Virus record (IMG/VR): IMGVR_UViG_3300025131_009739 | Location: 101,873-165,872 of that record | DNA: 64,000 nucleotides | Strand: one strand, 5' to 3' | Source of the DNA: a virus | In this document: piece after piece, positions 1-64,000 of the stretch | Layout of the letters: each line of letters starts with the position of its first letter | How positions within the stretch are numbered: position 1 is the first letter of the stretch | Program-made: the position numbers and the translations under genes | Notes under the pieces: model-generated | Database searches by the model: none | The model's input: only the letters and a program-made list of their open reading frames with translations | What the model was told of the DNA's origin: nothing

Positions 1-1243
1 CCACATGGCTTCCATCGCTATGTGAACTTATGTGCCTGTGTGCGATAATTCCAAAGGCAGTGCTTGGATTAGCTGGAATCTTACTATAATTAAATGTGTT
101 ACCTTTAAGTGCAATAAATCCAATCTTTATTTTATGCGCGGAAGCCAATTGATTTACAAGTTTCCAAGTAGCTTCCATTTGTTTTGAAGTGGGCAGAATT
201 TGGTTATAACCATGATACCACTTCCCCATGCCAAATACTGGAAAAACTCCTCCGTCAACTTCATTGATCTCAAGCTTTGTTCTCGCTGGATTTAAGACTT
301 CGATAGCTATAGAAACATCGCTCCAGCTGCCGGCGTGATCATATCTCCAACCAACAGGATCTCCATGTTGTTGAACTCCTCCTTGACGGTCAACAGTAAA
401 GTGTACGCCAAAATTTTGCTTTTCCAGCGCGGCATGCGTTAACTTTCTACCGCCATCAGGTATTTTTCCTTTGTCATAAGCCTCGAAACCCGCAGCGGAC
501 TCATGAATAAAAATCACAGTTGGCGGTTTGCGGCGGCGGAATCCGCTTTGTTCACCTATTCTTCCTTTATCTTTGTTTCTTCTTTTAAATATGTCGCCGG
601 CTTCTACACCTGCGTCGAGAGTTGCTGCGGCATATAATGTTTTAGGAACTACGCCCGGGGGTGTGCCATTATTAAATAAGTCTTTTGTGCTTTCACCTTC
701 ACCCGGAGTGTCAGTGCTTTCACCCACTCCAGCCATTTGAGTTTCATTAACTGTGCCCAAATATATTCTTTCTGCCCTATTTTTTGGGTCTCTAAACTCT
801 ACCCAAACTGCTTGGCCGACGACCGGGCGTTTCATATTTAACCATTTCCCAATACACTTTGGATATCTTTCAACTAAATGTCTGTCTCTATCAGTTAAAT
901 CCCTGAAAGCTGCGTCATTTTCAGGAAGATCTTGTGGCACACCAAAGGTATCTATTTCAGGAATTCGCACTCTCAGAACAATCAATTCGCCTTCAGCACC
1001 ATCTTCAAACTGATCCCAATATCCCAAGGGAATAGTTTTGTCATCAACAGGCATCAAATATGGTTCAAAAACTCTTATAACTTCCGCTATGTAAGGGCCC
1101 GTTTCTTCTAAGATACTCGTCTTATTGTGACTAATAGAAAAATCTCTCATATATTTGAAAGGTGTCGTTTGTGGATCAGTAAGTCTAGAAAATAATGGAG
1201 GTTCAGGTCCATTTATTCCATATTGTATGCGCTCTACTGCCAT
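1..1243 (-). CDS. Baseplate-hub-like protein with C-terminal N-acetylmuramoyl-L-alanine amidase domain; truncated by window start
   Basis: Not in the ORF track. Manual translation from ATG at 1243 gives MAVERIQYGING...LRVRIPEID...PVVGQAVWVEF (gp5/Vgr OB-fold-like), then IFIHESA...VHFTVDRQG...HAG...SIAIEV...IIAHRH (Amidase_2 Zn motifs). The frame stays open to the window edge. Confidence 0.7.
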   Translation of the reverse strand, partial: MAVERIQYGINGPEPPLFSRLTDPQTTPFKYMRDFSISHNKTSILEETGPYIAEVIRVFEPYLMPVDDKTIPLGYWDQFEDGAEGELIVLRVRIPEIDTFGVPQDLPENDAAFRDLTDRDRHLVERYPKCIGKWLNMKRPVVGQAVWVEFRDPKNRAERIYLGTVNETQMAGVGESTDTPGEGESTKDLFNNGTPPGVVPKTLYAAATLDAGVEAGDIFKRRNKDKGRIGEQSGFRRRKPPTVIFIHESAAGFEAYDKGKIPDGGRKLTHAALEKQNFGVHFTVDRQGGVQQHGDPVGWRYDHAGSWSDVSIAIEVLNPARTKLEINEVDGGVFPVFGMGKWYHGYNQILPTSKQMEATWKLVNQLASAHKIKIGFIALKGNTFNYSKIPANPSTAFGIIAHRHISSHSDGSHV

Positions 1244-1527
1244 TAAGAACTTTCCTTTATTAATTCAAATATTTCATTTTTGTCTTCAGCTGTTAATTCA
1301 TCTGAACTTGCTTGTCTCTTATTAAGAATAGCGACAACCTTGACTAACTGTTCATTAGAGCGCTGTAAAGTTTCAACATATTTTGCCGCAATTTGACCTA
1401 CTTTTTCATGCCTTGTTTCGTCGCCAGAAAGATACATCATTACATCTTTTAAAAGACTATTTGTAATGTCTCGATCCTTTCGAATATTTTCAATCGATTC
1501 TTGTAAATATTTATCAACTTCTTTCAC
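1243..1527 (-). CDS. Hypothetical coiled-coil protein
   Basis: 94 aa ORF, translationally coupled to both neighbours. Confidence 0.7.
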   Translation of the reverse strand: MKEVDKYLQESIENIRKDRDITNSLLKDVMMYLSGDETRHEKVGQIAAKYVETLQRSNEQLVKVVAILNKRQASSDELTAEDKNEIFELIKESS

Positions 1528-2608
1528 TTTGTTCTATTCCTGTCATTGTCAAAATTGTCACTAACCCTGGAACATTCTTTTTTATATACACGCCTGTAAA
1601 CAAAGTTTCTGTTCTCCCACCTACATAAGACATTGCAGCATCCAAATGTTTACTAACTTCAGGATCTGAAGCAAGTTCTTCAGTTAATATTAATAACATT
1701 GTTCCTGTTTTTGGCTTCCCTTTTGGAGAAGAACACGGAGATCTTTTAATACAATTTTGAAAAATTTGTGCTCCAAGATTTGGGTCTTTAGGATCTCTGA
1801 CAATTGTTGAACCAATAAAAATTCTTCCATCTTGTTTCAAAGTTCTTTCAAGGTCTTTTGAATCAAAAGTTTGGATTGGAGATTTTTCAGAAGACAATTT
1901 CAAAACTTGATTAAATAATTTAGAAAAAGTTTTGTTCGCAACTGGAAACATGTTTAACATTCCAACTTTACCACGAAGTAGTTCCACTTGTCTTTCGTTG
2001 TCTAGAACAATATGAGGATAAGAATCGACATCATTTAACAATGATAGTGCATTTTTTGCAATTGTGGGGTTCAATAATTCCTGTGCTGTCGGCCAAGAAA
2101 CGATATAAACAACTTTTCCTCCAGCTTGGACGGAAGTTAAATATCTCTCAAAAACTTTGTGAAGAGATATACATGCACTTCCTGTACCTCCTCCGCCTCC
2201 AGCAAGAACAAATAACCAATCAACTTTTCCAAGCTTGGTTCTCAGAGCGTCTTCAACGACAGCTCCATTATTTTCAAAAACAGTTTTTCCATAAGAAACA
2301 TCTTTTGCAACACCATCTGCGTCTGGTATAAGAACCAAGTGTTTAGAATCGATTCCTGCCGGCTGGTCTTTTTCAGTTGTGTTTACCAAAATGGTTTTGT
2401 TATAACCTAGATCTAAAAAGGCTTTTGCCATTTTGCCTCCTCCGCCTCCAACTCCAACAAAAGCACAATTTAAGGAAGAAGTTGCAGTGTTCTCTGGCAA
2501 CTGTTCTTCGTGTTTCATTTCAGCTGACTCACTATAATGTTCTACAAAATCAAAGTCATCTGCAAAATCGTCTTCTAATGGGGGCTGATTAGTTTCCTCT
2601 TCAGACAT
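1514..2608 (-). CDS. Tubulin/FtsZ-family GTPase (PhuZ/TubZ-like)
   Basis: GVGGGGGK N-terminal loop, GGGGGTGS tubulin signature, DNE and FDSKD motifs; upstream SD AAGGAG. Confidence 0.85.
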   Translation of the reverse strand: MSEEETNQPPLEDDFADDFDFVEHYSESAEMKHEEQLPENTATSSLNCAFVGVGGGGGKMAKAFLDLGYNKTILVNTTEKDQPAGIDSKHLVLIPDADGVAKDVSYGKTVFENNGAVVEDALRTKLGKVDWLFVLAGGGGGTGSACISLHKVFERYLTSVQAGGKVVYIVSWPTAQELLNPTIAKNALSLLNDVDSYPHIVLDNERQVELLRGKVGMLNMFPVANKTFSKLFNQVLKLSSEKSPIQTFDSKDLERTLKQDGRIFIGSTIVRDPKDPNLGAQIFQNCIKRSPCSSPKGKPKTGTMLLILTEELASDPEVSKHLDAAMSYVGGRTETLFTGVYIKKNVPGLVTILTMTGIEQSERS

Positions 2609-2644
2609 AATTTATCTCCTTTATATGTAATAAATAGAATTATT

Positions 2645-3358
2645 TTATATTTTTCCTTTATTCCAATCTAACTTAAATCTATGATAACGAACCCTCATTT
2701 TATTTAAGTTGTTAACAACTTGTTTTGTATTTAAACCAGTTAACTCTCTCAAATAGAGATAAATTGCCTTTTTATTAAAAATTTCAATTTCGTTAGAGTT
2801 CTCCAAAAGTATTTTTATTGCTTCTAATACTTTTCTTTCATTTACTCTAAGATTTTCTTGATTCCAAAAATCGATTTGTTGTAAAAGATGAAACCAAAAT
2901 TCTTTTTCTTCTCTGTCGCGGATATATTTTTCGTCAGTAGTAACATAAGCATGTTCTAGACTCTTTGATAGATCATCAAATTGAATCTCTCTTTTGTTTT
3001 TTTGTTGGTTCTTTTTAACTTTATGAATAAACCAATTTTTTGTTATAACACTAAAATATGAAAAAGCTTTTGAACCTTTAGTGGAATCGTATTTATCCAA
3101 TATTGTTGTTAGCCATATTTTACATTCTTCGCGAAGTATGTCTATATTTGGGAGAGTAGAAAATTTATACGTATAAACAATTTTATCTACCATTTCATTA
3201 AAGGCCGGCTGTATATACACTATATATAATTCTGTTCTTTCGTTTAAACTGTTAGACAGAGCATAGCGAATTATTGCATCCTCATGCACTTTTGTAAAAT
3301 AATACTTTTTTGTTTTATTCTTCTTCATCTTCTTCCTCCAATAAATCATCTGGCTCAT
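2645..3358 (-). CDS. Phage late-transcription sigma factor (gp55-like)
   Basis: sigma region-2-like segment ILDKYDSTKGSKAFSYFSVITKNWF; true start may be the MKKNK Met. Confidence 0.7.
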   Translation of the reverse strand: MSQMIYWRKKMKKNKTKKYYFTKVHEDAIIRYALSNSLNERTELYIVYIQPAFNEMVDKIVYTYKFSTLPNIDILREECKIWLTTILDKYDSTKGSKAFSYFSVITKNWFIHKVKKNQQKNKREIQFDDLSKSLEHAYVTTDEKYIRDREEKEFWFHLLQQIDFWNQENLRVNERKVLEAIKILLENSNEIEIFNKKAIYLYLRELTGLNTKQVVNNLNKMRVRYHRFKLDWNKGKI

Positions 3359-3620
3359 CAGTTAAAGTGTATATTTCGCTATAATCTTTAATTTCATCTA
3401 CGATTTGTCGAGAGTGTTGAACTAAGTGTTCTAAAACTGGTTCGCCATAAAACGTTTCTAGTTCGTAAATTGCATTAAGGTGGTTTGAAAAATTATCAAG
3501 AATATTTAATAAATCATCGCTATTTTCAGAAATAAAAAGTAATTTTGTTAATATACCTTTAATATACCATAACAATAATAAATTAATTATTACAGACAAT
3601 GTTAGAAAAAAATAAATCAT
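3315..3620 (-). CDS. Hypothetical membrane-anchored protein
   Basis: N-terminal hydrophobic helix and acidic tail. Confidence 0.65.
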   Translation of the reverse strand: MIYFFLTLSVIINLLLLWYIKGILTKLLFISENSDDLLNILDNFSNHLNAIYELETFYGEPVLEHLVQHSRQIVDEIKDYSEIYTLTDEPDDLLEEEDEEE

Positions 3621-3874
3621 GGCTTATACTCTTTTAGCCTCAACTTTTCTTTTTCTTTTTTAACTTCCTCTTTCGTTTCTTCGATGTGAGTTTTTACAAC
3701 TTCGCCAACTTTTTTTTCCTTTTTCAGCTTCTTCAAGTTTACAGGAAATAGGGGCAGTTTTTTTAAACAATCTTTTTCCCCACATTTTTCACACACATCT
3801 ATAGCCTCTCTCATTAAATGGTGAACCATAAATATCTCTTCACAAGATTCACATTTATAAAGATATTTAGGCAT
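3617..3874 (-). CDS. FmdB-family zinc-ribbon protein
   Basis: MPKYLYKCESC...CEKCG. Confidence 0.75.
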   Translation of the reverse strand: MPKYLYKCESCEEIFMVHHLMREAIDVCEKCGEKDCLKKLPLFPVNLKKLKKEKKVGEVVKTHIEETKEEVKKEKEKLRLKEYKP

Positions 3875-3876
3875 TA

Positions 3877-4086
3877 TTAAAAGTCTTCTTCTCTGGGCAT
3901 AATTTTTTCATTTTCTTCTTCCTTCTCAGGAAAACGAAGTACTGGTGGGTTTTCTATAACTAGAACTCCGTCGACGTCTATAGATAAGTCGAATTCCCTC
4001 AACATTTCGACTATATCGCTTTGCTCCATAAGTGACTTTTGCAAAGCCATCATTAAAGCTCCCATTGCTTGGTTTGATAATTTCAT
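3877..4086 (-). CDS. Hypothetical protein
   Basis: 69 aa ORF packed in the operon with an SD. Confidence 0.6.
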   Translation of the reverse strand: MKLSNQAMGALMMALQKSLMEQSDIVEMLREFDLSIDVDGVLVIENPPVLRFPEKEEENEKIMPREEDF

Positions 4087-4087
4087 A

Positions 4088-5038
4088 TTATTTCTCCTTT
4101 TTTCCTCTAATATTTGGATATTTATCCATAAACCAATTACAAGTCCTTTTTAAAGACTCTTCAAATTCTGTATAATTTTCTTTTTTCCATCCCAAAGACA
4201 ACAACTTTGAGTTATCAGACGGTTTTCTATATTGTCCCATAGGCTTTGTTGTATCCCAAATTATCTCATTATTATAGCCAACCATCTCTGCTATTGTCTC
4301 TGCCACATATTTAATAGAATATTCACCTGTGTTTCCAATATTAATCGTTGAAGCATTATTGTAATTCTCAAGCAAAAACAAAATTATCTTTGCAGCATCT
4401 CCAACATAAGTAAACTCTCTTAACGGTTCTCCATTACCCCATAAAACAACATTTTCATTATTTTGTTTTGCTTCATATATTTTTCTAATAATTGCCGGAA
4501 TAACATGAGAATTTTCTAGATCGAAGTTGTCGTGTTCTCCAAACATATTGTTGGGAGTAATTGTAATAAAATTACAGTCATACTGTTGTCGGTACGTTTT
4601 TGTCTGTATATCTAGCATTCTTTTGGCATATGCATATCCATAATTTGAGAAATGCGGAGGGCCAGAATGAATTTGATCTTCAGTCAAAGGATAAGTCGCC
4701 TCGGCTGGATATATGCACGTACTCAAAAGTGATAATACTTTTTTAACATTAAACTTTCTAGCCATCTCCAGAACATTAGTATTTATCATTATGTTGTCGT
4801 GATAAAAAGAACCTAAATTATTCATGTTAACTTTTACCCCGCCGACACGGGCGGCTGCATGAATAACATATTCTGGTTGACATTCTTTAAACAAAGATTC
4901 ACACTCAGCTTGAGATTTTAAATCGCAATCTTTGGAAGAAGTATACGTAGCTTCTGGCAAAATCTTTTTAATTGCTTTGCCAACCATTCCACTCCCACCT
5001 GTAACAAGAACATTATTCATGTGGCGGCCTCGTGTCAT
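4088..5038 (-). CDS. fcl: GDP-L-fucose synthase family epimerase/reductase
   Basis: TGGSGMVG, AARVGG, STCIYP, YAYAKR, SHVIPA, WGNGEPLREF. Confidence 0.9.
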   Translation of the reverse strand: MTRGRHMNNVLVTGGSGMVGKAIKKILPEATYTSSKDCDLKSQAECESLFKECQPEYVIHAAARVGGVKVNMNNLGSFYHDNIMINTNVLEMARKFNVKKVLSLLSTCIYPAEATYPLTEDQIHSGPPHFSNYGYAYAKRMLDIQTKTYRQQYDCNFITITPNNMFGEHDNFDLENSHVIPAIIRKIYEAKQNNENVVLWGNGEPLREFTYVGDAAKIILFLLENYNNASTINIGNTGEYSIKYVAETIAEMVGYNNEIIWDTTKPMGQYRKPSDNSKLLSLGWKKENYTEFEESLKRTCNWFMDKYPNIRGKKEK

Positions 5039-6146
5039 AGTAGTTTCTTATAATTTTGCAAACATAATTAATTTGTTTTACTTTTAGATCCGGGAACGAC
5101 GGTAAACACAAACAAGTTTCATAAGCATTTATACTTTCTTTAAAAAACTTATCATCATTTTTGTTAAAAAATAACCATTTTTTGCCATTATTTTTATAAC
5201 AAGGCTGTTTATGAAGGGGATAAAAAACATTTCTAATTTCAACACCACTTTCTTTAAGATGTTTCATCAGGTCTTCAACATTGTGTTTGCACTTTATTAC
5301 AACTCTAAATGGAATATGATTTGATCTAACATCTGATTCTATTATTTCTACCGATTCCAAATCAGAAAATCTCTTTTTATAGTGATCTAATATATTTATT
5401 TTTTTCTTTATAATTGTTTTTAATTTTCTCAATTGGTTTAAGCCTAAGCTAGATTGTATGTCTGTTAATCTAAAATTATATCCAATTTGCGGATGAACAA
5501 ACGAACCTCTCTTTAATCTGCCTTGGTTTCTTAAGTATAGCATATTTTCATATATTTTATCATCATTTGTTACTACAAATCCGCCTTCGCCCGTTGTAAT
5601 AGTTTTGTCTGCGAAAAATGAAAAACATCCAACATCACCAAAGCTGCCAACATGCTTATCATTCCAGGTTATGCCAATCCCTTGAGCAGCATCCTCTACA
5701 ACTTTTAAATTGTTTTTATTTGCAAATTTCATAACCTCGCCCATATTAGCAGACATCCCAAAAACATGCACAGGCATGATAGCTTTCGTTTTTCTATTTA
5801 AAACTCTATTGCAGTCCTTAACATTAATTTGTAAATCTTTATTTATATCAACAAAAACAGGCTTAGCTCCGCACATTTCAACTGCATTTGCAGATGCTAT
5901 GAAAGTAAAGTTAGGAACAATAACCTCGTCTCCTCTTCCAACTCCAACAGCTCTTAATCCTAAATAAAGAGCGATTGTTCCATTGCTAGCAAAAACACCG
6001 TGTTTGGCGCCTATTAAATTGCACAATTTTTCTGAAAATTCTTTTGATTTTGGACCTTCTGTAATCCATTTAGTGTCGAAGGATTCTTTTAAAGCTAAAA
6101 AGTCAGACTCATCAAGATATGGTTGGAATTGATCAATTTTCATCAT
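5013..6146 (-). CDS. DegT/DnrJ/EryC1/StrS PLP aminotransferase (perosamine synthase-like)
   Basis: SNGT, FTFIASANA, EDAAQ, FSFFADKTITTGEGG, GYNFRL. Confidence 0.9.
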   Translation of the reverse strand: MMKIDQFQPYLDESDFLALKESFDTKWITEGPKSKEFSEKLCNLIGAKHGVFASNGTIALYLGLRAVGVGRGDEVIVPNFTFIASANAVEMCGAKPVFVDINKDLQINVKDCNRVLNRKTKAIMPVHVFGMSANMGEVMKFANKNNLKVVEDAAQGIGITWNDKHVGSFGDVGCFSFFADKTITTGEGGFVVTNDDKIYENMLYLRNQGRLKRGSFVHPQIGYNFRLTDIQSSLGLNQLRKLKTIIKKKINILDHYKKRFSDLESVEIIESDVRSNHIPFRVVIKCKHNVEDLMKHLKESGVEIRNVFYPLHKQPCYKNNGKKWLFFNKNDDKFFKESINAYETCLCLPSFPDLKVKQINYVCKIIRNYYDTRPPHE

Positions 6147-6552
6147 TTATATATTCCTTATCCACATCAACGCCATAATAAGGACCATTCTTAAATTCAT
6201 ATATTATAGTATCATTATCCACTACCTCAAATCCGTGGCCTCCATTAAACACTACAGCGCAGTCTCCTGACGAAAGCTCAGTTTCTAAGATTTTAGAATC
6301 GTCAATATCATAGAACACAGCTTTAATTCTTCCCTGCACCACAACCCAAGCTTCTTGAGTTTTCGTGGTGGCGCGGTCACATATGTTGTGGTGGTGAGCT
6401 GGAAACTTAGAATCACTATGGACTCTTTTTGCCGCAACTTGTAAACATTCTTTCTCGTCAGAAAGATTATGACGATGACTTGTTACTTCATCTTTTCTTA
6501 TTAATGTAACAATTTGCACATTAGAATCAATATTTGAAAATATTTTTTTCAA
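6133..6552 (-). CDS. Cupin-fold protein (WbuC-like)
   Basis: HHHN...TQEAWVVVQG...GGHGFE...EFKNGPY; probable TTG start at 6552, just after the upstream stop. Confidence 0.7.
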   Translation of the reverse strand: MKKIFSNIDSNVQIVTLIRKDEVTSHRHNLSDEKECLQVAAKRVHSDSKFPAHHHNICDRATTKTQEAWVVVQGRIKAVFYDIDDSKILETELSSGDCAVVFNGGHGFEVVDNDTIIYEFKNGPYYGVDVDKEYINDEN

Positions 6553-6553
6553 T

Positions 6554-7285
6554 CTATTCTCTCGTATCCTTTTTGCAATAAAATAATAATTTATAATCTG
6601 CAGGCTCTGCAGCCTTAAGCTGTTGTCGACCAAAACCAGAATATATTTTATCCACTCTATACCCACCCAATTTCAAACAATCGCAAAGAGTTTTAGGCGT
6701 CCATATTGTCATTTTTAACGAATCTTGCCACATTAATTTTTCATCTTGAAAATCGTGATAATGATATTTGATTTCAATAGTTTGATTGAACACGTCAAAT
6801 TCTGGCGAAAGAACCAATCTACAATCCTGAATGTTTCTTACTTCTTTTTTTGGCAAATCTCTCATTGCAGCAACGCCGTTCCACGCGTCAAAAATTAAAG
6901 GAGCAGAAAATGTGGTCGCTGAATATATTGATTTAAAAAACGAGATTAACTGTTCAATATTGTGAATATGGTTAGGCACATTAAATAATGAAGTAGCCGC
7001 ATTATAATAATTTAAATTCAAAGTTGAAGCGGCGCCATGCAAAAAAACAGAGTTCTCTATATCTTTTTCTTTTGCGCGAGCTATCATATTTTGATTTATG
7101 TCTATTCCTGTATATTTAATGTGCCTTGAAATAAAAGGAGCGTGACCTCCAGTGCCACACCCAATATCTACAACTTTGTCATTTTCACAAGATAAATCAA
7201 GTAGTTCCAAAATTTGAGATGATTCTAATTTATAATTTTTTGCAGAAAAAATTTTATCATAAACCTCTGAAACCGAACTATACAT
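6554..7285 (-). CDS. Class I SAM-dependent methyltransferase
   Basis: VDIGCGTG, GIDIN motifs. Confidence 0.85.
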   Translation of the reverse strand: MYSSVSEVYDKIFSAKNYKLESSQILELLDLSCENDKVVDIGCGTGGHAPFISRHIKYTGIDINQNMIARAKEKDIENSVFLHGAASTLNLNYYNAATSLFNVPNHIHNIEQLISFFKSIYSATTFSAPLIFDAWNGVAAMRDLPKKEVRNIQDCRLVLSPEFDVFNQTIEIKYHYHDFQDEKLMWQDSLKMTIWTPKTLCDCLKLGGYRVDKIYSGFGRQQLKAAEPADYKLLFYCKKDTRE

Positions 7286-7565
7286 GGACCTTCTCGTAGT
7301 GTGATAAATATTTATTGAAAAGTTCTGAATTTTCTTTAATTCTTTTGTCCATTTCTAATAAAAACTCTTTACTCACTATTGACGAATAGAAAGATAAATT
7401 CGCAGTTTTTTTTGTAATAAATTCAAAACAATAACGGAACCAATTACTTCCTGAACGTGGATAAGCTAACAGGTATACTGCATCGGATTTAGGGTGAATA
7501 AGAATGCGGCCATTGATATCGCGGTGATGGCCATCTTGCTGGCCATTGTTAAAGACCACGGTCAT
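7278..7565 (-). pseudogene. Truncated or internally deleted sulfotransferase-like ORF
   Basis: 5'-PSB loop LAYPRSGSNW present, but the ORF is only 95 aa and has no 3'-PB motif. Confidence 0.5.
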
Positions 7566-7906
7566 GCTATAAACCCATTAAAATAGTTATTAGAATTTAT
7601 ATTCTTGTCATCAATAAAAAGATTGTAATATGGCTTGTCTAATTTAAGATCATGATACTTGACTCCCCATTCTTTTAATTGTTTTTCTGTTAATTCTCGC
7701 CAATCTATTCCTGTCAAACTTCCACGAGCAGTCCAATACACTATTGTATGTCCTTCGTCATATAAAGTATTTATTTTTTCAATTCTTTCCATTGCGGGAA
7801 CAGCCTTATTATAATCCCTGAACGAAGAAGAATCGCTTCCAGGTATGTTACATATTGTTTCGTCTATATCAACATATATAACCATTGTACCAGATTCATT
7901 GCTCAA
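7562..7906 (-). CDS. Small HAD-family phosphatase (capsule-biosynthesis type)
   Basis: YVDIDETIC, WTARG, KP...FIDDK. Confidence 0.8.
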   Translation of the reverse strand: MSNESGTMVIYVDIDETICNIPGSDSSSFRDYNKAVPAMERIEKINTLYDEGHTIVYWTARGSLTGIDWRELTEKQLKEWGVKYHDLKLDKPYYNLFIDDKNINSNNYFNGFIA

Positions 7907-7908
7907 TT

Positions 7909-8292
7909 TTAATCTCCTTTTCGAAGCCGGTGGCTATCACTATCAAAATGCTCTGTAGAAAATTCAAACAATTCAGAGTCTTCTAGCGCAATCATTTGAT
8001 GTCTCAAGCCTGTGTATATATAAAAGTTTTCGCCGGCATTGAGGATTAACTCTTTTGCTTTTTCAACATCATCTTGATCTGAATATTTTACAAGAAGTTT
8101 TCCAGATTGCAAATAAAAAACCTCATCTTTTAATTCATGAAAATGCCATGAGCATCTTTTTCCTTTGTTAAAAAATAAAAGTTTACCGCAATACTCAGAC
8201 TTGTTCACAATCCACTTTTCATATCCCCAGCCCTTTTTAACAAACTTCATTTCTGGAGTTTTATTTAACTCTGACATTTCTTTCTCCCACAA
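7909..8292 (-). CDS. Cupin-domain sugar isomerase-like protein
   Basis: KGWGYE...SWHFHELKDEVFY...RHQM...EFST. Confidence 0.8.
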   Translation of the reverse strand: MWEKEMSELNKTPEMKFVKKGWGYEKWIVNKSEYCGKLLFFNKGKRCSWHFHELKDEVFYLQSGKLLVKYSDQDDVEKAKELILNAGENFYIYTGLRHQMIALEDSELFEFSTEHFDSDSHRLRKGD

Positions 8293-8960
8293 GCTAGCAA
8301 CATTATTTCTTTTGAAAATCGAATTAATTTTCTATCTTTTGTGTTTCTCTCATAGCGAGTTTTCCATTTCAAAAAATCAGGAACTAGCATTGCTATAATC
8401 TTAGGAACAAATTTCAAAAATGGATATTTCCACACAAAAGGTAATTGATAAAAATACTCGCATTCGACGTCTTCAAATCCATTAATTAATAAAGCGTCTT
8501 GAAGTCCTTTTCTAGTAAATGGTTTAACATGAGTATAATCATTATAAAATGTATACATTTGACTCTTCCAGTCAGGAGTCATACAAATAAAAGATCCAGA
8601 AGGCCTTAAAACTCTCCTAACCTCACTTAAAAAGTTATCTGTATTATACACATGTTCTATAACTGACTTAGTGAAAATCGCGTCAAAAAAATCATTACCA
8701 AAAGGTATCTGTTCTTGTTCTATGTTGCACTTCTTAAAAATTATTTCTGAGTTATTCTCGTCACGAAGATCGATTCCATAACACTCCATCCCGTTTCTAG
8801 CAAAAGCTTTTAAAATTGTTCCTTTGCCGCAGCCGATATCCAAAATCCTTGGAGACTTATCTTTGGTTTCAAAAAAGCGATCATATATATAATTACATAA
8901 TTTTTGTGGATATATATTCTTCTCGCCACTAGGGTACATTATTTCAGTGTATTTTGTCAT
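8265..8960 (-). CDS. SAM-dependent methyltransferase (type 11)
   Basis: LDIGCGKG, SVIEH, RVLRPSG, DYTH. Confidence 0.85.
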   Translation of the reverse strand: MTKYTEIMYPSGEKNIYPQKLCNYIYDRFFETKDKSPRILDIGCGKGTILKAFARNGMECYGIDLRDENNSEIIFKKCNIEQEQIPFGNDFFDAIFTKSVIEHVYNTDNFLSEVRRVLRPSGSFICMTPDWKSQMYTFYNDYTHVKPFTRKGLQDALLINGFEDVECEYFYQLPFVWKYPFLKFVPKIIAMLVPDFLKWKTRYERNTKDRKLIRFSKEIMLLACGRKKCQS

Positions 8961-8961
8961 C

Positions 8962-9684
8962 TTATAACCCTTTTATTAGCCACCCGCCGTCGACGTAGAT
9001 ATCTTGCCCTGTTATATAACTGGAGGCGTCAGAGGCCAAAAATATGGTAACACCAATTAAGTCCGATGGCTCTCCCCACCTCTGCAAGACAGTTTTATTT
9101 TTTCTTTCTTCGTAAGTTTTCGAATCAGACCAACTTTTTTTTGTCATATTCGTTTTCATATATCCCGGGCCAACATTATTAACTCTTATGTTATATTTTC
9201 CCAGATCATATGCTAAAGCCTTTGTCAACTGTTTTAGGCCGCCTTTCATTGCAACATAAGCAGGATTATCAGGAAAAGCAAGTTCAGAGTTTAAACTTGT
9301 TATGTTGATTATAGAACCATTTAAATTTTTTCTCATTTCCTCTCCAACCATTTTACTCAAAACATACGGAGCCTTCAAATCAACATTGTAAGTTTTTTCC
9401 CAAGCTTCATCAGAATATCCACCATAAGTTACTCCAGCGTTATTAACCAATATATCAATTGTACCATATTCATTAATAATATATTCAATTATTTGTTCTA
9501 CATTTTCTTTATTTGTGATATCGCATTCTATAAAATTATTTTTTTCGTCTCCGGGTTTGATATCCAAGTTAAACACGGTGGCGCCGTAATCGTAAAAACC
9601 TCTTAATATAGCAGCGCCGTTGCCGCCGCTAGCTCCAGTTACAATAGCAACTTTGTCCTTTAACGAAAATATATTATCAATCAT
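8962..9684 (-). CDS. SDR oxidoreductase
   Basis: TGASGGNG, NNAG, YVAMK, DGG. Confidence 0.9.
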   Translation of the reverse strand: MIDNIFSLKDKVAIVTGASGGNGAAILRGFYDYGATVFNLDIKPGDEKNNFIECDITNKENVEQIIEYIINEYGTIDILVNNAGVTYGGYSDEAWEKTYNVDLKAPYVLSKMVGEEMRKNLNGSIINITSLNSELAFPDNPAYVAMKGGLKQLTKALAYDLGKYNIRVNNVGPGYMKTNMTKKSWSDSKTYEERKNKTVLQRWGEPSDLIGVTIFLASDASSYITGQDIYVDGGWLIKGL

Positions 9685-10112
9685 AATTCCTCCACTATCT
9701 CAACTAGAGAACCATCTGGATCTTTACAAAATGTCACTTTCGCAAATCCATCCGGTGAATATTGTGGAGGACTATTAAATTTCACATCGTTTTCTTTTAA
9801 CCGTTCATATGTCTCATCTAAATTATTAACTGTCAAAGCTATATGAGAACAGCCAATTTGTGTTATCCTTCTTGTCATATCAGGCTCTTTCGGATGAGAA
9901 CTATAATATAATAACTCAACCATGTCACCGTTTTCTAAAGACATTTTCACGGTTCTAACAACAACATCTTTTAAGTCTGAAAAATTATTAATGTAATCTC
10001 CAGATTCAACCATATCTTTCTTTACCTCAAATCCTAATAAGTCTCTATAAAATTTTAGAGATCTCTCCATATCACTAACCACAATTCCAGTATGCCTTAT
10101 ATTCAACACCAT
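9681..10112 (-). CDS. VOC/glyoxalase-family protein
   Basis: HTGIVV, FYRDLLG, HIAL, DPDG..VE. Confidence 0.85.
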   Translation of the reverse strand: MVLNIRHTGIVVSDMERSLKFYRDLLGFEVKKDMVESGDYINNFSDLKDVVVRTVKMSLENGDMVELLYYSSHPKEPDMTRRITQIGCSHIALTVNNLDETYERLKENDVKFNSPPQYSPDGFAKVTFCKDPDGSLVEIVEEL

Positions 10113-10810
10113 TATCTTATCACCATTCTATTCATTCGGACTTCTTCTGCAATCATCCCTGAATCAAAAGATATGGTATGAACTATAAAATTAGCAACCT
10201 CTTTCGGATCTAGAAAAGTATTAAAGTCTTGCCTCTTATCGTGCCTGGCCATTTCTGTTTTTGTTGAGCCGGGAGAAAAACAAAACGCGCGCACATTATA
10301 TTCTTTCAATTCCTGGAATAAAGAACGAGTCAAACCCAAAAGTGCATGCTTTGTAGAACAATATATACCAGTTTCTCCGGAGCCATTATAAGCGGACGAA
10401 GAAGCAATATTAATTATGCGACCCCATTTTTGTTTTTTCATATTCTTGGCAAAATAATGAGAAAGAATAAATGGGACTCTGACGTTCAAGGAAAAGCTTT
10501 GATCGAAATCATCAATATCAGATTCCAATATTGATTTTATTTTAAAAACTCCGGCGCAATTCACCAATATATCAATATTTTTCATTTGGTTTGTCGACTG
10601 TTCTTTTACTTCTTCCAAAAATGAATCATAAGTTAAATCTCCTGCTAAAAAATATGAGTTGGTCTCCTTTGCTACGCTTTTTAACTTTTCTTCGTCTCGC
10701 CCAGTCAAAAATAATTTGCAGCCGGCGCTGTGTAGTGATATTGCGATCTCTTTTCCAATACCGCCTGTTGCTCCAGTAACTAAAGCAACTTTGCCATTTA
10801 AGCAGTTCAT
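10112..10810 (-). CDS. SDR oxidoreductase
   Basis: TGATGGIG, NCAG, YCSTK. Confidence 0.9.
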   Translation of the reverse strand: MNCLNGKVALVTGATGGIGKEIAISLHSAGCKLFLTGRDEEKLKSVAKETNSYFLAGDLTYDSFLEEVKEQSTNQMKNIDILVNCAGVFKIKSILESDIDDFDQSFSLNVRVPFILSHYFAKNMKKQKWGRIINIASSSAYNGSGETGIYCSTKHALLGLTRSLFQELKEYNVRAFCFSPGSTKTEMARHDKRQDFNTFLDPKEVANFIVHTISFDSGMIAEEVRMNRMVIR

Positions 10811-11649
10811 TATAAAGTGTCCACTTTCCTAAGTTTTTTAGCGATGGCCTTCTCGCTATCATATACAAATTTTTCATTACTTCCCAAAGACTTTTCAATG
10901 TCCCTGATATATTTAACAAGTTTGCTTAAGCCTCCAAGCTCCAAAGAGGCTGACTGATCCGAACCATACATAGCGCGATCCAAAGTAATGTGTCTTTCAA
11001 TTGAAGTAGCTCCGAGAGCAGCTGCTGCGCAGCTGACAATAACCCCCGATTCATGGCCACTATAACCAACATCGCATTGAAAGGTGTCTTTCAAAGTTTT
11101 CATTACTCTTAGATTGGCATTTTCAATTTGCATAGGATATGTGCTGTTGCAGTGCATCAATTCATAAGGACAATCTGCATCTTCAAATATTTGTATTGCC
11201 TTTCCAATTTCTTCCATAGTGCTCATTCCGGTAGATATAAAAGTATACTTACCTTCTTCAGCAATCATTTCTAACAGCTGACGATGTGTTAACATAGCAG
11301 ATGCTACTTTATTATATTTTAAATCATATTGACGCAAAAATAGTTGACTTTCTACGTCCCACGCTGACGCTAGCCATCTAATACCTTTCTTTTTACAGTG
11401 CGCGTCAATTACATCATATTCTTTCTTGGAGAACTCTAATCCTTGTTTTTGTTGTCTGTTAGTAGTCCCCCATGGACTTTCTCGAGGACGATCCAAGTCT
11501 TCTACAGAATATACTAAATCAAGAGTCCGTTTCTGAAACTTGACCGCATCGCAGCCTGCTCGATAGGCGCCGTTAATTAATTTTTTAACTAATTTTAAGT
11601 CTCCATTGTGGTTAATACCAATTTCAGCAATCACAAAAGTTTTATTCAC
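10810..11649 (-). CDS. neuB: N-acetylneuraminate (nonulosonate) synthase family, short form without SAF domain
   Basis: IAEIGINHNGD, VKFQKR, HCNSTYP, GYSGHE, IERHITLDR. Confidence 0.9.
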   Translation of the reverse strand: MNKTFVIAEIGINHNGDLKLVKKLINGAYRAGCDAVKFQKRTLDLVYSVEDLDRPRESPWGTTNRQQKQGLEFSKKEYDVIDAHCKKKGIRWLASAWDVESQLFLRQYDLKYNKVASAMLTHRQLLEMIAEEGKYTFISTGMSTMEEIGKAIQIFEDADCPYELMHCNSTYPMQIENANLRVMKTLKDTFQCDVGYSGHESGVIVSCAAAALGATSIERHITLDRAMYGSDQSASLELGGLSKLVKYIRDIEKSLGSNEKFVYDSEKAIAKKLRKVDTL

Positions 11650-12371
11650 TTGTCTCTCCTTTGGTTTAAGTGTTTTAAAAGAATATTATCTTTATCTATG
11701 GCATATTTTAACATATCAAAGTGTGCTTGTAAATCAATATCAATAATTTCATCACAAATATAAGCATATATTTTATTACCAAAAGTATGGTCTGCTCTTA
11801 CGCGATCTTGTTTAATGATGTCTATATGGCCATTAGCTTCATAAGTTTGCGGAAAAACTTGTCTTGGCAAATTATTGTAGTTTTTAATGCCGTTATAATC
11901 ATCAAAAAAATCTTCGCAATAATTATTTTTGATTTTAAACAATTTATATGGAGTACTGCTTGTTTTATTAACTGTTCTTAAAGATGACAGTTCGTTTTTG
12001 TTTTCAAAATAAATTTTAATGGCATCCTCCATAATGAATAAAGAACGTAAAGGAGTAGTTGGCCTCATCAACGCTACTTCATTTACATCAATGTTGTCAA
12101 AAAAATGATTTAAAAATTCCTTGTCAGGAGATAAATCTCCAGCAAATTCTTTTGGCCTCATAAACGGCACTTCTGCTCCGTATTTCTTAGCAATTTCTGC
12201 TATTTCTTCACTATCCGTACTAACAATTGTTCGACTAACGCCTTTGCACATATTACAGGCTGCTATAGAATAAGCTATAAGAGGGTGACCTCTTACTGTT
12301 TTTATATTTTTTCTAGGGACTGTTTTACTCCCTCCTCGAGCGGGTATTAAGGCTACAATTTTATTAGACAT
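11646..12371 (-). CDS. neuA: Acylneuraminate cytidylyltransferase
   Basis: IPARGGSK, VSTD, EVPFMRP, PTTPLR, PRQ; likely start MSNKIV at 12371. Confidence 0.9.
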   Translation of the reverse strand: MSNKIVALIPARGGSKTVPRKNIKTVRGHPLIAYSIAACNMCKGVSRTIVSTDSEEIAEIAKKYGAEVPFMRPKEFAGDLSPDKEFLNHFFDNIDVNEVALMRPTTPLRSLFIMEDAIKIYFENKNELSSLRTVNKTSSTPYKLFKIKNNYCEDFFDDYNGIKNYNNLPRQVFPQTYEANGHIDIIKQDRVRADHTFGNKIYAYICDEIIDIDLQAHFDMLKYAIDKDNILLKHLNQRRDK

Positions 12372-13269
12372 AAAGCTCACCCTTGTCGAAAATTCCATAC
12401 CATGAATCTTGTTTTAAATTAATAATTTGTATACCACGGGCTTGCGCGCTCTCGTTTAAAACTTTTAAGTCATTTTTTAAATTAAAATCTAATTTTTGCC
12501 AATCATTATTATCTGGGATAAACACATTTGGGTTCGCAAATCCCAATCCATAATCTAAATCTAGCCCAGATACATAAATCGGATTAAACCCCATAATTAT
12601 AGCAATTGCCACCATATGAACTGCAACGGTGTCACCTGTGCTGTAGTGTTCCGAATATCCAGATACTTCTTGAAGTTTTTCTTGTAACGTGGGCACACCA
12701 GGAACAATCCATTTGCAACATTTTCCTCCCCCAGTGGGCCCGAAAGGAAGCCCTCCAGAAAAGCCACCTCCTTGTCGGGGCGGCCGCCACATTGAAAAAT
12801 TATTTCCATAATCAGTAAATTTGAAATTATGATTTTCTTTATAATAACGTTGAAAATTCTTTAATATGTCTAAACATTTATGATTTTTAAAATGACGTTG
12901 ATCGTACATCAAATAATCAAGTTCTAAATTTTTAGCTAAAAAATCTCTATCTGAAAAATCCACTGAGCCGGCAAAAAGAACTTTTGAATTTTTATGCTCA
13001 TTTATATTAACAGAATGGTTTCTAATTCTCCACATGCCAGTTTTATTAATACAATCTTGAATGTTCAATTCGCCATTGGCAATAACCCAATATTCCGGGG
13101 CACTATCAAAATAATCAAACCAATTGTTACAATCAATTCTAATAATCTTTTTTTGTTTTTCCAAGTCTGCAATTTGCTCTCTATGATTGTTGAGACTTGG
13201 CCCATGCATAGTTACAACGCAAGGAAAATTTTCATGCTTATCTATTATTTGTTCAAATTCTATTTGCAT
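12364..13269 (-). CDS. DUF115/Maf-like putative nonulosonate transferase
   Basis: HGPSL...CNN...TVA...AIIMGFNPIYVSGLD pattern of the DUF115/sialyltransferase-like fold; adjacent to neuA. Confidence 0.55.
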   Translation of the reverse strand: MQIEFEQIIDKHENFPCVVTMHGPSLNNHREQIADLEKQKKIIRIDCNNWFDYFDSAPEYWVIANGELNIQDCINKTGMWRIRNHSVNINEHKNSKVLFAGSVDFSDRDFLAKNLELDYLMYDQRHFKNHKCLDILKNFQRYYKENHNFKFTDYGNNFSMWRPPRQGGGFSGGLPFGPTGGGKCCKWIVPGVPTLQEKLQEVSGYSEHYSTGDTVAVHMVAIAIIMGFNPIYVSGLDLDYGLGFANPNVFIPDNNDWQKLDFNLKNDLKVLNESAQARGIQIINLKQDSWYGIFDKGELYV

Positions 13270-13271
13270 AA

Positions 13272-14237
13272 CTACCAGACAAAATTATCTTTATAATGTT
13301 GTACGATCTCTGGCAATTCTGAATCAAAATTATGCTCTGGTTCCCAACCAATATTTTGTAATTTAGAATCATCCACCGAATACCTTAAATCTTGACCATC
13401 TCTATTACAGCTAAAATCTATATAATCATCATAATTTATTTCTTTTTTATTAAAATGTAAATCTAATATCTTTTTTACAGTATCGATATTTCTCTGTTCA
13501 TAGTTACCTGCTATATTATAAATCTCATTAACCTTTCCTGATTCTATAATTTTTATTACCGCAGTGGCTGTATCCTTGGCGTGCAACCACGTTCGAACTG
13601 GTGTGCCGTCATTATGCAAGGGAATTTTTCTTCCTAATGATAAAAATTTGCAAGTTTTTGGTATTAATTTCTCCACATATTGCCCAATCCCATAATTATT
13701 AGTCGGTCTAACAATAACATATGGAACTTCATAAGTCCTGTTCCAAGCTAATATTAACTGATCTGCTGCTGCCTTTGTAGCCGAATAAGGATTGCTTGGC
13801 TTTAACAGGTCTGCTTCTTTATGTTTTCCATCAACAATATCACCATATACTTCATCTGTGCTAAAGTGAAGAAAAATAGGCATTTTAAAATGTTTCTTTG
13901 TTTTAATTAATTCTAATAAATTATGAACCCCATTGATATTAGAATGAACAAATTCTCCACTTTGAACAATAGAATTGTCAACGTGAGTTTCTGCGGCTGT
14001 ATTGATTACATAATCGCAATCGTATAGCCAATTTAAATCATTAATATCCTTTCGTTCAAAAGCAAAATTCTTATATCTTTTAAACTCTCGCAATAAACTT
14101 TCATTCGACGCATATGTTAATTTGTCAACACCTCTAACATACCACCCTTTTTTTAAACATGCTCTCACAACATAAGAACCCATAAACCCTAAACACCCTG
14201 TTATATAAACAATTTTCATTTTAGACTCCTTTTTCAA
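13272..14237 (-). CDS. NDP-glucose 4,6-dehydratase (RmlB-like)
   Basis: TGCLGFMG, DKLTYA, AAETHVDNS, STDEVYG, PYSATK, NNYG. Confidence 0.9.
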   Translation of the reverse strand: MKKESKMKIVYITGCLGFMGSYVVRACLKKGWYVRGVDKLTYASNESLLREFKRYKNFAFERKDINDLNWLYDCDYVINTAAETHVDNSIVQSGEFVHSNINGVHNLLELIKTKKHFKMPIFLHFSTDEVYGDIVDGKHKEADLLKPSNPYSATKAAADQLILAWNRTYEVPYVIVRPTNNYGIGQYVEKLIPKTCKFLSLGRKIPLHNDGTPVRTWLHAKDTATAVIKIIESGKVNEIYNIAGNYEQRNIDTVKKILDLHFNKKEINYDDYIDFSCNRDGQDLRYSVDDSKLQNIGWEPEHNFDSELPEIVQHYKDNFVW

Positions 14238-15567
14238 TAAAAAAACTATTCACAATTTTTCGAATATATTTTAATTTTTCTTTTGTTAGGCCGGCGTATG
14301 TCCCTAGAAAAAAAGAATTGGTCGCAGCCTTGTGTGCCACAGGAAATATTTCCTTTAAATCACCATATTGTTCTGCAATATCTGAATAAGCAGGATGATA
14401 CAATAAGTTGCCTGAGAAATAATTTCTAGTCTGAATTTTGGCATCTTCTAAGTATTCCACAAAATCTGCTCTACTAAAAGAGGAGCTTTCTTTAATGGTT
14501 AGCAAAAAAGCAAACCATGATGGATTGGATTTTTCCGTTGCTTTTGGAAGATGAAAATATTTTTTATACGGTTTAAAAACATCTAAAAGATAATTGAAGT
14601 TTCTTACACGAGAAGAATGAAAGCTTTCTACTTTTTTAAGCTGCTCTAATCCAATCGCAGCCTGCATTTCTATTGGCTTAAGATTAAATCCTATTTCACT
14701 GTATACATATCGATGATCATAAATTATATCTTTATTTTGAGGAAGCCATTTTCTGAATCTATTCCCGCATGCAGTTCCACCAGTGACATCTCCTGGCTTT
14801 TTTGTGTTACAATAACAAGCCCTTCCCCAATCACGCAAACTTAACAAAACTTTATAATTTCTTACTTTGTTTGTCGCTACAAAGCCACCTTCTCCTAATG
14901 TCATATGATGGGCTGGATAAAAGGAACAAGACGACATATCACCAAAAGATCCTAATTTTTTACCATCATAAGTTGAGCCTAAAGCATCGCATGCGTCCTC
15001 TAATAGAACCAAGTCATACCTTTTAACCAACTCCATTACTTTGTCCATATTTGGGGGGTTTCCGAGCGCGTGAGCGAACATTATAGCCCTGATCTCTTTG
15101 TCTGTATCTTCTTCTAGCACTCTTTCAACTTGTTCCAAATCTAAATTTAAATCAGGCAAAGTTGAATCAACAAAAACCGGGATGAATCCGGATTGGAGTA
15201 TGGGATTAACTGTCGTTGGAAAACATACAATTGGAGTAATAATCTTTGTTCCGACAGGGAAATTGTAAAGATTTTTAGACTTGAGAGCCGAGACCATCAA
15301 TAAGTTAGCTGAGCTTCCGGAATTAGTTAAAATTCCATTGTTCATTCCTAAATGAGGCGCAAACTCCTCCTCAAATTGTCGACTCTTTTTTCCAAACACT
15401 AACCAACCATCGACCAAAGATTTAATAGCAGCAAGATATTCATCTTTTGAAAATACATCCCCTGAGTAGGAAACCCAATCTTCTCCTGGCGTCCACTTCA
15501 TCTCTTGCCTCTTTTTATTTTCTATATATTCGGAAAGAGGCTCTAATATCTGTTCTAACTCACTCAT
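14221..15567 (-). CDS. rfbH: CDP-4-keto-6-deoxyglucose 3-dehydrase (RfbH/DdhC, E1)
   Basis: NSGSSANL, EDACDALGS, SFYPAHHMTLGEGG (His in place of the PLP Lys), RDWGRACYC...TAC Fe-S ligands, YDHRYVY. Confidence 0.9.
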   Translation of the reverse strand: MSELEQILEPLSEYIENKKRQEMKWTPGEDWVSYSGDVFSKDEYLAAIKSLVDGWLVFGKKSRQFEEEFAPHLGMNNGILTNSGSSANLLMVSALKSKNLYNFPVGTKIITPIVCFPTTVNPILQSGFIPVFVDSTLPDLNLDLEQVERVLEEDTDKEIRAIMFAHALGNPPNMDKVMELVKRYDLVLLEDACDALGSTYDGKKLGSFGDMSSCSFYPAHHMTLGEGGFVATNKVRNYKVLLSLRDWGRACYCNTKKPGDVTGGTACGNRFRKWLPQNKDIIYDHRYVYSEIGFNLKPIEMQAAIGLEQLKKVESFHSSRVRNFNYLLDVFKPYKKYFHLPKATEKSNPSWFAFLLTIKESSSFSRADFVEYLEDAKIQTRNYFSGNLLYHPAYSDIAEQYGDLKEIFPVAHKAATNSFFLGTYAGLTKEKLKYIRKIVNSFFIEKGV

Positions 15568-16558
15568 CCTTCAAATAATCCCATTCATATGTTTTCCTAT
15601 AAGAAGACCATGGTATATTTGTTTCTTTGTATTCATTTTGGAGGATTTTAATAACTGAAGATGTATAACCTTCGTGAGGATAAAATCCCCACTTTTCATG
15701 AAATTTGTCATGCGAATGTTTTTCAAATCTTAGATCAAAATCTGTATCTCTTTTATGTCTCTTGTTTGGGTGTGTAATAAAGATATCAGGAATCCAAATA
15801 TTAATCAAGTTGTTTTTTAAAGACTCTAATGCCCAATCTTCGTTAAGTAGCATCGTATATGGCCCAAAATCAGCAGCAGGGCCTATCAATTGTAAAGCTT
15901 TAGAGCTAACCAAATTAAAATCTAGAGGTCCGTGACATTTAACTGTTCTTTTTGGAAGATCTAAAAGGTGCTTATTATCATCAGTTAGTTTTTGCCCTAG
16001 TTCAAAATTATGACATTCAAATCTAAAACGGTCTTCTCTGTCAGTATGAAATCCGGAAGTAGTGGTATCTGATCTGGGGCCATCTGAAATATCCCAGCTA
16101 CGATCATTGGTACAAACAATCCAACCAATTTCATCTTCATATCCTTCGATCTCTTTGACTGCTCTATTATAAAAGTTATCAGTGTTGAGAACAACGTCGT
16201 CATGTGTTACTAAAAAATATTTTGTATCATCTTTATATTTTTCAACAAAATAATTAAAGTCTTTATACCATGGACCTCGAGTGTGCACAACCTCTAATAA
16301 AGAATTCTTTTTGACAACTTTACTTAAGACTTTATTCTCGAAAATTTCTCTTACAAAGCGCTTTGTTATTGGCACCTGTTTATGAACCTTGCCACTTTTA
16401 AACTCATAGGAAACAAGATTATCAAGATCGTCGACAACGATATAAAATTTATAATTGCATTCACCAATATTTTTCGAAATTGTATAAATTGCTTCAAGCA
16501 AATTTTCCTTAGCAACAACAGGTCCAACACTCGCAATAAAAACTAAAACATCAAACAT
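15560..16558 (-). CDS. Putative GT-A glycosyltransferase
   Basis: LVTHDD DxD-like motif, late ED motif, sugar-cluster context. Confidence 0.55.
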   Translation of the reverse strand: MFDVLVFIASVGPVVAKENLLEAIYTISKNIGECNYKFYIVVDDLDNLVSYEFKSGKVHKQVPITKRFVREIFENKVLSKVVKKNSLLEVVHTRGPWYKDFNYFVEKYKDDTKYFLVTHDDVVLNTDNFYNRAVKEIEGYEDEIGWIVCTNDRSWDISDGPRSDTTTSGFHTDREDRFRFECHNFELGQKLTDDNKHLLDLPKRTVKCHGPLDFNLVSSKALQLIGPAADFGPYTMLLNEDWALESLKNNLINIWIPDIFITHPNKRHKRDTDFDLRFEKHSHDKFHEKWGFYPHEGYTSSVIKILQNEYKETNIPWSSYRKTYEWDYLKDE

Positions 16559-17546
16559 CTATCTTCTCATCATTGTTTATTTTTAACATCCAATGATCCA
16601 CCATTTCATCCAGCATACTTTCAAAAGTATATTTTGGAACCCACCCAATAACTTTTCTTATTCTTGAAGAATCTCCTCTTAAATATTTTAGCTCTTCCGG
16701 TCTCATATATTTAGGATTCTGAACAACATAATCTTTGTAATCCATTCCCAAACGAGTGAAAACATGCTCACACAGTTCACGAATTGAGTGCGTTTTTCCT
16801 GTTGCAACTATCCACTCTTCTGGAGTTTCATGATTTAAAATCATGTGCATCGCTCGAACATAATCTTTTGAATGTCCCCAATCTCTATAAGATTCTAAAT
16901 TTCCAAGTTCTAGTTTTTCTCTTAGACCTTTTTTAATCTCTACAGCCGTTTTTACAACTTTATTTGTTACAAAATTAGACCCTCTTCTAGGAGACTCATG
17001 ATTAAACAGAATTCCATTGCATGCATGTAAATTATAGGCATTTCTGTAGTGCCTGACCAAATTAAATGCTAATAATTTGGCACAACCATATGGGCTAACC
17101 GGTAGCATAGTGGTTGTCAATTTTTGTAAACCATCTTCTTCTACTGAATTACCAAACATTTCTGATGAACTGGCCTGATAAAATTTTGCCTCTGGTACAA
17201 TTGTTCTATATGCTTCAAGCAAGTTCAAGACAGCTAAAGCGTTTGTTTGTATTGTAAAAGAAGGCATATCAAAACTAATTCTAACATGGCTCATTGCAGC
17301 TAAATTATATATCTCATCTGGTTGGACCTGTGTAATAATTCTTGTTAAAGATGAAACATCTAACATATCACCATAAAAAGTTTCAATAAGCCCATGTAAA
17401 TGTTTTATTCTACTATCTTGATTTTCAGATACTGAACTTCTTCTCACAATGCCATATACTTCATATCCCTGTTCTAACAAATATTCTGCTAAATAACTTC
17501 CATCTTGTCCGGAGATTCCAGTAATAAGCGCTCGTTTTTTAGTCAT
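16551..17546 (-). CDS. gmd: GDP-mannose 4,6-dehydratase
   Basis: TGISGQDGSYL, SHV, QASSSEMFG, GILFNHESPRRG, RDWGH. Confidence 0.95.
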   Translation of the reverse strand: MTKKRALITGISGQDGSYLAEYLLEQGYEVYGIVRRSSVSENQDSRIKHLHGLIETFYGDMLDVSSLTRIITQVQPDEIYNLAAMSHVRISFDMPSFTIQTNALAVLNLLEAYRTIVPEAKFYQASSSEMFGNSVEEDGLQKLTTTMLPVSPYGCAKLLAFNLVRHYRNAYNLHACNGILFNHESPRRGSNFVTNKVVKTAVEIKKGLREKLELGNLESYRDWGHSKDYVRAMHMILNHETPEEWIVATGKTHSIRELCEHVFTRLGMDYKDYVVQNPKYMRPEELKYLRGDSSRIRKVIGWVPKYTFESMLDEMVDHWMLKINNDEKIDV

Positions 17547-17606
17547 TCTTCACCTCATACACAATGATAACATCAGCTTCGCTTTTTGTTAAACAATTAA
17601 CTACTT

Positions 17607-17975
17607 TTAAGATGGGCAGCCAGCTGTAACGCAGCCACCTGGTGGAGGACTCGGACTGTCTTTTTCTGCTTTGAAAGAAGTCCCGCAGGCGCAACTTTTA
17701 ACTGCTTTAGAATTATCAAATTTAAAGCCAGATTGATGCAAAGACTCAACATAATCTACTACTGTTTCTCTTAATTGAAAGCTGCTATAAGGATTTAAAT
17801 AAATTTTAACCTTCCCCAAGTTAACTATAATATCATCAGGCTTAGAGCTTTCATCTACTTCAATGGTATAAGAAAGCCCCGAACAACCACCGCCGACGAC
17901 GCCTACTCTAACGATGTCTTCAGAATCTAAAGCAGATTCTAGCTTTTTGATCGCAGCGGCTGTAAAAGTGATCAC
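17607..17975 (-). CDS. iscA: Fe-S cluster assembly accessory protein (IscA/HesB)
   Basis: GGGCSGLSY, GFKF, SCACGTSF. Confidence 0.9.
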   Translation of the reverse strand: MITFTAAAIKKLESALDSEDIVRVGVVGGGCSGLSYTIEVDESSKPDDIIVNLGKVKIYLNPYSSFQLRETVVDYVESLHQSGFKFDNSKAVKSCACGTSFKAEKDSPSPPPGGCVTAGCPS

Positions 17976-17978
17976 CTT

Positions 17979-19310
17979 CTATGCACTCCTAATTGAATCT
18001 TCGATGACATTGAATTTTTTGAGATCTTTGCCTTTAATTGTAATCAAAGGAGCGCTTTCCCATGTTGGGTTTGATTTTCCGCAACCGCTGCCTGCTTTAA
18101 CGTCTCCCATATTGCTCTTATCAATAAAGTCATCTTCTGTAAGAATACTGTCATATCTTACTGGAACTTCTGAGTCGCCATAAGTTTTTGAAATAACATT
18201 TTGAATAAAACCCTTATCAACGCCACAAATGCATGGCATATTTTTCCTAGGATCAAACCACTTAATGTTCAGTCCTCTATTAATGATACCTTCTAGTGGT
18301 TCTTCAAAAAAGTTTCCAAGAGATACATGTTGATAAGGACATGGCATAACATCGCCATATCTAGAAATTGGAACCATTCTTTTTACAGCAATACACCCGA
18401 TATCTCTTCCGTAAGATGGTGTCATGTGTGTGAAAATATCATACTCTTCTTCAAACTTTTGTAGAATAGCTCCTTCCTTCTCTGTCATCATTTGCTCTGT
18501 TTGATTTTCAAAGGCGCCAACTGGTTTTGCATAAACAACATAAGTACCAACTTTCTTCTCCTTTGCAAACTCTAGAAAATCAACCCATTCGTCTGTATAG
18601 ATTCTATCCTTCCAAATAACAGTTGAAAGAATAACGTGCAAATCGGCTTCTTTACAAGCATCGATTGCTCTCATAGTTCTATCAAATGATCCCGGCTTGC
18701 GCCTAAATGTATCATGAGCTTCGGCAGTAATACCATCCAAACTCAGCTGTACTTTATCAATGCCTATTTTCTTTAAGTGGCTAGCTTTTTTTACATCCAA
18801 ATTCCATCCATTGGAATCAATAACCAAATAAAATTTTTCTGGATTAATTGCTTCGACCAACTGATCAAAGTCTTTCATAATCAAAGGTTCGCCACCGGTG
18901 ATCACGAAGTTAGCCAAACCCATTTCATCCGCTTCTTTTGAGAGTCTTCTCACATCGTCCATCTCAAATTTTCGTCTGCCAGAAGCCTCTTCCCAGTCTC
19001 TAGGAACATAAAATTTATCAATGCAACAATGTTCGCAATCCATATTACACATATAATCATATTGAAATTGAATGATAGCAATGCTCTGCCCATTTGCAAT
19101 CTTTTCAGGATATTTCTTCATTTTTTCATATACATATGGTTTATAATTTTTTAACCAAACTTGACGCAAAGACTCATCTTTAACAGTTGTGTTTTGCATC
19201 ACTTTCCCTTCTGCCATTGCTTGCAGCTCTTCTTTAGAGTAAACTGGTGCCTGGTCATATTTATTTCCCTCTAATGGGGTTTGAAAAATTGTATCGTGTG
19301 AATTAGACAT
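17979..19310 (-). CDS. Radical SAM/SPASM protein
   Basis: CNMDCEHC, TGGEPL, LSLDG...HD.FR, C...GDVMPC. Confidence 0.9.
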   Translation of the reverse strand: MSNSHDTIFQTPLEGNKYDQAPVYSKEELQAMAEGKVMQNTTVKDESLRQVWLKNYKPYVYEKMKKYPEKIANGQSIAIIQFQYDYMCNMDCEHCCIDKFYVPRDWEEASGRRKFEMDDVRRLSKEADEMGLANFVITGGEPLIMKDFDQLVEAINPEKFYLVIDSNGWNLDVKKASHLKKIGIDKVQLSLDGITAEAHDTFRRKPGSFDRTMRAIDACKEADLHVILSTVIWKDRIYTDEWVDFLEFAKEKKVGTYVVYAKPVGAFENQTEQMMTEKEGAILQKFEEEYDIFTHMTPSYGRDIGCIAVKRMVPISRYGDVMPCPYQHVSLGNFFEEPLEGIINRGLNIKWFDPRKNMPCICGVDKGFIQNVISKTYGDSEVPVRYDSILTEDDFIDKSNMGDVKAGSGCGKSNPTWESAPLITIKGKDLKKFNVIEDSIRSA

Positions 19311-19313
19311 TTA

Positions 19314-19646
19314 TTATTTCCTTACTCCGCCGCGATATGAGTGGGTTGATAAGTCTGTTTCTTTGGAAGAATTTTCATTTTCTAAGACTTCAATCTTGCT
19401 TACAGGCACAAACCATATTTTTCCGCTTTCGTCTTTTACTCTGTATTGCGGGTTGATTCTTCCTCGAATATCATCTATAAAAACCTCACTTCCTTCAACT
19501 AAAGTTGTCGTTGTTCCATCTTTATTTGCGCTTGCAATGTCTTCAGAAATTACTCCGACGTGATTAATCACTCTCGACCATTTTTTACTATTTTCTTTAT
19601 GCCAAATTTCTCCTGTGACATTAGATATAAATTCTTTTTGTGCCAT
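19314..19646 (-). CDS. Hypothetical protein (SH3-like)
   Basis: 110 aa ORF with its own upstream motif and SD. Confidence 0.6.
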   Translation of the reverse strand: MAQKEFISNVTGEIWHKENSKKWSRVINHVGVISEDIASANKDGTTTTLVEGSEVFIDDIRGRINPQYRVKDESGKIWFVPVSKIEVLENENSSKETDLSTHSYRGGVRK

Positions 19647-19701
19647 CGGCCCTTCCTCTAGATAATTAGTTTGTCTTTAATATAACATATTTACTTTTTT
19701 T

Positions 19702-20838
19702 TTAAAAGACTTTTTCTAATCCTGTGTCTCTCAATATAGAAACCTTTAAAGATTTGTCAAAGTTTTTACGTATCTTTTTAGCTACTTCATCAGAATAACT
19801 CGCTGCCATAACAACAACTGCTTCGACCGGGTTGGTTTCTAGATTTTCTGCAGAGACGATTGGAACGTGTGTAGCAGGAGTATACTTGCCTTGTTTAAAC
19901 GGGGCGTCATCTACAACATATTTTATTTTATCTTTTAAGTCTGCTAAAGCAATAACTGCTAATGCCTGATGGCCAGCTCCCCACACTGCCACACTTTCAA
20001 AATTATCAACATATTGTTTTATTTCATTTTTAATATATTCTTGATGTTTTTGAAAATCCGATATATCTAACTTCTTTCTTTTTCTAACGACTGCTGAAAT
20101 AATATAATCATACCAAATTTCATTACATTCAACAACCTCAAGCCCATTGTGAATTAATGCTGCTTCCAAAGTATCTTTTGTAAAATAAAATAAATGGTCA
20201 TTTATAAATTCTGAAAAAAGTTTATTTTGTATAATCATGTTGAAATTAGGCACCTCGATAAGACCTATTCCATCATCAGTTAAATTATTTACTATACCTT
20301 TAAGGACAATATTTGGATCTGGCAAATGCTCGAAAAAATTCATTATGAAAAATGCTTCGAAAGGGTGCCCTTGTATAGAATCTTTATCATTTTCAATATA
20401 TTTTTTTGAAACATTCAAACCATTTGAAACGCAATGATCAACTGACTCCTGTGAATATTCTATACCATATGCCTCAACGCCAGATTCATTCATAAGAGAT
20501 AAATATTCTCCCTTGCCGCAACCAACTTCTAAAACCTTTTTACCATAAAGATTATATTTTTCTACAAAGTTCTCAAATTGTTTTAACCTGAACTCTCTCA
20601 TTTCTTCTGAAAACGCTGCAGCTCTTATAACCTCTTTATAATATGACACAGGATCATTCATTAGTTGTACTAATCCGCAGCCAGAACACTGGTATACATC
20701 TAAATCAACCCCATTGTCATATTGTAGGGAATCTCTATCTGGCATGTTTTGTGCCGCCTTTGGCATATTTTTATATTGCAAAAGAGGTTCTTCAAAAAGA
20801 TTATTCTTGCAAACTCTACATTTATTTTTAGTATTCAA
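19702..20838 (-). CDS. NDP-hexose C-methyltransferase-family protein
   Basis: N-terminal CRVC...CSGC zinc site, LEVGCGKG, FEH, EVPN, WGAG...DD...KQG C-terminal domain. Confidence 0.8.
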   Translation of the reverse strand: MNTKNKCRVCKNNLFEEPLLQYKNMPKAAQNMPDRDSLQYDNGVDLDVYQCSGCGLVQLMNDPVSYYKEVIRAAAFSEEMREFRLKQFENFVEKYNLYGKKVLEVGCGKGEYLSLMNESGVEAYGIEYSQESVDHCVSNGLNVSKKYIENDKDSIQGHPFEAFFIMNFFEHLPDPNIVLKGIVNNLTDDGIGLIEVPNFNMIIQNKLFSEFINDHLFYFTKDTLEAALIHNGLEVVECNEIWYDYIISAVVRKRKKLDISDFQKHQEYIKNEIKQYVDNFESVAVWGAGHQALAVIALADLKDKIKYVVDDAPFKQGKYTPATHVPIVSAENLETNPVEAVVVMAASYSDEVAKKIRKNFDKSLKVSILRDTGLEKVF

Positions 20839-21727
20839 ATTTTTTTCCTAATAAAATTTCTTCTTTTAAAATGTGCTTGTTTTCTTCGTACCATTTATAC
20901 ATATTTCTAAGTGAAACATCAATTGGAGTAAGTGTCAAATCTTTTATTTCGTTTAAAAGTAAAGAATTGTCTCCACTATATTCTCTTCCAGAACCACCAA
21001 CTGTTATTTCTAAATCTTTTGAAGATATCTTTACAACTTTCTCTGCAACTTCTCTCCAAGCAAATGGCCTTCCGTGGCAAACATTGTATACGTTTTTTTT
21101 AGGTTTATTTTCTATAAACCATTCTATAACCTTAACAAGATCGTCGATATATAAGAAATCATATAAAGAATCTTGTTTAACATGAATTGGCATGCCAAGC
21201 GCGGCCTTACTACTAATATTAGAAATAAAACGATATCTCCAATCATCATATTTTCCAAACACAGCAAAGAGTCTAAGATTGTACACATTGTTGCTCGCTT
21301 GAGCATGTTTTGTCATCATATATTTTGATAGACCATATTGGTCTTTAGGAACGTGTTTATCAAAATAATCTTCATCCATCAACGACTTCCAGTTGTCGCG
21401 ATCAAATTCAGCACCAGAACCAAAAAAAATCATTTTATCAAAATAGTCTCCACATCTTGCAACATTAGAAAACATCCTTAAGTTCATCTCTAAAACTTTA
21501 TTTGGTTCTTTTGTAGTAAAATTAGGAGCAGCATCATAGTTTACAGCATTAATGACCACATCAAAATTATTCTTTTTAATGTAAGAAAAAACACTTTCTG
21601 AATCTAAAACATCTAGTTCTTTTCTACCTGGAGTATAAAAGTCATATTTGTCCTTAAGATTTTCAAATATATTTTTTGCTATAAAACCAGAACCGCCTGT
21701 AACCAAAACTTTTTTAGTCATCGGCAA
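20828..21727 (-). CDS. NAD-dependent epimerase/reductase
   Basis: TGGSGFIA, GSGAEF, YGLSK. Confidence 0.85.
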   Translation of the reverse strand: MPMTKKVLVTGGSGFIAKNIFENLKDKYDFYTPGRKELDVLDSESVFSYIKKNNFDVVINAVNYDAAPNFTTKEPNKVLEMNLRMFSNVARCGDYFDKMIFFGSGAEFDRDNWKSLMDEDYFDKHVPKDQYGLSKYMMTKHAQASNNVYNLRLFAVFGKYDDWRYRFISNISSKAALGMPIHVKQDSLYDFLYIDDLVKVIEWFIENKPKKNVYNVCHGRPFAWREVAEKVVKISSKDLEITVGGSGREYSGDNSLLLNEIKDLTLTPIDVSLRNMYKWYEENKHILKEEILLGKKFEY

Positions 21728-23498
21728 TTTTCATATTTGCATTAAATTCTTCTCGATCCAAAAGAGGCAAAAGATCTTCCATTGGTAATGCGATAAACGT
21801 GCCATCTTCTCTTTTATGTGTTGAATTTCTTGGCAAAGTTTCATGAGTGTGCAACATCATAACTTCACAAACAACGGGGCCATCTTCATCTAGCACTTCT
21901 TGAACTTGTTCATAAATATTATCTTGGTCCGTTATCCTAAAATATTTTATACCATAAGAATTAGAAATCTTTTCAAAACTAGGCAAAGTAACTCCACTGT
22001 TTTCTCCGCTAGCAAATTCATTTTTAAAATGCTTTTCTTGAGAATTCCTTATAGAAACATATCCCCCATTATTTAATACAAAATATTTGATTGGTAAATT
22101 TAGTCTTCTAACTGTTTCTAACTCTTGAATGTTCATTACAAAGCCGCCGTCTCCGTCGATACAAATAGTATGTCGGCGCTCTCCGGCGATACAGCCGCCA
22201 ATGGATGCCGCAATACCAAAACCCATTGCGCCCAGTCCTTCGCTGTTAAATATTCTCATGCCTTTCGTAACTTTAAAAGATTGCATAGTGACTTCACTAC
22301 AACAGCCTGAACTTCCAGGTATTAACAAGTCTGTCGGTTTAGCCAAATCAGATAGAACATCTATTAAAACGTAATTGTTGACATGTTCCTTTTGTTCCCA
22401 ATATTCAGGAACAATAACAGGATATTTAGCTTGCCATTCTTTGCACTGTTGAAGCCACTTTGGAAATTCATTATTTTTTTGTTCTTTTTGATTCAATGCT
22501 TCTTCTATAAAATCTCCAGCATCAAAATCTATAGAACAGTCAACATGAAATTGCATTTTTTCAATTTCGGCAGGGTCAATATCAACAATTACTTTCTTTG
22601 CTTTTCTTGCAAAGTTTTTGTGGTTAAACGCTGTTTGACCATGATCCAATCTTGCACCAATAGATATAAACAAATCGGCAGTTTGTTGAGAAAAATTAGC
22701 TCCTCTTTGTGCCGCTAATCCCGGGCGCCCTACAAAAAGTGGATGTTCTTCTTCCATAAAATCTAACGACTTCCACGTTGTCATGACAGGAATATTTAAG
22801 AAATTAGCTAATTCTAAAAATTTCTCTTCAGCATTTGCAGATCTTATTCCATTGCCGGCAAGAATAACAGGTCTTTTGGAACTGTTTAATAATTCGTAAA
22901 AATAAGAAACTTTTTGTTTTAGTTCTTGCGTTCTATCTTCTTCTGACTCTTGTTCATATGACTTAAGTAAATTTATATCAATCTCTGTTGACTGGATATC
23001 AAGAGGTATCTCAATCCATACGGGGCCTTGACGACCAGTTGTTGCCAAATGCCAAGCTTTTTCTAAAACTGATTTAATATCATAAGGATTTAATACTGTA
23101 GTCGCATATTTTGTGATTGGTTTAACAATACTGACTACATCTATTTCCTGAAATCCTATTTGTCTTACTTTTTTGTCTCCTCTAACATCTTTACTCTGTA
23201 CTTGTCCTGAAAAGACAATCACAGGAATCGAATCAAGCCATGCTGACGCTATCCCGGTAATAGTGTTCGTTGCTCCCGGGCCGGCAGTAACAAGACAAAC
23301 TCCCGGCGAGTTATTGTATTGTGCATATGCCTCTGCTGCGATGGCTGCTGCTTGTTCGTGCAAAGTACAAACATAATTTATATCACTCTTTCCAACAGAG
23401 TCTATTAATGGTAAACAAAAGCCACCAGAAAGAGTAAAAATGTCTTTAATACCTTTTGTTTCCAAAAATGAAACAACGTAATCTGATAGTTTTGTCAT
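21714..23498 (-). CDS. ThDP-dependent enzyme (acetolactate synthase-like, YerE type)
   Basis: HEQAAA, TAGPGATN, QEID, DGDGG...LNN ThDP motif; sits in a sugar cluster with rfbH. Confidence 0.85.
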   Translation of the reverse strand: MTKLSDYVVSFLETKGIKDIFTLSGGFCLPLIDSVGKSDINYVCTLHEQAAAIAAEAYAQYNNSPGVCLVTAGPGATNTITGIASAWLDSIPVIVFSGQVQSKDVRGDKKVRQIGFQEIDVVSIVKPITKYATTVLNPYDIKSVLEKAWHLATTGRQGPVWIEIPLDIQSTEIDINLLKSYEQESEEDRTQELKQKVSYFYELLNSSKRPVILAGNGIRSANAEEKFLELANFLNIPVMTTWKSLDFMEEEHPLFVGRPGLAAQRGANFSQQTADLFISIGARLDHGQTAFNHKNFARKAKKVIVDIDPAEIEKMQFHVDCSIDFDAGDFIEEALNQKEQKNNEFPKWLQQCKEWQAKYPVIVPEYWEQKEHVNNYVLIDVLSDLAKPTDLLIPGSSGCCSEVTMQSFKVTKGMRIFNSEGLGAMGFGIAASIGGCIAGERRHTICIDGDGGFVMNIQELETVRRLNLPIKYFVLNNGGYVSIRNSQEKHFKNEFASGENSGVTLPSFEKISNSYGIKYFRITDQDNIYEQVQEVLDEDGPVVCEVMMLHTHETLPRNSTHKREDGTFIALPMEDLLPLLDREEFNANMKIADD

Positions 23499-23499
23499 T

Positions 23500-23961
23500 T
23501 TAGCTTTTTATTTCTACTAACTCTAAAGCGCATCTAATGCCAGTACTTGGCGGTACTCTATAACCAAAAAAAGTATGGAAGCTGCTAGCTCCTTCTTCTC
23601 CATATGCTAGTCCGGGAGGTATTATTAATTTTCTTTTTTCGCCAACTTTCATGTCTAAAAATGCCTCATCAAAACCTTTTATTGAATCACCCTTTTTATA
23701 TAAATCGTCTTTTGGCGTTTCTTGTCCAATAACAAAATCAACAGGACCATTAAAAGGCTTATCTTCATATGTATCATCACAAAGCTCATCTACATATTCT
23801 TCGTTTTCATAATCATAATTTGATGTAGTGGTACCTTTAGAAAAGCATATTTCATAATGAGCTGATACTGTCTGTCCAACAACTGGCTTTTCTCCCGCAC
23901 CTTCATGAACCTTCTTCATTTTCAAACCGCTTTGTGTTGCTGGCATATCATCAAAAGTCAT
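23500..23961 (-). CDS. FKBP-type peptidyl-prolyl isomerase
   Basis: IKGFDEAFLDMKVGEKRKLIIPPGLAYG...VPP. Confidence 0.85.
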   Translation of the reverse strand: MTFDDMPATQSGLKMKKVHEGAGEKPVVGQTVSAHYEICFSKGTTTSNYDYENEEYVDELCDDTYEDKPFNGPVDFVIGQETPKDDLYKKGDSIKGFDEAFLDMKVGEKRKLIIPPGLAYGEEGASSFHTFFGYRVPPSTGIRCALELVEIKS

Positions 23962-24157
23962 TGTCTATTTCCTCGTCTAACATATCGTGAACCGTCTTTA
24001 GATAACCAAGACATTTTTCAATTTTATCTTTTAATCTCATGTTTTCTTCTAAAAGCTCACGATATAAATCTCTGTAGTTATCTTTAAACGGAGCAACAGC
24101 ACCTTCGCTGTACCCTGTTTGATCTACTACTTTTTTTGTACCATCAGGTTGGCTCAT
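23951..24157 (-). CDS. Hypothetical protein
   Basis: 68 aa ORF with a GGAGG SD. Confidence 0.6.
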   Translation of the reverse strand: MSQPDGTKKVVDQTGYSEGAVAPFKDNYRDLYRELLEENMRLKDKIEKCLGYLKTVHDMLDEEIDNDF

Positions 24158-24170
24158 TTTATTCCTCCTA

Positions 24171-25691
24171 TTAAATCCAATGTGTTATAAAAGTCTTTCT
24201 ATTGTTATTGCTTTGTATCTCTAAGTCTGTATAATAAGAATCGTTTGTGTAGTGTGTTGAAGAAACTTCTTCAATAACACACCCATTCCTAGTAGCAAAC
24301 TCATGTCTAACTTCTGGCTCGATAGTAACTACATCTCCCTTCTTGAGAGCATGTAACTTTTCATTTAAATATAAGTCGACATCCCCATATAAAACAACAA
24401 AAGTTTCTTCCTTCTTTTTGTGATATTGTTCAGGATGTTTTTGTCCCGGAAGTGCAATAATCAATTTTTTACAATATTCACGGTTGATAACTGTAATCAT
24501 GGTTATCCCTGTTTCATAAAAATTATCAATTCCATAATGATGGGAAATCTCTAAATTTGCTTGGCCGGGGTGAACAACATTTGATTTGGCCAAAAAATTC
24601 TTTACTTTTTGAACTATGTTCCAAATTTTTTCTCTTGTTTCAACTTTATATGCGCTGCCTAGAATAGGTTCATTTATTTCATATGTTCTGTTAGCAATAT
24701 AATGTGTATATTTTGACATATCATTTGCTAAAATTTGTTCTGGTTGTGCTGGCCACGCATAAAAAACATTTGTTCGATCAATGGATTCGCCTTCTTCGAT
24801 TTTTCTTTTGGCAAACGCGCCTCTCTTGAATTGTCTTAAGTCGCCAAGTTCTTTATCACTATTATTATGACGCTCTCCAGATACTCCACACATTTTTATT
24901 GCCTCTGCTGCTGAGTGTAACCACTTTTTGACTTGTTCTGGAGTAGCAGAATAAGCATTTTTAGAATATTGTTCTGTTTCCAGTGCAACATGTTTTTCAA
25001 AAACTTTTACACCTTTAGCAATTGCTAATTTAATTACATCAAAATTATTTGGATCTTCGTGAGTCGAAAAACCAATAGTCACGTCCTGATATCTGTCATT
25101 GAGAAAATCAATTTGATTTAATTGTAGAGAATTTACTTTGGTGGGGTATTCTCCAACACAATGCATGATTGCAAATTTCTTATTTCTATTTTTAAAGAAA
25201 CTGATAACATTGTCTATATCGTTCAAGGAAGACCCGGCAGTAGACGCAATTGTAGGCAAATTTAATTCTACCACTTTATTTAAAAGTGGCCAATCAGTAA
25301 AAGAACAACTTGCAACTTTAATATAATCGAAATTTAATTTTGCTATTAAATCAACTGACGGCTCGTCAAAAGCAGTACAAATTGTTTTAAAGCCATGATT
25401 TTGAGCTTCTGTTTTAAGAAGATTAAAATCATCTTCACTCAGCCTCGTTTCTGAAAATCTTTTTACATATTTTAAATCAGTTCTGTCCTTATAATCAGGA
25501 TGAATAAAAGAATCAATATCCCTAAACTGAAACTTGACTGCGTATTGAAAAGCTTTTATATTTAATTCGTTTACAATTTCTGAATATTTTCGAATCATAT
25601 CTAAGCCATGTTGAACATCTCCCATATGATTGTTAGCAAATTCAAAAATAAATAAATTTTCAAACTCTACATGTTCCATTTCTTTCTCCAA
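24171..25691 (-). CDS. NeuB-family synthase fused to SAF and C-terminal cupin domains
   Basis: EFANNHMGD, VKFQ, HCVGEYP, GFSTHE, FEKH; C-terminal HPEQYHKKKEETF...RHEF...EEVS cupin. Confidence 0.85.
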   Translation of the reverse strand: MEKEMEHVEFENLFIFEFANNHMGDVQHGLDMIRKYSEIVNELNIKAFQYAVKFQFRDIDSFIHPDYKDRTDLKYVKRFSETRLSEDDFNLLKTEAQNHGFKTICTAFDEPSVDLIAKLNFDYIKVASCSFTDWPLLNKVVELNLPTIASTAGSSLNDIDNVISFFKNRNKKFAIMHCVGEYPTKVNSLQLNQIDFLNDRYQDVTIGFSTHEDPNNFDVIKLAIAKGVKVFEKHVALETEQYSKNAYSATPEQVKKWLHSAAEAIKMCGVSGERHNNSDKELGDLRQFKRGAFAKRKIEEGESIDRTNVFYAWPAQPEQILANDMSKYTHYIANRTYEINEPILGSAYKVETREKIWNIVQKVKNFLAKSNVVHPGQANLEISHHYGIDNFYETGITMITVINREYCKKLIIALPGQKHPEQYHKKKEETFVVLYGDVDLYLNEKLHALKKGDVVTIEPEVRHEFATRNGCVIEEVSSTHYTNDSYYTDLEIQSNNNRKTFITHWI

Positions 25692-26431
25692 TAATTTCGT
25701 ACAATTTCATCATATTTTATTTCATCTTGATGCACATCCCAAGTACATTGTTCGGAATGCCACCTGTAATAATAACCTAAAAAAACATTAACAGGATATA
25801 TAAAAACGTTATTTTCGGCAAATCCACAAAATATGTCATAATCACCTGCTCCTGCTTCTTGTATGCCACTATTTTTATGGGCTTCTCCGCCATATGGAGT
25901 CCAATTCATCAAGGGATATAAGCTTTTGTGATACACTACAGAAGGGGTATTAACTGGACTTCTTATCATACACTGTTTTTTGAAATCTGTTAAACTTTTA
26001 TAAAAATATGTTTGTTGGTCGGCAGTGTTTCCATTCCTAACTCCAATTATGGGACTTTGTATACATTTAATTTTTTCTAGATCGTGAGTAAGTATCTTCA
26101 TACAATTTGATATATAATCGTTTGAGATATAATCGTCTGTTGACAAGAAAGTTATATAATCTGTTTCTAAAGTTTCAAAAGAATCATCTACCGCTTCTCT
26201 ATATGAATTCTTATATATATTTGGCACTTGATGCACAGTTATTTTTTCATGTTTTTTTTCCAGCTCCAGTAAATATTCATACGTTCCATCTGTGCTCTCA
26301 TTATCATATGCATGTATATCATAATTCTCATAAGTCTGCTGTAAGGCAGAATTAACACATTGATCGATATATTTCATTGAATTATAACATGGAATAACAA
26401 TTGATATTTTCATTTTTTCACCCAATATCAA
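25667..26431 (-). CDS. Glycosyltransferase family 2
   Basis: SIVIPCYN, DNESTDGT, STDD. Confidence 0.9.
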   Translation of the reverse strand: MILGEKMKISIVIPCYNSMKYIDQCVNSALQQTYENYDIHAYDNESTDGTYEYLLELEKKHEKITVHQVPNIYKNSYREAVDDSFETLETDYITFLSTDDYISNDYISNCMKILTHDLEKIKCIQSPIIGVRNGNTADQQTYFYKSLTDFKKQCMIRSPVNTPSVVYHKSLYPLMNWTPYGGEAHKNSGIQEAGAGDYDIFCGFAENNVFIYPVNVFLGYYYRWHSEQCTWDVHQDEIKYDEIVRNYWRKKWNM

Positions 26432-27350
26432 TCATTTTTCTAACACGATTAATATACGTGTGATTTTCTCTCACTTCTTCTCTATTTTTTTCTTTTATTA
26501 GTTGCAGCTCTTTCTCTGGCATCTTAACATATCTTTCAACAGCGTCAAACATTTCCTCCGGAGTGTCACACAAGGGAACTTCTGGAAATAATTTTTTCAT
26601 TTGTATTTTTCCTCCGCCATCACTGACTAGTGCCCCAGTTAATCCCAATCCTTTATAAGTTCTTTCATTAGTGTGATCCTGTGTGTGATAATGATGAGCA
26701 TCATGTATATTAATTGAAACCTTGCTATTATACAGTAACAAATTTTCTTGCTCATATGTCAAGTTTTTTTCCACAAAAATTCCACATTTTAAATCAGACT
26801 TCATGAAAGGTTGAAAATATTTTAACATAATTTGACGTTTTTCATCAAATCCATTATTTGCCCAACCTCCAACGAAACATACATCAAATTTGTACCTTTC
26901 GTCCAAAATGGGAACATAATTAATTGAATCAAATGCTAACTGGACTATGTTAATCTCTTCCCACTTCCACTTTGAATAACATTCTTTTTTTTGTTCTTCA
27001 CTAATTTCTGACCAAAGCCACAAATATATATTATTAGATTCATTAATTTGTTCAGTGTGTTCGCGCGACACAGCGCTTGCAAAATTTGGATGTCTTCCCC
27101 ATGGCAGCGGAAAATTATTTGGTTGAGGGAAAAAATAAGCTCGATTAGAATTTTTTAAAACATCGACGGCTTCCTGAGTTTTTATAAGCCAATCAACCGC
27201 CATTATATCATAAGATCCTTTAGACTCATTAATTTCTTCTACAGTTGTATATTCCACAACATTAAACCCTTCATGTGCCCAAGCGGATTTATACCCATTA
27301 TTAATTGTTTCCCAAGCACGGTGAGGAGGCTTTTGTATATAAATTTTCAT
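26418..27350 (-). CDS. CgeB-like GT-B glycosyltransferase
   Basis: DVCFVGG, SKVSINIH, NERTY, HTYINRV. Confidence 0.75.
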   Translation of the reverse strand: MKIYIQKPPHRAWETINNGYKSAWAHEGFNVVEYTTVEEINESKGSYDIMAVDWLIKTQEAVDVLKNSNRAYFFPQPNNFPLPWGRHPNFASAVSREHTEQINESNNIYLWLWSEISEEQKKECYSKWKWEEINIVQLAFDSINYVPILDERYKFDVCFVGGWANNGFDEKRQIMLKYFQPFMKSDLKCGIFVEKNLTYEQENLLLYNSKVSINIHDAHHYHTQDHTNERTYKGLGLTGALVSDGGGKIQMKKLFPEVPLCDTPEEMFDAVERYVKMPEKELQLIKEKNREEVRENHTYINRVRKMIDIG

Positions 27351-28192
27351 TTTAAAATCTTTTTGACATTGTTTACAATCTTATCACGCTTTGATAACAT
27401 TATATCAATTAATTCCTCACCTTTTAACTCAAACCATGGTTCAAATGATGCTCCAACCAAATTATTTGTTATTACTGAAACGTTCATCATTCTAGCCTCC
27501 ACAACGATTCTAGAAAGAGTTTCCGGAGTCTTTGGAAGAAATACTAAATATTTATTTTGTCCTAATTTTTCTAAAAAGCTGTAATAAACATTACTTTGAA
27601 TTAATTCATAAGGATATTGCTTATATTTACAAAATCTTATTGCGTCTGATGTATTTTTGTGAAGTATGTTTGATTCCATTACAGAATAAACATCCTTTTT
27701 TTCTTTTTTCGAAAATTCCTTTATTTTCTCCAGACTGTCTAAAGACCAAAGATTGCCACTCAAATTATATATGTTGTCTAGGCCAAGATTCTTCTTTATA
27801 ATATCACAATGAAATTTTGATTGACCAAACACAGCTTTGGCATGTTTATAAAATTCATAATTTATAATCTTATCTTTTGGAGCTTTAAAATTTTCAAAAT
27901 ATGAAGGGTCTCTTGTGACTAAATATTTATGATCATGTTCGTAAATTACATAATCTGCTTCTTTTATCAACAAGTCTATGCAATCTTTTTGTAGTCTTAA
28001 AAAATTAGCAATTACAAACTTGGATTTAATATTTTCATTAATAAACGTCGTGTTGACAACGCTAGAATTTATTTTTTCAACTTCTGTGCCTTGTGAAATT
28101 AATATTTTAACAAACTCATCATTGTTTAGCTCACCACCTCCCAGAAGCCCATCTTTAACAAAAAAATCTGCTATTAGGATTATTTTCATCAA
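27347..28192 (-). CDS. Putative GT-B glycosyltransferase
   Basis: GGGE N-terminal loop, PETLSRIVVEA. Confidence 0.7.
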   Translation of the reverse strand: MMKIILIADFFVKDGLLGGGELNNDEFVKILISQGTEVEKINSSVVNTTFINENIKSKFVIANFLRLQKDCIDLLIKEADYVIYEHDHKYLVTRDPSYFENFKAPKDKIINYEFYKHAKAVFGQSKFHCDIIKKNLGLDNIYNLSGNLWSLDSLEKIKEFSKKEKKDVYSVMESNILHKNTSDAIRFCKYKQYPYELIQSNVYYSFLEKLGQNKYLVFLPKTPETLSRIVVEARMMNVSVITNNLVGASFEPWFELKGEELIDIMLSKRDKIVNNVKKILK

Positions 28193-29481
28193 GCAATTTC
28201 TTTGATATCTAAACCACTTAACCAGTCTTCAATTTCAAATTCTTCTTCCGGGCAAATAAAATCAGCAAACTTTTTGTATTGCTTTTCTTCGGTGAAGTTT
28301 TTAATTATGTATTTTTTAAGATCTGCGGCCTGCTTTTTATATTGCCCATAATTTGTATATACATCGCGGAGGTTCTTTTTATAATTTCCCTCGTGCGCAA
28401 AACACCAAAAAGAGTCTTGTTGTATAACTCCGGGCCAAACTGCTTCCTGTTGAACTTGTTTTAACACATAATCAACTTTAGCAAAAAACGGTCTCATCTT
28501 TTTTTTGCCCTTTTTGTCCTTTTTGGGAGCGTAAAGAAAATCATTCTGACCACTCCAATTTGGCGCAAGCACAGGAAGCCCATTATAGGCAGCTTCGAAC
28601 ATTGGCAACCCAAATCCCTCACCATGAGAAAGGTTGATTAAAGATTTAATTTTAGAATGTTGATATAAAGAAACTAATTCTCCGTCGCTCATATCTCCAT
28701 GCAATAAATAAATTTTGCATTTTCTCTCTTTCCCTAAAGAAGATTCAACAACCAAATCGTGCACTTTCTTAACAGTCTGATATCTATCAATAATTGAATT
28801 ATTTCTTATATTAACCTTAACGACTAACCCGACTTCATCATCTATGAATTCATGTATAAACCATTTAATTGTGTTTTCTAAATTTTTTCTTGGGCTCCAC
28901 TGGGCCACCGTCACAAAATTAAAATCATAATCCAATTCTAGATCAACGTTTTCGGGTTCAATGGCGCGAGTGGGATAATTCACCACCTCAATCGGAGTCG
29001 TACACTTAACATCTTTGAGTTCTTGTCCAGTTTGTTGGTCAACGCCATCATATGATGTATCCAAGTAAACATTTTTTGCATGATTCGAAACTACAATAAT
29101 TTTGTCCACAAGCATTGATTTTTGAATCCATTCTGGCGAAACTTTAGTTGTTTCGATGCCAGCTGTGTATCCAATATTTACTGGCGCCATTCTTTCCCAT
29201 TCATTAGGAATCGTTACCTGCAAAGACATATCATAATGACCTCCATTATTTTGATGATGAACAGTTTTTTGAATGATAGAATCCATCCAACGACGCTCTT
29301 CATCATCATCTGAAAGCCACCCTGTTTGGCCCCAGCCAACAGGAAAAAGATAAATATCAAACCTATCTTGATATTCTCTTAATGATCTCAATGCAAATCT
29401 TGTCTGCTCCCCATACCCCGATCTTGAAAGAGCTGGGCCTCTGACTATTATTTTTTTCATGCTACCTCTATTAGTTTCCAA
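28189..29481 (-). CDS. Glycosyltransferase family 4
   Basis: SGYG, RKN, EGFGLPMFEA. Confidence 0.85.
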   Translation of the reverse strand: METNRGSMKKIIVRGPALSRSGYGEQTRFALRSLREYQDRFDIYLFPVGWGQTGWLSDDDEERRWMDSIIQKTVHHQNNGGHYDMSLQVTIPNEWERMAPVNIGYTAGIETTKVSPEWIQKSMLVDKIIVVSNHAKNVYLDTSYDGVDQQTGQELKDVKCTTPIEVVNYPTRAIEPENVDLELDYDFNFVTVAQWSPRKNLENTIKWFIHEFIDDEVGLVVKVNIRNNSIIDRYQTVKKVHDLVVESSLGKERKCKIYLLHGDMSDGELVSLYQHSKIKSLINLSHGEGFGLPMFEAAYNGLPVLAPNWSGQNDFLYAPKKDKKGKKKMRPFFAKVDYVLKQVQQEAVWPGVIQQDSFWCFAHEGNYKKNLRDVYTNYGQYKKQAADLKKYIIKNFTEEKQYKKFADFICPEEEFEIEDWLSGLDIKEIA

Positions 29482-30722
29482 GCTTGGTGATTTTTTCTAT
29501 TTTCCCAAGATCCTTTTTCATTATACACTTTTGTAAAAATCTTGTCCCACTCATTAATATATCGCTCATGTCCATAATTTTTTAAAACATGTTCTCTCCC
29601 CTTTCTTCCTAATTCCTCTCTTTCCTCCTTTGTCAAATTATACATTTTTAACAAAGCGTCAACAACATCTTTTTCGCAAACTCTGTCTTCATAAATAAAT
29701 GGAACTATTTGAGAACCAATAATAGCTTTTGATGCAGGTTCAATTCCAAAACCAAACCATTCTTCGCCGTCCGTAACTTGTTCCTGCAAACCGCCTGTCA
29801 TAGTTACAATTATTGGGGTTTCACAAGATAATGATTCAAAGGTAGACAGCCCAAAGCCTTCAGCATCTGATACGCTGATAGTGCAGTCTGCCATATTATA
29901 CATCATAGCCATTACCTCTGAAGGATATTTTTCCCTAGATATCAACACCTGACCATCTGTAAGCCCCAGCTCTTTAATAATTATTTCTAAATCTTGACCA
30001 TTTGGGTCTTGAGGATCTGTGTGCATAACGAGAGATGCGTTTTCATGTCCAATTTCATCAAGAAAAGTTTTAAACCAGTATATTAAACTACCACTTTGTT
30101 TCCTTCTTGCATTTCTACTGTTCCACATTACTATAAACTTATCAATATTTTTATCTTTTGGAAAGCTTTGATATTTAAATTCCTTAACTTGGTTCTCTGG
30201 ATATTTTTTAAACACATCTGTTTGCGTCGTATGGGGAAGATATACACTTTCCACTTTTGGAGCAACATTTTTAACAATATCATCTGTTACCTTTGATATT
30301 GTTGCAACCAAATCATTTGATTCATAAAATGGTCTATTAAAATTCGGATAAGGATAATTATCCCAAACATGATAATAGACCATCGGGACCAACGACCGAA
30401 TTTCGTTCTCCATCATCCACAACCAGTCCCAAAATCTAGGATCCGTCATAAACCATAAAACATCCGGGCGTTCCCTATGAAGCATAGAGCGAATCATGTC
30501 TTGATTGCCATATCCATCGACAGGAAGTATAATCCAATCGCCATTATACTCACCTACGTTTATCGGAGTATAATCAGAATGTTGAATTGCACCGCCCAAA
30601 CTAATAAATTTATATTTACCAGTTTCAAGCATTCCTTCGATCATCATTTTTGTTTGTAAGCCAACTCCGGATGGAGACAAGGGATGATCACTTATCGTTA
30701 AGATCTTAATTTTTTCTGCCAA
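29457..30722 (-). CDS. Glycosyltransferase family 4
   Basis: SDHP..PSGVG, RNARRK, EGFGLSTFES. Confidence 0.85.
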   Translation of the reverse strand: MAEKIKILTISDHPLSPSGVGLQTKMMIEGMLETGKYKFISLGGAIQHSDYTPINVGEYNGDWIILPVDGYGNQDMIRSMLHRERPDVLWFMTDPRFWDWLWMMENEIRSLVPMVYYHVWDNYPYPNFNRPFYESNDLVATISKVTDDIVKNVAPKVESVYLPHTTQTDVFKKYPENQVKEFKYQSFPKDKNIDKFIVMWNSRNARRKQSGSLIYWFKTFLDEIGHENASLVMHTDPQDPNGQDLEIIIKELGLTDGQVLISREKYPSEVMAMMYNMADCTISVSDAEGFGLSTFESLSCETPIIVTMTGGLQEQVTDGEEWFGFGIEPASKAIIGSQIVPFIYEDRVCEKDVVDALLKMYNLTKEEREELGRKGREHVLKNYGHERYINEWDKIFTKVYNEKGSWENRKNHQAWKLIEVA

Positions 30723-30731
30723 TTTAACCTC

Positions 30732-31502
30732 TTATGGACAATGTTTTGTTTTATAAAATTCGCAATATCTACAAGACAACCTATTTTTCACAAAGTTTCT
30801 ATTATTGATATTGTACAATGCTTTGTCCAAAAGTTTAAGGGCATTTTTAATTTTTTTATTACCGCTTAAGACTTTAAATAATTCAACTTTGTTTTTTTTA
30901 GCTGTTCTTTTGAGAAGTGCGAAGTGCGTTTCAATATTATCTAGTTCAACGTTGTGTTTTTTGGAAAAATAATATTTGTAATAAGTTAGCTGATAGGTTG
31001 TCATCTTGTCACTCTTTCTTCTCGCGTCCCATCCCCAAGAACAGGTTTTCCAGTCGATAACATGATATTTACCATCTTTTGTCTTTAGCACCAAATCAAC
31101 ATAGCCTTTAAATTTAAAGTCGTGTGTTTCGATGTCTTCAAAAAGAGCCTCTTCTGTACAAACAATCTCATATTTACCAAAATACTTCTTAAGAGCTGGC
31201 TTGATATAATCTAATAATTCTAAGCCTTGATCTTTCATCTCCAAAGCTAGCTTTTTATTAAAATCGTAATTATCGTCTGCTAATTTCTGCAGAGCTTCCT
31301 TGTATTTTAATACAAAATATTTATCTGATTCTGTATTTTCATTCAACAACATGTTTTCACATGTATCATGAACAGCATTTCCAAAGGCAGTATATTCATT
31401 GCCTTGAAAAATTTTAATTTTTTGTATATTAACTAAATTATGATAATATGGGCATTTATCCCAATTTTTTAATTCAGAAAAAGAAACGTGTTTTTGACTC
31501 AC
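30732..31502 (-). CDS. PD-(D/E)XK nuclease (RecB/Cas4-like)
   Basis: SFSEL...CP, GNAVH, GYVD, IDWKT, QL..Y, CRYC....HCP. Confidence 0.85.
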   Translation of the reverse strand: MSQKHVSFSELKNWDKCPYYHNLVNIQKIKIFQGNEYTAFGNAVHDTCENMLLNENTESDKYFVLKYKEALQKLADDNYDFNKKLALEMKDQGLELLDYIKPALKKYFGKYEIVCTEEALFEDIETHDFKFKGYVDLVLKTKDGKYHVIDWKTCSWGWDARRKSDKMTTYQLTYYKYYFSKKHNVELDNIETHFALLKRTAKKNKVELFKVLSGNKKIKNALKLLDKALYNINNRNFVKNRLSCRYCEFYKTKHCP

Positions 31503-32207
31503 TTAATACCTCGCTGACTCTAATAATTCTTCTATTTTAAAATAAAGCTTAGGACTTATTTTTTTTAAATATTCTCTATCTTTAAGATGATACTCTTCAA
31601 ATCCAATAGCAAAATATTCTCTCAAAGATGTGACAGCGTATGGTGAAACAAACAACCCCATACTTAAGCTAGCCAGAAGAGGATATCCGACTTCTTTATA
31701 AAGAAAGTCATCAAAGCCTACTGAATAATCAATATTTAAAAAATCTTCCATTCTAACATCAAAGTTTTCATTTTTAACAATGCTATACAGCCTTTTTCTT
31801 TTTCCTAAAAACTCATTTTTGATTTGATTATCATCATACAACTCTTGTTTTGCCATTTCTTCAACAGCGTGTGCAATTTCATGTATAACATCGTCAACCA
31901 TATCATCTTCATCTGTCTGATCGTTTGTTATATACAGAGTTCCTTCTCTGTACATAGCATTTACTTCTCTGTCTATTAATTCATCAAATTGTCCGACAAT
32001 AATTGAATCTATATTATACACAAAATGTGAAGGAATCAAATTTTCAACTTTTTTGAGAACATGAAGTATATCAAAATATTCTGGTAGAGAATCTTTTATA
32101 TAGACTTGCACATTATTAAAAAATTCATAATGAGTCCTATCTTTAAGTGTTTTGAGAGATGAACTTTTTATATATTCAACTATATTATTCCTCGTCGTCA
32201 TCTTCAC
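31503..32207 (-). CDS. Zincin-like HExxH protein
   Basis: IHEIAHAVEE...EYFA. Confidence 0.6.
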   Translation of the reverse strand: MKMTTRNNIVEYIKSSSLKTLKDRTHYEFFNNVQVYIKDSLPEYFDILHVLKKVENLIPSHFVYNIDSIIVGQFDELIDREVNAMYREGTLYITNDQTDEDDMVDDVIHEIAHAVEEMAKQELYDDNQIKNEFLGKRKRLYSIVKNENFDVRMEDFLNIDYSVGFDDFLYKEVGYPLLASLSMGLFVSPYAVTSLREYFAIGFEEYHLKDREYLKKISPKLYFKIEELLESARY

Positions 32208-32475
32208 TGTCTGACAATTCTTTGCCTACATCCACATCTGCTAATGCTTGCTGATAGCCTCTAACCCAATTTTCTTCAGCAACAACTAAAAGAAACTCAG
32301 GAAATTCTTTTGCTACTGTTTCAACAATCATTTCAACAGAAACATTTCCATCCTCTGGTTCACATTTAGTCCCAACGTAATCAACGAGCCAACTTTTTAA
32401 CTCAGTGTCCTTTCCGACAACCTCATCGAGAGCTGTATTGCTTTCTTCCTCTGTATCTTTCCATTCAATATTCAT
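32185..32475 (-). CDS. Hypothetical acidic protein
   Basis: 96 aa ORF with AAGGAG SD. Confidence 0.65.
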   Translation of the reverse strand: MNIEWKDTEEESNTALDEVVGKDTELKSWLVDYVGTKCEPEDGNVSVEMIVETVAKEFPEFLLVVAEENWVRGYQQALADVDVGKELSDSEDDDEE

Positions 32476-32485
32476 TTTTATCTCC

Positions 32486-33808
32486 TTATAAAATTTTTGC
32501 TGCTAATGTAGCAACTTTCGAACGCTCTCCTCTGGTCAACGTAATATGACCAGCAACATCATGATCTTTAAATTTCTCAACAACATATGTTAGACCATTT
32601 GATGTTTCATCGACATACACATTATCAATTTGTTCAATGTCGCCAGTCATAACAAGTTTAGTGTTTTCTCCAACTCTAGTTAAAATAGTTTTTATCTCAT
32701 GTTGTGACAATTGTTGACACTCATCAATAACAATGTATGCATTAGAAATAGAACGACCTCTGATATAAGTTAATGCTTCTATCTCTATTGTACCATCATT
32801 TACGTATAAGTCAAGCATTTTTTTATCGGAGCCCATCAAATATTCTAAATTGTCCTTAATTGGACTCAGCCATGGTATCATTTTTTCTTCCATTGAGCCC
32901 GGCAAATAGCCTATATCGCGTCCTAACGGTTGAATGGGCCTAGTTACTATCAAACGGCGATACGTCGACTCCTGGCCATCCTCGACGGTCTGATGGAGCC
33001 CTGCAGCTATAGCACAGAGTGTTTTCCCACTTCCTGCTTTGCCAACCAACGTCACAACTGGAATACTGGGGTCCATTAACAAGTCTAAAGCGAATTTCTG
33101 TTCTTTATTTCTAGATCTAACACCCCAAATATCTCCATTATCAATAATTTTTTTAAGTGAAGAATTGTAACTAACAAATCTAGCCAATCCTGTTTTCTTT
33201 TCGTTTGAATTAGAAACAAGCATGATCATCTGATTAGGATAAAGTTTTACTTCTTCTTTTTCTAAAAATATATCCTCTCCATCATAAAATTGGTCGATTA
33301 TCTCGTCATCAACTAAGTGTTTTGTAAAACCAGTATATAATAGTGAACTATTTTGTACAACTTGGCCAACTGTATAGTCTTGTACCGGCATTTCTAGAGA
33401 ATCGCATTTAATTCTCATATTAATGTCTCTAGAAACTACAATTATTTTTTTATTGGGAAAATTTTGTTTTTCCGCAAGAACTGTGCCAATTATCATATTA
33501 TCAGGATCTGCGGAAGATAGTTCTTCCGGTAATAAAGAAACATCACAATTCTTGATAAAAACTATGCCTTTGCCTTTCCCTATTCTAACACCTTTTTTAA
33601 GATTTCCTTTTTCTCTTAAAGAGTCAAGAATTCTAATTATATTTCTAGCGTTTAAGCCGACACTATCTTGTCTTTTTTTATGTTTATCTATTTCTTCAAG
33701 TACTTTTAGTGGTACCAATATATCACTTTTTCCGAATGCAAAAACAGAATTCGCATCAGTCAAATAGACGTTTGTATCTAAAACATATGTTTTTTTTCTT
33801 ACAGTCAC
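32486..33808 (-). CDS. phoH: PIN-domain PhoH-family ATPase (PhoH2/YlaK type)
   Basis: LDTNV PIN domain, GKAGSGKT Walker A, GYLPG, RGRS, IDE, GD..QID, ERS. Confidence 0.9.
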   Translation of the reverse strand: MTVRKKTYVLDTNVYLTDANSVFAFGKSDILVPLKVLEEIDKHKKRQDSVGLNARNIIRILDSLREKGNLKKGVRIGKGKGIVFIKNCDVSLLPEELSSADPDNMIIGTVLAEKQNFPNKKIIVVSRDINMRIKCDSLEMPVQDYTVGQVVQNSSLLYTGFTKHLVDDEIIDQFYDGEDIFLEKEEVKLYPNQMIMLVSNSNEKKTGLARFVSYNSSLKKIIDNGDIWGVRSRNKEQKFALDLLMDPSIPVVTLVGKAGSGKTLCAIAAGLHQTVEDGQESTYRRLIVTRPIQPLGRDIGYLPGSMEEKMIPWLSPIKDNLEYLMGSDKKMLDLYVNDGTIEIEALTYIRGRSISNAYIVIDECQQLSQHEIKTILTRVGENTKLVMTGDIEQIDNVYVDETSNGLTYVVEKFKDHDVAGHITLTRGERSKVATLAAKIL

Positions 33809-33820
33809 ATTAAATAACTA

Positions 33821-34090
33821 TCAGTCAATACTTTCTGGTGGTTTAGCGGTTATCACTTCCGGTTCTGAAATAACGACAACGTAAATTGCATGTACTCTTT
33901 CTTGATCCATTTCATACGCCAATTCTAGCATTCCATCATAGTTTTGTTCAACTATTTCAGCCGCTGGGAGAGATGTTTCACTTTTCATCGCTGCAGAGCT
34001 GGCTACACAACCGAATAATACTAAACTAAAAAATAGAAAATTAAATATTCTTTTCATGTTTTTTGGATTTCTCCTTTTACTATAATACAA
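33821..34090 (-). CDS. Hypothetical secreted protein or lipoprotein
   Basis: MKRIFNFLFFSLVLFGC signal and lipobox. Confidence 0.5.
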   Translation of the reverse strand: MYYSKRRNPKNMKRIFNFLFFSLVLFGCVASSAAMKSETSLPAAEIVEQNYDGMLELAYEMDQERVHAIYVVVISEPEVITAKPPESID

Positions 34091-34148
34091 GTATATAGCA
34101 AGAAATTAAAATTTGTTCTCTAGTTATAATTAGAAGGAAATTCGATAT

Positions 34149-34943
34149 ATGAAAAAAATAGTTAAGTACGCAGCAATCTCTATTATACTTATAGTAATAA
34201 TTTTATTAGTTTTTTCTTGTGGTTTAAGTTCATCTTATTTAATCAGTTCTGGGCTTGATGAAGGAAATAAAAACTTTAGAGAATCATTTTTAAAAGTAGA
34301 GAATAAATTTTCTGCTAGAGAATGCATAGAAAACGAAAAAAAACAACAAACCGAATGTACAATAGAAAGAATAATATCGTCTGCTTCTGCTTTTGTTGTT
34401 AGTTCCGGGAAAGCAGGCTCTTATGCAATTACTGCGGCTCATTTCTGTGAAGATGACATTGAATTACTTTTAAAGTCGGTTGTTAGGGGCATTCCAATAA
34501 AAAAAATTCAATTTTATGCTTATGATATAGATATGAAAAGATACGACGTCAATGTCATAAATTATGATAGAAAATTAGATCTATGTTTAATTTATGTCAA
34601 GAAGCTTCGAAGAAAACCAGCACTAATTTCACAATACGCTCCGAACCCAGGCGATAAAACATATAATTTAGCTGCGCCCATGGGTATGTTCAGCAAAGAT
34701 ATGATTCCCAAACTAGATGGGTACTTTGCTGGCTATTATTACAGAGATCCTTACAACAAGAGCCAACAATTTGCAATTTATTCAGTGCCAGCGATTGGGG
34801 GGAGTTCTGGATCTCCTCTTTTTGATAAAAACGGTTATATAGTCGGAATGATTCATTCAGTTAATATAAGATTCCCATTTTTGTCATATTCCCCAACTCA
34901 TGAACAATTAAGAAAATATATTCATGAAAATGTTCCTTATTGA
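34149..34943 (+). CDS. Membrane-anchored trypsin-like serine protease
   Basis: TAAH...DLC...GSSGSP catalytic triad; N-terminal hydrophobic segment with possible lipobox. Confidence 0.85.
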   Translation: MKKIVKYAAISIILIVIILLVFSCGLSSSYLISSGLDEGNKNFRESFLKVENKFSARECIENEKKQQTECTIERIISSASAFVVSSGKAGSYAITAAHFCEDDIELLLKSVVRGIPIKKIQFYAYDIDMKRYDVNVINYDRKLDLCLIYVKKLRRKPALISQYAPNPGDKTYNLAAPMGMFSKDMIPKLDGYFAGYYYRDPYNKSQQFAIYSVPAIGGSSGSPLFDKNGYIVGMIHSVNIRFPFLSYSPTHEQLRKYIHENVPY

Positions 34944-35179
34944 GGGTTCTGTTGCTTTTTCTCACTTTTGGTTGACTTAGTATAACCATCTTTATACCAA
35001 CCTCCTCCTTTTAATGAGAATGAGCCTTTGGACACAAGTTTTTTGCACTTTCCGCCGCAACGTTTCTCTAATGAGCCACTAATCACTACATTGTCGCACT
35101 TAGGCGCCGTTTCATCGACTTTTTGCATAATTTCGAAGGAAAAATCGCATAATTGGCACTTATATTCGTAAATTGGCAT
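34937..35179 (-). CDS. FmdB-family zinc-ribbon protein
   Basis: MPIYEYKCQLC...FSLKGGGWYKDGY. Confidence 0.85.
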   Translation of the reverse strand: MPIYEYKCQLCDFSFEIMQKVDETAPKCDNVVISGSLEKRCGGKCKKLVSKGSFSLKGGGWYKDGYTKSTKSEKKQQNPQ

Positions 35180-35185
35180 AATTCA

Positions 35186-35800
35186 CTAAATTATTTCGTC
35201 TACAAGTCCATACTCGAGGCATGTCTCAGCATCGAACCATAGGTCGTGTTTTAGTATCTCATTAAGCTTTTTTTTGGGAACTTTCGTGTGTTCGTTGTAA
35301 ATATCCTTAATAATTCGCATAAAGAGGTCACAATTGTCTAAACTATCCTTTAATTCTTCGTATTTGCCCCACATCCCGGATGATATTTGATGAATTAGCA
35401 TAAAAGCGTTGCTTCTTATCTGTCTATGGGTGCCAACGACACTAAAAAGAGTCGCAGCAGAGGCTGCGCAGCCTTCTACCACTGTGATAACCGGTACTTC
35501 GCACGATTGTATGTAATCTACAGCCGATAAACCAGCAAAAACACTGCCTCCGAAGCTGTTTATGTGCAAATATATGTTAGCGGGCTCATTTAAACCCAAT
35601 AATTGTGCTTGATTAAGCAAATTATCATTCAAATTTCTTAAATTCTTATTCAAAACAAGGATTTTCTGCCTAGAAACCTCTGAATAGTAGTAAATTCTGT
35701 TATTTGTTGTCTCAACAACGTTGTTTTTGTCACTAGTGGCAACAACTGGGGTGCCTTCTTTGTCTTTTTTGTCTTTTCCGGCCCAAAATATGTCTTTCAT
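35186..35800 (-). CDS. clpP: ClpP-family protease
   Basis: INSFGGSV, AASAA (Ser), LIHQ (His), DLWFDAE...YGLVDEI. Confidence 0.85.
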   Translation of the reverse strand: MKDIFWAGKDKKDKEGTPVVATSDKNNVVETTNNRIYYYSEVSRQKILVLNKNLRNLNDNLLNQAQLLGLNEPANIYLHINSFGGSVFAGLSAVDYIQSCEVPVITVVEGCAASAATLFSVVGTHRQIRSNAFMLIHQISSGMWGKYEELKDSLDNCDLFMRIIKDIYNEHTKVPKKKLNEILKHDLWFDAETCLEYGLVDEII

Positions 35801-36132
35801 GCTCGAACCTTCTTATTTTTGCCCTTTTTTCTCTGTTTTTTGCCTTTTTTGTCGACTTTTTCTTCAAAAAGTGGGTTTTTTCTTAGTTTTACGACATATT
35901 TTAAGCCTGCAGGGCCGCATCGTTTAACTTTTACCTGAATTTTATCGTTTTCAGACAAAAGTTTAACTCTTTTCTTATCTGCATCTTGATATTCGTTAAA
36001 ATATGCTATATTTTTCCAAGATTTACTAGTATTTTGATCAGTTTGATCAGTTTGATCAGTTTTCTTACGTTTTATTGCCATTTTAACCTCTTGTTGTGTT
36101 ATACTTTCAGTTTTTTTACGTTTCGAAACCAT
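35797..36132 (-). CDS. Hypothetical basic protein
   Basis: Lys-rich; two in-frame starts, each with a GAGGT SD; (TDQ)3 repeat. Confidence 0.6.
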   Translation of the reverse strand: MVSKRKKTESITQQEVKMAIKRKKTDQTDQTDQNTSKSWKNIAYFNEYQDADKKRVKLLSENDKIQVKVKRCGPAGLKYVVKLRKNPLFEEKVDKKGKKQRKKGKNKKVRA

Positions 36133-36201
36133 TTTTACCTCTTTAAAGTGTTGATTAGCCCAGCCCTCAAATCAACGGATCCACCCTTGGGGTCATTCAT
36201 G

Positions 36202-36519
36202 TGGTGGAGGCGGTGGGAATCGAACCCACGTCCAAAAATCATCAAATATACTGTCATTCACAAGATTATCTGGTTTTTGAACCAGCAAACTGCTCAGTAG
36301 CTCAATTAAACGTGCGCACCACTTATTTTTATAAAGAAATAAGAAACTTTTTGCTAGTTTTGGAGAATAAGGCCACTAGCAGCCTCAGATTACGCAGCTA
36401 AGGCGTAATCAACTTCAACATTATCGTTGGCAGTTAAAAAGTTGAATGTTTATGCTGTGACACTCACACAGTCTTGCCAGAAATACTATCATAATCTCTG
36501 TCGAAACCATGACACCCCC
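36202..36519 (-). ncRNA. ssrA: tmRNA; tag peptide ANDNVEVDYALAA
   Basis: 5' GGGGGUGUCAUGGUUUCGAC and 3' GGACGUGGGUUCGAUUCCCACCGCCUCCACCA; G3-U alanyl determinant; tag frame at 36431-36390 ending YALAA-stop. Confidence 0.95.
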
Positions 36520-36541
36520 AAATTATAAAAGAACTGAAATA

Positions 36542-36570
36542 AGTATACATTATTTTTTAATTATTGTCAA
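36542..36570 (-). promoter_or_regulatory. sigma70 promoter for tmRNA
   Basis: TTGACA-N17-TATACT just upstream of the tmRNA 5' end. Confidence 0.75.
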
Positions 36571-36922
36571 GATCTTCAAAATAATTCTCTGTATTGTACT
36601 TTTTTATTAATTTTTTGAAGTGATCTAACTTAATACCTAAAAATCTGGCTGCTTCTTTCTTAGATCTAGTAGCTGAAAGAGAATATTTTAATATAGCATC
36701 TCTAACTAAATAAGGAATTGCTGAGAATATAGGTATACCATATAGATAACCTCCTACAGATTTAGCTGCTAACTCTAATTTTAAAGCAATTATCTCTTCT
36801 AAAGTTAAATTATTTAACATAACTTCAAATTCATCATGAGATTTATTTTCTTTTCTTAATTTATTACAAATAGAATAATATCTATTTTTTCCTTGAATTT
36901 TCTTCTTTTTGTTCCAATTCAT
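36557..36922 (-). CDS. Protein with Fis-like HTH
   Basis: C-terminal SKKEAARFLGI. Confidence 0.6.
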   Translation of the reverse strand: MNWNKKKKIQGKNRYYSICNKLRKENKSHDEFEVMLNNLTLEEIIALKLELAAKSVGGYLYGIPIFSAIPYLVRDAILKYSLSATRSKKEAARFLGIKLDHFKKLIKKYNTENYFEDLDNN

Positions 36923-36979
36923 ATGATTATTTACTTCAGAAAGATCTAAAAAATATTATAGCACATATTTTAGCAATTG

Positions 36980-38584
36980 TTAACTATCATCTTTCGTTAT
37001 TTTATCTGACCCTTTTGTGCCAGCTCCGGCAGGAGTTAGTTTATAGACTATTCCTTTATTGCGCAGCGATAATGCTCCTTTAATTCCTGCTGAGAACGGA
37101 GGCGGAGTTGAGTCAGCTCCGCAAGCAGCAGCGGAGCCAGCTGGTAATATATCGATATCTGCTAAATATCGATCATCTGCTTGATAAGAATATCCAGCAT
37201 TTAATGTAAAATCAGAACTTATGATAGGTTTTGTGGTTTCTTGACATTTTTTCCATGCTATAAATTCATATGCTCCAACATCTATATTCTTTAATGTTAT
37301 TACGACCGGGGCGCCTTTGGCGTCCACCGTGTGGCGTCCGTCTTCTGGGCCCAGAAACTCACGTTTATATCCACGTTTATCGCCGGTCCTTAACAATGTG
37401 TTCACTGATGTATCTCCGGCGTCGACTGCGTTTGAAAACTCGGATGCAATCTTAAAGTCTGGAGTAACATCCAGACACCAATCATTTTTTTGGTTTAATT
37501 CAATATTGCCGGCAGTCCCAGTAACACGTAATCCAGGATTAACTCTTTGTTCAGTAGAATGAAAAGCTTCTATATGCGCGGCGCCGTATACGTCGACTAA
37601 ATCATAAAGATTCGTGGAGGCATAATGATTATTGCCTGTTCCCAAACGAACATTTCCAGTTAATATATTGTATGTGTGCGCCACATTTACATCAGAATCA
37701 ATTACTAAGCCAGCGCCATTGCTTGGATCTGAACCACATCTTGCAACAATATTGTTTGTTATTGTATCAGGGCCAACGGCGTAGATCCCGTATAAACTAC
37801 AACTCAAAACAGTATTATTTATAATAGTAGCTCTTGTAGATGAACCAACGGCTATTCCTTGTGCAAATCCATAAATTACATTGTTTGAAATAATATAACC
37901 ATTGGCTTCAGTTCCATCCGCAGAGGCGATGGCAGTACCGTTGAAGGCGTTGGGGTCCGGACCGGCTCCAGAATCTCCCCACATGCCACCTCGAAATGTG
38001 CAACAATCAATTCTAGATGGCCAATCTGCCTCATTTTTGAAGTTGGCGCCCAAAACGTTTGATAGGCCGCCGAAGCTTTGACTAAATTCACAATTTAAAA
38101 ATCTTGTTTGTGTGTTTGTGCCGGTTTTATACACATATCCACCAGTTTTAATCCATCCTCCAAAATGAAAATTTTCAACTATTAATCCATATTCACCGTT
38201 ACCGCCTATCGCTGCACCTGGAACGCTGTGGCTATTATTTTGTAAATTAGAGCTTCCGCCGCCTTCGATACATGGCCGGCCCGAGCCGTCGGCACGCAGA
38301 GGCCAGCCCCGGATTGTCAAGTTTTTTTGATTTTCACAATCTATTACTTCTTCATATGTCCCAGAAGCGACAATAATAAGTGCTCGAGCGCCTTCCGGAT
38401 CTGCTGCAGCGTCAGTTGTACCTGCGGCGTCTATTACATCAATTGCTTTGTTTATTGTGAGATAAGGATTGCCTTCCGAACCGTCACCTGAACTATCATT
38501 ACCAGTTTTTGCAACATATGTAGTCGTGGTAGCAGCTGCAACATCGTCATAAAAAGTTTCGCTATTCCCTAAAGTAGTTGGCAT
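36980..38584 (-). CDS. Right-handed beta-helix (pectin lyase-like) protein; possible virion adhesin or depolymerase
   Basis: YVAKTGNDSSGDGSEGNPYLTINKAI (DUF1565-like), ISNNVI/IINNTV/ITNNIV repeats, DVGAYE. Confidence 0.75.
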   Translation of the reverse strand: MPTTLGNSETFYDDVAAATTTTYVAKTGNDSSGDGSEGNPYLTINKAIDVIDAAGTTDAAADPEGARALIIVASGTYEEVIDCENQKNLTIRGWPLRADGSGRPCIEGGGSSNLQNNSHSVPGAAIGGNGEYGLIVENFHFGGWIKTGGYVYKTGTNTQTRFLNCEFSQSFGGLSNVLGANFKNEADWPSRIDCCTFRGGMWGDSGAGPDPNAFNGTAIASADGTEANGYIISNNVIYGFAQGIAVGSSTRATIINNTVLSCSLYGIYAVGPDTITNNIVARCGSDPSNGAGLVIDSDVNVAHTYNILTGNVRLGTGNNHYASTNLYDLVDVYGAAHIEAFHSTEQRVNPGLRVTGTAGNIELNQKNDWCLDVTPDFKIASEFSNAVDAGDTSVNTLLRTGDKRGYKREFLGPEDGRHTVDAKGAPVVITLKNIDVGAYEFIAWKKCQETTKPIISSDFTLNAGYSYQADDRYLADIDILPAGSAAACGADSTPPPFSAGIKGALSLRNKGIVYKLTPAGAGTKGSDKITKDDS

Positions 38585-38614
38585 AATAACTTAATTAGTT
38601 TCTATTTTATAAAT

Positions 38615-39445
38615 TTATTCCATGGGTTCCAATTCTAGTTCTTCGCCCGGTACTTCCGGTTCAAGCTCTAGAGCTTCTGGTTCTTCTAATGGGGCCTCTT
38701 CTGGCGCTAATTCTACAGTTTCTTCTTCCCTAGTAGCTGAAATCTCTGCTTGGACTTCTTCTTCCCATGTATCAAAATATAAATTTAATTGTTCTTTCAT
38801 GTTATCATAAAAAACTTCTTCATCTGTAGTATTCCCCATTCTATTCCAATAACGCAATAAAGAAGCTTTCACTTCGGTTAAATTAAAAGTGTCAAAAGCT
38901 TGTTTTATACCTGTAACATCCCCATATTCTACTCCGGGAATTTTAAATGATTCTAATTCCTTGTCTTCTTTTTCCTCGGGTGTTTCTTTTTCAGGCTCTG
39001 TCCCCATTAAACGATCATCTTTATCAACTGAAATGGTAATTTCTTCTTCTTGTTCAGCAAGATCAACTTTGGAAACCTCTTTGGTATTGTCTCCTGGTGC
39101 CTGCATCGCGCTTTGAGTTTCAAGAGTTCTTAAAACATGATAAACAATGTGTTCTCTGAACGTTTCTCTTTGCTCTTCCGTTGATTTTAATTCTTTATAT
39201 CCCAATTTAAGTCTTTTTAAAAATCCTGTGTCCAAAAATAAAGAATCTAAGAAGTTTTTGCCAGTTTCAGGATATAGCGGCTCTCTTTCTTTCTCTTGAA
39301 GAACTGCTTTGCGGATTAAATTTCTTAATTTTTTTTCTTCGTCAAATTGTTTGTTTGTTCTTCTTTCTTTTACAATTTGGATAGCTTTACGAATATACTT
39401 TCTAAGCTTAAGTTCATTTATAAAATCTTCTCTACTGATTTGCAT
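38615..39445 (-). CDS. Hypothetical acidic protein, possibly virion-internal
   Basis: LRKYIRKAI and LRNLIRKAV helices; E/P-rich tail. Confidence 0.6.
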   Translation of the reverse strand: MQISREDFINELKLRKYIRKAIQIVKERRTNKQFDEEKKLRNLIRKAVLQEKEREPLYPETGKNFLDSLFLDTGFLKRLKLGYKELKSTEEQRETFREHIVYHVLRTLETQSAMQAPGDNTKEVSKVDLAEQEEEITISVDKDDRLMGTEPEKETPEEKEDKELESFKIPGVEYGDVTGIKQAFDTFNLTEVKASLLRYWNRMGNTTDEEVFYDNMKEQLNLYFDTWEEEVQAEISATREEETVELAPEEAPLEEPEALELEPEVPGEELELEPME

Positions 39446-39458
39446 ATGGAAAATACTC

Positions 39459-42200
39459 CTATTTGTTTAATAAATAGTTTAACACATCGTTAATAAGCTG
39501 TTCATTTTCTTCAAGCTTCTTTTTCTTTTTTGGTTTTGTTTTTCTTGGCTTAACGATAGCTGCTGATATACCAACAGAACCCATTCCCATTCCGGACATT
39601 TCTTCTAGATCTTCTGGCGGATCCGAAGATATAGAAATTGTAATTTTGCTCTTTTTGTTTTGAAGCTCTCTGCAGTTTGGATCTTCATAACAAGCCTCTT
39701 TGTCTCCTGCTGCTCCAGCAACGAAAGCTTGATAGCTTGGATCGCTTTCTTCTGTTTTGACCTTCGCGAGGCTTATATTTCTGGTTTCCGCAGAAGCTCG
39801 CTCTCGTGCGAATCTTTCTTCTTCCTCTCTTTCTATTTCGGCATCAAGCATCGCAAACACTTTTGCACGATTGATCTTTCTTTCGTCATCCGTGCGGATT
39901 GGAAGCTTGGTCGTGGTTGAATACCCCGTGGGGATACTATATTTATTAAGCCAAATAAATGCATTTCGACCTTGTATTATATTCTCAATCTCCGGTTTAG
40001 AAAGTTTATAACTTTTTAATTCTTTTTCAAACTTTTCATCATCGAAGATACGCATAAGATTTTGATGTTCGTCTGACATAACATTTTGTTCCGCCTCTTT
40101 CCAAATTCTCTTAGCTTCTTTGCTCCATTGATCAAGTTCTTCAGGAGATAACCGGTGCTCGCCGGCGAAAATATCTATTTCTGTTTCTTCTCCTAGAGGA
40201 GGTGCGCTCTTAGTTCTTTTTGTAGACGGTCTTGTGTGTCCTTTCCCACCACCAGTATGTTTGTTTCCGCCTTTTGTGATGAGCCGAGTTTTCATGCGAG
40301 AATGTTTAGCTTTCACTTTCTTTTGAAAAGGTTCAGTCTGTTCGTCCAGAGCTTCTTCAATTAGCCTGTATAAAATGGAAGAAAGTAGTCCTTTTTTTTT
40401 ATTTTCGGAAAGTTCTTCCGATTCTGGCTCCAAAGATGGCTCTAATTCTATTTCTGGTTCTGGCGGTATACCTAAAATAGACAATGCCAGACTTTCATCA
40501 ACATTATCTGGAAGAAAACTTCTAATTTCTTCGTAATTTTTAGTTTCTATAGCTTTTCGAAAATCAGAGGCACTCATATCGACAGTGTAAGTGTAAACAA
40601 GTTTGGGGTCGAGCGGTTCTAAAATAGTAACCATTTCACCTGTTATGTCATGTTTAAATCTAAGTTCGTCTTCGATACCGCCTCTATCAAATCTTCCCGC
40701 TGCGTCGGGAACTCCTTTTGCATCAGGTTTTGTGCTGGCGCCAAGAAGTATACAATCTTTTAATTTATAATTTTGTGCTATCCATTCCATGGAAGTTCGA
40801 ACCGGGGAATTGCTTTCGGATTTTTGAATAATAACATTTCTTAACTTATATGTTTTTTTATACAATTTCCACATGGCAATTGCTGAATCGATACCAACTG
40901 CTGCTTGATCTTTCTTTTTTTCTCCTCTTGAAAGTGGAGACACAAAAACAAAAACTTTATTTGCAATTTTAGAATAATGTTGCACCATTGACAAATGTTC
41001 TTTATGCGGAGGCTTAAACGCGCCAGGAATTAAAGCAACTGTTCTTTTACATTTCAAAGGATCTGCATCCTCGTCTTCGTCTTTTCTAAATGTTGATGCC
41101 ATTCCGCCAAGAATAAAATCTCCAGTAATTTTTACCATGTCAACGCCAAAACGTTTTTTATCGACCAAGACGACGCCTTCATGATTTTCGGCGTCCCCCA
41201 TATCACTTGTCAATGCATTAAGAACTTCCCTACCAAGAACTCTTGTAGCATGATAAAAAATAGCACCATTGATTGCGTTCTGTGCATTAGTCGAAGAATC
41301 TACACCTTCTGGAACTGCCAAAAAATGTGATAAAGATTCTTTATTTAAGACGGCAATATAAATTTCCTTGCTTAAAGCTCCTGATTTTTCACCATTTGCA
41401 AGAGTTACGGTTTCATGTCGTGGGTTTTTTGCTATCTTTAACCAATCTCGTAATAGTGCGGTTTGGGAATCATTAAACTCCTCATCATAAACAACAGTAA
41501 ATTTTTCATCCAGCACGCGGTTTAAATCAATACTTGCTATTTCTTTAAAAGCTGCCGGCACAGTTCCATAAATTTTAAAATTATGTCTCTTGGCAACTTT
41601 TCTAACTTTATTTAATAAAGATTTTAAAGCTTTTTCTTGTTTGCCATCTAATGTAAAAACTGTTGAGAAAACGTTTCCCGGGATATCAGGGGGCCTTGGA
41701 ATTCCAGGTCTATATGCTTTTTTAGATTTTTTTTCGTATATTTGTCCTACATTATGAATAGCAAGAAAATCATGATCATATTCCATAACATTGGTTTGCC
41801 CTTCGACATATTCTGTATTGAAAAATAATGTTGGATTATCCCACATACCTAATGTTTTTAACTCTGACGTTATATCTGGTAGAGCTTCGTTAAAAATATT
41901 TAACAGATTTGTATATACCCTAATCATGCCATGGCCTTCTTCAAATCTTCTATGTAAATTATTTGATGTTAACCCTTGCACATCTAAAGGATTTAAAGAA
42001 GCTCTGTCGCCAACAAATTCTTTTCTTCCATCAGATCTTTCCACCACTTTAAAACTTGCATTGACGCCATCTATTTTTAAAGTAGCTTTATTTTCTTTCA
42101 AAGATTTAATAGCATCTTTAAAGAATTTTATTAGATCGTCGCCATCTTTAACTTTTGACAAGTCAAAGGGGTGAGGCATATGACCTCCCGCCGCGCCCAT
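39459..42200 (-). CDS. Multidomain protein: KxDG ligase-like domain plus HIGH-type nucleotidyltransferase
   Basis: GGHMPHPFD...LKIDG...HEGVV...VKITG; PGAFKPPHKEH; MSASDFR. Confidence 0.7.
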   Translation of the reverse strand: MGAAGGHMPHPFDLSKVKDGDDLIKFFKDAIKSLKENKATLKIDGVNASFKVVERSDGRKEFVGDRASLNPLDVQGLTSNNLHRRFEEGHGMIRVYTNLLNIFNEALPDITSELKTLGMWDNPTLFFNTEYVEGQTNVMEYDHDFLAIHNVGQIYEKKSKKAYRPGIPRPPDIPGNVFSTVFTLDGKQEKALKSLLNKVRKVAKRHNFKIYGTVPAAFKEIASIDLNRVLDEKFTVVYDEEFNDSQTALLRDWLKIAKNPRHETVTLANGEKSGALSKEIYIAVLNKESLSHFLAVPEGVDSSTNAQNAINGAIFYHATRVLGREVLNALTSDMGDAENHEGVVLVDKKRFGVDMVKITGDFILGGMASTFRKDEDEDADPLKCKRTVALIPGAFKPPHKEHLSMVQHYSKIANKVFVFVSPLSRGEKKKDQAAVGIDSAIAMWKLYKKTYKLRNVIIQKSESNSPVRTSMEWIAQNYKLKDCILLGASTKPDAKGVPDAAGRFDRGGIEDELRFKHDITGEMVTILEPLDPKLVYTYTVDMSASDFRKAIETKNYEEIRSFLPDNVDESLALSILGIPPEPEIELEPSLEPESEELSENKKKGLLSSILYRLIEEALDEQTEPFQKKVKAKHSRMKTRLITKGGNKHTGGGKGHTRPSTKRTKSAPPLGEETEIDIFAGEHRLSPEELDQWSKEAKRIWKEAEQNVMSDEHQNLMRIFDDEKFEKELKSYKLSKPEIENIIQGRNAFIWLNKYSIPTGYSTTTKLPIRTDDERKINRAKVFAMLDAEIEREEEERFARERASAETRNISLAKVKTEESDPSYQAFVAGAAGDKEACYEDPNCRELQNKKSKITISISSDPPEDLEEMSGMGMGSVGISAAIVKPRKTKPKKKKKLEENEQLINDVLNYLLNK

Positions 42201-42451
42201 TATTTTTTATCCTCTTCCAGTACCTTTAGTTTGTCTTCGAGCATTAAAACTTTTTCTTCAAGTTTTCTTGTATGCCGCTTTATCTCACGTACATGCTCGA
42301 GAGCAATTTCAACTCTTCTTTTTTCTGTTTGAGACTTTGGATTAAGGTTTCTAAGGATTTCACTCAAAGACTGAACATAACTGCGCACGCTTGGAGGGCT
42401 GTGACCTTCTCCAATCAAAAATTTGCGAGTCATTGAATCCCAATCTATCAT
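42200..42451 (-). CDS. Hypothetical coiled-coil protein
   Basis: 83 aa translationally coupled ORF. Confidence 0.6.
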   Translation of the reverse strand: MIDWDSMTRKFLIGEGHSPPSVRSYVQSLSEILRNLNPKSQTEKRRVEIALEHVREIKRHTRKLEEKVLMLEDKLKVLEEDKK

Positions 42452-43324
42452 TTACTTTTTTGTATATTCTTTTACGAGTTTATTATAAAGTGAATCTTCC
42501 CACCATTGTTTAGTAGGTTTTTTTCCTTCATTAACCTTGACGCGCTTCCCACGCCCGGGATCGGCAACGTGCTTGTCTTTATTTTCGGGCCGATCTGCAG
42601 CGCCACCTTCGTCCAAATCCTCTTCCTCTTCTCCCGGGAGTTCTTCCTCTTCTTCAAGATGAACTCTCTTTCCACGACCAGAATCGGCTACATGTTTATC
42701 CTTGTTTTCAGGACGATCAGCCGCTCCGCCTTCCTTAAGGTCCTCCTCCTCTTCGGATACGTCTTCCGTCGATTCTAGAGGCGTTTCTGTGTCTTCTAGT
42801 ATGTTTTTTTTGCTTAGTGCCGTTTGTAAAGCTTTTTGCACTAATTCTCGAATAGTTTTCTCATTCATGAGATTGTCTCCTTTTATACCTTTATAATTAG
42901 TTTCTTCTAATCCATTTGTCTGCATTAAATCACACCAATCTCTAAAAACCATATTGCCTCTTAAAAAAGCATCCTTTTCCATCTCTCTTAGATGAGGATC
43001 TTTTTGTGCATAGCCTTCTTCTGTTGCTCCGGAATTTTCAAATTTACCGTTACAGTTCTGATGATGATGCACTAACTCATGAGATAAAGATCTCATAATG
43101 TCTTTTGGGTGACGCCCATCTGTATATAAAACAATTGTAGAACTTTCCGGTTCGTAATGAGCTGTTTTACCAAAGGGGCTTTGTGCGTTTTGCTGATCCG
43201 ATTGTAATTGAACGCTTACAGGTTTGTTAAACCCTACTTTTTTTTGTGCAAAAGGAAAAAACTTTTCAATCAATTGAGTTAGAGCAGAAAAGTTTTTACC
43301 GGTATTGTTTTTTAGTGTGTACAT
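42452..43324 (-). CDS. HExxH metallopeptidase-like protein with repeated acidic C-terminal region
   Basis: RSLSHELVHHHQ...EKDA; two copies of EGGAADRPENKDKHVAD.GRGKRV. Confidence 0.7.
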   Translation of the reverse strand: MYTLKNNTGKNFSALTQLIEKFFPFAQKKVGFNKPVSVQLQSDQQNAQSPFGKTAHYEPESSTIVLYTDGRHPKDIMRSLSHELVHHHQNCNGKFENSGATEEGYAQKDPHLREMEKDAFLRGNMVFRDWCDLMQTNGLEETNYKGIKGDNLMNEKTIRELVQKALQTALSKKNILEDTETPLESTEDVSEEEEDLKEGGAADRPENKDKHVADSGRGKRVHLEEEEELPGEEEEDLDEGGAADRPENKDKHVADPGRGKRVKVNEGKKPTKQWWEDSLYNKLVKEYTKK

Positions 43325-43364
43325 TCTTGTGTTAATAATTAGTTATGTAATTTCTTTGTTGCCA

Positions 43365-45476
43365 TTATTCGCAAACTGTGTCATCTATTATTTGCATTAA
43401 ATTGTTAAATATTTCTTCTGAATCACTCGTCAGTTCGAACCATTGACCATTGCCAACTTGACAAAGATTTTCCCAACCTACAGAAGTGCCGGCCCAGGTC
43501 ATAGCGTTTGCTGTAGAACTGGGACTAAAAACAAACACGTTCAAATCTTTTACGCCACCTTCAAGTTTCAATATGATATCGTTTGTTATCAATGGATCCA
43601 TATAGCTTTGCCCATTTTCATCTGTAAGAACAACAACAACTCTATTTGCCGATTTTGGATATCCTCTCCAACTTAACACAAAGCTAGGTATCGGAGGATC
43701 TGAATATATGAACATGTTCGAATACATTGTCATCCAAGCTAGCTCGAGATGGTCATATTCAATGAAATTAGAATTTGCGAGAGGATAAAGGGAAAGATAT
43801 ATGGCATCATACAACATTTCACGAGAGCCATCAATTGCAGTAAAGTCAGTTGTAGTTAGTGCTGTCAAGAATGAACTGAAACCAGAAAAGTCATGTTTTA
43901 TTTTTAAAGACTCCGTAGCTATATTCGACCCGCTATCCTGTTTGATAACTTCATGTATCGGCCCAAATATCAATCCCCATTTAATGACGCTTTCATCACT
44001 ATAATAAAGAGCAAACTTACTAAGGGCAGATATGATTGCCTCGACTTCATCGCTCATAGAACCAGATGTATCTAATATAAATAATACATCTGTGTCTTCC
44101 ATATCGTCTTCTATCTCGCCATCGCAATTGTCATCTAATCCATTACAAAGTTCTTCCGGTAAAGGTAGCACTTCCCCTAAACACATGTCGTCAATAAAGA
44201 TTTCCTCAAGAAAGTTTCCCCACTTTCCAGTATTACATATAAGATTTCCTGGTTTGCATATTCCAATATTTAATGTTTCCGGCGGCCCGGTATAGCACTG
44301 TTTGAAAAGATCTTCATCTATTTGCCCATCACAATCATCATCATGATTGTTGCAAATTTCCGATATTATAATACCTTTATATTCATCACAAACAACATCT
44401 GGCGGAGGAGGGAAATAAAAACAAGATGCTTTGCACTGTGTCATTCCAAATTCAATACATAGCTGTCCTTCGGGCGGATCCACTGCGCATTCACAAGTCT
44501 TATATCCTTGTCCACAGATTAGAGGGTTTTCCATACAAGGTATTAATATGCCAACGTCTCCGACGCCGCAAACGCAATCTAGATCTTCATCGATGTTTCC
44601 ATCACAATCGTCATCTTCAGCATTACAGTACTCTTCAACTGGTTGTTGTGCGGTACAGCTGACCCACATACCGCCAAAACATATCTCATACCCTTTTTCA
44701 CAGACAGTTTCGCATTCTTGAAGCAAATTTTCATCTATAAACCCATTGCAATCATTATCAATTCCATCACAAACTTCTTCCGGTAGCGGGCCACATTTGT
44801 CACATGCATTTCTTTGATGTTCATCGATTTCATTATCACAATCATCATCGAGATAGTTACAGATCTCTTCTTCTGGTTCTTCAGCGGTACAAATTATTTC
44901 GCCTTCGATGCAATATGCCGGCGCAGTTTCACACACTGTTGTACATTCGTAAGTTCCTTCGTCGATTTCGCCATCACAATCATTATCCTCTAAATCGCAT
45001 ACTTCATCATCATCGCACTTCCAACAGTCTGTTAAATCAACTTTTCCCTTGTCGCAAACCACATATTGCTGCCCGGGGAACCCTTCGTCAGTTTGGCATG
45101 TCTGAACAGCGATTATCGGATCTGTGGGATCGCATTCGTGTTTCATTCTGCAATTGTCGATCATAACAATTTTAAAATCATCACAAGTGTCGACAATTGC
45201 TTCTGCGATCCAATATTCTTCATATGGAGGACACCTTAACCAAACAGCTTCCCAGCAATCTTCTTTATATTGTGCAGCTACATCAGGTTCTTGTTTTTGG
45301 ATATCCTGTATTTGAAAGGTATCTGGCGGCGGGGCTATTTCTGATTTGGTATCTGTTTCTTGTTCTATAATTGTCCAGACGTCGTTCTTTGGGATACCAT
45401 CAACTATTTTAGGGTCGACCTTACCGCATGCAACAAACAAGAACAACAATAATGTTATTTTAATATATTTCGACAT
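43365..45476 (-). CDS. Lipoprotein with six Cys/Asp (MopE-like DxDCDG) repeats and a C-terminal vWA domain
   Basis: Lipobox LFVAC; six ExC...D[ND]DCDGxIDE-like repeats; MIDAS DTSGS and VLTDE. Confidence 0.8.
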   Translation of the reverse strand: MSKYIKITLLLFLFVACGKVDPKIVDGIPKNDVWTIIEQETDTKSEIAPPPDTFQIQDIQKQEPDVAAQYKEDCWEAVWLRCPPYEEYWIAEAIVDTCDDFKIVMIDNCRMKHECDPTDPIIAVQTCQTDEGFPGQQYVVCDKGKVDLTDCWKCDDDEVCDLEDNDCDGEIDEGTYECTTVCETAPAYCIEGEIICTAEEPEEEICNYLDDDCDNEIDEHQRNACDKCGPLPEEVCDGIDNDCNGFIDENLLQECETVCEKGYEICFGGMWVSCTAQQPVEEYCNAEDDDCDGNIDEDLDCVCGVGDVGILIPCMENPLICGQGYKTCECAVDPPEGQLCIEFGMTQCKASCFYFPPPPDVVCDEYKGIIISEICNNHDDDCDGQIDEDLFKQCYTGPPETLNIGICKPGNLICNTGKWGNFLEEIFIDDMCLGEVLPLPEELCNGLDDNCDGEIEDDMEDTDVLFILDTSGSMSDEVEAIISALSKFALYYSDESVIKWGLIFGPIHEVIKQDSGSNIATESLKIKHDFSGFSSFLTALTTTDFTAIDGSREMLYDAIYLSLYPLANSNFIEYDHLELAWMTMYSNMFIYSDPPIPSFVLSWRGYPKSANRVVVVLTDENGQSYMDPLITNDIILKLEGGVKDLNVFVFSPSSTANAMTWAGTSVGWENLCQVGNGQWFELTSDSEEIFNNLMQIIDDTVCE

Positions 45477-45486
45477 ATATTAGTAA

Positions 45487-45783
45487 CTATGTCATTAAAA
45501 CAAGATTAAACCAAAAATACAGCATTAATGCCAAGTATACCGCAAAAGCGAACAAAATTGAATAGCGCGCAATTTTTTTGTCCTTGTTTTTTCCTAAAAT
45601 ATAACAACCGCCAATCACAAGAGCTAGCTTAGCGCAAACAAAAAAGCCTGCACCATATTCTAAGGCTTCGAACATTAAAGGGTTAGCTTCGATTGCGATC
45701 TTGTTATTTATAAACCAAAGTGTTGCGTAAATGTCAATTAAATTGAAAGTAATAATATAAGCTATTAAAATATTATAAAACAT
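45487..45783 (-). CDS. Small membrane protein (DUF5658-like)
   Basis: D..AT...EANPLM with three hydrophobic helices. Confidence 0.7.
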   Translation of the reverse strand: MFYNILIAYIITFNLIDIYATLWFINNKIAIEANPLMFEALEYGAGFFVCAKLALVIGGCYILGKNKDKKIARYSILFAFAVYLALMLYFWFNLVLMT

Positions 45784-46546
45784 TGTTATTCAAGGACATC
45801 ATCCTATCGTAAGCTTTGGTTCTCGCATCAAGTAGTTTTTTTATATACTCATTATTTCTTAAAGTTTTAAAAACTAAATTTTCAGTTGAATATATGCCTT
45901 TATCCATGATTCCGCATCTTCTTAATTTCTTAATCTTATCTCTTAATATTCCTGAAATATTATAAGCGGCTTCATCATTGTTGTCTTTCATGAGATCTCC
46001 GATTCTATCAATCTGCCCCATCAGATCTTTTACTTTTATTTTTACATTATTGTAATCTATTTTTGGTGTCATTTTATTTGGCTTAACATGCCACTGATCT
46101 TCTAATAAAGAATACACTCCTGTAGAAATATGTGGCTCATTTATATCCTGAACATATATTTCTACTTCATGATTTTTAATCATAATCTGATGTGTCTTGT
46201 TCCAATCTCCTTTTTTTGCATTAAAAAGATCTCGAACTAATGTGGTATTATCATCCATGTTTCTAAAATCAACAACAACATGAAGATCAATATCAGAGTA
46301 TTCTGTCCAATTGTAATTTGCCAGAGAGCCAGTAAATATTATGTCAATTATTTCATCGTTAGTAACGTTTAACTCATCCATGAAATCTAAAGCAATTTGA
46401 ATTAAGCGACTTGAAATCTCTGGCTTGACTCTATCTTCTGACTGCCAAACATTCATGTTTAACGAATCTTTAATTTCTAGAGAAGGCAGATCTATTTCAT
46501 TATTTTCTGCTGCTTCTAATAAAAATTTGATCCATTTGTTATTCAT
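45773..46546 (-). CDS. Pol-beta-superfamily nucleotidyltransferase
   Basis: GSLANYNWTEYSDIDLH...VEIYVQ. Confidence 0.8.
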   Translation of the reverse strand: MNNKWIKFLLEAAENNEIDLPSLEIKDSLNMNVWQSEDRVKPEISSRLIQIALDFMDELNVTNDEIIDIIFTGSLANYNWTEYSDIDLHVVVDFRNMDDNTTLVRDLFNAKKGDWNKTHQIMIKNHEVEIYVQDINEPHISTGVYSLLEDQWHVKPNKMTPKIDYNNVKIKVKDLMGQIDRIGDLMKDNNDEAAYNISGILRDKIKKLRRCGIMDKGIYSTENLVFKTLRNNEYIKKLLDARTKAYDRMMSLNNNVL

Positions 46547-47075
46547 TTTCTTTTAAATATTTGATAACTTCTTCTTTAATAACTTCTTCGAGATATTCTT
46601 TCCAATGTGGACTCTTCGGCGCGCCCCCTGGCTCTTGCGGCCCAAGATATTCACCAGCTTTAGTTTCTTTTTTAGCGTCTTCTGCTTTTCTAATTGCAAG
46701 AAGAAAGTCACTGTATATAATTTTTTTTATTGTAGGGTTTGTAAACGAGTCGGTCATCATGTTTAATGATTCGTCATATGGTGTGTTTGGATAAGTTGTC
46801 TTTAATAATAATTTTTTTTCTTCCTCTGTATAAGACTCCCACTTTTGCAAGGACCACCTGGTCTCCTTCAGCTCAAGTGCTAATTCCATATACAAATCCA
46901 AGGCAGAGGGCGCCCTTAATTTCAGCTCTTGTGATATAGCGTTAATAACCTCTAAAAATGTTTCAGTTGACATTTTCCCCACATTCTGTAATTTTTTAGC
47001 AATACTAATTTCGTCGAGATACTTTAAAGTTTCCTTTCTTATCAACTGCTTAATTTGTTCTTCTGTTAGTTTCAT
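46539..47075 (-). CDS. Hypothetical protein, possibly virion-internal
   Basis: MKLTEEQIKQLIRKE start and LEEVIKEE end. Confidence 0.6.
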   Translation of the reverse strand: MKLTEEQIKQLIRKETLKYLDEISIAKKLQNVGKMSTETFLEVINAISQELKLRAPSALDLYMELALELKETRWSLQKWESYTEEEKKLLLKTTYPNTPYDESLNMMTDSFTNPTIKKIIYSDFLLAIRKAEDAKKETKAGEYLGPQEPGGAPKSPHWKEYLEEVIKEEVIKYLKENE

Positions 47076-47089
47076 TGAGAAGTGTTCCT

Positions 47090-47344
47090 TTATTTTCTAG
47101 TTAGCAACGTGGCCAATACCAAAATAGCTACTAGGCCGACTACGCCATGGCTTCCCAATGCAGCTGTAAGGGCAACAACGTTGCCTACAACATCAACAGG
47201 GAAAAATGCTACGTTGGCTCCAAAAAGCACTTGCAACACTACCGCCAGTGCCAATAGCGCAACCGAGGCCTCTGTTGCCGCTTTCAAACCTTCTGTAAAT
47301 TTTTGTAAGTATTCCATTTTAATATCTCCTTTATTTGATATCAT
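47090..47344 (-). CDS. Small membrane protein (possible holin)
   Basis: Two to three hydrophobic helices; directly downstream of a putative murein enzyme. Confidence 0.55.
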   Translation of the reverse strand: MISNKGDIKMEYLQKFTEGLKAATEASVALLALAVVLQVLFGANVAFFPVDVVGNVVALTAALGSHGVVGLVAILVLATLLTRK

Positions 47345-47954
47345 CCTCTGTTACGAGGGTGTAGGTAAACTTGTTATCATATTTTTTTGCAGATAACTTA
47401 ATTAGTGCCATAAACGCGTTAAAATCTCTTGCGGACTTAAAAACTTGACACCCAGCAGAATATCCATTGACGCGTTCTGTTTCGCCAACTACAGCAGCTC
47501 TATGAATGTTAATTCCAAAGTAGCCTTCCTGGATTGTTGAATCGTCCATGTCAAGAATTTTATCTCTATCGTCATCGCGCCAAACTTTTACTTTGCCATT
47601 CTTTTGACAAAGAGCATCGTACTTCCCACGGTGCTTAGAAACTCTGTAAACGCCCCTATATTGGCCGGGAACAAGAATCGCGGCTCCATCTTCATTAATG
47701 GGTGTTTTGAGGTAACGAATGCCTATATCTGTGGTTACCTGATAACTGTCCACAATCCAATTTTTATTATCGTCGCGATATACTAGAAAGAGGCAATCAT
47801 CAAATTCATTTGCTTTTGTTTGATTGCTTCGACATCCAATTATGTTAACATTGTGTGATTTATTATTATCGAAAAATGCATAATTATTCTTCTCAAGAAC
47901 GCTCTGCAAATGTTCAACAATAAGTTTTGCATGCAAGCCTTTTATTTTAGCCAT
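47331..47954 (-). CDS. L,D-transpeptidase-like putative murein enzyme
   Basis: GINIHRA...SAGCQV (His...Cys catalytic pattern). Confidence 0.6.
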   Translation of the reverse strand: MAKIKGLHAKLIVEHLQSVLEKNNYAFFDNNKSHNVNIIGCRSNQTKANEFDDCLFLVYRDDNKNWIVDSYQVTTDIGIRYLKTPINEDGAAILVPGQYRGVYRVSKHRGKYDALCQKNGKVKVWRDDDRDKILDMDDSTIQEGYFGINIHRAAVVGETERVNGYSAGCQVFKSARDFNAFMALIKLSAKKYDNKFTYTLVTEDDIK

Positions 47955-48589
47955 TTTTTAAGCTCCTTTATTGTATTTTCAGCTGAAGTGTGTTTTATTG
48001 CAATTCCACCGTTGGCGCTCCATGGAAATAAATATTTGTCCATATCATCAATTAATATATTTTTACTCCCATCTTCATTACGAGCATATCTATGCTTGCT
48101 TGTGTTTTCTTCAAATCCTTCATCTGTTCCGGCGATGATAATTTTTTTTGGGCTTGGGTTTAATTTTTCCAGCCATTGTCTTTTTCCTTCATTGCAAGCT
48201 TGATCAATAGTATCATTAATTTTCCACGGGGCAGATAGAATAATTGGTTTGTATTCTGAAATAAATTTCCAAAGCTTCATTGCATCTGCTTTTGGCGGCA
48301 AATCTGCCCAAAATTTCTTTCTTTCTTCGCGCTCGCCGGCTGATAAAATATCAAATATAGCTTGAGCACCTTTACTAAAATTAGGATCTTGCTGCAGAGT
48401 TTGCCACAACATGCCAGAGTTAATAACTTGAATAGCTTGTTCTTTCGCATCATCTTCCATATCTGCGAACACTAATTCTTCTTCCACTCCGGCTTCAAGA
48501 TTAACTAAAACACCATCCATATCACAATATATTTGGTGTGATTCACCCTTTTCTAGAAAATCTTTCCATTTTTCTGTTATTTTATCCAT
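47942..48589 (-). CDS. HAD 5'(3')-deoxyribonucleotidase-like protein
   Basis: IYCDMDGVL, FWADLP, ILSAP, ILIDD. Confidence 0.8.
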   Translation of the reverse strand: MDKITEKWKDFLEKGESHQIYCDMDGVLVNLEAGVEEELVFADMEDDAKEQAIQVINSGMLWQTLQQDPNFSKGAQAIFDILSAGEREERKKFWADLPPKADAMKLWKFISEYKPIILSAPWKINDTIDQACNEGKRQWLEKLNPSPKKIIIAGTDEGFEENTSKHRYARNEDGSKNILIDDMDKYLFPWSANGGIAIKHTSAENTIKELKKWLK

Positions 48590-49038
48590 ACGTTAAATAG
48601 TTTATACTTTTTGTTATATTTGAAATATAATATCATATTCTCGCCTTTCGACGTCATATGAAGTTTAAAGTCGTTCTTCCCGAACCACTGTAGTTTATGA
48701 ACTTTAAAGCCCATGGGGTATGTCTTCCTAGTGAAGTGTGTCATTGTAGTCAATTTTTCTCTTAATCTTTGGGGACTAGCATGCACATTATAAGAAACAA
48801 TGGTCTTCTTTTTTTTATTTGTGGTGACATTGCCTGAAACCATATTTTCTGGCCCGACAACAGAAGAAATAAATTTTGTGTTAAATTCTACTTGTCTATA
48901 GAAAAAACTCCTAGAAATTTCGTTCGGAACAATTTTAACGCCCAAGAATTGCCGAAGATATAAATCTGCTAGCGGATCACCTGTTGGAGAAATGGCAAAA
49001 GTTGTTAAAAAAGTTGTTAAAAAAAGTAAAGTCTTCAT
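48577..49038 (-). CDS. Hypothetical secreted protein
   Basis: Signal-peptide-like N-terminus. Confidence 0.55.
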   Translation of the reverse strand: MKTLLFLTTFLTTFAISPTGDPLADLYLRQFLGVKIVPNEISRSFFYRQVEFNTKFISSVVGPENMVSGNVTTNKKKKTIVSYNVHASPQRLREKLTTMTHFTRKTYPMGFKVHKLQWFGKNDFKLHMTSKGENMILYFKYNKKYKLFNVWIK

Positions 49039-49254
49039 ATTTTATACCTAAAGAAGTTATTAAATAGACCAAGAGGCCTATAAATGAAAAAAATGTAATT
49101 ACATCAAAAGTATCAAAATTTTTAAAGAAACGAAGTAATATGTTAATTATTGAACGCATGATACTATTGAATAGATAAATAGCATCGTAAAACTCATAAC
49201 ACCCCAGTCAAATATGTCTAATTCGAACAAATGGGCGATTTTTTTCATTCGTGG

Positions 49255-49901
49255 TTATCCTCCTTTTAAATGTTTTAATTTTCCCTCTTTAATATCAACG
49301 CCGATAGACGTTTCTACCCAAGGAAATAAATCCTCAAATCCATTATTCCAATATACCCTCCAAGCGCCGACACCTAAAGACGATACACGCTCCAATAATA
49401 TAGCGTAATTACCATCTTTTTCTATTAACATGTCTCCTGGGGATAGATTCATTTTTTACTCTTATTTTTGTTAACAACCTTAGTAATAGGGATCACATTC
49501 AGCATTGCATTAAAATGTTTTTGAATTTCTTCTTTAGTGTGTTTTTTGTTTGGCCTTTTGCCATACATTGTTTCAACTTGTAACCATCCACGGCTAACAA
49601 TAGATCTAAGAGCAGAATGAAGTTCATTGTGGGTCAAATTATCTAAATTAATTTTAACTTCTTCTAGTTCTTTAAGAGCCTCTTCATAATAATCGAGCAT
49701 CATTGTGTTTTTCTCCCTTTAGTTTTTTTTATAATCCGGGTCTTCCGCGCATTTGTCGTGTTGCACACGAAATCGATGGGCGCAAAGAAGAATATCAATT
49801 TTTTTGATATTCCGCGGAAGTATTTTTTTAAGTTGATTATAAATTATTGTTTCTCGCATTGTGACTAAGCGATTTTTTGGATTTATATTTTCTATATTCA
49901 T
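49255..49901 (-). CDS. Three small hypothetical ORFs (49255-49452, 49449-49703, 49719-49901)
   Basis: Tightly packed ORFs with overlaps or SD sites. Confidence 0.5.
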
Positions 49902-50101
49902 TATGCAAATTCTTCATTAACATGTTCACACTCGTGACATCGAAACACTTGAACAGGCAAGAACATGACTTCGCCAGTAGGTGAAACCAAAGATGATACT
50001 TTCTTTAGTGTAAAAACGGGTGAAAAATATTTACAATCACAATTTTCACAACAAACATTTTGGCAATCTTCCAAGCTTATATTTAATTTTTTTGATGACA
50101 T
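49901..50101 (-). CDS. Small zinc-finger protein
   Basis: CENC...CHEC; AAGGAG SD. Confidence 0.7.
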   Translation of the reverse strand: MSSKKLNISLEDCQNVCCENCDCKYFSPVFTLKKVSSLVSPTGEVMFLPVQVFRCHECEHVNEEFA

Positions 50102-50193
50102 TTTTTTCTCCTTAAAGTAAATATATCATTATAAATATTATATCATATTTTTATTAATAAGACAACAATTAAAATCGAAAATATTTTATACTA

Positions 50194-50270
50194 TGGCACC
50201 CTCTGTAGGATTCGAACCTACGACCTACAGATTAGAAGTCTGTTGCTCTATCCAACTGAGCTAAGAGGGC
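50194..50270 (-). tRNA. tRNA-Arg(UCU)
   Basis: GCCCTCTTAGCTCAGTTGGATAGAGCAACAGACTTCTAATCTGTAGGTCGTAGGTTCGAATCCTACAGAGGGTGCCA: cloverleaf, TCT anticodon, encoded CCA. Confidence 0.97.
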
Positions 50271-50275
50271 TAGTT

Positions 50276-50905
50276 TTAACTGGCTCTTCTAAGCTTATTA
50301 ATTCTATCTTTTAGCTTGGACATTATGCCAACGTATCCATCTTTTTTATAGATTCTACGCATTGCAGCTCGATAGCTTCGCGATTTTGATACGCCATCAA
50401 TATATATGTCGCACATCATCCAATGTTTATCTTTGAAAATGAAGATAAAATCAGCTTCAAATTCAGACTCATTGGATATACTAGACACAATTGTTTTGAC
50501 CTTCGCGAATTTTTCTCCTCGAAGCATCTTATAGTCGGTTTGGTTAGGAAACTTGACCGAAAATTTTTTATCCGGAGAGAAGTACTTTGCATAACGTTTA
50601 AGCATCATCTTCTTAAGAGCGTTGGTATATTCTTTTCGTTGTTTGACACCTAATTCATCCCATTGCGAATGAAGAGTGGCTTTAGCGAAAACATCCCAAG
50701 CGATATTCTTTTTTAAAAATTGTTTAACGGATCGCGGAAGCTTTTTGTCGTCTCTAATAATGCGATCTCTCATCTTGTTAATACCGTTGGGATTAAGTTG
50801 CTGCGCTATAACATATGCTTTATACTGGTGTGAAAGAACAATTTGTGGATCTTGCGCAGTAAAAATATATGCAGTAACTAAACTAGCTAATAGTATGCTT
50901 TTCAT
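50276..50905 (-). CDS. mlaC: MlaC/Ttg2D-family periplasmic phospholipid shuttle
   Basis: Signal peptide; AKATL..QW....QRKEY; C-terminal WMMCDIYIDGVS...YR. Confidence 0.7.
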   Translation of the reverse strand: MKSILLASLVTAYIFTAQDPQIVLSHQYKAYVIAQQLNPNGINKMRDRIIRDDKKLPRSVKQFLKKNIAWDVFAKATLHSQWDELGVKQRKEYTNALKKMMLKRYAKYFSPDKKFSVKFPNQTDYKMLRGEKFAKVKTIVSSISNESEFEADFIFIFKDKHWMMCDIYIDGVSKSRSYRAAMRRIYKKDGYVGIMSKLKDRINKLRRAS

Positions 50906-50921
50906 GATAGTTGCCTCTTCT

Positions 50922-51416
50922 TTAGGTGTTTATGTTTTCCAGAATTCGTTTGAATTCGTCCATTTCGGATCTAGTTGATTTGTTTGCAAACAAAGTGTTA
51001 ATAAGCCCACTGCTGCTTTGAATCTTTTTGCCACCGAGATTCCAAATCATTTTAATGCCAAGCTCATGACATACAGCCGCTTCAGGTGTGTTAACAGCTG
51101 TTCTATCGCCGCCGTTACCGAACATATCTGGTTTAAGGCGCTTTAAAGCCTCACAAACAGTACCATCGTCGTCATCTACGGCAGATACTTCATAAACACC
51201 TTTAAGCTGTTCTAAGAGGTATTTGCGCTCCTTATAGGGCATAAATACGTAGCCTTTCTTGCGTTTAAGCCATGCGTCGCTGTTTAAAACAACAGTAACA
51301 TCGCCCAGTTGCGCAGCAGCCTGAATCATTTTAACGTGACCAACGTGAATTGGATCCAATCCACCGCTGATAACTATAGTTTTATTCCTCATTGTGGCCT
51401 CTATTTTTGTGGGCAT
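50922..51416 (-). CDS. Cytidylyltransferase-family protein (TagD/RfaE-like)
   Basis: SGGLDPIHVGH, LNSD, NGGDR, QSSS. Confidence 0.85.
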   Translation of the reverse strand: MPTKIEATMRNKTIVISGGLDPIHVGHVKMIQAAAQLGDVTVVLNSDAWLKRKKGYVFMPYKERKYLLEQLKGVYEVSAVDDDDGTVCEALKRLKPDMFGNGGDRTAVNTPEAAVCHELGIKMIWNLGGKKIQSSSGLINTLFANKSTRSEMDEFKRILENINT

Positions 51417-51562
51417 CTTTCCATAGCATATAGCAATTATAATATACGTATATAAAAACGCCTGATAACATTATTAATTCAAATATCATTTCTTAGGCTT
51501 TGTGTAGCTCCATATTAAGCCGCCCATAACAAACAAATACACTCCAACCAATATTATAATAT

Positions 51563-51847
51563 TTATTTGTTCTGTTGTATAGGCTTCCATTGTTCTTTCT
51601 CCTTCTTTTTATTTTTGAGCTTAATAAAGTCTTCTAATCGTCTATTTGCCCATGGATCATATGAATCCTGGTGAACACATTCGCCCAATACACTATCTTG
51701 GCTAATGTTAAACACACATATATGATCGGCTCGACAATCTGACTCTGATTGACATGTATCTCTGGTCTCGCCTGAAACTCTCATCATCGCCGCATTATAG
51801 CAACCTGCAATTGCGACTGTTGTTAGTACTAGTAATAAAGATTTCAT
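51563..51847 (-). CDS. Cys-rich small lipoprotein
   Basis: MKSLLLVLTTVAIAGC lipobox; C.SESDC....C...C. Confidence 0.6.
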   Translation of the reverse strand: MKSLLLVLTTVAIAGCYNAAMMRVSGETRDTCQSESDCRADHICVFNISQDSVLGECVHQDSYDPWANRRLEDFIKLKNKKKEKEQWKPIQQNK

Positions 51848-51931
51848 TTCTATCTCTCCTTCAATACTAAATATTTGCAAAATTTTTTTTTAGCTAAAAT
51901 TTTAAGCTAGCATATACAAATTGTTCCCATA

Positions 51932-52243
51932 TCACTCTTCTACAGATTCTAAAACTATTCTTGATTCAAAGGAACCTCTTTCATCGGACTTCTCGTTCAC
52001 ACGCTGAGCCAGTTCCTCTTGGGAATAACCCATGGCATCGACCAGAGCGCTGAAAACTTCCAAAATATCTGCTAACTCTTCTAGACATGGATCTTCTAGA
52101 AACTCATTGACTTCCTCAATTAATTTCTCTTTAAGTTTAACCTTGTATTCCTCTGGTTCAGCCACGTGGGTTCTAAAATTTTTCCCTTGAGCGCTCATTA
52201 TAGATGGAATATTATCTCTTATTAATTTGTTGTAAATTTTCAT
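51932..52243 (-). CDS. MazG-like nucleotide pyrophosphohydrolase
   Basis: YNKLIRDNIP, KLIEEVNE, EELADILEV, ERGSF. Confidence 0.85.
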   Translation of the reverse strand: MKIYNKLIRDNIPSIMSAQGKNFRTHVAEPEEYKVKLKEKLIEEVNEFLEDPCLEELADILEVFSALVDAMGYSQEELAQRVNEKSDERGSFESRIVLESVEE

Positions 52244-52270
52244 ATTTTTAAATTTGGGTTTTTTTATTTG

Positions 52271-52720
52271 TTAATCCATTATAGCATATAAGAACTTTTC
52301 TCTCTCTGTTAAAGCAATTGAGTATCCTCGCCATAATTCTCTCTCATCCTCCCAACAACACCATGTATCGAATCCTTCTGTTTTGTTGACTAACTTACAA
52401 GTTTTAGCAATTTGAGTCCACGATCTAAATTCAAAACCGACTAACACTTCCCACTCTTCTTCAAACACATCATATATAGGCAAACCACTATCTTCATATA
52501 ATGGCCTAACTGCAACTCTCCCGGGACTCCAATACGCCGGCAACCAACCATTACAATTATGTTCTCCCTTAGCTAAAAGTTCGCCAATATAACTGTTACT
52601 GGGATATACCCATTCTGTTGCCAACTTGTATGCTTTTACAAATTCTGTATGGCAACTTGCTATATCATAATTTGAAGGATTAGTTGTTATAAGTGTTAGT
52701 AGTAATATTAAAGTATGCAT
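52271..52720 (-). CDS. Hypothetical secreted protein
   Basis: 149 aa, hydrophobic N-terminus. Confidence 0.55.
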   Translation of the reverse strand: MHTLILLLTLITTNPSNYDIASCHTEFVKAYKLATEWVYPSNSYIGELLAKGEHNCNGWLPAYWSPGRVAVRPLYEDSGLPIYDVFEEEWEVLVGFEFRSWTQIAKTCKLVNKTEGFDTWCCWEDERELWRGYSIALTEREKFLYAIMD

Positions 52721-52843
52721 TTTTAAATTTGGGAATTTTTTTTAGCTGGTTAACGCGTGTACTTAGATCCCACTGACAGGCCGGCCCCACTACGACCCTT
52801 ATTCCGGGTGTGGGGGGGGAGGGGGGTACCTGATCCCCCGCGC

Positions 52844-52996
52844 TTATTCTTTTTCGTCGATGTCGGCTTTGTCGATTTCGTTGCTGTCAATACCAACGCT
52901 GTCAAAGTCAAGGTTTCCAACGTCTCCGAATACACCGAAGTCCATTACATCATCAAGGCTGTCAACAAAGGCGTTTATGTCAAGGTAATCATTCAT
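52844..52996 (-). CDS. 50 aa highly acidic peptide
   Basis: MNDYLDINAFVDSLDDVMDFGVFGDVGNLDFDSVGIDSNEIDKADIDEKE; purine-rich leader; below the ORF-track cutoff. Confidence 0.65.
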   Translation of the reverse strand: MNDYLDINAFVDSLDDVMDFGVFGDVGNLDFDSVGIDSNEIDKADIDEKE

Positions 52997-53064
52997 AAGT
53001 TATATCTCTCTCTTCTATAGGGAATACTGAATACTTTTTATATTCTTTTTATTATTGTTCTCGG

Positions 53065-53286
53065 CTATACGCCGCAGGCTTTCAAGAATAAGGCCGGTTT
53101 GAAGTTGGGGTTGTCCTTCTGAAGCTGCGCCGCAAGGTTACAAGCTAACACTCTGAGGGTCGCGTTGGACTTGCCCAATACTTTGACCTCTGAAGTTCTC
53201 TTGATAGTGTCTGCAATAAGTTGATAATCTTTGCGGGTCATTACGCGATCACCTGAAGGATACAAAGGGCGGAAGGGACAAAGCAC
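53065..53286 (-). CDS. Small phage protein (MTRKDY type)
   Basis: MTRKDYQLIA...DNPNF...FLKACG; true start is probably the internal Met. Confidence 0.65.
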   Translation of the reverse strand: MLCPFRPLYPSGDRVMTRKDYQLIADTIKRTSEVKVLGKSNATLRVLACNLAAQLQKDNPNFKPALFLKACGV

Positions 53287-53442
53287 GCGGCAAACTGTGC
53301 GACAACTGCCAGGGTTCTAAAGTATTTCAAATCTCTCTCTCATCTCTAAAGGGTATAACTTATTATCTCATATAGGCGAGGGCATGTCAAGTAAAAAAGA
53401 TCTTTTATTGAAACTTTTTTTTATGCCCTCGCCCATGTCCGG

Positions 53443-53727
53443 TTAGGACTTGTAGGAAAAGGAGCCTTTGTTCTCCTCGATGAAGGTTTCGATCTCTTCT
53501 TTGATGGAAAGCAACCGGGCCATTTGTCCCGGGTAAAGGGTAACGGGGAAACGTCCCAAACCATACACGCTCAGCGCGCCTTTCTGGGAGACTTTGAGAG
53601 ACAGCTGTTTAGGCGTGTTCTTCTTTTTCTCTTTCAGTTCCGCTTTGAGGGTCGCGATCTGCTCTTGAAGGTTTGCGAGGTCATTCTGATCTTTGGTCGC
53701 TTTCGCTTTGAGGTCGGCTGATGCCAT
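53443..53727 (-). CDS. Small phage protein
   Basis: Coiled coil followed by KVSQKGALSVYGLGRFPVTLY; has its own promoter. Confidence 0.7.
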   Translation of the reverse strand: MASADLKAKATKDQNDLANLQEQIATLKAELKEKKKNTPKQLSLKVSQKGALSVYGLGRFPVTLYPGQMARLLSIKEEIETFIEENKGSFSYKS

Positions 53728-54375
53728 GTTTTTTTTCTCTCTCTTGAAGGGTATAGACTGATTATAGCAAAGTTGGGGGTAGTTGTCAAGGTTTATTTTC
53801 CAGCGACTCGGTGTTCGCCCGGCTTCCTGTGCGTATCCGGTGGGCGAGGTCCGGTTCTGAGGCTTGCCCGTTCTTTACTTGCTATGCCTGCTCGATGGCT
53901 CGGCGTGTTATGGGGGCGCAAGTATTGAAGCGGGCTAGCACGCCCTGAAGTCAATCTGTCATTGTGTTTTTTCCTGTTGGGGTTCTGAAGGGGGAAATGT
54001 GGACCGGCAAAGCCGCGTAGGGTTGGCGGGCGTTTTGCCCTTTTTCGATTGTTATATATATATTATAGCACAGGGAAAGCGAGTTGTCAAGAACTTTTTT
54101 CATCAATGATCTCGAGCAGTTATCTGCTGCCGCGTTGTAAGTGTTGGGAATCATTGGGAAATAAAAATGATCTTTTTTTGCACTTTTTTTAGTGGGCGCG
54201 TTGGCACGGATCGTGCTATATTGCAGGAAGTGTGCCATATTGGGGGGTTGTACTAGATCCAAACCACTATGAACCACTTCTTTGATTTTCCTAAATAAAA
54301 ACAACAAGTTAGCCAACATCATATAAACCATCTACTTACACCCTATCCTTTCCCTAATGATTACCAATAGTTAGC

Positions 54376-54675
54376 TTAGTCGCCATCACATACGGCAGGT
54401 TGCGACCAGTTGTCATACTGCCAGTCGGAGATCATGCCGTCTTTACAGAGGGCGTCTGTATAGTTGTTCCAAGATTCACGGCGCAGGGGAAGATCGGGGT
54501 GGCAGTTGTACCGCGTTTCCTGATCACGCACACCGGGCATGATCCATTCCTCAAAGAAATCAACGGCTTCCGCCCATAATGTAACTGTATCTAAATCTCT
54601 CATTTTCTCTCTTTCTATTCTCTCGACTGTTTCTAATGCTAGTATAATGAATATTGCGTATAACGCCAGATACAT
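54376..54675 (-). CDS. Small phage protein
   Basis: RESWNNYTDALCKDGMISDWQY; alternative start at 54603. Confidence 0.65.
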   Translation of the reverse strand: MYLALYAIFIILALETVERIEREKMRDLDTVTLWAEAVDFFEEWIMPGVRDQETRYNCHPDLPLRRESWNNYTDALCKDGMISDWQYDNWSQPAVCDGD

Positions 54676-54811
54676 TTTTTTTCTTTCTCGATTATTACTT
54701 CTTTAGTATAGCACGCTGAAATCATATTGTCAAGCATTTTCTTTCTTTATGATCTCGGGGACTTATCGCTTCTGGTGCTGTAAGTAGTTGTTATCATTAC
54801 TGAATCTTTTT

Positions 54812-55666
54812 TTATTTTTCTTGTTCTCGGGGATATCGCAACCATTCCTTATGAACGCTGACCAGACCATAACCAGGCAGGGCGATTTGATAACAGGACT
54901 TCGCCCGGTTCCCCAGGTACTCGCCAGCATCGGAGAAGTCGGTTTTGCGGGATTTCCTAATGATTACGCCTACTTGCCCGTGTCCCTTGAGAACGTCATG
55001 ACGATCTTTGCCTGCTAACACGTAGTCCCAGAGTTGGATGGTATCGCCTTTCTTGAATGATTTCATTTACTTACGACCTTCCAGCTTGAGGAATAATACG
55101 TATAAGGAGCACCGACACCTGCGGCGACAATCAATACTTCATCCCCCCTGCGGAATCGATCACCGAGCAGCCTTGTGATTACCCCGAGCGTTCCACGGGG
55201 GACAAGATGATCACCGCACCCTGATCCGTTGGGGTGCGTTACCTGAACCAAATCACCGACTTTCATGCTATCACCTCAAAATGTCCCTGAGTGTAGTTAC
55301 CACACCAAACTTTTTCACCCTCGCAGGAGAGCATAACGTCAACGTAGTTACTCAGAGGGGGGTTGTTCATTGTATCGGGGCGCACATCAACGACGATACC
55401 CACACAACCGGCTGGAAATGGCCCGCCTGGTACATGGGGATTATCCCAGACTGCGCGGGTGTTTGTTACTAAGTCACCGACTCTCATGATATCACCTTGA
55501 TTATTTGAGATTGGAAAATCATAATGGGCTTACCTGTCTCTACACGATGAACCCACCACATGCCGCCCTCTACTTCACTTGTGAAGGCTGGACCCAAGAC
55601 AAGAGCAACATTCTCTTTCCTGCTGCCTATCTGTATCATATCGCCTGTTTTGAATCGCTTGTTCAT
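54812..55666 (-). CDS. Four coupled 'xGDLV' SH3/KOW-like mini-genes (54812-55066, 55063-55266, 55263-55487, 55484-55666)
   Basis: Starts KKGDTI, MKVGDLV, MRVGDLV and FKTGDMI; ATGA overlaps. Confidence 0.75.
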
Positions 55667-55844
55667 TTTTTTCTTCATCTCGATTATTATGTACCCATTA
55701 TAACACGGTGTTAGTGCTTTGTCAAGCATTTTCTTTTTGAATGATCTCGGGAAGTTAGCGGGTTTGGGGTTGTAAGTTGTTGTTATTGTTGGGTTATTTA
55801 TTTTGAACTTTTTTTCTTCAATGATCTCGGGCATTTACCCTAGT

Positions 55845-56402
55845 AATATGGTCGCGGAAGGGCGGCATAACACCCACTCATCAGTCAAAGCTCTCGCTCG
55901 TGATCCTGCATGACTACCGATATTTGGCACGACCATACCCTTGGGGTATTTGGGAAGGGGGAAGGGTGCGCCTGGCTTTGTTGCCTAGGCCCGGTGATAA
56001 GATGCCTCCTATCGGTGGACTAGCGCACCCTTCGCCCCGTAGAGAGAAGGCGGGTTCGATCACATGGTTTCGGGTGGCAGCAACCACCTTCTTTACCCAG
56101 GGAAAGAGGACCGCAACTGTGCTTTTTCACCTTCTCTCTCTGCCAGAGGGAGCTAAGATTAGGGGGTCAATCCCAACCTTGCCTTATTCCCCCGCGTTGA
56201 CTAAACGCGAGCAACCATTATCAGGCGTCTCCGCGACTACCCCTTCAGGCAGGAGGGATTCAAACCCCCCTCCTAATAATGCCTCTGGCTTTCGTAGCGT
56301 GCTACAGACTCACTTTGTTGTAGTCTGACTAACAGCGTGCTCGACCTTTGAGGTGGTCAGGTTCTCACCTGGCTACTGTCAGGGCTCCACCCACACGCTA
56401 CT
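55845..56402 (-). ncRNA. Candidate large structured non-coding RNA (~560 nt), family unassigned
   Basis: Promoter at 56431-56459; no minus-strand ORF of 60 aa or more; several long perfect helices; GNRA-capped hairpins in the minus sense. Confidence 0.7.
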
Positions 56403-56464
56403 TTTTTCTATATTTTCAAAGAACAATCCCATTATACCACAATGGGGAGTGGTTGTCAAGTTTT

Positions 56465-56653
56465 TTATTCCCCTGACAGGAACATATTCAGCGCCTCGAC
56501 GCCCAGGGAGTAACAGACAGAACCATCGCTCAAGTCCACGACATTACTGACTTTTTCGCCGTCTTGGATTGAATCAAGTTCTTCCTCTGTAACACGGACA
56601 ATGGTTGCCTCTGTATCCCAGGTTTCGCCATCTGGCATTACTACAATAAACAT
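56465..56653 (-). CDS. Small acidic protein
   Basis: 62 aa ORF behind the promoter at 56686-56714. Confidence 0.6.
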   Translation of the reverse strand: MFIVVMPDGETWDTEATIVRVTEEELDSIQDGEKVSNVVDLSDGSVCYSLGVEALNMFLSGE

Positions 56654-56823
56654 GATTTTTTTCTCTCCTCGATTGTTATGATACCATTATAGCAAAAATT
56701 TTCTCGGTTGTCAAGAACTTTTTTCGCTTTTTTTCATTTTTCTTGTTTTGCCAATGTTCTCGGGCACTTAGCCGAAATGCAAGATTGTTTCGTAGGGTAG
56801 ACCGTTGGGGGTTGCAGGCTTCT

Positions 56824-57003
56824 TTACTGCCTGACGTACTGTAGTATTTGTTTCCATACCTGTTGTTCCTTTCCTTCTTTGAACCAATAAACACTAACTA
56901 TGTCGCCATAGCCTTTTTTTGGGTTTATGTCTATTATTATTCCTATTCCTTTGTCTCTTCTCGTTCCGTACCTTCTGTGACACACTAAGTCACCGAGTTT
57001 CAT
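56824..57003 (-). CDS. 'MKLGDLV' SH3/KOW-like mini-gene
   Basis: MKLGDLVCH...GIIID...VYW. Confidence 0.7.
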   Translation of the reverse strand: MKLGDLVCHRRYGTRRDKGIGIIIDINPKKGYGDIVSVYWFKEGKEQQVWKQILQYVRQ

Positions 57004-57140
57004 CATCCTTTCCACTTGAAGTCGCGACAGGCTTTCTTAGCCTTTTGTTTTCGCTTATCCCCGTGGTTGCCTGAACCAGTCCTAAAGTGGGCGTGAATCG
57101 CCAGCCAGTTCCGCAGCTTTGGTTTCTTCTTCCTTCTCAT
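57003..57140 (-). CDS. 45 aa basic peptide
   Basis: MRRKKKPKLRNWLAIHAHFRTGSGNHGDKRKQKAKKACRDFKWKG; stop overlaps the next ATG; not in the ORF track. Confidence 0.6.
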   Translation of the reverse strand: MRRKKKPKLRNWLAIHAHFRTGSGNHGDKRKQKAKKACRDFKWKG

Positions 57141-57339
57141 TTTTCAACTCTTCTTCTCTGTTCATGGCGGCGACAAAGCCGATCTTCCGTGTTTTGGGCT
57201 CCTCTCTAACCTCGAACCCCTGTGCTGCCAAGAACCCCTCAAGGTCATTCTCTGACATTCCGTTTCCGCTAGGCACGCCAACAGGGTAAGGCGCGATTGT
57301 TCCATTTGCTCTAACAGGGATAATCAGGGGACCGCTCAT
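57082..57339 (-). CDS. Hypothetical protein
   Basis: Start MSGPLII downstream of the promoter at 57382-57410. Confidence 0.55.
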   Translation of the reverse strand: MSGPLIIPVRANGTIAPYPVGVPSGNGMSENDLEGFLAAQGFEVREEPKTRKIGFVAAMNREEELKNEKEEETKAAELAGDSRPL

Positions 57340-57434
57340 TTTCTCTCTCTCGTTGAGGGATTTTCGATTGTTTCTGATACCAGTATAACACAGTAAAAAT
57401 GGTTTGTCAAGCATTTTTTTCACTTTTTTATTCA

Positions 57435-57989
57435 TCAATGATCTCGGGTACTTACGATCTCATAGTAGGGGTTGTCGTCGATGCGTAGACAGGCACCAGT
57501 CTCAAATGTGAGAGCATCGATCAAGTCTGCATACCTAGCCACACCAGAGGTTACTACTTCTCCTGTGGTGGACTTCCAGTCTTCCTCTGTTATGGCACTG
57601 ACGATATATAAGCTGCCATCAATACACTTTATCAAATCACCGACTTGCATTGATTACCTTCAACTGAATAATGGGTGTCCAAAATGTTCCATAATCTCCC
57701 CAAGCTACTTTACAGGTTGGACCGACTCCTCCGCCTGTATCCCAACCCATTTCCACTATGATACCAGTTAGGTTTTTGTGATACGTTGTATCTGTTTTCT
57801 TTCTTACCAAATCACCGACTTGCATTAGTTCAACACCTTCAAGTGCGAGGGGCGTACGCATAAGTAAGTCTCTCCCGTGTTTAGACACAGGATCTCACAG
57901 CGTAATCCGCCAAACTCATTACGAAACATCTTCAGAATATGATAATATCCCGCGTGCATATATAACTTTACTAAACTACCGACTTTCAT
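57435..57989 (-). CDS. Three coupled 'VGDL' mini-genes (57435-57650, 57637-57825, 57825-57989)
   Basis: MQVGDLI, MQVGDLV and MKVGSLV starts with overlapping junctions. Confidence 0.75.
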
Positions 57990-57996
57990 AATAATC

Positions 57997-58344
57997 TCAG
58001 TAATCTATCGCACGATTGACATGAATATCAAAACCGTAGCCGCGTTGCTCGATGTCCTCATAGTCCTCACCTACACGGACAAACCTAAACATTTCACAGT
58101 TTTCCATATCCTCATCCATCTCACAAGTGAACTTTTCGATCACGTCCACGTCTGGGTAGCCATCATACCACTTGATACTTGACCATCTGACAAGAAGATG
58201 CCCTTCTCCCTGATAGTCTTGATCCAGTTCACAATGATCTGCGAATACCAGACCCTTTGCTCCGTCATTGGTTGCGAGGTGTGCCAAAAACTCAGGCATA
58301 ATCTCTTTGTTTACTGCCAGAACTACTTCTGATCTGTAACCCAT
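57997..58344 (-). CDS. Small phage protein (MGYRSEV type)
   Basis: MGYRSEV...IKWY...FVRVGED; has its own promoter. Confidence 0.7.
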   Translation of the reverse strand: MGYRSEVVLAVNKEIMPEFLAHLATNDGAKGLVFADHCELDQDYQGEGHLLVRWSSIKWYDGYPDVDVIEKFTCEMDEDMENCEMFRFVRVGEDYEDIEQRGYGFDIHVNRAIDY

Positions 58345-58438
58345 TTTCTTTCTCTCTCTTTCTCGATTGTTATATTAGTATTATAGCACAGTAAAACTGA
58401 CTTGTCAAGAACTTTTTTTATTCAATGATTCTGCATAT

Positions 58439-59686
58439 TTATGCAACTTTGGGTTCGATGGCTACAATGCGCTCGTTGGTCTTGAAGTACGGGCGTGCGG
58501 CGTGCTCCTTAGTGGTCATCCACATACGTTGACATTTGCTCGCCTTGGGTTTGGGTGCTTCAAGGTCAGTCAATAAAATATGACCATCGAAGTTGCGAGA
58601 GTTTACATACTCTGTCGGCGCATTGAAACAGGTTCCTCCACAACGTACACGCTCCCATTTGCGCTTCTCTCCCTTCTTCCAAACATAGACCTTATCCTCT
58701 GCAACACCAGTATCAAAGGGAATAACCGTGAAAGAAGCAAGATCTGACAGACTATTCAACTCTGCGAAGAAGCAGGCAAGCATAGCATCACTGACTGAAC
58801 CAGACTGGTCAATACTAATAGCGATACTAGCCTGACGGCGAACCTTTTTGCCTGGATGAATGTACGGATACCTTTTATTGATTCGCTTGACTGTGCTTGT
58901 CTTGTTTGCTCTCTGTGAAGTTTTCACAAAGTATCGCAGGACTTTACGCCAGTCAATAGTGCCAGAGATGCGATCAAGGATCTCTTTGCGTACAGCAGAA
59001 GGGACAGTTCCCCAGCTATTAGACTTACTAGCTTCCTCAGATGCTTTCTTGAGTGCGTCTTTCAGACGCTCCTTAGCAATCTCTTTTGTGGTCTGATCAA
59101 CTTCTTCCCACTGTTCATGGGAGTCGAACTGTCCGTTACCGGGCATGCCTCCACCTTCGCCTTCGCCAGGTTCGCCACCGTCACCCTTGCAGTCGCCCTT
59201 TTCGCCTTTGCCCTTGCCTTTCTCTTTGTCAAAGTTCTCGTCTTTCTTGAGTTTTTTGAGGTATTGCTCGGCAGACAGATGAGGCTCATACTCTGCGAAC
59301 ATATCCTTTCCAGGCATAAGACAGCCTTCAGGCAACTGTCCCTGCAAGTGACTGTTGATAGCCAAGTCTGTAGCATAGTTCCACAGCATCATATTCTCGC
59401 CGTCAGGTCTGCGACCTGTCACATGCTCAAAGATAAGATGATAAAACTCATGTTTCAATACCGCAGTACGCTCTATATCTGTGAGTCGAGTAAAGAACTC
59501 TGGGTTATACCACATATGAAACTGAGCAGACTTAGGATCAACAAAGACTGCTGCTGTGGGTATACCTCTGTTCTCGGACTTGTCAATACGACGGGACAAG
59601 GCTGCAAAGAACGGTTCATTCATAAGCAGGCGCGCAACGTGCATATTCAAGTCAAAGGGTGTGGTTTCTTTTGTTTCTGCTTCCAC
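58439..59686 (-). CDS. DUF2201-like metallopeptidase plus vWA protein
   Basis: LKHEFYH, WNYATDLAIN, IDQSGS, GGT.F, LLTD; likely GTG start at 59686 below the promoter. Confidence 0.85.
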   Translation of the reverse strand: MEAETKETTPFDLNMHVARLLMNEPFFAALSRRIDKSENRGIPTAAVFVDPKSAQFHMWYNPEFFTRLTDIERTAVLKHEFYHLIFEHVTGRRPDGENMMLWNYATDLAINSHLQGQLPEGCLMPGKDMFAEYEPHLSAEQYLKKLKKDENFDKEKGKGKGEKGDCKGDGGEPGEGEGGGMPGNGQFDSHEQWEEVDQTTKEIAKERLKDALKKASEEASKSNSWGTVPSAVRKEILDRISGTIDWRKVLRYFVKTSQRANKTSTVKRINKRYPYIHPGKKVRRQASIAISIDQSGSVSDAMLACFFAELNSLSDLASFTVIPFDTGVAEDKVYVWKKGEKRKWERVRCGGTCFNAPTEYVNSRNFDGHILLTDLEAPKPKASKCQRMWMTTKEHAARPYFKTNERIVAIEPKVA

Positions 59687-59781
59687 TTGTTCTTTCTCTT
59701 TTTCGATTGTCATTGTACTAATGATACCACAGTTGATGTAAGTTGTCAAGCATTTTTTTTCTTCAATGATAACAAGGAGTT

Positions 59782-59800
59782 AGGGGGGCTTTCGCCCCCC
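59782..59800 (-). other. GC hairpin between the AAA and vWA genes
   Basis: GGGGGGC-GAAA-GCCCCCC; no clear U-tract, so terminator function is uncertain. Confidence 0.5.
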
Positions 59801-59815
59801 ATCGAGAAAGATTGT

Positions 59816-60964
59816 TTATTTCTCTTCTTCCTTCTTATCATCAGGGTTGTCTCCCGTCAGGAGTTCTACCAAGTGAGAGCTAACAGCCCTGCCATCTACC
59901 TGACACTTATGGAGTTTGATGGTATTAGCCATCTCTCCTTCCCCGAGTACAGTCCACAGTTTCATGGCTACCTCACTCGGGAGTGCGACGAAGTATGTGG
60001 CAAGGTTGCTGACCTGTTCTTCTGACAGTTCATCTTTGAAGCACTCATTTGCCTGCATCTTTTCTACCAGAGCAGAGTGATCATTGATACCAAAGTCTTT
60101 GACCAGTTTGATGTTGCCTTTGTCAATGATGTCCTCGGGAGTGACAACTTTAGCGTAGTTCTCAACATAATCGTTGAAGGCTACAGCCGCTTCAAAGCCC
60201 ACAAAGCCAGAGGACAGGTTGAACAGTGTAGCACTAGCGCCCTCTTCGAGCAGCTTAGTGCGGTCCAGTACGGTACTAAGCCGGTCCCAGGAACGACGGG
60301 AAGGATATACCTTATTGGGTTCAAAATCAGACAAGTGTTCGAGATGATTGCGATTGTTGTTCACAAAATCCCATACTGTAACAGCAACACGGTCCTTTGC
60401 CCAATCAAGCCAATCTTCTACGGTGGGCTCTACATCATAGACAGTCCAGCGATCAATCTCGGCAGGGTCCATCTCTCCAACCTGATACTGTTCGCCATGC
60501 TCGCCGCCATTGATGGCAGCGCACACAACTGTACCAGGGTGCAGTCGATTTCCGTTGAGGGTGCGACTGTCGGTAAGCTGGAAGATGCCCTGACGGACCT
60601 CTGGCGTAGCACGGTCTACTTCATCAAGGAACAGGATGCAAGGATTATCACATGCAAACTGAAACCAATCAGGAGGACAGAAGGAAGTAACATCGCCGTC
60701 TGTCTTAGGTAGACCGATCAGGTCGCCCTCTGTCATTTGACTAGCGCGGCGCTCGATTACCCGGTATGCAGGCAGATCTGTCTTGTCGTCGCGCACTACG
60801 ATACGTTTGTCATCCCAAGCCAACTTCTCAGCAGTCTGATACACTACCTGTGACTTGCCAATGCCGTGCCTTCCGCGCAGCATAATGGGATAGATTTTAC
60901 TGTCTTGTTCCCCCGTGATAACGAAGGGTGCAACCAGTGAAAATGTTTTGAAATCAATCGCCAT
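59816..60964 (-). CDS. MoxR-like AAA+ ATPase
   Basis: GRHGIGKS Walker A, LFLDEVDR Walker B, MDPAEIDRW, PSRRSW. Confidence 0.85.
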   Translation of the reverse strand: MAIDFKTFSLVAPFVITGEQDSKIYPIMLRGRHGIGKSQVVYQTAEKLAWDDKRIVVRDDKTDLPAYRVIERRASQMTEGDLIGLPKTDGDVTSFCPPDWFQFACDNPCILFLDEVDRATPEVRQGIFQLTDSRTLNGNRLHPGTVVCAAINGGEHGEQYQVGEMDPAEIDRWTVYDVEPTVEDWLDWAKDRVAVTVWDFVNNNRNHLEHLSDFEPNKVYPSRRSWDRLSTVLDRTKLLEEGASATLFNLSSGFVGFEAAVAFNDYVENYAKVVTPEDIIDKGNIKLVKDFGINDHSALVEKMQANECFKDELSEEQVSNLATYFVALPSEVAMKLWTVLGEGEMANTIKLHKCQVDGRAVSSHLVELLTGDNPDDKKEEEK

Positions 60965-61124
60965 TTATTTTTCCTCTTTCTCGATTGTTATGATACTATT
61001 GTAGCAAATGTTTGCGCTGTTGTCAAGTATTTTCTTTCTCAATGATTTCAATGACTTGCGTTTCCTTGTACTATAAGTAGTTGATTTCATTGGATAAAAA
61101 ATATTTTCGATTGCTGAAATATTG

Positions 61125-61880
61125 TTAGGCTACTGCCTGTTCTTCTGTTATTTCTTCGCGGGCTTGGGCTTCTTCCTCATGACGACGAACCACGTAGTAA
61201 TGACCTTCGTCTCTCAGCCTTTGGCGAAAACGCTTTATCGTGTCTTTGTCTGGTTCGTCAAACCAACCATCAGGAGGCTCAACTTTCTCTGAAGGCACAG
61301 CAATATCGTACTCATGTCTTTGCCTTTCGTTATAGCACAAATCAGGGTGATAGGGCATGCCGACTTCCAAGTTAGTGTACCCATAGCGATCTTTGACTTG
61401 CATCTTTGCAACGAAACAGTTAGTGCCGTAATAGTTCTTTTTGTTCTGGTGATCAATCCTGTCCCACACAATATGAGTTATGAACCCCACCGCTGGAACA
61501 ACATTGTAGTTTTCATCGTAGTATTCCTCAAGATGAATGAGAGCACCGATTCCAAGTCCAGTCGCCTTGATATGCTCATACGCGGCTGCGCGATATACAA
61601 TAGCAAGGTCAGTCTCTACTTCGAGATGCGCTTTTATCTCTTCACAGGTTGTGACGTTGTGACCTTCTCTTCTACAATAGCTACAAGAGCGCGTTTTCTT
61701 GTTCTTCTGTTCTCTATCGTATTGGGCAACATAATAGCTATCATCGCCGTTCTCTTTACGATCTTTTTCTATACTCTTTGCTCTGTCGGGACAACTAGAC
61801 CTATTGTGTCCTCTTTCCCAACAATGGCTGCAAGTTACAGTGCGAATGTAGTTGCCCTGTTCATCTCTAAAATATGTCAT
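61125..61880 (-). CDS. Protein with two CCHC zinc knuckles
   Basis: CSHCWERGHNRSSC and CSYCRREGHNVTTC (C-x2-C-x4-H-x4-C). Confidence 0.75.
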   Translation of the reverse strand: MTYFRDEQGNYIRTVTCSHCWERGHNRSSCPDRAKSIEKDRKENGDDSYYVAQYDREQKNKKTRSCSYCRREGHNVTTCEEIKAHLEVETDLAIVYRAAAYEHIKATGLGIGALIHLEEYYDENYNVVPAVGFITHIVWDRIDHQNKKNYYGTNCFVAKMQVKDRYGYTNLEVGMPYHPDLCYNERQRHEYDIAVPSEKVEPPDGWFDEPDKDTIKRFRQRLRDEGHYYVVRRHEEEAQAREEITEEQAVA

Positions 61881-61955
61881 CCAGATCCTCTCTCATTTTT
61901 TGAACGTGCTCCCATTATAGCACGGTCGATTACGATTGTCAAGAAAAAAATTTCC

Positions 61956-62968
61956 TCAATGATTTCCGGCACTTACCACTGTTACGTTCGGTGGAATGTC
62001 CGGGTTGCAGGGAAATGTTTTATGTTCTCCGTCTGTTGTTATTATAGTAATATATTTTGCCTTGTCATATTGTCGCGTGAACCTAGCTATAACAACACCA
62101 CAAAACTCCTGCTTGTACAGATCAAGGAACTCAACACTGAGCTTATATCCCTTATAATCTACTCTCACCAGATCACCCACCTTCACTGATAACCTCCGGT
62201 TCATTTTCTTCTGTTACCCAGGCATATTGACCATCATCCCACACAGCCCAATATCTAACTTCTTCTTCTCTCTTGCAAGGATCATGGGGATTTTCCACGA
62301 TCACATGCTCGATCTTGCAGATAAGCCCGGTGCTGACTGGACCTCCGCACTCCATATTATCTACACACTGTATCAAATCACCGACTTGCATTTATGATCT
62401 CCAAGTCCATTTCAAGATACCTACGCGGGTGTTTGAATCCGTTGAGCTTGATTCCCCACGTACAAGATTCCTGACCACAGAGATCCTTGAGGTGAGGGAT
62501 ATTATTTCCGTAAGTTGTACATTCAATAACCAAGCCTATTGAACCTCTTGGCACGCCAATGGAAGCTCTCGTTATTCTTACTAAATCACCGATCCTCATA
62601 AAACCTTCAGACTCCACGCGCCCCACCAACTAACACCATCAAGCTCAGAGTACCCCGTGTTGAACCATTTGACCTCACATTCATATCTCAACTCTGGATT
62701 ACAGTGCAGGCCAGGGCGGGTAGATTCTTTTACCTGTAATACGATGCCGCGCCAGTTTGTGTGACTGCCTGCCTGAACTAAATCACCGACTTGCACTTAC
62801 AATCTCCAAACATGCGCCTGTCAAACGATGATACTCCACAGGATTCTCATACCTTACGACTATATCACCGAGAACTGGTTCTATTTTCCATACCATAGCT
62901 AGTTTCCCTTGTCGGGCTGCGCCAATGTAGGTGTTGATCACCAGATCTCCAACTCTGAAGTTTGGCAT
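61956..62968 (-). CDS. Five coupled 'VGDL' mini-genes (61956-62186, 62173-62391, 62378-62599, 62596-62796, 62783-62968)
   Basis: VKVGDLV, MQVGDLI, MRIGDLV, VQVGDLV and FRVGDLV starts with overlapping junctions. Confidence 0.75.
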
Positions 62969-62969
62969 T

Positions 62970-63164
62970 TTACTCTTCCTCGATTACCACTGAAGCAGAA
63001 CACTCTTGGCAACGAGCAGTAGCCAAGTCGGATTCAATCGGACAGCCAGAAGCCTCCATGATATCTAAACAGTCTCCATTTTCATCCAAGAACCAAGTCT
63101 CGGGGACCATAGCAGTCATGACAAACTCTTTATGATCAGGATTGTTAGGGCATCGCAGTTTCAT
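62970..63164 (-). CDS. Small zinc-binding protein
   Basis: CPNNPDH...CQEC; has its own promoter. Confidence 0.65.
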   Translation of the reverse strand: MKLRCPNNPDHKEFVMTAMVPETWFLDENGDCLDIMEASGCPIESDLATARCQECSASVVIEEE

Positions 63165-63204
63165 ATTTTTCTCTCTCTTTCTCGATTATTATGTTACCAT
63201 TATA

Positions 63205-63966
63205 TCAAATGGTCGCCCATTTGTCAAGTTTTTTTTCGCGCTCGATAAGTTCCCGTATTTGTTGAACATTTTCGATTGTCGCTGGAACTAAATGATCTTT
63301 TGATATCGCAAACATCGAACCAACCACATTTGACCAGTTGACAAAATAGTAATAGGGGTTCTCGTCCAACACTATGCCCAAGCCATAATCTTCAGAACTT
63401 ATATCTTGCCATCTGCCTCCAGTCATCCTACCTACAGCAATAGGATCATAAACAACTAAATCACCGACTTTCACTTAGAACCCTCAAACCATCTTTGGCG
63501 TAAATACAAGTGATGCCAGGAAAACGAATCTCCCAACAGTCCCCTTCCCATGTCTCTCTGATAAGTACACCAATCTCCCCAACAGAACCTTTGGGTCCAA
63601 AACACGTTGTCTCTATTAGATCACCGACTTTCACTTACAACCTCCAAGTTCACAACATGAGTCCAAGTAGGATCGCTGCCGTCGAAGGGCACCCACCAAA
63701 CACATCTGTCGCCTACGCGAGTTACAATGCCAAGCTGTCGTTCATCCTTACGACCAGCCCGATAGTTGTATAACACTAAATCACCGGCTTTCACTTAGCA
63801 ACTCCAACTGGCTATAGGGCAGGGAAGTAGGTTGACCATCCCAAAAAACTTCGGCGCGCCTGAGAGACTCATGAATACTGTTGTCCGTGATTCTCAGGAA
63901 TATCCCAACGTCGTCGCGTTGTTCAATGCCGTACCACTTTACTTTTACGAGATCTCCGCGCTTCAT
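63205..63966 (-). CDS. Four coupled 'xGDL' mini-genes (63205-63474, 63461-63634, 63621-63794, 63781-63966)
   Basis: Two are 57 aa and absent from the track (VKVGDLIETT..., VKAGDLVLYN...); three end in SESR-stop overlapping the next start. Confidence 0.75.
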
Positions 63967-64000
63967 ACTAATCTACTCTCAAGAATGGATCGCTTTGAAT

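Follow-up and report, generated by a model that had tools for sequence, protein, structure and literature searches.

Does a stretch of roughly 560 nt that carries no sizeable gene, in the genome of an uncultured phage, encode a large structured RNA, and of which kind? To our knowledge, few bacterial or phage RNAs above ~500 nt have elaborate conserved folds, namely rRNA, RNase P, introns, OLE, ROOL and GOLLD. The locus lies in a 64-kb window (the whole stretch of DNA analysed here), which is the terminal part of a 165.9-kb IMG/VR virus record. Because this record is estimated to be ~48% complete, its source is a large uncultured phage, of marine origin. The original prediction described the locus as a ~560-nt structured minus-strand non-coding RNA (ncRNA) of no known family, possibly a new class, and this description is supported by Rfam, coding, covariation and folding checks.

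A consensus promoter ahead of a gene-free stretch

The perfect sigma-70 promoter proposed for this locus is present: read on the minus strand from 56459 to 56431, TTGACA-17-TATAAT matches the consensus at 12/12 positions and carries an extended -10 (TG). From this position, transcription would start near 56427-56424. The minus-strand ORFs of the RNA stretch, followed up to the next promoter module, are at most 57 aa long, in agreement with the predicted lack of a sizeable one. The elements flanking the RNA are the following:

56465-56653, minus strand: 62-aa gene (MFIVVMPDGETWDTEA...), the usual upstream neighbour of the RNA in homologue group A
56431-56470, minus strand: promoter, from its A-tract onward, with a 12/12 sigma-70 match
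56459-56454, minus strand: -35 element TTGACA, followed by the 17-nt spacer with TG
56436-56431, minus strand: -10 element TATAAT, by sequence match
56402-56422, minus strand: A/U-rich single-stranded leader UCUUUGAAAAUAUAGAAAAAA, kept in both homologue groups
55826-55840, minus strand: conserved box GGGUAAAUGCCCGAG, present in every group A homologue that reaches it

The RNA is single-copy in the 165.9-kb record, and its surroundings form an array of promoter-driven mini-genes. For the 62-aa gene, Pfam and PHROGs give no family, and its product is a possible partner of the RNA. Four neighbouring mini-proteins compared with Pfam and PHROGs gave nothing significant. The MKxGDLV mini-protein at 56824-57015 (minus strand) has a faint match (E = 0.09) to a CarD/TRCF RNA-polymerase-interacting (Tudor-like) domain, which hints that the array may encode small beta-barrel proteins. 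The listed 116-aa ORF at 55484-55834 (minus strand) is an over-extension that crosses a second 12/12 promoter at 55725-55697; the true downstream mini-gene begins behind that promoter, near 55687 (MKKKMNKRFKTGD...). A DUF2201 protein encoded in the neighbourhood shares ~26% identity with its nearest cultured relatives. Reverse transcriptase, Ro60/TROVE and SmpB, sought as partners of the RNA in the 165.9-kb record (~48% complete), were not found.

Three further RNA-related features of the window were recorded. A tRNA-Arg gene lies 5.6 kb from the RNA locus. The phage has a tmRNA at 36202-36519 (minus strand; Rfam, 118 bits; tag ANDNVEVDYALAA), though no SmpB gene was found within the 165.9-kb record. 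A second promoter-driven, ORF-free stretch of ~250 nt, at 53795-54055 (minus strand), precedes the next promoter; its own promoter is a consensus one (TTGACA at 54090-54085, -10 TATAAT at 54067-54062), and it is C/A-rich, weakly structured (z = -1.4) and without kinship to the main RNA.

Homologues and coding potential

Homologues were sought by two routes. Since gene callers call spurious ORFs across RNA genes, a protein collection was searched with the plus-strand 142-aa frame (55900-56328), which yielded four protein clusters whose contigs carry the RNA at 85-89% identity. By the second route, an 18-mer from an invariant block led to 25 metagenome contigs, of which nhmmer confirmed 21 as true homologues. 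These 21 homologous loci hold ~21 distinct sequences, mostly 85-90% identical; one is on a Tara Oceans scaffold and most others are JGI records. They fall into two groups. In group A, which comprises the window and 16 distinct sequences, the layout is that of the window and the promoter stands at equal distance, despite differing spacer sequence. Group B (5 distinct sequences) has in common with the window only the leader, the closing helix P1 and a core of ~100 nt, which sit in a longer ORF-free stretch of ~770 nt. Downstream of this ~770-nt RNA, a tRNA-Leu(UAA) gene is found in two group B loci (L065:2836-2923 and L067:1786-1873).

The RNA family is rare and narrow. Blastn against 50,697 phage records gave no match, and nhmmer and blastn gave none in 38 related viral contigs sharing the DUF2201 gene; in these contigs the RNA is absent within 10 kb of the marker gene, and the covariance model of the core detected no copy. 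A core 20-mer had no other copy in IMG/VR (0 hits), and the 30 matches of the 18-mer among 185,579 species genomes were all chance, none passing nhmmer. A second spurious-ORF protein search, with the group B frame, returned nothing. We found no published description of this RNA. The ~10,000 viral structured-RNA candidates of PMC10690425 average 67 nt and require at least three viral matches, so that the RNA seems unlikely to be among them.

The original prediction had set the 142-aa frame, if conserved, against the RNA. That the stretch encodes a protein, through this frame or a small minus-strand ORF, is a reading to which we give next to no probability. The frame is open in the window, and gene callers have called overlapping ORFs in four metagenome clusters. 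Against this, the frame has no Pfam match, its variable columns are spread 67/66/66 over codon positions 1/2/3, and every homologue carries 5-12 indels whose lengths are not divisible by three and which break it. The longest open frames vary in length and frame among homologues, and the four 'homologous proteins' span just 27-69% of the 142-aa frame. The frame is not conserved and not coding, and the protein reading is refuted. Conservation of the RNA equals or exceeds that of the neighbouring upstream 62-aa gene, as in L066 (87.5% against 75.7% nucleotide identity).

Fold and covariation of the RNA

Folded in the minus sense, the stretch reaches a minimum free energy of -246 kcal/mol, against -202.7 +/- 7.0 for 100 dinucleotide shuffles (z = -6.18; 0/100 shuffles as good), so that it folds better than shuffled controls, as was expected of it; the plus-sense fold has z = -4.05. 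Many conserved G-U pairs would become A-C mismatches on the opposite strand. These pairs, together with the promoter and the z-scores, assign the RNA to the minus strand. All five predicted domain-closing helices are read directly from the sequence:

56294-56301 / 56394-56401, minus strand: helix P1, GUAGCGUG / CACGCUAC
56142-56149 / 56282-56289, minus strand: helix P5, GCCAGAGG / CCUCUGGC
56041-56050 / 56130-56139, minus strand: outer helix of the core, AGAGAGAAGG / CCUUCUCUCU
55961-55971 / 56023-56033, minus strand: domain 4 helix, GAAGGGUGCGC / GCGCACCCUUC
55847-55854 / 55930-55937, minus strand: 3' domain helix, UAUGGUCG / CGACCAUA

The domains around the core are organized as follows:

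56294-56401, minus strand: domain 1, closed by P1 (56401-56393 / 56302-56294)
56392-56387 / 56356-56351, minus strand: P2, in domain 1
56382-56376 / 56335-56329, minus strand: crossing helix, in domain 1
56371-56358, minus strand: P3, a GAGA/GAAA hairpin in domain 1, covarying
56327-56322 / 56310-56305, minus strand: P4, in domain 1, covarying
56142-56289, minus strand: domain 2, closed by the invariant P5 (56289-56282 / 56149-56142)
56281-56272 / 56225-56216, minus strand: P6, in domain 2, covarying
56270-56253, minus strand: P7, a T-loop-like hairpin in domain 2
56211-56191, minus strand: P9, in domain 2, covarying
56180-56155, minus strand: P10, in domain 2, with one-sided variation through G-U
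55957-56038, minus strand: domain 4, closing helix 56038-56023 / 55971-55957
55938-55956, minus strand: pyrimidine-rich tail UUCCCAAAUACCCCAAGGG, invariant in all group A sequences that reach it
55847-55937, minus strand: 3' domain of type i, closed by 55937-55930 / 55854-55847

Domain 2 also holds a variable hairpin region, and the interior of domain 4 consists of a 4-bp helix, the hairpin at 56013-55996 and a small hairpin. The GAGA-loop hairpin at 56358-56371 is present as claimed. Its proposed companion at 55996-56013 exists as a hairpin; the GNRA label given to it does not hold, because the third base of the GGCA loop is C. The T-loop-like hairpin was found at 56253-56270 (GGGGG-UUUGAAU-CCCUC). 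Among homologues its loop reads UUUGAAU, UUCGAUU or UUGCAAGCA; all variants fit the T-loop pattern U-U-N-N-A, and each is self-complementary (UUGCAA; UUUGAA with a G-U wobble; UCGA). The loop is compatible with a tertiary T-loop contact or a kissing dimer. The long-range 8-bp match between 55851-55858 and 56230-56237 is a perfect complement here but is not conserved. Each arm falls within a segment for which the homologues have other sequence, even the two with the same 3' domain, and the pseudoknot or switch built on this match is not supported.

Compensatory base changes support the fold. In an alignment of domains 1-2 (14 sequences, 73 pairs), 97.1% of cells hold standard pairs, a share that falls to 38-48% once the partners are shifted by 1-3 columns. 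Double changes affect 17 pairs, against 7.0 +/- 1.6 in shuffles (0/500 reach 17), a control that overstates significance because the sequences are related; the slid-partner control and the domain swaps described below are unaffected by this. The double-changed pairs include some in P1 (one), P3 (three), P4 (four of six), P6 (three) and P9 (three). The GAGA hairpin P3 becomes CAGGC-GAAA-GCCUG in homologues, and in P1 a C-G pair becomes U-A in four sequences, with U-G intermediates. Across groups A and B, the core alignment has 20 double-changed cells, against 7.7 +/- 1.9 in shuffles (0/500): the outer helix of the core shows A-U to G-C, and a hairpin inside it, Pc, shows G-C to U-A or A-U. Domains 3-4 are nearly invariant in group A, with 4 covarying pairs against 0.6. 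Domain 4 varies by one G-C to A-U change and by hairpin replacement.

Domain exchange around a near-invariant core

Comparison of the homologues revealed that whole domains are exchanged and that the closing helices are kept in every such swap. The type i 3' domain (55937-55847) occurs only in the window, L056 and L050. In the other homologues this position is taken by an unrelated three-way-junction domain (type ii), which is also found in a group B locus, L058. P1 encloses 73 to 170 nt and three different inserts, and is kept in group B and in L045, which has a different insert inside it. The middle of domain 1 is missing from L055. Hairpins of domain 4 are replaced in L060, L056 and L050; in the last two, the small hairpin is swapped for a longer one. 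In L057, the 5' domains are missing and the leader UCUUUGAAAAUAUAGAAAAAA, retained even there, is joined directly to the core. Compared by nhmmer with related viral loci, the swapped modules gave no match. Within the genome of the present phage, the window's 3' domain matched itself, the group B 5' part weakly matched this locus, and one further weak match (E = 9e-4) is probably chance.

The segment that replaces the interior of domain 1 in L045 (1069-1365, minus strand) has a terminator-like hairpin with a U-run, followed by a TTGAC-like site. The segment may represent a different module, or else an insertion by which the RNA is split.

The part around which these exchanges take place is the core:

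56041-56139, minus strand: hyper-conserved core of ~100 nt, the sole part common to all variants of groups A and B
56088-56073, minus strand: Pc, the variable hairpin of the core, covarying
56113-56109 / 56061-56057, minus strand: candidate helix CGGUC/GAUCG

Its long strands, UGAAAAAGCACAGUUGCGGUCCUCUUUC and most of GAAACCAUGUGAUCGAACCCGCC, are identical in all ~21 sequences, the outer helix and the embedded hairpin vary freely, and the covariance model of the core scores 118 bits at the window locus. One mismatch and one-sided changes, from G-C to G-U, are seen in the candidate helix CGGUC/GAUCG. With so little variation in the core, covariation cannot define its inner fold. In a pseudoknot search of its variable loop (CCCUGGGU or CAAUGCGCU) against the other variable sites, no consistent partner was found. 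Invariant unpaired strands beside drifting helices have the look of binding sites or active centres.

Transcript ends and alternatives acting in cis

No terminator was found 3' of the RNA and before the next gene; the 3' end must therefore arise by processing or by read-through, which may extend into the next gene. The box GGGUAAAUGCCCGAG closes the RNA unit, ahead of the next promoter module. A box of the form (GGGTAAAT)GCCCGAGATCATTGA followed by an A-tract stands ahead of many early promoters, as at 55826-55840 and 54110-54125; it might serve regulation or processing, or act as a joint for cassette recombination.

The missing terminator, and a conserved box that ends the unit just ahead of the next promoter, would also suit control of the downstream mini-gene in cis, by a long leader, 5' UTR or processing cassette. 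We regard this as unlikely. Three unrelated kinds of gene lie downstream of the RNA among the homologues, group B RNAs precede yet other genes, and in the window the downstream gene has its own 12/12 promoter (55725-55697). A downstream gene that varies and is separately promoted argues against a dedicated cis-regulatory leader.

A role at the level of DNA, or as a replication pre-primer, was weighed as well. ColE1 RNA II is a structured transcript of ~550 nt that forms a persistent hybrid at its origin. The size, promoter and structured nature of the present RNA are similar; in addition, GC skew switches sign within the locus, whose surroundings are dense in promoters and close to a composition switch. 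Free domain swapping, and a relative without the whole 5' half, are more in keeping with a modular RNA that acts in trans than with an origin at a set position, and related phages are without the RNA, so that we consider an origin function very improbable.

A stand-alone RNA probably acting in trans

With the gene and its strand, fold, conservation, modularity and non-coding nature shown, the best explanation of the whole is a stand-alone gene for a new family of large (~570 nt) ncRNA that would be produced early and would work in trans by way of its core, to which we assign a probability of roughly 80%. Early expression is suggested by the promoter type and the neighbourhood, and both action in trans and a binding or scaffold mechanism are our inference. 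In the mechanism we propose, the host sigma-70 RNA polymerase would read the minus strand from the consensus early-type promoter, and, this promoter lying inside the mini-gene array, the RNA should appear early in infection. The transcript would consist of an A-rich leader, four helix-closed domains and an exchangeable 3' domain, and would act in trans through its folded shape. The ~100-nt core would be the functional centre, since its unpaired strands are invariant while helices drift and peripheral domains are swapped, and would bind a conserved partner, which may be a macromolecule of host or phage or further copies of the same RNA. As in ROOL, GOLLD and OLE, the peripheral domains, with the T-loop-type hairpin among them, may act as a scaffold and make contacts, whether tertiary or between molecules. 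The RNA may serve either partner binding, in which a conserved factor of host or phage would meet a decoy or scaffold, or self-assembly.

More tentatively, and with a probability that we hold to be low, the RNA could be the founding member of a new ornate class whose core is catalytic or ligand-binding, or forms an RNA-multimer interface, and which captures or encapsulates a conserved host component early in infection. If so, the target might be, for example, a tRNA-handling or translation factor, and the RNA would be an RNA-based device for host takeover or anti-defence.

We know of no large phage RNA with a known function at the early stage of infection. The consensus promoter and the position in the apparent host-takeover region of a large marine phage point to a role at this stage. 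The exchange of domains like cassettes around a near-invariant core of 100 nt is an unusual property that offers a small, testable functional centre, and the modest length of the RNA makes it amenable to in vitro transcription, chemical probing and cryo-EM.

Comparison with known RNA families

To place the RNA among known families, the whole window was scanned with cmscan and all 4227 Rfam 15 models. The RNA locus has no match at the gathering score, nothing relevant over the locus at E <= 10, and none in seven homologous loci at E <= 1; no Rfam family accounts for it, as had been anticipated. The same scans recover the window's tmRNA and tRNA-Arg, and the tRNA-Leu in a homologue locus. It is thus highly doubtful that the RNA is a divergent member of a catalogued family (ROOL, GOLLD, OLE, RNase P, an intron, a second tmRNA, 6S or Y RNA), because neither the locus nor its seven homologues match Rfam 15 while the tmRNA and tRNAs are found. 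In its favour, the RNA is similar to ROOL and GOLLD in size, in its ornate multi-domain fold and T-loop hairpin, and in coming from a phage, and some short strings resemble conserved regions of RNase P, a likeness that served as a lead only.

The original prediction had not recognised hallmarks of RNase P or of group I/II introns, and the absence of Rfam matches agrees with this. For RNase P RNA (RF00010, RF00011, RF00373) there was nothing at E <= 10, and the string GGAAAGUCC is absent; the resemblance of short strings to RNase P or 16S rRNA was rejected, no model matching. Group I and group II introns have no Rfam match, and on either side the locus has separate promoter-driven mini-genes where an intron would have exon halves. 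ARAGORN and Rfam found nothing tmRNA- or tRNA-like at the locus or in the RNA of the homologues. A hammerhead suggested by CUGAUGAG in the 3' domain was dismissed: it lacks GAAA and stem III, and there is no Rfam match. ROOL (RF03087) has no match in the window, whether at the gathering score or at E <= 10, and the seven homologue loci gave none at E <= 1. The model of the conserved 3' half of GOLLD (RF01998) has none in the window or the seven homologue loci. OLE (RF01071) has no model match, and the neighbours are unannotated mini-genes, with no oapA/B/C-type partner.

GOLLD is large, ornate, borne by phages and prophages and often near tRNA genes. It combines a part that all members conserve with a part that varies (bioRxiv 10.1101/2024.12.08.627333). 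Here, the variable region of some homologues contains a T-arm-like element, the tRNA-Arg lies 5.6 kb off and the tRNA-Leu is close in L065 and L067. GOLLD exceeds 800 nt, whereas this RNA has ~570 nt, and its conserved part is the 3' half, in contrast to the central core of ~100 nt found here. ROOL, at ~580 nt, is likewise multi-domain and phage-encoded, with pseudoknot candidates and no known protein partner (PMC5737381). Its domain layout is unlike that of the present RNA, which so far is known solely from 21 metagenome loci (one from Tara Oceans) and the virus record. The tRNA vicinity of both ROOL and GOLLD is echoed by the tRNA-Leu(UAA) beside group B RNAs. OLE is a structured RNA of ~600 nt with long invariant unpaired stretches, which in OLE are binding sites; unlike the present RNA, it is chromosomal, in anaerobic Firmicutes, with dedicated partner proteins encoded adjacent to it.

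As every Rfam membership test failed, the closeness to GOLLD, ROOL and OLE is one of kind, not of homology. Each of the three proved to form an unexpected homo-oligomeric, RNA-only assembly, of which the self-complementary P7 loop is the sole possible hint here. At >400 nt, with covarying helix-closed domains, non-coding and phage-borne, the RNA has the features that describe a large ornate phage ncRNA. The locus adds to these systems an unrelated, new family, whose large modular phage ncRNA is of the ROOL and GOLLD kind and a member of neither.
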